Shown here: piece after piece, positions 1 to 32,000 of the stretch | How positions within the stretch are numbered: position 1 is the first letter of the stretch | How the letters are laid out: the number at the start of each line of letters is the position of its first letter | NCBI GenBank assembly: GCA_963675915.1 | Contig: OY780959.1 | Coordinates: 960,001 to 992,000 of the forward strand | DNA length: 32,000 nucleotides | Reading direction: 5' to 3' | Source: Coprobacillaceae bacterium | Lineage (GTDB): Bacteria > Bacillota_I > Bacilli_A > Erysipelotrichales > Coprobacillaceae | Position numbers and translations under genes: made by a program | Notes under the pieces: generated by a model | Told to the model about the DNA's origin: nothing | What the model saw: only the letters and a program-made list of their open reading frames with translations | Databases searched by the model: none

Positions 1-1
1 C

Positions 2-658
2 GACTACACCATCTATGATTACAAAACCGCCCTGGCCGAGGAGTTCATTCCCGAAGGATACAAGGTGTTTTGGGGCATGGAAGATTCCAAAACTTATCAG
101 TACGCCACCACAATCCTCGAAAAAATCTCCCAGGAGGACCAGCCGTTCAACTTTGTGATGGAAACTGCCAATACCCATACTCCTGCAGGTTATCTTGAAC
201 CAGGAGTCCCGGAACCCTACGATGATCAGTATTCCAATGTCATCGCAGATGCATCAACCCAGATCATGGCTTTTCTTGATTACCTGAAAGATCAGGACTA
301 TTATCAAAATACCACCGTCATCATTGTCGGTGATCATCTGAGCATGTATGACGAGTATTTTGACGACATTGATGAAACCTATCTTAGGACCCCGGTCAAT
401 CTGATCATCAACTCCCCGGCTACACCTCAGTTAACCACCAACCGCCTCTTTAGCGCCGTTGATATGTTTCCAACCACTATCGCGGCCATCGGCGGAGTCA
501 TTGAAGGCGACCGTCTTGGACTGGGCGTCAATCTTTTCAGTGATCAAAAGACCCTGATTGAAAAATACGGTTTTGGTTATCTTAACCGGGAAATCCAGAA
601 ATCATCCGATTTCTATGAACGAAACTTTGTCGCTCCAGACTGTTGTCCCTGCAAGTAA
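2..658 (+). CDS. LTA synthase / sulfatase-superfamily membrane phosphotransferase, C-terminal part (5' end outside window)
   Basis: The reading frame is open from base 2 (DYTIYDYKTALAEEF...), so the M at 65 is internal. Motifs FVMETANTHTPAGY, TVIIVGDHLSM and VDMFPTTIAAIGG match by eye the extracellular alkaline-phosphatase-like domain of LtaS-family enzymes. A strong terminator follows. Confidence 0.7.
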   Translation, partial: DYTIYDYKTALAEEFIPEGYKVFWGMEDSKTYQYATTILEKISQEDQPFNFVMETANTHTPAGYLEPGVPEPYDDQYSNVIADASTQIMAFLDYLKDQDYYQNTTVIIVGDHLSMYDEYFDDIDETYLRTPVNLIINSPATPQLTTNRLFSAVDMFPTTIAAIGGVIEGDRLGLGVNLFSDQKTLIEKYGFGYLNREIQKSSDFYERNFVAPDCCPCK

Positions 659-662
659 GCTT

Positions 663-699
663 AAAATAGCCAAGTCCCTTTGGATTTGGCTATTTTTAT
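663..699 (+). terminator. rho-independent terminator
   Basis: AAAATAGCCAAGTCC-CTTT-GGATTTGGCTATTTT forms a 12-15 bp stem (one G-T pair) running into a T-run. It starts 5 nt after the stop codon at 656-658. Confidence 0.8.
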
Positions 700-797
700 A
701 TTGATTACCAATCACCAATCAATTATGATGTAGGTAACGAATGTGAATTTAATTACAGCCAGTGATTATATTCCAGTTAGGAAAGGTGGAGTGGCCA

Positions 798-1853
798 ATG
801 ATCAAGAATACATATCACGGTATTGATTTCATGAAGTTCATCTGTGCCTTTTTGGTAATAGCCGTCCATACCGATATCTTCAGCGACATCAATCCCGACC
901 TGCGCTTTGTGGTAGTCCATATTCTGGCCCGGATTGCAGTTCCCTTTTTCAGTGTGTGTGCCGGCTATTTCTTCACCGCTAAGATGGCTCGGGTCGAAAA
1001 CCCGTCCCGGTATGCCAAAACTTATCTCAAACGGCTTTTGTTGCTTTATCTAGGCTGGAGTCTGGTCTATTTCGCCTATGACTTCATCTATATCCTCAAT
1101 TACATCGATCCCCCAGTAGTCTTCTATAGTGCCAACAGTTTCATTGATGCCATCTTGAAGTATCTGGTTTTGTTTGTGTTCTTCGGCAGCCATTATCATC
1201 TCTGGTTCATTCCGGCTTTGATTTTGGCAATTGCTTTGCTGTATCTGGCTATCAGATTCAATAAGATCGCCCTATTTGCAGTTATTTCAGGTCTTTGTTA
1301 TCTTTTTGGCTTATCAGGCAATTCCTATTATGGACTAAACGGGCAGATCAAAGGGCTCCGTCCGATTTACGAGACTTATTTCCAGGTAATGTTCACCACC
1401 AGAAATGGCCTTTTTTTCGCCTTTGGCTTTGTCATGATGGGGGCATTGCTCTATTATTTGCCCGCCAAGTTAAACAGCAGAACCTATCTCATTGGCTATC
1501 TGGTTGCAACCGCAATGCTTATTGGCGAGGTTTTGACGTTACGGACATTCGGGCTTCTCTATGATGTTGACATGTATGTAATGATGATCCCGGCGGCCTG
1601 GTTTGTCTTTAGGTATCTTGCCTCTTACAACCCCGAAAAAAGACTCCTGGAACGGTTTGACTTCCGGCGCTATTCAATTGGAATATACTTTATCCACGGC
1701 CTTTTTATCATCCTGTATCACCAAATCTTGGAACTGGCGGGGTTGGAAAACGCCGGAACCTTGGTTTTCCTGTTGGTATCGCTTAGCTCAATGGGCGTTA
1801 TCTGGCTTACTCAACGATTCCAGATTCCCTATCTGGTCAAACTGGTCCAATAA
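798..1853 (+). CDS. acyltransferase family 3 (integral-membrane O-acyltransferase)
   Basis: The ORF opens at GTG 762, but ATG 798 has an AAGGTGGAG SD 6 nt upstream. The protein is multi-helix and hydrophobic. HGIDFMKFICAFLVIAVH and RIAVPFF motifs are typical of Acyl_transf_3 (OatA/WecH-like) proteins. Confidence 0.8.
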   Translation: MIKNTYHGIDFMKFICAFLVIAVHTDIFSDINPDLRFVVVHILARIAVPFFSVCAGYFFTAKMARVENPSRYAKTYLKRLLLLYLGWSLVYFAYDFIYILNYIDPPVVFYSANSFIDAILKYLVLFVFFGSHYHLWFIPALILAIALLYLAIRFNKIALFAVISGLCYLFGLSGNSYYGLNGQIKGLRPIYETYFQVMFTTRNGLFFAFGFVMMGALLYYLPAKLNSRTYLIGYLVATAMLIGEVLTLRTFGLLYDVDMYVMMIPAAWFVFRYLASYNPEKRLLERFDFRRYSIGIYFIHGLFIILYHQILELAGLENAGTLVFLLVSLSSMGVIWLTQRFQIPYLVKLVQ

Positions 1854-1856
1854 ATC

Positions 1857-1902
1857 AAAAAAAGTGATTGGAGATCAATTAAAGATCAGCCAATCACTTT
1901 TT
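1857..1902. terminator. bidirectional rho-independent terminator shared by convergent genes
   Basis: A7 / AAGTGATTGG / 18-nt loop / CCAATCACTT / T5. The 10-bp stem is flanked by an A-run and a T-run and overlaps the stop codon (1894-1896) of the minus-strand gene. Confidence 0.7.
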
Positions 1903-2565
1903 CATTTGCAGTCGCTCAAGTTTGGCGGCCAGTTTATGTTCGAAATCATCGATATTATCTTCGAGAAAGTCATCCATTTCCGTTTTGGTCAGATACCGAT
2001 ATTCGCGGTTTAGATCCCGGATGGGATGGTCATAAAACTTGACGATATATTCAACTTGTTTATATACCGCTCCTTTAGGATAGTAGTCAAGATAATCCGG
2101 GAAGTCCGTGATTTGGCAAAAAACCTGGTAAAACAGACTTGAGGGATTATTGGCGAAATAAAGATGATCCTGATCATACCAGTCCTTCTTGATAGTCCAG
2201 ATAAAATCATTATTCTCATGAAGCGGAGCATAACAAGGATCGTTATCGATTTTGCCCTGGATCAGATAGGAAAATTCCTTGTCCGTGAGCAGATGGACAT
2301 AATAGCCCAGATAAAACGACATCTGTTTGATATCGCCGCTGAATTCGACCAAATATTCCTGGGCGAATCTTTCGGCTTCAATATTAAGCTTGCTGCCATC
2401 ACACCAGTGCGAAATCTGAGGCGGGGGATCGAAAACGGTGAAATCCTCGTTGGGAATCCCGCAGTCCGGTCCGATATTACCGACCAGAAAACTCTCCCGA
2501 TCAAGCAGATAACCGTTTTTCAAAATCCGCTCGGCAATGCGCAAATGTAAACCCCAGGTTGCCAT
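1894..2565 (-). CDS. hypothetical protein, zinc-dependent phospholipase C-like fold suspected
   Basis: 223-aa ORF with a GAGGAGGG SD 4 nt before the ATG. WGLHLRIAE, GNIGPDCG, ISHW and YYVHLLTD resemble the metal-ligand pattern of Zn_dep_PLPC-family proteins. The family call is by eye only. Confidence 0.5.
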   Translation of the reverse strand: MATWGLHLRIAERILKNGYLLDRESFLVGNIGPDCGIPNEDFTVFDPPPQISHWCDGSKLNIEAERFAQEYLVEFSGDIKQMSFYLGYYVHLLTDKEFSYLIQGKIDNDPCYAPLHENNDFIWTIKKDWYDQDHLYFANNPSSLFYQVFCQITDFPDYLDYYPKGAVYKQVEYIVKFYDHPIRDLNREYRYLTKTEMDDFLEDNIDDFEHKLAAKLERLQMKK

Positions 2566-2653
2566 GATATCCCTCCTCGCCTTGAAAGTTTATCAATATG
2601 ATAGCACCAAATCCCGGATTTTTCCACTGATAATAACGATGAAAATCAATTTA

Positions 2654-3478
2654 TCATAACTTATGGTAGCGCGGTTCCATTCCTTCGAAGGTACAGTGAT
2701 ACTCAAAGCCCAATTCTTTAAGCAGGTTTTTGACATGATCGATATTGCTGCCCAGATGGTCTTGGTGATGAGAGTCACTTCCGATCGTCACGATTTTCCC
2801 ACCCAAATCAAGATACATTTTCAATATCTCGGTTGAAGGCATCAGATCTTCGAAACCATAGCGGAAGCTTGAAGTGTTGACTTCGATTCCTTTGCCATCT
2901 CCAACCACAACCTGCAAAATCTCCTTGATGATCGGTTTGACTTTTCTAAACGGATAGAGTCCTTTTTTGTCGTAGCGCTTGATCAAATCAAGATGGCCCA
3001 GAACACTGTAGTTTTTGTAGGCCTTGACCACTTTGAGTAGTTCATGATAATACCCCTCGTTGTACTGTTTTTGACTTTTCCCTTTTTGGAAATCCTGAGT
3101 CCAGAACTCCAGGTTTTCCACCTGATGACATGACAGGATAATGAAATCAAAGTCATATTTGTAGAACAATTCCTCATACAATGGAATCGTATGGGTCTGG
3201 ACCCCAAATTCCAGACCTTTTTTTATTTTGATTTTCTCGCCATACACTTTGGACAACTGGTCGATTTCCTCAAGATAACTAGGATAATCGACATTCATGA
3301 TGTAATTGATTTTGTCGGCGATACTTAGATTATGATGATCAAGTTTGATGCCGTAATCGACGTGATCGCAAAAACAGATTTCATCAAGCTGCAAATCAAT
3401 CGCATCCAGGACCACATCCCGCATCAGATAATTCGAATCATCGCTGTAATTACTGTGAACATGATAATCAGATCTCAT
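2654..3478 (-). CDS. histidinol-phosphatase, HisJ / PHP family
   Basis: The N-terminus MRSDYHVHSNYSDDS carries the PHP H-x-H. CFCDHVDYG, LSCHQ, LGHLDL and IGSDSHH match the PHP metal ligands of HisJ-type histidinol phosphatases. An AGAGGGA SD is present. Confidence 0.85.
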   Translation of the reverse strand: MRSDYHVHSNYSDDSNYLMRDVVLDAIDLQLDEICFCDHVDYGIKLDHHNLSIADKINYIMNVDYPSYLEEIDQLSKVYGEKIKIKKGLEFGVQTHTIPLYEELFYKYDFDFIILSCHQVENLEFWTQDFQKGKSQKQYNEGYYHELLKVVKAYKNYSVLGHLDLIKRYDKKGLYPFRKVKPIIKEILQVVVGDGKGIEVNTSSFRYGFEDLMPSTEILKMYLDLGGKIVTIGSDSHHQDHLGSNIDHVKNLLKELGFEYHCTFEGMEPRYHKL

Positions 3479-3526
3479 ATAATTCCCTCTTTCCTTATTT
3501 TCCCATAATTTTTAGTACATAAAATA

Positions 3527-3535
3527 ATTATATCA
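3527..3535 (-). promoter_or_regulatory. candidate extended -10 element for the histidinol-phosphatase gene
   Basis: The minus strand reads TGATATAAT (TGn+TATAAT) about 50 nt upstream of ATG 3478. There is no convincing -35. Confidence 0.35.
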
Positions 3536-3623
3536 TAAAGAAAAACAAAAATTAACAAGTTACCTTTTTTTGAAAAAAAATACCCGTAAAATCGTTTACA
3601 TGTTTCGTCCAAGGCTAAATTAT

Positions 3624-3656
3624 AAAAAATAAAAGAAACAGCTAAGCTGTTTCTTG
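3624..3656 (-). terminator. rho-independent terminator of the MFS gene
   Basis: AGAAACAGC-TAA-GCTGTTTCT forms a 9-bp stem. On the minus strand it is followed by TTTTATTTTTT, 10 nt after stop 3667. Confidence 0.8.
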
Positions 3657-3666
3657 GAGTTTCCTG

Positions 3667-4818
3667 TCAGTCTTCCTTGAACCTGAAGGCGAAGATCACT
3701 GAAATCAGGGTCGCAATCATTGAAATAAGATAGATAATTCTGAATCCTTCGGTTCCCGGGAAAGTATCCAGGATTCTTCCGGCCGCCACAATGAAAGCCA
3801 GAGCGGCCACCCCACGGGCAAGCATAGCCGAAATTCCATAGGCACTGTTGACATATTTTTCATCAACGATATCGAAGATGATTCTAACTGCGGTAAGAAC
3901 CATGACAATGATGGTCATCCCCTGGAAGAAAAAGACTATCATAATCAAAAACGGCGATGGCAAAGTTGCATACCAGACAAAGCGGATAACCTGGATAATT
4001 CCGGCAAAAATCATCAGATTGCGGTAGCTGAACTTCTTGAAAATCCGATCCGAGAATAGGATGGTCGGAATTTCCGAGAGGACACTCAAAAACAAAGTTG
4101 TTCCCACAATGGTGGTGCTTCCGCCAAGTTCCTGGATGAACAGCGGGAAGTAAGTGAACTGGGCAATAAAAGAGCCTTGGAAAAGACAAAGAATCCCGAC
4201 AAACATCAGATACTTCTTATTATGGATCAAGGCATTGAAGACTTCCTTGGCCGTAACCTTTTCGTCTTCATGAGCAGTCTTGGGAACCGCATCGATCATC
4301 CCGATAAAGCCGATAATAGTGATTCCAATCGCCCCGGCGAAAATGTAGTAATTTAGAATCGTCGAGATATTGTCATAAATATAACCGGCAAGTTGGGCGG
4401 CGATGGCAAACATAACCGAACCCCAGACTCTGATAGTTCCAAATGAGTATTCGCTTTCCAAAGCCAAGCGGTCCGACAGGGCAACAGTTCCGTTGAAAAA
4501 GCCCTGAGTGAAACCATTCATCAAAAACAGGAAGATGAACGACTTGGTATGGCCGAAAATCAAACCACTGACAATCGCCATTGCCAGACAGACGATTCCG
4601 ACCTTTTTAGGCGAGCGAATCTTGTCGGCGAAAAAACCAGCCAAAGGCTGGAACACCAGCGAGAACAGGGCCGCGGCCGAGGTAATCAAAGAAATCTGGG
4701 TAGCTGAACTTCCTTTACCGGCCAGAACTACCGAAATAATGGAGATGAACATCCCAAACGAAAAATAAAACATTCCATTGGACATGGCATAGTAAAAATA
4801 ACTTCCTCTTTTAAGCAT
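3667..4818 (-). CDS. MFS transporter (12-TM, LacY / nucleoside-H+ symporter-like)
   Basis: The hydrophobic helix pattern runs throughout. The ORF opens at ATG 4845, but ATG 4818 (MLKRGSYFYY...) has a GAGGGAG SD 6 nt upstream. The substrate cannot be inferred. Confidence 0.8.
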   Translation of the reverse strand: MLKRGSYFYYAMSNGMFYFSFGMFISIISVVLAGKGSSATQISLITSAAALFSLVFQPLAGFFADKIRSPKKVGIVCLAMAIVSGLIFGHTKSFIFLFLMNGFTQGFFNGTVALSDRLALESEYSFGTIRVWGSVMFAIAAQLAGYIYDNISTILNYYIFAGAIGITIIGFIGMIDAVPKTAHEDEKVTAKEVFNALIHNKKYLMFVGILCLFQGSFIAQFTYFPLFIQELGGSTTIVGTTLFLSVLSEIPTILFSDRIFKKFSYRNLMIFAGIIQVIRFVWYATLPSPFLIMIVFFFQGMTIIVMVLTAVRIIFDIVDEKYVNSAYGISAMLARGVAALAFIVAAGRILDTFPGTEGFRIIYLISMIATLISVIFAFRFKED

Positions 4819-4953
4819 CGCAATCTCCCTCGTTTCCAAAACCATCCCCGATGATGATTTTTGTGTGTATTAATATTAAATCACACTTCAACTCAAGTAA
4901 TCGGTTATTTTTTGATTTTGAAAAACAAATGACAACATATTGTCTTATATGTC

Positions 4954-4991
4954 AAAAAAGCGTTCTGCCATGAGAATCGGCGGGACGCTTT
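4954..4991 (-). terminator. rho-independent terminator of the NERD gene
   Basis: AAAGCGTTCTGCC / 9-nt loop / GGCGGGACGCTTT forms a 13-bp stem (2 G-T pairs). On the minus strand it runs into TTTTTT. Confidence 0.65.
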
Positions 4992-5066
4992 AAAAATATT
5001 ATGAACCCGGTTAATCCTTAACCTCGGGCTGGAAAATAATTTTTAACCCCCAATCAAAATAGATAA

Positions 5067-5762
5067 TCAACGAAGCGAAGCATTATTGATTTGATTATAA
5101 AGCTCGCTCAGTTCCCCAGAATCAATGTACTCGCGGTCATTGGATTTGATCCAGGCTGCCAGTTCACTGTCACGGAGTACTTTCGATCCGGTTTCGACTT
5201 GCATATTGGCTCCCCGACCGTAAACCACCACCGGCATAAAATAGTGATTGGGCGCGTTGGTGATTCGCTCAAGGTTGTCAATCTGATCATAAGCGACCTT
5301 GATGGGATTGCGCATCCTGGTCTGTTCATGGCGAGACTCGACACTCCAGGAATCGGCATATTCGCTCCCCTGAACGGTTCCGCTTTGATCAAAAGCAACT
5401 ATCACAAAAATACCGGATTTAGAAAAGACCACCCCATCGAGTTGGGAAACTCCATATTTGTCTTCTAGCTTCAAATCGGTAAGAATCCGGTAGTCAGATC
5501 CGGGAAGCTGGTTGAGCCCGCCAAGCAAGGGATGATGATTGCCGATAGTTGTTTGGCTGTAACTGCTTGGTCTTTTGGTCATATTGGCATACTCCCGGGT
5601 TTTGGCCAGACTCTCCTTAATCTTGGTAAAATCACCTGATTTGCGATTGCTAAACAGTTTTAGAATCCGGCCCAGGATAATTACGAAGAAAAAAGCCGAA
5701 ACCAGTTGAAAAAGAATCGGGATTAGAAAAAAGCCCCCGTTGAAAATCGGATTTATGTACAT
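5067..5762 (-). CDS. membrane-anchored NERD (nuclease-related) domain protein
   Basis: AAGGAGG SD 7 nt upstream. An N-terminal TM helix spans aa ~10-33. The segment YRILTDLKLE..QLDGVVFSKSGIFVIVAFDQSGTV..SW..NPIKVAYDQ follows the NERD-domain layout. Confidence 0.7.
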   Translation of the reverse strand: MYINPIFNGGFFLIPILFQLVSAFFFVIILGRILKLFSNRKSGDFTKIKESLAKTREYANMTKRPSSYSQTTIGNHHPLLGGLNQLPGSDYRILTDLKLEDKYGVSQLDGVVFSKSGIFVIVAFDQSGTVQGSEYADSWSVESRHEQTRMRNPIKVAYDQIDNLERITNAPNHYFMPVVVYGRGANMQVETGSKVLRDSELAAWIKSNDREYIDSGELSELYNQINNASLR

Positions 5763-5842
5763 CTTGATTCCTCCTTAATTGCGAAAAGGCAATTTTCGAA
5801 TGTCCGCCAATCAAAAATCACCTAATCGTTATGTTCTATTTG

Positions 5843-6757
5843 TTACCAAAGTTTTTCAGGGTATGCGCCCTGAGCAATCAAATCATTAAGCTGTTCGATT
5901 ACCGAATCCTTATCGGCCTGATAAGTTACACCGAACCATTTATCCCGCGTTTCCAGCATTTTCACATCAGCTGTTTCGTTTTGAATCAACTCGTCGATGA
6001 AAATCGGTAACAGGTATTCTTCAGTAAGTTCATCCTTGTCTTCTTTAGCCAAGAAATCAGTGAAACCCTGATCCAGTTTTGCGATGAAATCAGGATAGCC
6101 ACCCCACATGTTCATTGACACATGGCTGTCCATTTCCACTGCCACATCGGTTCCATTGCCGTTGTGTTCAATCACACCTTGGGAATTCTTCATGATTCCT
6201 TTGGTTTCAATTACTTGTGAAAGCAAATGGTATTCATCCACCACACATACGCCACGGGTAACTGCCCCATTGTCGCTTAAAGTGTTTTTCAAAATGAATC
6301 CGGCCATGCACAGATTGATCTCCTTGTCACTCTCACAACCGTTGGTAAGGTGTTCGTAGATCAATTTGAAGGCAGTTTTACCATAGTAGTCATCGGCATT
6401 GATAATGACAAAAGGTTCCTTGACCACGTCCTTACAACAAAGGACTGCCTGTCCGGTTCCCCATGGTTTTTTTCTTCCCTCAGGAAGAGTGAAACCATCC
6501 GGAAGGTCGTCAAGTTCCTGGAAGACATACTCAACATCGATCACTTCGCTTACCCGGTCCCCGACAGTCTTTCTTACGATTTCTTCAAGATCCTTGCGGA
6601 TGATGAAAACGACTTTGTCGAATCCAGCTTCTTTGGCATCATAGATTGAATATTCCATCAGAATTTCTCCGCTTGGTCCCATTTTCTCCAATTGTTTGAT
6701 ACCTCCGCCATAACGGCTTCCCATACCAGCCGCCATGATGATTAATGTTGCACTCAT
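5843..6757 (-). CDS. sugar-phosphate nucleotidyltransferase family protein
   Basis: The N-terminal IIMAAGMGSRYGGGIKQL is the G-x-G-x-R nucleotide-binding loop of NTP_transferase-fold enzymes. A GAAGGGGAG SD is present. Sugar specificity is not inferable. Confidence 0.75.
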   Translation of the reverse strand: MSATLIIMAAGMGSRYGGGIKQLEKMGPSGEILMEYSIYDAKEAGFDKVVFIIRKDLEEIVRKTVGDRVSEVIDVEYVFQELDDLPDGFTLPEGRKKPWGTGQAVLCCKDVVKEPFVIINADDYYGKTAFKLIYEHLTNGCESDKEINLCMAGFILKNTLSDNGAVTRGVCVVDEYHLLSQVIETKGIMKNSQGVIEHNGNGTDVAVEMDSHVSMNMWGGYPDFIAKLDQGFTDFLAKEDKDELTEEYLLPIFIDELIQNETADVKMLETRDKWFGVTYQADKDSVIEQLNDLIAQGAYPEKLW

Positions 6758-6940
6758 ACTTTACTCCCCTTCTATTTAGATTAACTCCTATGGTATCACA
6801 ATGTGGGGTAAAATACTATCCAAAATTACACTATTGTACAATTTTTCCATCAATATCCTGTAAGTGCCTATTATATCTTAAGATTTACTTAAGAGTTTAT
6901 TAAGAGGTCCTGAAGCAAATTGCTCGACTGAACATCTCCC

Positions 6941-7387
6941 CTAAAGCTCACTTTTATTGATTTTGGCTAGTCCCCGATAGCCCAGAATTCCCACCAAGGC
7001 TCCGGCACTATCGATCAATACGTCAGTGACTCCCGGACCCCGACCGGGGACAAACATCTGATGGACTTCATCCGATATGGCATAAATGATACAAATCAAG
7101 ACTGCTGTTTTAATGCCGCTGATCCCACTACGAGTCAGGGCATTGACAACCAACAAGCCCAGGATCAGATAACTGGAGAAATGGGCGCATTTGCGAATCA
7201 GGTGATCGGTGATAATCCAATCGAAACCCATAGCGAGCTGATCGACGATTTTCACGATTACTTGGGTGAATGAGTTGCTAAGACCCGCTGATTGGGCAGC
7301 CACTTGGGCTGAAAGCTTAAAAATCAGCAGCATCCAAAACAGTACCGCCATCCATGACAGGGCAATAATAATATGGTTTTTCTTCAT
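6941..7387 (-). CDS. VanZ family protein
   Basis: 148 aa with 4 TM helices. RKCAHFSSYLILGLL and DEVHQMFVPGRGPGVTDVLIDSAGALVG are signature VanZ-like motifs. Confidence 0.85.
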   Translation of the reverse strand: MKKNHIIIALSWMAVLFWMLLIFKLSAQVAAQSAGLSNSFTQVIVKIVDQLAMGFDWIITDHLIRKCAHFSSYLILGLLVVNALTRSGISGIKTAVLICIIYAISDEVHQMFVPGRGPGVTDVLIDSAGALVGILGYRGLAKINKSEL

Positions 7388-7479
7388 GTAATATTTTCCT
7401 TTTCGTTGATATTTAAGGTTTGGTCTTCCCGCCAGTTACACTTACAGCGAAGGGAAAACCAAGCGCCGGATTTACGACC

Positions 7480-9447
7480 CTATTTGCCAATCAAATCCTT
7501 CAAGCCTTCGTAGATCATCACCATCGCCAAGGTGTCCAACTCGCAATACCGCAGCAACGCCTGTTCAATCTGGGTCCTTTCAATCGCGCTCATCTGTTCA
7601 AACTGCATCCGGGCATAGGCAATCAAGGCCGCTCCGCCGTTTTGGAGGCGATCGTTATCGACAAGCAGTTCCAGCTCCTCAGGATCGATGTCTTCGAACA
7701 TCGATGGCAGCAGTTGGTAAGGGTCGATCACCTGATCACCGTCGAACTCGACCCAGATTTTATCCTGGTAGTTCAAACTTTTAATCCCCCCGACGGCACC
7801 ATAGATTGGCTGGGCGTATTTGGTTTGAAGATAAGCGGAGCTGTTTAGAATCGCCGGCAGGACATATTTGATTGAATTGGAACCCTTGGTGAACGGGTCA
7901 TAATAATACTTTTTGATCACAACGCAGAGATCGACCATATTGCGTTCACCTTCCCAGCTTCCGTTACTTGAACCGCTCGATTTGGTGATTGTCTTGATAA
8001 AGGCGCTCAGTTCCTCCCGGTCTGGGACCGTCTTATCCCTTTGAAGCTGGGAGTAGATGAAATTAAGATAAGTGTTTTCATGCGCGGCATACCTGAAGAT
8101 TGTCCCCTGATCGGTTTCGAGTTGTTTTTTCAACTCCCGGACAAATTCATAGTTGGGGAAAAATCCCGGCGTGGCATTGAGATATTCGCCCCTGTGTTCG
8201 ATGGTGCCGTCTTGATAGATGACATGATGGGAAAACTGAAAGGCAATCGCCTCATAAGGGTGGCGCCCCTTGGTGAAGGGTATCGCCACTGCTGAAGTTT
8301 CAAAATCAATGAAATGAAGCGGGAATTTCCAATGGTCCATTTCTGCTTTGATTCGCTCCTTGTTGAGCCAGGGACTTTTGTCATTGGTTTTCACTTTTTC
8401 AATCTGGAGCCATTGACGCTGGCTGGTAGTCAGACTTGAACCATCAAAAGCTTCAACCCCGAGGTCCTCAGCCTCAATATCCTTGAGTTTGATCAGGCCC
8501 TCCTGGAAAAACCTGTCTTTATAACGGAAGTTCCACAGTTCCAGGACTGTCTGATCATTGAAGTCTTCATCGCTCCAGCCCAGCTGCTCTTTAAAACACT
8601 CATGATAGCCGCTAAGATGGTTCGCATCAATTTGATCAAGGCCACATCGAAATTCGCAATCGCCGCATTTTTGGCCCAGTCCGGTGGCAATTTTGGTATT
8701 GGTTTTGAGCTGGGTGGCCAGATAACTGATCCGGCCGTGATAATCAAGATTTTCCTGATTGATTCGATATTTGGTGTCATAGATAATCCGGCACGCCTCT
8801 TCAACGTTAAGCTTGATTAAAATCGGTGTGGCCAGATCTTCATCATTCACCAAATCCAAGATGGTCACCTGAGTGCGCCCCCGGTCATCTTTGGTCAATC
8901 TGAATTTCTGGTTGAGTCCGGATACCGGACAACGGGCCGATTTGTCGACCACCATCAAGTTGGCGCTGACATAGCTGTCGGGATAGGCCTGTATGACCAC
9001 ATGTTTCTGGAATGCGATATCCTCGAGATATTCCTTCCACGCGCTTTTGAGGCCACCTTTTTTGGTATAGAAGCTGTCACGATTGGGATTGAAGGACTTG
9101 GCCTTGACCTCGATCAATTCCAGCTGATTGCCGTCCTTTTTAAGGATATCAACCCGGACCAAAAGATTGTCGAATCGAATTGCCGCTTCATAGATGATGA
9201 CTTGATCCTGTTCTAGCAATTTGGTGGTCTTACTAACGGCCGCTTCGATATCAAGGGTTTCAATCATCACTCCCCCGGGGATATAACAGGTAGCCAGCGC
9301 CCCCACTTGAAAGCCACCTTCAGCCAATGACTGCAAAAACGAGTCCTCGATATTCTTGTTGACATATTCGCGGTTGGTCGCATAGTACAGTTTGGTCGGA
9401 CAGGTCAGCGCCTGTTTGAAAATAGATTTGGTCAGATATCTGGTCAT
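7480..9447 (-). CDS. DUF2779 domain protein (N-terminal PD-(D/E)xK nuclease-like with Cys cluster, C-terminal DnaQ/RNase-H-like)
   Basis: GGGGGA SD. The N-terminus LTKSIFKQALTCPTKLYY is typical of DUF2779. VDIL...ELIEVKA gives D-x(n)-E-x-K. CGDCEFRC (8644-8667) plus C16 forms the Cys cluster. HFIDFETS and ELDTLAM resemble exonuclease acidic motifs. Confidence 0.75.
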   Translation of the reverse strand: MTRYLTKSIFKQALTCPTKLYYATNREYVNKNIEDSFLQSLAEGGFQVGALATCYIPGGVMIETLDIEAAVSKTTKLLEQDQVIIYEAAIRFDNLLVRVDILKKDGNQLELIEVKAKSFNPNRDSFYTKKGGLKSAWKEYLEDIAFQKHVVIQAYPDSYVSANLMVVDKSARCPVSGLNQKFRLTKDDRGRTQVTILDLVNDEDLATPILIKLNVEEACRIIYDTKYRINQENLDYHGRISYLATQLKTNTKIATGLGQKCGDCEFRCGLDQIDANHLSGYHECFKEQLGWSDEDFNDQTVLELWNFRYKDRFFQEGLIKLKDIEAEDLGVEAFDGSSLTTSQRQWLQIEKVKTNDKSPWLNKERIKAEMDHWKFPLHFIDFETSAVAIPFTKGRHPYEAIAFQFSHHVIYQDGTIEHRGEYLNATPGFFPNYEFVRELKKQLETDQGTIFRYAAHENTYLNFIYSQLQRDKTVPDREELSAFIKTITKSSGSSNGSWEGERNMVDLCVVIKKYYYDPFTKGSNSIKYVLPAILNSSAYLQTKYAQPIYGAVGGIKSLNYQDKIWVEFDGDQVIDPYQLLPSMFEDIDPEELELLVDNDRLQNGGAALIAYARMQFEQMSAIERTQIEQALLRYCELDTLAMVMIYEGLKDLIGK

Positions 9448-9516
9448 TTCAGCTTCCCCCTTGTCGTCTTTTCTTAATTTTACCCACTAGTCTGCTATAT
9501 TGCAACCTTCATCGCC

Positions 9517-9546
9517 AAAAAGAACAAGATTTTACCCTTGTTCTTT
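9517..9546 (-). terminator. rho-independent terminator of USP gene 1
   Basis: AAAGAACAAG / 8-nt loop / CTTGTTCTTT. On the minus strand it is followed by a T-run, ~27 nt after stop 9573. Confidence 0.75.
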
Positions 9547-9572
9547 CCTGAAATATTCATTCATTATTGCTG

Positions 9573-10430
9573 CTAATCGCGTTTGGCCGGAACCAGGAAT
9601 ACCGGTGCGTCGGCATGGCGGACCATATTATGGGACAGGCTTCCCAGGCTGACTTCTTTGATAAAGCCGCTACCTTGAGAGCCCATGACCACCAAAGATA
9701 TTTCCTTGTCATCAATCAGATGCAGCAGTTCCTGAGCCGGATTACCGTGGAGCACCAAAGTATCCACTTCCGGAACCTGAAGTTGAATCAGTTCATCTTT
9801 CATGGCAATCAGTTTTTCCATGGCAGTTGTTTTGAACTCCCCGATATCCCGGTTGAGATATGGGTCGAGCCAGGTCTTTTTGATGACGGTGACCAAGGTC
9901 ACTTTGTCAATTCCAAAAGCGGCCAATTCTTTTAGCTTTTCGTAGGCCAAACCGGCATTATCGGAAAAGTCGGTCGGGAAGAGCACATGACCGTTCATCT
10001 TGCGCATGAATGGGGTCGAATCATCGGTTTTGAAGACGATGACCGGCAATTTGGCTTTGTGGATCACATCATAAGCCACTCCGCCAAACATGAATTCACC
10101 GATCAGGTTATGGCGTTCCGCTCCAACCACAATTGCCTTGCAGCCGGCTTCCCGGGCCACGATATCGATTTCAGTATGGATTTCGGTAGCGATGATTTTC
10201 AGAGATTCGACCTCCAAACCTTCATCTTTGAGGATTTGGACCTGTTTGGCCATATTTTCATTCAGGTATTCACTGAACTGAACCGACATTGCCGATACTT
10301 CCTCAAGACTGGCGATACATTGAGCCAAGACACATTCTTTGACTCCGATGTCTTTGAGATGTTTGGCTTTTTTGACCAACTGGGTTTCACTAAATGGTAC
10401 TTGGGCGACAATCAATACTTTTTCAAACAT
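9573..10430 (-). CDS. universal stress protein, tandem Usp domains (paralogue 1)
   Basis: There are two Usp-like halves. The C-terminal half has the ATP-binding pattern VVMGSQGSGFIKEVSLGS. ATG 10430 (MFEKVLIVAQ) has an AGAGGAG SD 8 nt upstream; the GTG at 10439 is less likely. Confidence 0.85.
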   Translation of the reverse strand: MFEKVLIVAQVPFSETQLVKKAKHLKDIGVKECVLAQCIASLEEVSAMSVQFSEYLNENMAKQVQILKDEGLEVESLKIIATEIHTEIDIVAREAGCKAIVVGAERHNLIGEFMFGGVAYDVIHKAKLPVIVFKTDDSTPFMRKMNGHVLFPTDFSDNAGLAYEKLKELAAFGIDKVTLVTVIKKTWLDPYLNRDIGEFKTTAMEKLIAMKDELIQLQVPEVDTLVLHGNPAQELLHLIDDKEISLVVMGSQGSGFIKEVSLGSLSHNMVRHADAPVFLVPAKRD

Positions 10431-10630
10431 ATTATTCACTCCTCTTACAAGTACGAATCATACAAATTGTCTAAATATTTGGTTAATCAATAATCGGGGT
10501 GTTGCGAAACACTCCATTGCCAAGATGATGTGTAACCTAATCAACACTTCCTTTGTAATTTAATTATAATCTCAAAGTTTCCTTTTGGCAAATCAATTCC
10601 CTGACCGAAGTTAAATTTATCGAGAAAGAC

Positions 10631-10660
10631 AAAAAACCGCCTGTTAAGCGGCTTTTTTTA
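10631..10660 (-). terminator. probable (weak-stem) terminator downstream of the GH43 pseudogene
   Basis: A6-CCGC-CTGTTAA-GCGG-C-T7. Only 4 G:C pairs extended by A:T pairs, with A/T runs on both sides. Confidence 0.4.
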
Positions 10661-10734
10661 GCAACTGTTGTAACCTTATCAACCTGGTTTGACCATTTCT
10701 TATCCTTAGGGATAGGAACATCAGTTGCCTAGAC

Positions 10735-12139
10735 TTAGTTTGTAAGAACCTGGTACTCGAGCTTGGTCACGGTGGCGGTTTGGTTACCGGTCACATACAG
10801 ACCGGTAACCACTCCGGTAAAGGCTGAGAAACTGGATTCACTGGATAGGTGTTTGGTATAACTCCAATCGAGCTGAGTCCACTCTTGATTGCAGTCTTTC
10901 AACCAAAAATGATATTTATCCTTGGAACCGTTGATTTTAAGTTCCAGCGGCTCTTCTGGATGAATCAATTCCCATTTTCGTTCGGCCACGATATCTCCGA
11001 CCTTTTTTCGAAGGACCAATACTTTTTTGTCCCCTCGAGCAGTCACCACAAACTCGAAATGATGTTGATTATCGAGCACCAAAGCCAATCCGGCTTCTTG
11101 TCTGGCATTTTCCGGCTCGAATTCAAAAGATGTGGTCATTTCAAAATCATAGGAGCTTTGTCTTATCCCCAGGAACACCGGATTATGAAGATCATCCAGG
11201 GTATATTGATTGCCGGTAACTTTCAGCGAATCTTCAAAAGACAGGTACTCACCAATATTGCTGTGCAAGGTTGTCATTTCAACAGGCAGTTTAGTGGCAT
11301 TTGGTCCAATCGTAATCGGATTCTTTCTTGATTGTTTGACTTTAACATCAATTTCAACCTCTTCAGGCATGTAACCCAACTTACTGTGCAACCAGCCAGG
11401 CATTGCCAGCTTCGTCTTCAATCAAATCAGCATGACCGACTGACTGAATCAAAGCAGTTCCCAAATCGCGGTTGGACAAAATCGGATTGAAAGGACAAGC
11501 TTCAAACGGTCCCCAGAGCGATTCACTTCGCGCCAAGGTAACCATATGACCTTCCCTAGTCCCGCCTTCAGCCAGCATCAGATAATACCATTGTCCTCGT
11601 TTGAAAATATGGGGCGCCTCAATATCCCGACCACCACAGCCATGACTGATAATCTGAGGGCTACTTAGCAGTTTCCCGCTCTCCAATTCGATTTCAACCT
11701 GTTTGATGATTGAGATCCCGGTACTGTAATCGGCATATTGGACATAGGTCCTACCGGCTTCAAAATAGAAAGACGGATCAATCCCCGGAATATCGATAAA
11801 TACCGGCTCCGACCACTCCTCACGGGGATCGTTAGCTGTGACATAAAATGTTTCAATCTTGCTGCCGACATTGGTGGTAATCATATAGAATTTATCATCG
11901 TGATGACGGATAGTCGGCGCATAGATCCCTTTTGAACAACCACAGCCATCGAGATCCAACTGTGATTTTCTAGTCAGGCAATGCCCGATTGGTTCCCAAT
12001 TGAACAGATAACTACTGTAAAAAATCGGGGCTCCGGGAAAATATTCAAAGCTTGAAGTTACCAGATAGTAATCATTCCCTTTTTTACAGATTGACGGATC
12101 AGGATAGTAATCCGGGATAATTGGATTTTGATATTTCAT
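10735..12139 (-). pseudogene. glycoside hydrolase family 43 (beta-xylosidase / alpha-L-arabinofuranosidase-like), frameshifted
   Basis: The N-terminal ORF (11381..12139) has NPIIPDYYPDPSI, GIDPSFYF and IEAPHIF (the GH43 catalytic Asp/Asp/Glu contexts). It ends at GHADLIEDEAGNAWLVAQ*. The C-terminal beta-sandwich part continues in another frame (10735..11421), and the two frames overlap at 11381-11421. AAGAGGAG SD before ATG 12139. Confidence 0.75.
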
Positions 12140-12162
12140 ATTACTCCTCTTTGCTAATAATT

Positions 12163-12696
12163 TTATTTGTTTTCTTCAAGCATTGAATCGTCAAAACCGA
12201 AGAAATATGTCAGTATCGTAGCTCCAAAGAACCCTAAGAATGCCGAAATCAAAACACCCATACCGCCCTTCATCAACGCCAGTGTTGGAAGAGTCAAGAC
12301 ACATACTGTCATCAGCCCCGGCCATTGAGCTCCGGCAATTCCAGTAATAATTCCCCCGATTCCCGAAACCGCACAAGCGATGTAGAATGGTTTTTTATAT
12401 TTGATGTTTACTGCATAGATGGCTGGCTCGGTTACCCCGCCAATAAGAGCTGAAATACAAGATGACATTGAAACTTCTTTCAACTTTGTGTTTTTAGTTT
12501 TCAAAAATAATCCCAGTACCGCTCCAGCCATGGCAAAGTTGGTCGCGATGGTAACAGGTAACAAAGTATCATAACCATATTGGCTCAAGTTATTGAACAC
12601 AACTGGAACCATCGATGACCAAAAGGTAATCAAAATCACCGGACTGGAACCGCACAATCCAGACATTACCATCCATAACGCTCCGATTATAGTCAA
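12163..12696 (-). pseudogene. PTS EIIC (beta-glucoside/sucrose class) C-terminal remnant, 5'-truncated
   Basis: Only ~175 codons remain. FWSSMVPVVFNNLSQYGYDTLLP and GGVTEPAIYAVNIKYKKPF align by eye to the last third of BglF/ScrA-type EIIC. There is no ATG, SD, EIIB or first ~2/3 of EIIC; the frame is closed by a stop at 12712-12714. Confidence 0.75.
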
Positions 12697-13521
12697 AAGA
12701 CATTCTCGTTTTCAAGAATTTCCGATGCATTATCACGATTGGATTGAGTTGATATACGTTTATTCGGGGACTTCCACCCAAGTGATCAATAACCGCAAGT
12801 ATGAACTGCCAGAGGGCTGCACCCTGGTGCTTGATTGTGATACCATGCATACAATTGAACCGCTTGAGGAAATGATATTCTCATCAATATCTTCATCAAG
12901 AAAGAATACCTCAATTCGCAGTTTTTTAGCCGCCTGTCAGCGCAGAGTATCCTGACTAATTTCTTCTTGAATTCGATCATCTCCGACACGTCTCACAACG
13001 ACTTTATCGTCTTCAAATCCCAACATAGTCAACGGCTGCCGTTGTTTATGAAAGAATTCCTCTGTGAATGGTATGACCCGTCGTATGCTTCAACCGAAAT
13101 CCTTAATAGTCTTTTCACCCTGATAATTTCAGAGCTGATGAATATCTATCGTAGTGACCTGGAAAAAAGTTCCAATCCGGCCAAGAAAAATTCAGTCATC
13201 CCGATCTTGAGCTATATTGAAGAGAATTACCAGACCTGCACTTTACGTTCCACGGCCGCTTATTTCAACATGAATGCCAACTATCTTTCAAGCGTCTTGA
13301 AAAAACATACCGGTTCGTCTTTCAAAATCCTGCTTCAGGAAAAGAGAATCAGTTATGCTACCCAATTGCTTAAAAACACTGATTTGACCATCACGGAAAT
13401 CGCCAATCTGAGTGGATATGAAAATGTCAGTTTCTTCTATAAGAAGTTTCAGGAAATATGCGGCTGTCTGCCAGGAAGCTATCGCGATCAACACAAAGCT
13501 TCAAACAATAATTTCATTTAA
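12695..13521 (+). pseudogene. AraC-family transcriptional regulator, 5'-truncated and frameshifted
   Basis: The cupin part KRHSRFQEFPMHYHDWIELIYVYSG... runs to ~12870. The natural continuation NDILINIFIKKEYLNSQFFSRLSAQSILTNFFLNSI... and the C-terminal HTH_AraC domain (ITEIANLSGYENVSFFYKKF) lie in another frame. The shift sits at the A-run 12870-12872. Confidence 0.75.
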
Positions 13522-13540
13522 AGATAATTAAAGAGCCTTC

Positions 13541-13580
13541 AAAAAAAGCTGAACCTCCTCAAAGGATTTTCAGCTTTTTT
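13541..13580. terminator. bidirectional terminator shared by the AraC pseudogene and kptA
   Basis: A7-GCTGAA / 15-nt loop / TTCAGC-T6. It overlaps the last codons and stop (13570-13572) of kptA. Confidence 0.75.
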
Positions 13581-14133
13581 CGGTTTCAATCTTATTTGAT
13601 TTGACTTGGCGCAGATAAGCAACTGGCACAAACTCGATCAGCCAGATCTTGTTTTTCGAAAGGTAGAACTGATAGCCGTCTTCTACCATTCTGGCACAGT
13701 CAATTTGATAGACACACGGTTTGCCGTGGCGCTTACCGACCTGGATGGCTGCCTCGATTGAGGTGGACAGGTGGACATAGAGGCGGCCGTTGCCTTTTAA
13801 CCCCTCCCGCTCGATGTCAGCCACTGATTTGACTGCGGTGCCATGATCAAGAATCTTCGGGGGGATGGCGGCTTTTAGTTCGACATCGACATCCAGCGAG
13901 TGGCCCTGATTGGCCCTGATTTTGGTATGGTCGTCATTGAAACTGTAGCGGTTCTTGGGGTCGCTGGCGACGATTTCTTCCAGGATAGTCAAGTCGATGG
14001 GGTATTGGCTATTGATTCCCTTGAGCAAATCGCCAACCTCGGCCCAGCCGTGCTGGTCAAGAGTGATCCCGATCACTTCGGGTTGATGGCGAAGAATCAG
14101 GGACAGGAATTTGCTTACCCGCTTCAAATTCAT
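13570..14133 (-). CDS. kptA: RNA 2'-phosphotransferase, Tpt1/KptA family
   Basis: SKFLSLILRHQPEVIGITLDQHGWAEV, IRANQGHS, HGT and GRLYVHLS align with E. coli KptA and retain the R-H-R-R catalytic contexts. ATG 14131-14133 overlaps the upstream stop (ATGA), and the AAGGAG SD lies inside the upstream gene. Confidence 0.9.
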   Translation of the reverse strand: MNLKRVSKFLSLILRHQPEVIGITLDQHGWAEVGDLLKGINSQYPIDLTILEEIVASDPKNRYSFNDDHTKIRANQGHSLDVDVELKAAIPPKILDHGTAVKSVADIEREGLKGNGRLYVHLSTSIEAAIQVGKRHGKPCVYQIDCARMVEDGYQFYLSKNKIWLIEFVPVAYLRQVKSNKIETEKS

Positions 14134-16787
14134 CTTAACTCCTTGCCCGAATCGAGATTCCGACTGGAATGGCAGATGAAATAGATGACCTGATAGTTCG
14201 TGGCAATCTTTTTAAGCAACTCCAAGGCCCTTTCCAGGCGGACATTGTCAAGATTGACAAAAGGATCGTCAAGAATCAAGACCGGTTTGGTCACATCTTT
14301 GAAAACAGCATCGACCAAGGCCATCCGCAAACAGACCTGGATCAGATCTTTCATCCCGGTACTCAACTCGTCACTGCCATGGAGTTCACCTCCTGCTTCC
14401 ATTTTGACATTGAGACGGTTGTCGACTTGATAGTTCTCCGGAGTTAGGGCATTGAGTTCGTCGAGATACTGCTTGAATGATTTTGAAACATCTGCCGTAT
14501 AGCGGGATTGGAGACTCTCCTGGGCTTGGCGCATCGCTGCAAGAGTTATTTCCAGCAAGTGTTTCTCCTTGGCCAGGTCCTTTTTCTTTTCAGCCAGATT
14601 GACAACCAATGATTCAAGATCCTCAGTCTCATCAGCCTTGAGGGCCAGCGTGACGATATCTTTTTGATAGCCGGCAATGCGCCTCATGATCTCTTCTTGG
14701 GCTTTAGTCAGCTTTTGCCGGGTTGAATCAATCTCCCGAGTGATTTTTTCGAGATCAACCTCATCGATTTCCAGCCGTTTCAAAGCGGCAATATCATTAT
14801 TCGATTCGAAGGAGCTTTTTTTGAATTGGAGCTGGCGCAACTGGGTTTGGCTGGTTTGGTAACTGGCCAGATCGAGATTCAGCTGATTGAACAGTTGGTC
14901 GAACGGCTGGTCGCTTTTGCCATAATAGCCCGTAAAAATTGCTTCCAATTCCACTTGAAGCCCTTCTACCTGGGTTCGAGCCTGAAGATAATCGCTTTGG
15001 CATTTTTGCAGGGTCCGGTATTCGGTGACGGCATTACGCAAGGTCTTGACCAACCGGCCATAATCGCTGTCTTCAAGAAGTTTGAGATATTGGGCCAGAA
15101 AGCCGCTGATTTGCCGCTCCAATTTTTCAATAACCGCTTTGGTTTCGAGATATTGACTGCTTTTACGGGCGATTTCGTCTTTGAGTTCCAGATAATCTTC
15201 GTATTCCCCCTTGGCGCTGGTTAAAGCAATCGGGATATTGTCATCATCCAAGCCGATCGAATTTAAAAAGGCCAGGTAGCGCTCTTCCAGCGTTCTTCTT
15301 TCGCTTTCGAGATTGGCTTTCTCCATAGCGAGATGTTCATTGGAAGTCTGTGGCAAATCAACCGGCAACTTGGTAGCCGTGCGGCGCTCTTTGATCATCA
15401 TGAAGGCAGCCAGAAACAGGATTGCCAATCCGGCTCCAAACAAGACCGTCCCCAAAGCCTGGCTGGTACTTAAAGCGATAAAGCCGCTGACAATCACCAG
15501 GAGCCCGACCACCAACAAGGCAATTTGGGGAGACCTGATTTTTCTGGGTTGATAGAGTTTGTTTTTTTCCATATCGTAGTTGATCTGGACAATCCGGTGG
15601 TCGATCCGGGTCACCCGGTCGAAATCCCGAATATAACCTTCAATCACGCCGCTGTCAATGGTCAGATTGCCATAGCGCTTTTCCAATCTTTCTTGGAGAT
15701 CCAACTCTTCAGGCTGAGAGATGTAGGAATCGAGATCCCTTTTTAGCTTGGCCAGTTCCAAGGCATCTCCTTCGCTCTGGTCCAGTTCGAAACTGCTCGG
15801 AACTCTTTGGGAAAATACCTGGGCCAGTTTTTGGTATCGTTGGCTGTCGTCTTCACTAAGTTGGCTTTGATTGGCAAGAGCCTCGGCTTGGTAATAATCC
15901 CGGACTTTGGTCGAGATTGATTGGAGTTCTTCTTTTATCGTCGCCAGATCCCTGGTGTCGCCAGCGAAAAGCCGGTTAAGCCGGGTATATCTTTCCTTGA
16001 CGATATTGTATTCGCCAAGAAGCTCCTGATAGCGGGTCTTCCGGTCAACCAGATTCAAGGAACCCTTCCGGTCTTCGAGTTGGGCCAACTGCTTTCGGTT
16101 ATTTTGGAGACTGGTTTTTTCAAGTTCAATCTGCTCTTCAAGCTCTTCAATTTGAGCCTGGGCGATGCGAGCGTGTTGGAGCTGGGTTCTTACTTCATCG
16201 CGGCGAGCCTCCAATTGCTGGATTCTTCCTTTATTGCCCCGGGAGGAACTGATATTTTTAAGAGCGGCTTCGATTGTGGCCAGCGCCTGACTGGCACTAT
16301 CGAAATCAGCTTCACTAGTTGGAAGATCCCCGAGTTTGCTGGAAATCAGATCAGTGAAGAGACTTTCCCCATCAAGAGTGATAAAGGCAGTCTTGTCATA
16401 GGAATCCCGGTCCAGCTCCCAGATTTGACCCCCGATATTTTCACCAAAATCAGCGCAGGGCTGATTTAGTTTGGCATTGTAAAGTTTGAAACTGTCTTCT
16501 TTTTCGCGGCGCCCGAAAAAGCGTTCAATCCGATAGTGGCGCTCTTGGTATTCAAAGACCAGATTACCGCCGAATTTGCCGCCATTCCAAGGATAGTAGC
16601 GTTTGCGGTCGGTCATTTTCCGGCCTCGGGAATACTCGAGACCATAGAACATCGCTTTGATAAAAGCCGCCAGGGTGGTTTTGCCCCAGCCATTGTCCTC
16701 TTCAATGATATTCAGCCCCTCATCAAAGCGGTATTCGAATTCATTGAATTTACCGAAATTTTCAATATAACAGCTGATCAGTTTCAT
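14130..16787 (-). CDS. SbcC/Rad50-like SMC-type ATPase with central two-helix membrane hairpin (YhaN/SbcE-like)
   Basis: Walker A is EEDNGWGKTT (aa 31-38). The C-terminal head has signature ELSTGMKD, Walker B VLILDDPF and an H-loop in FICHSS. About 600 aa of heptad-rich charged sequence is interrupted by hydrophobic aa ~421-465. ATG 16785-16787 overlaps the upstream TAA by 1 nt. AGAGGTGGG SD. Confidence 0.8.
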   Translation of the reverse strand: MKLISCYIENFGKFNEFEYRFDEGLNIIEEDNGWGKTTLAAFIKAMFYGLEYSRGRKMTDRKRYYPWNGGKFGGNLVFEYQERHYRIERFFGRREKEDSFKLYNAKLNQPCADFGENIGGQIWELDRDSYDKTAFITLDGESLFTDLISSKLGDLPTSEADFDSASQALATIEAALKNISSSRGNKGRIQQLEARRDEVRTQLQHARIAQAQIEELEEQIELEKTSLQNNRKQLAQLEDRKGSLNLVDRKTRYQELLGEYNIVKERYTRLNRLFAGDTRDLATIKEELQSISTKVRDYYQAEALANQSQLSEDDSQRYQKLAQVFSQRVPSSFELDQSEGDALELAKLKRDLDSYISQPEELDLQERLEKRYGNLTIDSGVIEGYIRDFDRVTRIDHRIVQINYDMEKNKLYQPRKIRSPQIALLVVGLLVIVSGFIALSTSQALGTVLFGAGLAILFLAAFMMIKERRTATKLPVDLPQTSNEHLAMEKANLESERRTLEERYLAFLNSIGLDDDNIPIALTSAKGEYEDYLELKDEIARKSSQYLETKAVIEKLERQISGFLAQYLKLLEDSDYGRLVKTLRNAVTEYRTLQKCQSDYLQARTQVEGLQVELEAIFTGYYGKSDQPFDQLFNQLNLDLASYQTSQTQLRQLQFKKSSFESNNDIAALKRLEIDEVDLEKITREIDSTRQKLTKAQEEIMRRIAGYQKDIVTLALKADETEDLESLVVNLAEKKKDLAKEKHLLEITLAAMRQAQESLQSRYTADVSKSFKQYLDELNALTPENYQVDNRLNVKMEAGGELHGSDELSTGMKDLIQVCLRMALVDAVFKDVTKPVLILDDPFVNLDNVRLERALELLKKIATNYQVIYFICHSSRNLDSGKELR

Positions 16788-17869
16788 TATCCCACCTCTT
16801 TTCCCATGATGGCATTGATTCCCATCATGATGATCCGGTTTTTATCCTCATCGTTTAAATCCAGCGCTGCAACGGTTCTGATGAATTCCCCTTTGAAGGA
16901 AATATCCTGGGCATATTTGGTGTAATCGATTTTCACTTCAGTCAAATCGGCCAATTTGGCAAAATAGAAGCGATTGGCGATTTTATGTTCGAGATAATCC
17001 CAGTCAAGTTCGGTCTCTTCATCAACAGTTCCGGTGATGATAACCTTGACGATATCCTCAGCCAAGATGCCTTCAAGTTGGCGTTCCACTAGTTTGGCAA
17101 TCTCCCTGGCGTCAAGCGCTTTGGAGATATCGACAGTCACTTCATGGAAGGTCCGCTTGGCTAAAGAGACGAATTCGCGGGTACTGCTATTACCTTGGAT
17201 ATCCAGGAGGTAGAAGCCTTTGGTGCCACATTCATCAAAGCCCCGGCCTTCCAGACAACCCGGATAGCACCAGACGCCCCGGTAATCAAGTTTATCACAG
17301 CGGGCTTCATGGATATGCCCCAGGGCCAGGTAATCGATATCCTTGTTTTTGAGTTGTTCAAGATTAATGGTTTCAGCCTTGTTGTCGGCCTGGTAGCTGA
17401 CAATTTGGCCATGGAGCATCACAATATTGAAGTCATTTTCATCAAGGAGCAACTCCTGATAAAAATCACCGGACTGGTTATTGGAAAACTCCCGTCCGGC
17501 AATCACCACGTTGCCATAGCGATAAGCGCTCCAGTTGGTGGTAAACAGCTTCAGGTTGCTTGGTCTGGGATCAAGCTTCTTGAAGTAGTAATCCCGATCA
17601 TGATTGCCCTGAAGGTAGATGAAGTCAATCTGGTCGTTTTCGCTGATAGTATCCATCACCCGGTTTTTAATGGTTTTTTGTTGACTTTGCGGGGTGTCGA
17701 ACATGTCACCGGAAATAATGATCACTTCGACTTGATGGTCACTGGCATAGCTGACCATTCGTTCAAAAGTAGCCAGGATTTCATAACGGCGCCCCTTGGC
17801 CTGTTCGGGCGAAAAGTTGGTCTCCATTTTCGAATCCAGATGCAAATCGGCACAGTGAATTATTTTCAT
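16787..17869 (-). CDS. SbcD/Mre11-like metallophosphoesterase (YhaO/SbcF-like DNA repair exonuclease)
   Basis: MKIIHCADLHLDS, IISGDMFD, LQGNHD, MLHG and LGHIHE are the calcineurin-like phosphoesterase motifs I-V. AAGGGAG SD 8 nt upstream. Confidence 0.85.
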   Translation of the reverse strand: MKIIHCADLHLDSKMETNFSPEQAKGRRYEILATFERMVSYASDHQVEVIIISGDMFDTPQSQQKTIKNRVMDTISENDQIDFIYLQGNHDRDYYFKKLDPRPSNLKLFTTNWSAYRYGNVVIAGREFSNNQSGDFYQELLLDENDFNIVMLHGQIVSYQADNKAETINLEQLKNKDIDYLALGHIHEARCDKLDYRGVWCYPGCLEGRGFDECGTKGFYLLDIQGNSSTREFVSLAKRTFHEVTVDISKALDAREIAKLVERQLEGILAEDIVKVIITGTVDEETELDWDYLEHKIANRFYFAKLADLTEVKIDYTKYAQDISFKGEFIRTVAALDLNDEDKNRIIMMGINAIMGKEVG

Positions 17870-17936
17870 ATTGTCATCTCCCTTACTAGATAATGGTCTC
17901 TATTTTGTCTAAGTTCAATCTACTTTCCATTATCTA

Positions 17937-17966
17937 ATTATAACATTGACCCTGCCCCTTTTCTAA
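17937..17966 (-). promoter_or_regulatory. candidate sigma-A promoter of the sbcD-like/sbcC-like/kptA operon
   Basis: The minus strand reads TTAGAA - 18 nt - TATAAT with an extended TGT (TGTTATAAT at 17937-17945), ~65 nt upstream of ATG 17869. Confidence 0.5.
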
Positions 17967-18055
17967 CAATTATTGCATTTGAATTTGATAATGAGGTTTT
18001 AAACCCGTTTAAGTGGTTGGTTCGTTCTTAAATAAGCCTTGTTTTTAGTTCAATC

Positions 18056-18079
18056 AAAAAAAGACTCCAAGGAGTCTTT
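18056..18079 (-). terminator. rho-independent terminator of the MFS exporter gene
   Basis: AAAGACTC-CAAG-GAGTCTTT. On the minus strand it is followed by T7, 15 nt after stop 18094. Confidence 0.8.
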
Positions 18080-18093
18080 AAGTGTAAGTATTA

Positions 18094-19272
18094 CTAATGC
18101 CCAGCCATCGCAGCCTTGATTCGTTGTTCCGCTTTAGTGACCAGAATCATGGCAATCATACCAACCACGAAAATAATCAACGAACTGTTGAAGAAAATCT
18201 GGTTGGTCGGCATGGTTTCAATCAGTCGCCCATTTAGATTGGTGCCAATCGCTCCCCCGACAAACATATTGAACGAAGCCAGCGACATCGCCGTTCCCCG
18301 CATCTGAGGCAAAACCGCTTGAGCGGTATTGATCAAAGTAGATTGCAAGGTGATAAAGGCCATCCCAAAGCCCAGCAGCCCCAAAGCCACCAAAGCGACC
18401 TGATCAAACCGGGAAATCAGTTGCAGCGAAATCAGTCCGACCACGCCCGCCACCAACAGGACTCTGGTTCCGATTTTCAGTTTCAGTTTCGGTACGATCC
18501 TTCCTCCAGCTACAGTTCCAATTCCAAACAAAGCCAGAATCAATCCGACAATAAAGACATTATAACCGGTATTTTGGGTAATCAAGGTTCCTGAGTAAGT
18601 GAAACTGCCAAAGACTGAAAACCCTAATAGAAATACTGTCGTGACAATCATCATGAAATTGCGGTTGCCAAGTGGTTTTTTATAGAACCCAATCAAATCC
18701 AGCTGTTCGACCACCGGTTGATCCCGTTCCAGGACTTTAAACATGACCAAGGCCACCACCATTTCAGCCAAACCGTAAGCAAAATAAACCATTCGCCAAG
18801 AACCGTAATAAGAGAGCACACCCCCGATAATGGTGGCCATGGCTCCGCCTAAAAACATAATTCCCATAACTTTAGCCAAGGCCTTGTGGCGGTTGGCATT
18901 GTCAAAACTTTGACCGACCAAAGCCATCGTAACCGGAAAGATTCCGGCGGCAAAAGCTCCATTGACGGCTCTTAAAAATACCAGTGAAGGCAGATTGAAG
19001 GCGAAGATTCCCAGCATTGAGAAAATCGCGGTTCCAATTGAAGCGATATTGATGATTTTAACTTTGCCAAAGCGATCCGACAAGGGACCAAAGAGCAAGG
19101 TGAAGGCTCCAAATGAGAGCATGTAGGCAGTAACCGAGATGGCTGCCGCACTGATGGAAATGTTGAGATCCTGAGCGATCTTGATTACCAGTAGTGCAGC
19201 CGCATAGTTGTCCCCATTGGCTAGAAAGGCCATCAATCCCAAAATCAGGATCATTCGATTTTGTGTTTTCAT
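18094..19272 (-). CDS. MFS transporter, DHA1-type drug/H+ antiporter-like
   Basis: 12 TM helices. Motif A GPLSDRFGK lies between TM2 and TM3. AGGGGAG SD 8 nt upstream. Confidence 0.85.
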   Translation of the reverse strand: MKTQNRMILILGLMAFLANGDNYAAALLVIKIAQDLNISISAAAISVTAYMLSFGAFTLLFGPLSDRFGKVKIINIASIGTAIFSMLGIFAFNLPSLVFLRAVNGAFAAGIFPVTMALVGQSFDNANRHKALAKVMGIMFLGGAMATIIGGVLSYYGSWRMVYFAYGLAEMVVALVMFKVLERDQPVVEQLDLIGFYKKPLGNRNFMMIVTTVFLLGFSVFGSFTYSGTLITQNTGYNVFIVGLILALFGIGTVAGGRIVPKLKLKIGTRVLLVAGVVGLISLQLISRFDQVALVALGLLGFGMAFITLQSTLINTAQAVLPQMRGTAMSLASFNMFVGGAIGTNLNGRLIETMPTNQIFFNSSLIIFVVGMIAMILVTKAEQRIKAAMAGH

Positions 19273-19507
19273 AGATAATTCTCCCCTTTTTACAATTATT
19301 GATCTTCGCGATCAGATTATCTGGCTTCTGGGACCGGATTTTCACATCGATAGATTTCAATGGGTCCATTGTAGTGCTTATATCGATGATTGTCAATATA
19401 TATGAACATATTTCTCAAAAGTTACAAACTATCCCGCTTTAAATTAAAATGTTACGGTAATTAAGGCAATTATTGTCTCAGTAGTCTGGCTTTGATTTGA
19501 GGTTAAC

Positions 19508-19533
19508 ACAAAAGACCGGCGGGTACCGGTCCT
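19508..19533 (-). terminator. rho-independent terminator of USP gene 2
   Basis: On the minus strand, GGACCGG-TACCCG-CCGGTCT is followed by TTTGTGTT. Confidence 0.65.
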
Positions 19534-19558
19534 TGTTTATAGTAATAGCTTTGAAATT

Positions 19559-20422
19559 TTACTCTTCATCTCGTTTATGAGGAATCAGCAGGATGGCCGC
19601 ATTGGCATGACGGACCAGGTTGTGCGAGAGGCTGCCCAGGTAGATTTCCTTGACAAAGCCGCGCCCTTGGGTTCCCATCACCACCAGGGAAACGTCATTG
19701 CTGTCAATGAACTTGAGCACCCGTTGCGATGGAGTCCCATCCATGACCTTGATGTCGACATTTTCAAAATTGAGATCCGCCAGTTCCGCTTTCATTTGTT
19801 CCAAAGAAACGGTTGAAAGCCGGCGGAAGTCTTCCATTGGCCGGTTGAGATATGGTTCCATCCAGGATTTCTTCATCACAGTCACCAGCGAGATTTTCCC
19901 GATGCCCAGCACCAACAATTCCCTGAGTTTTTCATAAGCCAGGGTGGCATTTTTAGAAAAGTCAGTCGGCAAGAGCACATGTTTTAACAGCGGCTCGTCG
20001 TCATCGGATTCATCGTCGGTCTTGAGGACGAGAATCGGGATTTTGGCTTTATGGATCACATCATAAACCACCCCACCGGAAAGGAATTCTCCGACCAGGG
20101 TATGCTTTTCGGTTCCAACCACAATCATCGAATAGCCTTCGTCATGAGCAATCTTGCTCAGTTCGGCTTGGATATTACCGGCAATGAACCGTTTGGTGGT
20201 CACCACAAAACCTTCTTCGCTTAGAATCTTAACCTGTTTTTCCATGGTATCATTCAAATAATCGCTGAAGTGCAGCGACATCGCTGATATTTCTTCATAA
20301 CTGGAAAGACATTGGGTCAGCAGGCATTCCTTGACCCCGAGTTGTTTCAATTGTTTGGCTTTTTTGACTAACTGCATTTCACTAAAAGGTATTTGAGCTA
20401 CTATGATAACTTTATCAAACAC
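19559..20422 (-). CDS. universal stress protein, tandem Usp domains (paralogue 2)
   Basis: Collinear with 9573..10430 at roughly half identical residues by eye. The ORF opens at ATG 20467 without a good SD. GTG 20422 (VFDKVIIVAQ) has AAGAGGAG 8 nt upstream and corresponds exactly to the start context of paralogue 1, so the start is uncertain (20422 or 20467). Confidence 0.8.
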   Translation of the reverse strand: MFDKVIIVAQIPFSEMQLVKKAKQLKQLGVKECLLTQCLSSYEEISAMSLHFSDYLNDTMEKQVKILSEEGFVVTTKRFIAGNIQAELSKIAHDEGYSMIVVGTEKHTLVGEFLSGGVVYDVIHKAKIPILVLKTDDESDDDEPLLKHVLLPTDFSKNATLAYEKLRELLVLGIGKISLVTVMKKSWMEPYLNRPMEDFRRLSTVSLEQMKAELADLNFENVDIKVMDGTPSQRVLKFIDSNDVSLVVMGTQGRGFVKEIYLGSLSHNLVRHANAAILLIPHKRDEE

Positions 20423-20673
20423 ATCAATCACTCCTCTTTCATTTTCACTGTAAATTGATCGTTCCATTATGATGATAATTTTCCATTACTGCAAAAAAGC
20501 CGCCCGAAACTTCCGGGATCATCCAATCATATTGATTAGTTGTTTATATACTATAATTTTATTCTTAATCAACATATTAGTCAAATTATATCCCTTTAAA
20601 TACTAACGAATCATGATTTGAAACCTTATTCCCGTCATTCAGGGCCTAAAGGGCTGATTTACCGTTTTTTTGT

Positions 20674-20702
20674 TTGTAATGACCGGCCGCTCATTATATA
20701 AT
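20674..20702 (+). promoter_or_regulatory. candidate sigma-A promoter of the thioesterase gene
   Basis: TTGTAA - 17 nt - TATAAT, ~45 nt upstream of ATG 20748. Confidence 0.45.
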
Positions 20703-20747
20703 AAGCCAAGACGCGTCAGCTTTAATGCAGTCAAGGAGGATTAGACA

Positions 20748-21203
20748 ATGGATGAAACCATTATTGAAAATTTGAAGCAGCCCTATCTTCACAATGTCAA
20801 ATATTACGAAACCGACAAGATGAAAATAACCCACCATTCCAACTACATCCGTTGGATGGAGGAAGCTCGGATTGACTGGCTGGAACAAATCGGACATGGT
20901 TACGACAAACTGGAGGATTCCGGGATCATCTCTCCGGTAGTCAGCGTATCCTGCAGATACTTGCGCTCAACCACTTTCAACGACAATATCGCCATCACCA
21001 CCAGGCTGGTCAAGTACACCGGAGTCAAGTTTGCCATCGAGTATGAAATGGTCAATCTGGCTGACAATCAAACCTGCGCTGTCGGCTTGTCGGAACACTG
21101 TTTCACCAAGGCGACCGGGATGCCGATCTCGATCAAAAAAAATCATCGCGAACTCGATGCGACCTTCAGGTCCCTGCTGACTGGTTCTAGCTTGGCCAAA
21201 TAA
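20748..21203 (+). CDS. acyl-CoA thioesterase, 4HBT/YbgC-FadM hotdog family
   Basis: HNVKYYETDKMKITHHSNYIRWMEEARIDWLEQIG is the typical hotdog-fold thioesterase N-terminus with its catalytic Asp context. AAGGAGG SD. Confidence 0.85.
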   Translation: MDETIIENLKQPYLHNVKYYETDKMKITHHSNYIRWMEEARIDWLEQIGHGYDKLEDSGIISPVVSVSCRYLRSTTFNDNIAITTRLVKYTGVKFAIEYEMVNLADNQTCAVGLSEHCFTKATGMPISIKKNHRELDATFRSLLTGSSLAK

Positions 21204-21236
21204 GCTCTAAATTGCCCCAAACAACTGGATCACCGC

Positions 21237-21268
21237 TAAAAAGAACCATCAGCCGATGGTTCTTTTAT
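21237..21268. terminator. bidirectional terminator (thioesterase / rmlB convergent pair)
   Basis: A5-GAACCATC-AGCC-GATGGTTC-TTTTAT: a perfect 8-bp stem flanked by an A-run and a T-run. Confidence 0.8.
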
Positions 21269-21298
21269 CATTCATTATTATTAAGTTTGCCCCCTTGA

Positions 21299-22321
21299 TC
21301 AAAGCCTCTTGGCATACATCTTGGCAAAGTAATTCTGGTATTCGCCCGAAAGGATGTTTTGCCACCAATCCTGATGGTCGAGATACCACTGGATTGTCTG
21401 CTTGATTCCGGTGTCGAAATTATATTTTGGTTGCCATCCCAATTCAGTTTCCAGTTTGGTCGGATCGATGGCATAACGGCGGTCATGACCCTTGCGGTCT
21501 TCGACAAACTGGATCAGCGTTTCCGGCTTATTTAACTGGTTAAGGATTGTTTTGACAACTTCCAAGTTGGTCCGCTCATTGTGCCCTCCGACATTGTAGA
21601 CTTCGCCAACCCGGCCCTGATGGATGATCAAATCGATTGCCACGCAGTGGTCATAGACATGGAGCCAGTCGCGGACATTGTCACCGGTGCCGTAAACCGG
21701 CAGCGGTTCATCAGCCAAAGCTCGGGAAATCATCAAGGGAATCAGTTTTTCCGGGAAGTGATATGGTCCATAGTTGTTCGAACAACGGGAAATGGTCACC
21801 GGCAAGCCATAAGTCCGGTAGTAAGCCAAAACGAACAGATCCGCGCTGGCTTTGGAACTTGAATAGGGACTTGAGGTATGAAGCGGAGTTGTTTCCGTGA
21901 AATAAAGATCCGGCCGGTCCAGCGGCAAATCGCCGTAGACTTCATCAGTGGATACCTGATGGTAGCGTTTGATTCCGTACTTGTTGCAGGCATCAAGCAA
22001 AGTCGTGGTTCCCATCACATTGGTCTTGACGAAGATCTCCGGATCCTCGATTGAACGGTCAACATGGGATTCGGCTGCAAAATTGACAACTATGTCAAAA
22101 TGTTCCTGCTCGAACAGGTCGAAGATGAACTTGCGGTCGGCGATGTCCCCTTTGACAAACCGATAGTTGGGCTGACCTTCCACCTTCTTGCAGGTTTCCA
22201 GATTCCCGGCATATGTCAGTAGATCCAAATTGACAATCTGATCTTCCGGATATTTTTCAACCAGATAGTGGACAAAGTTGCCCCCGATAAAACCGGCCCC
22301 GCCGGTTATTAATATTTTCAT
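21299..22321 (-). CDS. rfbB: dTDP-glucose 4,6-dehydratase
   Basis: MKILITGGAGFIGGNF (Rossmann GxxGxxG), the YSSSKASAD catalytic YxxxK, and DRRYAID near the C-terminus. ATG 22321 has an AAGGAGAG SD; the ORF extension to 22369 is unlikely to be translated. Confidence 0.9.
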   Translation of the reverse strand: MKILITGGAGFIGGNFVHYLVEKYPEDQIVNLDLLTYAGNLETCKKVEGQPNYRFVKGDIADRKFIFDLFEQEHFDIVVNFAAESHVDRSIEDPEIFVKTNVMGTTTLLDACNKYGIKRYHQVSTDEVYGDLPLDRPDLYFTETTPLHTSSPYSSSKASADLFVLAYYRTYGLPVTISRCSNNYGPYHFPEKLIPLMISRALADEPLPVYGTGDNVRDWLHVYDHCVAIDLIIHQGRVGEVYNVGGHNERTNLEVVKTILNQLNKPETLIQFVEDRKGHDRRYAIDPTKLETELGWQPKYNFDTGIKQTIQWYLDHQDWWQNILSGEYQNYFAKMYAKRL

Positions 22322-22408
22322 TATTACTCTCCTTGATATTATGTTAAATGCAAACCGGACTGACTTCAATCCGGGTGCTTATCTTTCAATCGCGATGCTC
22401 AAATCAGC

Positions 22409-23287
22409 CTAAACCAGGTACTTGCCTTCAAGGACATCCTGCAGATAAGCTCCGTATTGGTTTTTCTTGTACAATTCGATTGCCGCCTCCATTTTGGCCT
22501 GGTCGATCCAGCCACTTAGGTAGGCAATTTCTTCAAGACAGGCAATCTTATGGTTTTGATTATTTTCAACCGTACAGACAAAATTGGTCGCTTCCACCAG
22601 CGAGTCATGAGTTCCGGTATCGAGCCAGGTAAAGCCTTTGCCCAGCAGTTCGACATCAAGTTGGCCTTTTTCAAGATAGATCTTGTTTAAATCGGTTATT
22701 TCCAGTTCCCCACGCGGTGATGGGACAATCTGCTTGGCATAATCGACCACCTTATTGTCATAGAAATACAAACCGGTTACCGCATAGTTTGATTTGGGAT
22801 GTTCCGGTTTCTCTTCGATGGAAACCGCCTCCTTTGCCTGATTGAATTCGACCACCCCGAAACGATGCGGGTCATCGACATAATAGCCAAAAACCGTGGC
22901 CCGATCCGCTTTGGCTGCTGCCGCCTTGAGCCGCTTGGTCAAACCGTGACCATTGAAGATATTGTCGCCTAGGATCATTGCACAAGAATCACCGGCAATG
23001 AAATCCTCACCTAGAATGAAGGCCTGAGCCAAGCCATCAGGACTGGGCTGCACTTTGTATGAAAGTTCAATTCCAAACTGGCTGCCATCGCCAAGAAGAT
23101 CCTGGAACCGGGGCGTGTCTTCCGGGGTTGAAATAATCAAAATTTCCCGGATGCCGGCATCCATCAGGATGCTAAGTGGATAATAAATCATCGGTTTGTC
23201 ATAAACCGGCAATAACTGCTTGCTTGTAACTTGGGTCAGGGGATACAGCCTTGTTCCGCTGCCTCCAGCCAATACGATTCCCTTCAT
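22409..23287 (-). CDS. rfbA: glucose-1-phosphate thymidylyltransferase
   Basis: [44 protein letters not shown] and LGDNIF form the canonical RmlA sequence pattern. GGAGGA SD. Confidence 0.9.
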
Positions 23288-23323
23288 CGTTGTTCCTCCA
23301 GATTTTTTATTGTAAGTGCTTTA

Positions 23324-23352
23324 ATTATAGCACAATATTAGACATTTGTCCT
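23324..23352 (-). promoter_or_regulatory. candidate promoter of rfbA-rfbB
   Basis: The minus strand reads AGGACA - 17 nt - TATAAT with an extended TGC (TGCTATAAT), ~40 nt upstream of ATG 23287. Confidence 0.45.
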
Positions 23353-23437
23353 TAATTTCTCGGTTCTTCCCGGCCTTTTTTGGCCGGGATCGACCTGTCC
23401 TGAAAACCTTGGTTTGCCCTTGTCGTTTGACTCTTGT

Positions 23438-23503
23438 AAAAAAAAGAACAGGCAGTTGTCTGATTTTGCAGTTGCCTTGAAATCAGTTGCCTGGTTCTTT
23501 TTT
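23438..23503 (-). terminator. long composite rho-independent terminator of the LCP gene
   Basis: The minus strand reads AGAACCAGGCAACTGATTT...AAATCAGACAACTGCCTGTTCT followed by T8. The imperfect ~20-bp stem is flanked by A8/T6 and begins 15 nt after stop 23518. Confidence 0.75.
23453..23491. repeat. three tandem direct copies of CAGTTG(T/C)C at 15-16 nt spacing
   Basis: CAGTTGTC at 23453-23460, CAGTTGCC at 23469-23476 and CAGTTGCC at 23484-23491. The same octamer recurs in other spacers (see findings). Confidence 0.7.
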
Positions 23504-23517
23504 ATTTTATCTGGTTA

Positions 23518-24969
23518 TTAGAGATTAGGTGTTCCGCCATCCTCGACAATTTCGATATTGGCTGATGCCGCATCGATCGAAGCTTGATTTGGAATCATTA
23601 CATATAGATTATAACCCGGCATCGAATATGTTTTTGTGGAATGTGATCCCGACCCACTGAGATATTGATGCTCGATATTCCATGACTCATTGTTGTTAAG
23701 CTGTTCTTTGACCAGCGAAGTGACCACATCGGTTGGAATATTGGTCTGGCATGATTTCATCACGACATCCAAGAGGCTGGTGTAATTGGTCAAAATCGCC
23801 GGTGACATCGCTTTGTTCAGGATTCCTGTAAGAATAGTCTGTTGATTCTTGATTCGTTGGTTGTCACCATTGGTATAGGCGTAACGCTCTCTGGCGTAGA
23901 CTAACGCTTTGGCCCCGTTCATCTCAATCTGTCCGACTGGGTAAGAGTAACCGCGGTTGCTAAACGCAATGCTGTTGTAGATTGAAATCCCACCCAAGGC
24001 ATCAATGATTTTGATCAGGGAGGTGAAGTTTACTCTTACATAATAGTCGATATCAATATCGAGGAAATCTTCAGCTGTCGTGATTGTTTCATTGATGCCG
24101 TAGACTCCCGAGTGGGTGAACTTGTCTTTGACCCCGAATGAATGCAAGGTTACATAGTAATCACGCGGAATACTGGTCAAAAGAATCTCATGGGTCTTGG
24201 TATTGACCGTCATCACCATATTGACATCCGAACGGGAAACCGTATTGATTGATCCCGAGGTGTCGATTCCGGAGATGAAAACAGAGAATGAGTTGCCGTC
24301 TTCTTCTTCCACTTGTACCGGTTCTTCTTCCACTACTTCCGGTTCTTCGATTTGCTCCTGGAATTCGTAAGTGTCGATTACCCGGGTTTCATTTTGATAA
24401 TTGGAATGAAGGACTTCCAGGAAACCTTCATACGCCTCATCAAGAATGATAGCGTCGCAGTTGCCATTATATAAATCATCAACCAATTGTTGATAAGTGG
24501 TGACTTCCTGAAAATCGAAATCATATTCTTTTTGAAGCTGCTCCACATACTGACCGTTGTATTCAGTGGTGGTCTGGTTGGAATATTCAACCACTTTTCC
24601 TGTCAAGTCCTCAAGCTCGAGAACTTCACTTTCATCAAGAACCCGCATATTCAAGGTATGGGTCTGGACATTGCTGCCGGCTGTAAGCTGCTCTAAAGCC
24701 CGGTAGCTGCGGTAGAAATAGTAATTTCCCATCAACAAGGAAATATTGATGATCATGATGGCAACATCCAATAACAGCCTTGATGCCTTGCCTTGTTTCA
24801 AGCGGCGATTGGCCAAAGCGAACAAGCCGATGATAATGAATACGATCAAGACAAACAATGCCAGATATTTCGTCGGCAAAATATTCAATTTGAAAATCAG
24901 TGTCGTAATGACAATTGAAAGGATAAGTTGGACAACTAATAAAATTGTCGTAAATTTTTTGCTTTTCAA
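23518..24969 (-). CDS. LCP (LytR-CpsA-Psr) family glycopolymer transferase with extended N-terminal region
   Basis: FISGIDTSGSINTVSRSDVNMVMTVNTKTHEILLTSIPRDYYV plus VYARERY are the LCP core motifs. There is no in-frame ATG near the 5' end. TTG 24969 (KSKKFTT + TM) has an AGAGGGA SD 6 nt upstream; the ORF could extend to TTG 25044. Confidence 0.8.
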   Translation of the reverse strand: MKSKKFTTILLVVQLILSIVITTLIFKLNILPTKYLALFVLIVFIIIGLFALANRRLKQGKASRLLLDVAIMIINISLLMGNYYFYRSYRALEQLTAGSNVQTHTLNMRVLDESEVLELEDLTGKVVEYSNQTTTEYNGQYVEQLQKEYDFDFQEVTTYQQLVDDLYNGNCDAIILDEAYEGFLEVLHSNYQNETRVIDTYEFQEQIEEPEVVEEEPVQVEEEDGNSFSVFISGIDTSGSINTVSRSDVNMVMTVNTKTHEILLTSIPRDYYVTLHSFGVKDKFTHSGVYGINETITTAEDFLDIDIDYYVRVNFTSLIKIIDALGGISIYNSIAFSNRGYSYPVGQIEMNGAKALVYARERYAYTNGDNQRIKNQQTILTGILNKAMSPAILTNYTSLLDVVMKSCQTNIPTDVVTSLVKEQLNNNESWNIEHQYLSGSGSHSTKTYSMPGYNLYVMIPNQASIDAASANIEIVEDGGTPNL

Positions 24970-25246
24970 ATGATTCCCTCTTTTCTTTGCAAAATAAATT
25001 ATTCGCCAAAATATCAAAATTGTGGTCAAATAATTCAGCACCAATCCAATATTTTAACTAATTTATTTTAACACACTTGAAACAAATATGAAATAATATA
25101 TTTACACTTCGGCCAAATCAGGCCAGTATTTCATCGTTTGAATATTGGCCGTTAATCCAGTTGCCTTGCCTCACCAGGATTTCCAATTAAAACAACAACC
25201 GCCTGGATTGCCCCAGCCTCTAGGACTTCTGTTTTAAGGCAACGAA

Positions 25247-25295
25247 AAGCACAAAAAACACCCGAAAAGAAACTGCCACAGTACATTCAGGTGTT
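25247..25295 (-). terminator. probable terminator after the glycosyltransferase block
   Basis: On the minus strand, AACACCTGAA / ~19-nt loop / TTCGGGTGTT (one G-U pair) is followed by TTTTGTGCTTTT, ~100 nt after stop 25394. Confidence 0.5.
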
Positions 25296-25393
25296 GTGAT
25301 CTTGAATTTTATTGATTCATCTAGAAACCGCCTTGATCAAACAAGCATAATTTGACCGGCCTCTAGCAGTCCCGAATCAACTTAGTCAGTCTG

Positions 25394-26284
25394 CTATTGG
25401 CGTTGACCCAGTCTTTTTAGGCCAAATGCCCGCAATGCGGACGTGATATTGCCAAGCTGAAAGTCCCGTTTGGCCAGATGTTTTAGCATATACAGCAAGG
25501 AATACAGATAAGCTAGATATTTGATTGGAAAAGCAATGTTGCGCTGGACAAATAACAACCGGTTGCGGCAAAAATAATACTGATAATTGGCTGAGTACTT
25601 TTTGGTCGATACCGATTCTTTATGATAGATGATTGCCCCAGGGCAATACACCATTTTCTTGCCATGTTTAGTCAGTCTTGAGGAGTAATCCGTATCTTCA
25701 AAATATAGGAAATACTCGTCGCTTAGCAGGCCTACTTCCTTGATTGTTGAAGCCTCAAGAAGCATGCAGCAGCCATGGGCGAATGTGATTTCCCGGCTAT
25801 CATCATACTGGCCGCAATCAACTTTTCCCAATCCGTCGATTCTAACTCCGCCCTTGTAAGCGATGATGTCTCCCCCGGCATAATAGATCAGATCACGGTC
25901 ATAGTAATTCAAGATTTTCGGGCAGATGACATTTGCCTGCTCTTTTGCCAGGCATGCGACCATCACATCCAGGGCATCTTTTTCGACGGTGGTGTCATTG
26001 TTCAACAGCATCACATAATCCGCCCCTTCCTGGAGCGCCAAATTGATTCCCAGATTATTGCCACCGGCAAAACCGAGATTCTCTTCGCTGGCAATTATCT
26101 GCGCCTTGCCAGCAAGCTCTTCCAATAGAATCCGATCATCCGGGTTCGAGCAGTTATCGACTACAATCACCCTGATATTATCGTAGGATGACTGCTGGAG
26201 ATTGTTCACCATTTCAACCGTATGGATCGCGCTATTGTAATTTATGGTGATTACATATAAAAGTGGTCTGTCTCTAACTTCCAT
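25394..26284 (-). CDS. glycosyltransferase family 2 (WbbL-like, rhamnosyltransferase-type)
   Basis: LLYVITINYNSAIHT, VIVVDNCSNPDD, GFAGGNNLGI and MLLNNDT form the GT-A/DxD pattern of COG1216-type GT2 enzymes. Confidence 0.8.
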   Translation of the reverse strand: MEVRDRPLLYVITINYNSAIHTVEMVNNLQQSSYDNIRVIVVDNCSNPDDRILLEELAGKAQIIASEENLGFAGGNNLGINLALQEGADYVMLLNNDTTVEKDALDVMVACLAKEQANVICPKILNYYDRDLIYYAGGDIIAYKGGVRIDGLGKVDCGQYDDSREITFAHGCCMLLEASTIKEVGLLSDEYFLYFEDTDYSSRLTKHGKKMVYCPGAIIYHKESVSTKKYSANYQYYFCRNRLLFVQRNIAFPIKYLAYLYSLLYMLKHLAKRDFQLGNITSALRAFGLKRLGQRQ

Positions 26285-26295
26285 AAAACCCTCAC

Positions 26296-27546
26296 TTAAT
26301 TGAATTCCTTTTTCTCAATTGAAAATCCCAAAATATACATCGACATCCAAAGGACGCAGAAGTCATAATCAGGAACTGCAATTATCTGACAAATCAAGAC
26401 GCCAATAAAAAACCAGGCCGCCCCGACCAGCATGGCCGAGTTGGTCTTGGCTACCAGATAGGAGACATTCTTTTTGACCAGCAAGCCAAAGGCCCCAAAG
26501 CCAAGCACCCCCTGTTCCGAGAGCAGTGTCAAAAAGAAACTGCTGGCGCGGGAGCTCTTGTAGCCAATCCCAAACAAGGGTGATCTGACAATTGCTTCAA
26601 TCGCCTTAGTGTTCCAAGAAGCCCGTTCCCAGGCGGATCCGGTTCGCCACTTGTTCGCAATCACACTGCTAAAATTGCCGCTGGCAATAATTATCAGCAA
26701 TCCGACGATTCCAATCGGGAGCAGCTTTTTCAAGAGGGTGAAATTTCTTCCGATGATAAAGAAGAAAAAACCACAAACCGCAACGGTAACGTATGCCGTG
26801 GTGCTCCTAGTCAGGATAATGGCCAACCCGATAATGCATATTCTGATAAAACCGAACTTGATTTTTTCATAATTGTTGCAGACATAAAAGAAAGCCCCCA
26901 CCAAGAAAGCACCACAATACGATGGTTCCATAAAAGTGGAGAACAGCCGGATTTTTGTCGTTGAGTAATAAGCCAGACTGCCGCCGATTGTATCGCTGTA
27001 AAAAAGGGTTGCGATAAGGTTGTCTCTGGGGATTTCCAGAATGAATATCAGCAACTGGACCGCCCCCATCACAATGACAAAGTCAATGATGGCAACGATG
27101 ATGCGCTGGAGTCTTGCCTCGCTGATTTGCGAGCGGCTTTTTAAAATCACGTTAAAGCAAATTAGATAAATGATGATCAGTCCCAGATACAAGATTGTTC
27201 TGGCACTTAGCGTGGCCGGGTTGGCCAGCAAAGATATCAGGATGGCGCCAATCATCAAAATACTGATGACTCCATATGATTTGGTTGCGTTTTTCCCTAA
27301 ACTTTTCAATTTGAACTTCTTTTGTGAGATGACATTCACCAGCTCTTGGTAGTGGTAAACCAGGTATCTGAAAATATAAACCAATGATGTGACCGCGAAG
27401 GGACCAACACCTCGGCCGGCGATAACCAGCACATTCTCACTTTGTAATACTCCTGAAAAAAGCAGAAGCATAACAAGATAATCATCTTTTTCCCTTAAAA
27501 AGGCAGCCACCAAGGCAACTAGCCAAATTGCTCCAAATAAAGTCAT
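26296..27546 (-). CDS. O-antigen ligase/polymerase-like (Wzy-type) membrane protein
   Basis: About 11-12 TM helices and AT-rich coding. RLFSTFMEPSYCGAFLVGAFF matches the Wzy_C/O-antigen-ligase loop signature (R..G.f.nPN). Confidence 0.7.
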   Translation of the reverse strand: MTLFGAIWLVALVAAFLREKDDYLVMLLLFSGVLQSENVLVIAGRGVGPFAVTSLVYIFRYLVYHYQELVNVISQKKFKLKSLGKNATKSYGVISILMIGAILISLLANPATLSARTILYLGLIIIYLICFNVILKSRSQISEARLQRIIVAIIDFVIVMGAVQLLIFILEIPRDNLIATLFYSDTIGGSLAYYSTTKIRLFSTFMEPSYCGAFLVGAFFYVCNNYEKIKFGFIRICIIGLAIILTRSTTAYVTVAVCGFFFFIIGRNFTLLKKLLPIGIVGLLIIIASGNFSSVIANKWRTGSAWERASWNTKAIEAIVRSPLFGIGYKSSRASSFFLTLLSEQGVLGFGAFGLLVKKNVSYLVAKTNSAMLVGAAWFFIGVLICQIIAVPDYDFCVLWMSMYILGFSIEKKEFN

Positions 27547-27658
27547 CCTTTCACCCCCCCTGACCTCAACTTAAAATTGAACGATTCAATCTTTATTTAT
27601 CTTTTTTTCAACACCCGCGTCCTTGTTGATTTAACTAACTGAGCGGAAGCGCTAAAAC

Positions 27659-28762
27659 TCAGCCCTTGATTTGTCGATATAAGTCCAGGTAATCCTGAGC
27701 TAGTTGCTTGGCATTTCTTTTGATATCATATCTTTCAATCTTGGCTTGATGGGAACTGTAAAAATCCTCGCGGTTTTCAGTTTCACTGGCCAAGATGGCC
27801 TCGCTCCATTTGGAAACATCTTCAGCCAAGTCGAGAAAAACAATCCGCTCACCAAGCGCAACCTCTTGAGGAACTCCGGTTGTGGTCACTACCGGCAGCC
27901 CATTGATTTGAGCCTCGAGGAATACTATTCCCAACCCTTCAAACCGGGTCGGCAGGACAAATACATCGAATCCGTTGTAAAGATCCTCAACCTTATCAGT
28001 GACCCCGTAATAGATTATCCGATCCTGATAAGGGTGCTTGGCAATCAATTCCTGGATTTTTCCCAAATCCGGACCGTCACCTACCAAGATCAACCAGGCA
28101 TCCGCTCTTTGCGCTGCCACCGCTTCGAAAACCTTAAGCAGATAAGGATGGTTTTTTTGATAATTGAAGCGGGCCACGGTACCAATCACAAACTTGTCAT
28201 TCAAACCGAGCTCCTCTTTTAGCTGGGCTCTTTTGGCGCTGTTGAAAATATATTTACTAGTCTCAAACCCGTTAGGAAGCACCGTGAAAGGCTGATCTTG
28301 AAAAAGCCAGCGCCCGGCCAACTCGCTGCAGGCAAAGCCCTTGGTATAGAGTTTCTTGAAAAGCGGCAGCAAGAGCTGATGAACTTTCAGATTGTCACAA
28401 GTGCTATTATGACAATGGGCAATCCTAATCCGGGTTCCCGCCAATTTTGCCAATAACAATTCCACAGTGATTGTGGCACTGTTGCCATGGACATGGACAA
28501 TATCAAATCTTTCTTTGATCAGATTCTTGGCCATATTGAGGTAATACTTAGCCGATGAGCTGGTCTTCTCCGGCAATTCGATTACCCGCACCCCGTGATC
28601 GCCAAGTAATTGTTTATAGACATCCAAGACTGGTTTTCCCGCAAGCACCACTATTTCGAAGGCATCCCGGTCCAAGTTCAGGCTATAGTTGAGAATCACA
28701 TTGGTGATGCCATTAGCCGGCAGATTCTTGGTCAAATACCCGATTTTGATTTTTCTTGCCAT
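27659..28762 (-). CDS. glycosyltransferase family 4 (GT-B, Glycos_transf_1)
   Basis: GITNVILNY lies in the N-domain. The C-domain has FVLPTRFEGLGIVFLEAQINGLPVV, the E-x7-E motif. Confidence 0.85.
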   Translation of the reverse strand: MARKIKIGYLTKNLPANGITNVILNYSLNLDRDAFEIVVLAGKPVLDVYKQLLGDHGVRVIELPEKTSSSAKYYLNMAKNLIKERFDIVHVHGNSATITVELLLAKLAGTRIRIAHCHNSTCDNLKVHQLLLPLFKKLYTKGFACSELAGRWLFQDQPFTVLPNGFETSKYIFNSAKRAQLKEELGLNDKFVIGTVARFNYQKNHPYLLKVFEAVAAQRADAWLILVGDGPDLGKIQELIAKHPYQDRIIYYGVTDKVEDLYNGFDVFVLPTRFEGLGIVFLEAQINGLPVVTTTGVPQEVALGERIVFLDLAEDVSKWSEAILASETENREDFYSSHQAKIERYDIKRNAKQLAQDYLDLYRQIKG

Positions 28763-28765
28763 AGC

Positions 28766-29251
28766 TTAGCCGTTGTCCTCTTCAATGAATTCTTCAAGAC
28801 TGTCCAGGATTCGCTGGGTATTGCTTTGATAGTGGTTGAATTCGGTTTTTTTGGCATATTCGATCATCTCCCCCAGATTGTCGCAGTCCATGCAACTGCA
28901 GATCAAGTGCGAATTTTCAAATTGGGCGATTATTTGCAGTTGATGATCGTCCACATGTTCTCCGTATTTGGGTAGCCTTGGGATGGCGATGACTTTTTTA
29001 TTTTTTTTGACCGCTCCGATGATGGAACCTGTTCCACCATGGGTAATCACAATATCGGACCTTCCCATCCGCTCAGCGAAATCCGCCCGGTCAAGATGGT
29101 GCTCATATTCGAAATTCTTCGGCAAATAATCGCTATATCCGGTTTGTGCAAACACTTGATCGGTTATTACTCCGGATTCAACCAAATTATCCACTGCTTT
29201 AAGAAGCCGGTTGAATTGAAACTTTTGTGATCCCAAAGATATGAAAATCAT
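28766..29251 (-). CDS. PssE/Cps14G-type (Alg13-like) glycosyltransferase catalytic subunit
   Basis: MIFISLGSQKFQFNRLL and DIVITHGGTGSIIGAVKKNKKVIAIPR match the Glyco_tran_28_C / Cps14G pattern. The stop lies 4 nt before the next ATG. Confidence 0.8.
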   Translation of the reverse strand: MIFISLGSQKFQFNRLLKAVDNLVESGVITDQVFAQTGYSDYLPKNFEYEHHLDRADFAERMGRSDIVITHGGTGSIIGAVKKNKKVIAIPRLPKYGEHVDDHQLQIIAQFENSHLICSCMDCDNLGEMIEYAKKTEFNHYQSNTQRILDSLEEFIEEDNG

Positions 29252-29331
29252 AGATTACCCCCAATGTCCTGTAAATGACTGGCTGTCTAAATTACAGGAA
29301 CCATTTTTTTCTCTTTTAAAAAACACTGAAA

Positions 29332-29811
29332 TTAATAAATACCACCTAAGAAAATGGCATCCGGATAGATTGCCAACATCGGTTTCCACTGCACATAGAA
29401 ACGATCGGCAAATTTGTACAGCAATTTCCCGGTTCGCGTCGGTGACGAAACTTTCGCAAACGACTCAATATAAATTAGTTTTTTACCAAACATTTTGGCC
29501 AGCAGACACATTGGAATCGTGGCCAGAACCCCGGTCGTGACTACGACATCCGGCATTTCTTTGACAAAAATGTAAAAAGACCGAAATGTATTGAACAACA
29601 TTTTTACCAGAACCAGCAGTTCTTTGCGGTTGATCTGTTTTAAATAGTACATTTTTTCAACATCAGCTGATATTTTATAACAGGTCTTCTCGGTCACGAC
29701 AAAACTGTCGTACTTCTTCATCAGCGGCTTGAGCATCAACAATTGTTCAAAATGGCCGCCTGATGAGGCAATAAAGCACACTTTTTTTCTTTTCTTTATC
29801 TTATCTTTCAT
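29332..29811 (-). CDS. PssD/Cps14F-type (Alg14-like) glycosyltransferase membrane subunit
   Basis: KKVCFIASSGGHFEQLLML and IYIESFAKVSSPTRTGKLLY match the Alg14/Cps14F pattern. AAGGAGGA SD. It is immediately upstream of the Cps14G-like partner. Confidence 0.8.
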   Translation of the reverse strand: MKDKIKKRKKVCFIASSGGHFEQLLMLKPLMKKYDSFVVTEKTCYKISADVEKMYYLKQINRKELLVLVKMLFNTFRSFYIFVKEMPDVVVTTGVLATIPMCLLAKMFGKKLIYIESFAKVSSPTRTGKLLYKFADRFYVQWKPMLAIYPDAIFLGGIY

Positions 29812-29951
29812 CTCTTTTTATCCTCCTTTTGACATGAACATCCAAGATTTCTTTTCGAAATAAAGGAAGATATACTTATTATCCCAACAATCAAATCAGT
29901 CAGCCCTGATTATGCTCTTAGCCTTCTTGATTGTGGTTAAGCAGTTGCCCC

Positions 29952-30917
29952 TTAACGTTCTAGCGGGGTGAATTTGCTTATTTCCCTTTTGACGATCCTG
30001 CTCAATTTCAATTTCAACAAAATGCGATATGCCGCCATGTCAAAATACCTGAGTCTGATCAAAAACCTGACAATCCGGTTTGACTCGTCTCCGGTTTTGA
30101 TAAAATACTTGATTTCCCGTTTGGTAAAAAAAGTCTTGGGATAAGTCGAATCGGCCAATTCTTTCTTATAAAAGTTCAGTGCGTCTTTACGCAAAGCGGT
30201 TGAGACCGGACTTTGGGACTTGGTGGTCGAGATGCCACCCAAGCGGTAAAAAATACCGTCGATGTCATAGGCAGTTTGAATTGCGATGCCATTGCGGTTG
30301 CACTTCGCAAAAAAAGGGCCGTCTTCCCAGTAAACATAATCCTCATCAAAGTACCCAAGCTGCTTGAGGACTGAGTTTTCGACACAGATAGCGCTTCCAC
30401 TCGCCATTTCAAAATATTTCCCCGTAATCAAAGAGCAGTACTGCTTTTGTGGAGAATCATGTTTATTCAGTTTTTCATAATAAGCCGGACACGGCATTCT
30501 TCGAATCTGGCGCTCATCATTGGTCAACTGGATCCGGCTGTATGAAAGGATAGCAGCGCCGGTTGCTTTCATCCGGCTGGCAATGTCGCCCACAACGTCT
30601 TCATTTACAAAAACATCACCCATGCTTAGCAAGATAATGTATTTACCCTGGGCTTTTTTACAGGCACTGTTCAGGTTTTTGACAGTTCCCATGTTCTTTT
30701 CATGGTGAATGACCTTGACACTCTCGATGTTCGGGTTGCGGTATTTATCAATAACCGCATTAACTGAATTTTCATCAAAATTTGCTGAACCGTCATCACA
30801 AACAAGATATTCGATTCGAGGATGGTTCTGGCTCAGCGCTGATTTGACAGTCTGATCCAAAGCATCAAAATTCCGATAGGTCATGGTGATGATAGAGATT
30901 AAATCACAATCGTTCAT
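29952..30917 (-). CDS. glycosyltransferase family 2
   Basis: ISIITMTYRNFDALDQTV and YLVCDDGSANFDE show the GT-A fold and DxD pattern. GAGGAGGA SD 4 nt upstream. Confidence 0.85.
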   Translation of the reverse strand: MNDCDLISIITMTYRNFDALDQTVKSALSQNHPRIEYLVCDDGSANFDENSVNAVIDKYRNPNIESVKVIHHEKNMGTVKNLNSACKKAQGKYIILLSMGDVFVNEDVVGDIASRMKATGAAILSYSRIQLTNDERQIRRMPCPAYYEKLNKHDSPQKQYCSLITGKYFEMASGSAICVENSVLKQLGYFDEDYVYWEDGPFFAKCNRNGIAIQTAYDIDGIFYRLGGISTTKSQSPVSTALRKDALNFYKKELADSTYPKTFFTKREIKYFIKTGDESNRIVRFLIRLRYFDMAAYRILLKLKLSRIVKREISKFTPLER

Positions 30918-31051
30918 AGTTCCTCCTCGCCAATCTTGGATCGGGTTACCACCCCCTTATTTGACTCTCAATGACCGGGAGTCTTCAAGCGGTATTGATA
31001 TTATCAAGATGATGGTCACCTATTTCAAAATTGACAAATGTACACCATTTA

Positions 31052-31080
31052 ATTATACAAAATCAGGGGGTCAAAAACAA
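31052..31080 (-). promoter_or_regulatory. candidate internal promoter of the polysaccharide cluster
   Basis: The minus strand reads TTGTTT - 17 nt - TATAAT, ~135 nt upstream of ATG 30917, inside a 450-nt non-coding gap. Confidence 0.4.
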
Positions 31081-31367
31081 GTTTTTACTACGATATTTAT
31101 GATTCTTTCCCTAAGCGTCAAATCGACCTTGACTGTCAATTAAATCCCCTGCCAGCTTCTGGGGCTGGCCATGATTTGTGATAATCTTGCCATTTGGGAC
31201 CCGATTTGCCCAAATCGGGCTACCTGGCTTAACGAAATAACTTGATAGGCGCAGTCATTTTCGGTTTTTCTAAAATAAAAAGAAGGAATTTCCCGGATGC
31301 GACAATTCCGGTAAATTCCTTCAACAAGATCCAAAACCAAACCCTCAGGGCCAAACTAGCGCTGTTA

Positions 31368-32000
31368 CTAGCGGTTGGCCAGTCGGGCTTTGAAACTGGC
31401 AGCTACAAACAATTTTCTTGCCACAAATCCGATTGCCATCAGCGAATGGAGCCTTAACCGCTCCTTGAAATTAAGTAGATCATAATTGCTTAACAAGCCA
31501 ATTATATCGGTTTGGTACTCGCAGCTATGGTTGATGTATTTTGCATATTTAACATCAGCCAGGGTCTCGCGCTGCTTGAACAAGTAGATTAGCGGCAGCG
31601 AGTAACGCGACAAGGTGCTAAACAGATAGCCACCGCTTTCGAGCAAATCCTGCATCAGCAGCATTTCCAACAAATAGAGCTCGATGGTATCGGCGCTGGA
31701 CATGATGCTTACTGGCCGTTGGCGATAGCCAAAAGCATTAATCGGCAGGTATTTGATCTTGCCGGATTTCAGGATTGAAAAGATCAAAGCCGTATCGTCG
31801 CAGAAATTTCTGGTCAGATTGGCAGTGACACTGCTTCTAAAGACAAAGCAGGTGATATGGACATAATATCGGCTCCAAAAAAGCGCATTGGTAGCCAGCT
31901 GATAGTTTTTGGGAATCACCTTTTCGCCACTGTCCCAAAATTTCTGGTAATTGGTATAACAACCGCTATAAGCAGGTTCCTGTTCCAAAAAATCCAGCTG
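31368..32000 (-). CDS. glycosyltransferase family 2-like protein, C-terminal part (5' end outside window)
   Basis: The frame is open to the window edge (..QLDFLEQEPAYSG..), and the listed start at 31988 is a TTG. FVFRSS..CDDTALIFSILKSGKIKYLPINAFGYRQRPVSIMSS resembles the acceptor-side half of EpsJ/CpsJ-type GT2 enzymes. Confidence 0.55.
   Translation of the reverse strand, partial: QLDFLEQEPAYSGCYTNYQKFWDSGEKVIPKNYQLATNALFWSRYYVHITCFVFRSSVTANLTRNFCDDTALIFSILKSGKIKYLPINAFGYRQRPVSIMSSADTIELYLLEMLLMQDLLESGGYLFSTLSRYSLPLIYLFKQRETLADVKYAKYINHSCEYQTDIIGLLSNYDLLNFKERLRLHSLMAIGFVARKLFVAASFKARLANR

Follow-up and report, generated by a model that had tools for sequence, protein, structure and literature searches.

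Whether bacterial KptA/Tpt1 takes part in the processing of DNA ends is a question raised by a compact locus of a Coprobacillaceae bacterium, where kptA follows a nuclease gene and an SMC-like ATPase gene. Bacterial KptA/Tpt1 is without an established physiological substrate, so that a genetic link to machinery for DNA-end processing, had it been conserved, would have offered a valuable lead. The window, the whole stretch of 32,000 nucleotides that was analysed, corresponds to positions 960,001 to 992,000 of contig OY780959.1. An earlier sequence-only reading had described a hard-wired functional trio, so far unreported, and a search of the literature on KptA with SbcC or SbcE/SbcF indeed turned up no account of one like it. 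Among the loci surveyed, the arrangement is present only in three close relatives, namely the window and the loci L168 and L001.

Organisation of the locus

The list of open reading frames places all three genes on the minus strand, in agreement with the sequence-only reading. Gene 1 (16787..17869) encodes an SbcD/Mre11-like metallophosphoesterase nuclease of 360 aa, similar to SbcF/YhaO; gene 2 (14130..16787) an SMC/Rad50-like ATPase of 885 aa, similar to SbcE/YhaN; and gene 3 (13570..14133) a Tpt1/KptA RNA 2'-phosphotransferase of 187 aa.

A promoter-like site (17937..17965, minus strand) is composed of a -35-like TAGAAA, a 17-nt spacer and an extended -10. The candidate -10, TGTTATAAT (17945-17937), carries the TG extension, the overall promoter match is 10/12, and the block is kept in the sister genome L001. 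A Shine-Dalgarno-like AAGGGAG was read at 17878..17884 (minus strand), 5' of the nuclease start codon. At the other end of the array, folding identified an intrinsic terminator, a hairpin flanked by runs of A and of U (13540..13582, minus strand; -22.6 kcal/mol, z = -4.0), whose stability was equalled by none of 200 shuffles; a counterpart hairpin follows kptA in both L001 and L168. The terminator is convergent with an AraC-like gene and is therefore probably bidirectional. The single promoter and single terminator proposed for the three genes are thus both recovered. A distinct terminator-like hairpin, at 18079-18060, ends the upstream MFS gene.

The nuclease and ATPase genes meet at TAATG (16789-16785), a 1-nt stop/start overlap, and the ATPase gene and kptA at ATGA (14133-14130), an overlap of 4 nt. 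The kptA Shine-Dalgarno AAGGAG (14141..14146, minus strand) is located within the final ATPase codons, 5 nt 5' of the ATG at 14133; junctions and ribosome-binding site are as originally read. This layout predicts co-transcription of the trio; kptA is probably coupled in translation to the ATPase gene, and within the clade the three genes probably form a real co-expressed operon. An overlapping stop/start junction is, by itself, weak evidence for functional coupling.

The three proteins

The nuclease matches Pfam Metallophos (2.5e-17) over profile positions 1-190 of 191. All five phosphoesterase motifs (DxH, GD, GNHD, H, GHxH) can be read, as CADLHLD, SGDMFD, QGNHD, MLHG and LGHIH, so that the complete Mre11/SbcD set claimed earlier holds. 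Its PDB relatives are SbcD and Mre11, and the best NCBIfam SbcD/Mre11-type matches reach 68 bits where the cut-off is 500, and 56 bits where it is 78; being under every SbcD/Mre11 equivalog cut-off, the protein is assigned to a distinct subfamily, and not to canonical SbcD or Mre11. It is 83% identical to its L001 counterpart and 57-63% identical to outgroup sequences.

The ATPase is matched by the Pfam families AAA_23, SMC_N and SbcC_Walker_B; PF13514 does not match it, while some other family members do match. Its PDB profile matches are Rad50 heads, and the AF2 model (mean pLDDT 82.9) shows a Rad50-like head with long helices. Walker A (G35-K36-T38), signature (S809/G811) and Walker B/D-loop (D840-D841-P842-F843) residues are invariant in the alignment, as expected from the sequence-only reading. 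At the coiled-coil apex, a central hydrophobic hairpin of two TM-like helices spans residues ~416-467 (15387..15542, minus strand), modelled as helices 420-439 and 443-470 with low-confidence linkers on either side. Every one of the 24 family members aligned shows a central hydrophobic stretch of about 45-50 residues, and none a CxxC hook at the apex. The hydrophobic segment formerly called a membrane anchor is confirmed; insertion of the hairpin into a membrane, and anchoring through it, are predicted.

Both the nuclease and the ATPase head are homologous to those of SbcCD/Mre11-Rad50 (E. coli 6S6V, T. maritima 3QG5, M. jannaschii Rad50 3AUX), and the gene pairing is identical. The window proteins, however, score far under the NCBIfam equivalog cut-offs for SbcD, Mre11 and Rad50, and a hydrophobic hairpin stands at the apex where SbcCD/Mre11-Rad50 has a zinc hook. 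A closer likeness is found with SbcF/SbcE (YhaO/YhaN), the B. subtilis pair for DNA double-strand-break repair and competence, in which an SbcD-like nuclease gene likewise lies directly 5' of an SMC-like ATPase gene (PMC2811018). SbcE and the window ATPase share a Rad50/SbcC-type head, long helical arms and a hydrophobic-rich central domain without CxxC zinc hook, and the published SbcE central domain fits the hydrophobic, hook-less centre seen here (PMC2811018).

This likeness, drawn from gene order, motifs and the published domain description, bears out the general resemblance to SbcF/SbcE noted earlier for genes 1 and 2. Some features differ. B. subtilis YhaN is 963 aa long, against 885 aa for the window ATPase, and the third gene of the B. 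subtilis operon, yhaM, has no counterpart 3' of the ATPase gene in the examined loci of the window subfamily. B. subtilis yhaONM is SOS-regulated, whereas the window promoter has no Cheo-box: with the query CGAACN4GTTCG, allowing up to 2 mismatches, no LexA site was found in 17870-18100, and 7 matches at this tolerance were found versus 10.3 expected. SOS control of the operon is hence unsupported. A third gene yhaM and Cheo-box control are typical of Bacillus, and do not strictly define the SbcE/SbcF pair.

KptA matches PF01885 over residues 4-167 (9e-44; 150 bits, cut-off 26), NCBIfam NF002014 with 224 bits, slightly under the equivalog cut-off of 239, and PDB chain 7KW8 over residues 3-175 (1.1e-47). 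The Arg-His-Arg-Arg tetrad defined for Tpt1/KptA in PMC12678800 corresponds to R15-H16-R73-R117, which occupy invariant columns in an alignment of 17 sequences and align to solved Tpt1 structures, so that the catalytic contexts picked out by the sequence-only reading are confirmed. With respect to stand-alone Tpt1/KptA (7KW8; Clostridium thermocellum Tpt1, 6E3A/6EDE), the match is full-length and the tetrad is kept; the differences are the position as third cistron and a short C-terminal tail, which is clade-specific. Identity is 89% to the L168 protein, 74% to that of L001 and 54-64%, or in one comparison 61-64%, to stand-alone homologues of other Bacillota. The alignment revealed no additional interaction domain or sequence specialisation, and from its sequence KptA appears unremarkable and catalytically intact. 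Codon usage of kptA is host-like and its GC3 of 0.64 is at the upper end of the range of window genes (0.47-0.64); with a typical codon fit and GC3 within that range, recent import of the gene is unsupported. Tpt1/KptA is described as ADP-ribosylating DNA and RNA 5'-phosphate ends in vitro, with no role established in bacteria (PMC12678800).

Gene neighbourhoods of the ATPase and of KptA

The survey on the ATPase side was made on loci whose sequence extends 600 bp or more past the ATPase gene, clustered at 70% or higher ATPase identity. Among 86 loci in 32 clusters, kptA was found 3' of the ATPase gene in L001 and L168 only; it was absent from this position in the 84 other loci and from all 30 other lineages, and the nuclease-ATPase pair was kept in all of them. 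A nuclease gene lies directly 5' of the ATPase gene in 75 of 80 metagenome loci, and 4 of the remaining 5 have scarce or zero upstream sequence; the same adjacency was observed in all orthologs looked up. The nearest named relatives belong to Tissierella, Lachnotalea and Erysipelotrichaceae.

The gene after the ATPase is variable, and may encode an NhaC antiporter, a Bmp lipoprotein, MatE, a subtilase, GH42 or pantothenate kinase, as well as HD-CE/HATPase, BlaI-like, AzlC or ABM proteins. No remnants of kptA were found 3' of the ATPase gene in outgroups. The sequence-only reading had KptA in the slot held by YhaM in B. subtilis; in the loci of the subfamily that were examined, the genes in this slot are unrelated, and none is YhaM-like. 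A natural control is provided by Lachnospira eligens ATCC 27750, in which the pair occupies 485-489 kb of the 627-kb second replicon and is unlinked to kptA, which lies about 115 kb away, at 602 kb; here the neighbours of kptA are GNAT, macro-domain deacetylase and NUDIX genes.

On the KptA side, the sample consisted of the best 80 of at least 590 KptA matches in species-representative genomes, 54-64% identical to the window protein. By tblastn, no relative of the nuclease or of the ATPase was found within 6 kb of kptA at any of these 80 most similar loci, nor did profile HMM searches detect one (best E 0.011). In the loci surveyed, adjacency of kptA to the pair is thus essentially local, a result that the sequence-only reading had itself named as refuting. 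The genes upstream of 68 related kptA loci are heterogeneous, falling into 67 Pfam families. In 36 of the 68 the upstream gene is on the same strand at 40 nt or less, and in 17 it overlaps kptA, so that a tight junction, as found here, is not unusual. The next-nearest KptA (P0004, 61% identical), for example, has a gene overlapping an unrelated upstream one, coding for the C-terminal part of a protein.

In relatives, kptA is found in tight arrays of many unrelated small genes, sometimes beside macro-domain, Nudix, PARG, ARH or RtcB genes. The KptA of the window shares its family with that of the RNA-repair and ADP-ribose-processing neighbourhoods described in PMC9503650, but the partner genes are missing: neither ADP-ribose-processing nor RNA-ligase genes are present in the window.

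Within the clade, dS is 0.8-1.2, about one synonymous substitution per site, and the arrangement has persisted over this distance. Purifying selection acts on each of the three genes, with dN/dS values that are all alike (0.13-0.16); those of flanking genes are lower (0.03-0.06). The junction between the ATPase gene and kptA differs by genome, being an ATGA overlap, a TGATG overlap or a 2-nt spacer, and always 14 nt or less. A junction remodelled in the three genomes and still so short is compatible with selection for co-expression.

Passenger or partner

Confinement of the trio to one narrow clade points to a gene-order accident rather than to a new three-part system, and we consider it likely that kptA is an operon passenger, placed by local chance behind a two-gene DNA-end-processing module. 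The hard-wired functional trio of the sequence-only reading is unsupported, given the 84 loci from 30 other ATPase lineages and the 80 nearest KptA loci in which it is lacking. The conserved functional unit would consist of the Mre11/SbcD-like nuclease and the SMC/Rad50-like ATPase, forming a complex of the SbcF/SbcE (YhaO/YhaN) type with a two-helix hydrophobic apex in place of the zinc hook. In the ancestor of the window, L168 and L001, an ordinary intact kptA would have landed right behind the ATPase gene; since then it would have been co-transcribed from the module promoter, and probably coupled in translation. KptA most likely retains its ordinary NAD+-dependent activity on nucleic-acid ends that carry a 2'- or 5'-phosphate, presumably acting independently of the nuclease-ATPase complex, with no physical or mechanistic link to it.

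What the survey documents is the SbcF/SbcE-like pair with a hydrophobic-hairpin apex, as a self-contained two-gene module widely conserved in Bacillota. The link to kptA being clade-bound, and kptA being generally found in unrelated tight arrays, the locus is little informative on KptA function.

A clade-specific recruitment appears unlikely. KptA would work with a membrane-tethered SbcE/SbcF-like complex on phosphorylated nucleic-acid ends, using NAD+; it might cap or uncap 5'-phosphorylated DNA or RNA ends, or strip 2'-phosphates at RNA-DNA junctions before resection. Retention of the tight operon in three genomes over a dS of about 1, with similar dN/dS, agrees with this proposal, as do the in vitro ADP-ribosylation of DNA/RNA 5'-phosphate ends and the lack of an established bacterial role, as described in PMC12678800. 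The restricted distribution seen in both surveys, the fact that kptA is routinely packed tightly among unrelated genes, the conservation of all invariant KptA residues without extra interaction domain, and the unlinked pair and kptA of L. eligens all speak against it. Recruitment, if true, would give bacterial KptA its first physiological context, and the trio clade is a concrete test case for any connection between KptA and DNA repair.

It is quite improbable that kptA is expressed apart from the pair, from a promoter of its own in the 3'-terminal part of the ATPase gene. A weak match (9/12, TTGACG-17-GACAAT, 14272-14244) does occur about 110 nt 5' of kptA, but it falls on the codons for LDDPFVNLD, the invariant Walker B/D-loop motif; it is explained by protein coding and judged coincidental. 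Moreover, genes 2 and 3 overlap with no terminator between them, and the short junction is found in 3/3 genomes.

An anti-phage system, with an SMC-like sensor and a nuclease controlling KptA as an NAD+-consuming effector, was also considered in the sequence-only reading; effectors that consume NAD+ are frequent among defence systems (PMC9503650). Against PADLOC-DB 2.0 models, the ATPase gave weak partial matches to SMC-like models (mad3 1e-11, LmuB 6e-10, AriA, JetC, PtuA), which reflect generic SMC/ABC heads, the nuclease a best E of only 0.0011 and KptA no match. Since no system-level match was obtained with the three proteins, this highly improbable reading is rejected. The genomic context gives it no support either: no defence island or mobile element was seen around the trio in the window, and KptA is of the typical housekeeping type in sequence. 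A single relative of the ATPase family (L178) was found among 2.9 million viral contigs, from which the nuclease-ATPase pair is taken not to be phage-borne. The trio is surrounded by cell-wall polysaccharide, transporter and stress genes, and the pair is a chromosomal module, widely conserved, whose housekeeping surroundings vary from locus to locus.

Gene layout and identity of the products

The three genes lie on the minus strand as a nuclease gene (17869-16787, 360 aa), an ATPase gene (16787-14130, 885 aa) and kptA (14133-13570, 187 aa). The first two ORFs overlap by 1 nt (TAATG, 16789-16785) and the last two by 4 nt (ATGA, 14133-14130), and an AAGGAG motif (14146-14141) is contained within the final ATPase codons. 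On the same strand, an extended -10 element, TGTTATAAT (17945-17937), with a -35-like TAGAAA 17 nt upstream, forms a promoter-like site that ranks second in the region; a terminator-like hairpin (18079-18060) is found at the end of the upstream MFS gene. By folding, the hairpin 3' of kptA (about 13582-13540) reaches -22.6 kcal/mol (z = -4.0). All the elements described in the sequence-only reading (ORFs, overlaps, AAGGAG, promoter and terminator) are found at the locus. From this gene layout alone, we infer co-transcription and translational coupling of the trio.

The product of the first gene aligns end to end with the calcineurin-like phosphoesterase profile; among NCBIfam models it comes closest to those for Mre11 and SbcD, with every score far under the equivalog cut-offs, and SbcD and Mre11 are its relatives in the PDB. 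The second product matches AAA_23, SMC_N and SbcC_Walker_B, and its family profile (24 sequences) retrieves Rad50 heads from the PDB. Its invariant columns include Walker A G35-K36-T38, signature S809/G811 and D840-D841-P842-F843. The centre of the protein is hydrophobic over about 45-50 residues in 24 of the 24 family members, and none of them has an apex CxxC. In the AlphaFold2 model (mean pLDDT 82.9) there is a Rad50-like head with long helices, and the two central helices (420-439, 443-470) are flanked by low-confidence linkers.

In B. subtilis, SbcE (YhaN) is an SMC-like protein nearest to SbcC, with a unique, hydrophobic-rich central domain devoid of CxxC; yhaN lies downstream of the SbcD-like yhaO, and SbcE has a role in double-strand break repair and transformation, accumulating at the pole in competent cells (PMC2811018). 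These published features agree with the head, the central hydrophobic domain, the absence of CxxC and the gene order of the second product, a likeness at the level of description. Judging from homology and from the work on SbcE/SbcF, the pair would most likely form a Mre11/Rad50-like complex, in which the ATPase dimer would bind DNA ends in an ATP-dependent manner and hand them to the phosphoesterase subunits, and the hydrophobic apex would tether the complex to the membrane or associate it with it.

The third product matches PF01885 (9e-44) and the solved Tpt1 7KW8 (1.1e-47, residues 3-175), and the Arg-His-Arg-Arg tetrad (R15, H16, R73, R117) that defines Tpt1/KptA (PMC12678800) falls in invariant columns. 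By its sequence it is a textbook Tpt1/KptA, which most likely acts, as is usual for the family and with NAD+, on nucleic-acid ends that bear a 2'-phosphate or 5'-phosphate (PMC12678800; PMC9503650).

The trio within its clade

The trio proteins of the window are encoded on a 2.63-Mb contig, and a sister genome of 2.57 Mb (L001) shares both the trio and the gene order around it (Usp, MFS, trio, AraC, PTS, GH43), with identities of 83% for the nuclease, 74% for the ATPase and 74% for KptA. In a closer relative, represented by a 926-bp contig (L168), kptA directly follows the ATPase C-terminus, and KptA is 89% identical to that of the window. Synonymous sites are almost saturated with changes when the window is compared with L001 (dS 0.8-1.2); dN/dS values are 0.13, 0.15 and 0.16 for the trio genes and 0.03-0.06 for flanking genes, and all three trio genes are under purifying selection. 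The ATPase/kptA junction is at most 14 nt long in all three genomes and takes a different form in each: the window has the ATGA overlap, L168 a TAG stop followed by 2 nt, and L001 a TGATG overlap, which becomes a gap of 14 nt when counted from the second ATG. The promoter block is kept in L001, and the terminator after kptA is likewise conserved in L001 and L168. Purifying selection, short junctions and retention of promoter and terminator argue for a stable operon and a functional kptA in the clade. A mechanistic link of KptA chemistry to the nuclease-ATPase complex is compatible with this stability, although not demonstrated by it.

A block, GGGTTTAAAAC..CATTA, is common to the window (about 17995-18015) and L001 (about 8775-8800), about 50-70 nt upstream of the operon -35. 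It may be a regulator site; it does not match the Cheo box.

Distribution of the pair and of kptA

In the ATPase census, only loci whose sequence extends 600 bp or more past the ATPase stop were counted, and these were clustered at 70% or higher ATPase identity, as the metagenome loci are redundant. Among these matches (86 loci, 32 clusters), kptA follows the ATPase gene only in L001 and L168. The pair is present, and kptA absent beside it, in the orthologous loci L002, L003/L004, L005 and L166/L167 and in the outgroups whose nuclease is most similar (61-63% identical, L170-L177); beyond the L001/L168 clade, the 80 metagenome loci among the matches listed likewise show the pair without kptA. 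The gene after the ATPase varies by lineage, encoding NhaC antiporter, Bmp lipoprotein, MatE, subtilase, GH42 beta-galactosidase, pantothenate kinase, HD-CE/HATPase protein, BlaI-like regulator, AzlC or ABM. The window-type ATPase subfamily has no conserved third slot and, as no YhaM-like gene was seen downstream of the ATPase at the inspected loci, the suggestion that KptA fills the place of YhaM is not supported.

In one lineage (L107, 7632-10406), a 924-aa HD-CE + HATPase_c_3 protein starts 3 nt past the ATPase stop; among the downstream neighbours it alone is reminiscent of conflict systems. Genes for a type I restriction-modification system (HsdM/S/R), for a GIY-YIG protein and for a uracil-DNA glycosylase directly precede the pair at L173/L174 (1-5929), in a lineage whose nuclease has Tissierella sp. 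as its source name. In L005 (6919-8004) the nuclease gene is split into three ORFs (142, 89 and 136 aa) beside an intact ATPase, and is either a pseudogene or the product of sequencing frameshifts.

The KptA census covered the best 80 (54-64% identity) of at least 590 matches, from species-representative genomes, mostly Clostridia and Erysipelotrichaceae. No nuclease/ATPase relative was found within 6 kb at any of these 80 most similar loci by tblastn, nor by the family HMMs over the same distance (best E-values 0.011 and 0.014). The 68 genes upstream of kptA in this set represent 67 Pfam families, most frequently GNAT acetyltransferases (4) and Nudix (2), with PARG, ThsA-Macro, ADP-ribosylglycohydrolase, RtcB and TIR among the singletons. 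Even so, kptA mostly belongs to a closely packed same-strand array: 59/68 of the upstream genes are on its strand, 36/68 within 40 nt and 17/68 overlapping. In P0004, whose KptA is the next-nearest after the clade (61% identical), kptA overlaps by 1 nt an unrelated upstream gene, which encodes the C-terminal part of a protein. Since tight junctions occur with such heterogeneous neighbours, an overlap is normal for kptA whatever gene precedes it, and gives no specific evidence of coupling.

A natural control is provided by Lachnospira eligens ATCC 27750, whose second replicon (627 kb) carries the pair at 485-489 kb, annotated as 'metallophosphoesterase' and 'AAA family ATPase' and followed by nhaC, and kptA at 602 kb, about 115 kb apart. 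This kptA belongs to an array (L181, NC_012780.1, 598-607 kb) with GNAT, arsenate-reductase family, YaiI/YqxD, flavodoxin, O-acetyl-ADP-ribose deacetylase (macro) and NUDIX genes. Similar ADP-ribose-processing neighbours (PARG, ThsA-Macro, ARH, Nudix, RtcB) occur as singletons at other kptA loci.

The layout of the proposed three-gene system and the identities of its members hold, but functional coupling of the three is not supported by comparative genomics, kptA being found with the pair, among the loci inspected, in the window, L001 and L168 only. The trio is a lineage-specific gene order. No published description of a nuclease-ATPase-KptA trio was found in the literature, and the arrangement is undescribed in the literal sense, its components being ordinary members of known families. 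There is only a slim chance that the clade genuinely recruited KptA to DNA-end processing.

Genomic surroundings

An anti-phage role of the trio, also put forward from the sequence, is very unlikely: KptA has no match in PADLOC, the ATPase gives partial, generic SMC-head matches (mad3, LmuB, AriA, JetC, PtuA), the composition of kptA does not point to recent import, only one ATPase relative is found among viral contigs, and the window is chromosomal, with genes for rhamnose and cell-wall polysaccharide, LCP, glycosyltransferases, MFS transporters, Usp and a thioesterase. In the sole viral-contig relative of the pair (L178, 3919-8258, IMGVR_UViG_3300045988_027971), a 361-aa ORF overlaps the 1085-aa ATPase ORF, and only about 0.6 kb separates them from the end of the 32-kb contig; this part may be host DNA flanking a prophage.

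Two other genes a few kb from the trio encode a protein with a NERD domain (5067-5762, 231 aa) and one with DUF2779 (7480-9447, 655 aa). Directly downstream of the trio (10735-13521), three genes intact in L001 are broken: an AraC-type regulator is split (12593-12955 and 12967-13521; 339 aa in L001), a PTS EIIC gene truncated (12163-12696, 177 aa; 460 aa in L001) and a GH43 gene split (11381-12139 and 10735-11421; 497 aa in L001). Probably a cluster for sugar utilisation is decaying here, or the assembly contains frameshifts. The window and L001 share 98.6% identity in RmlA, the glucose-1-phosphate thymidylyltransferase (22409-23287; 3491-4369 in L001), and its dS is 0.24, against 0.7-1.2 for its neighbours. 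This suggests recent exchange or gene conversion, or else a very strong constraint on codons.
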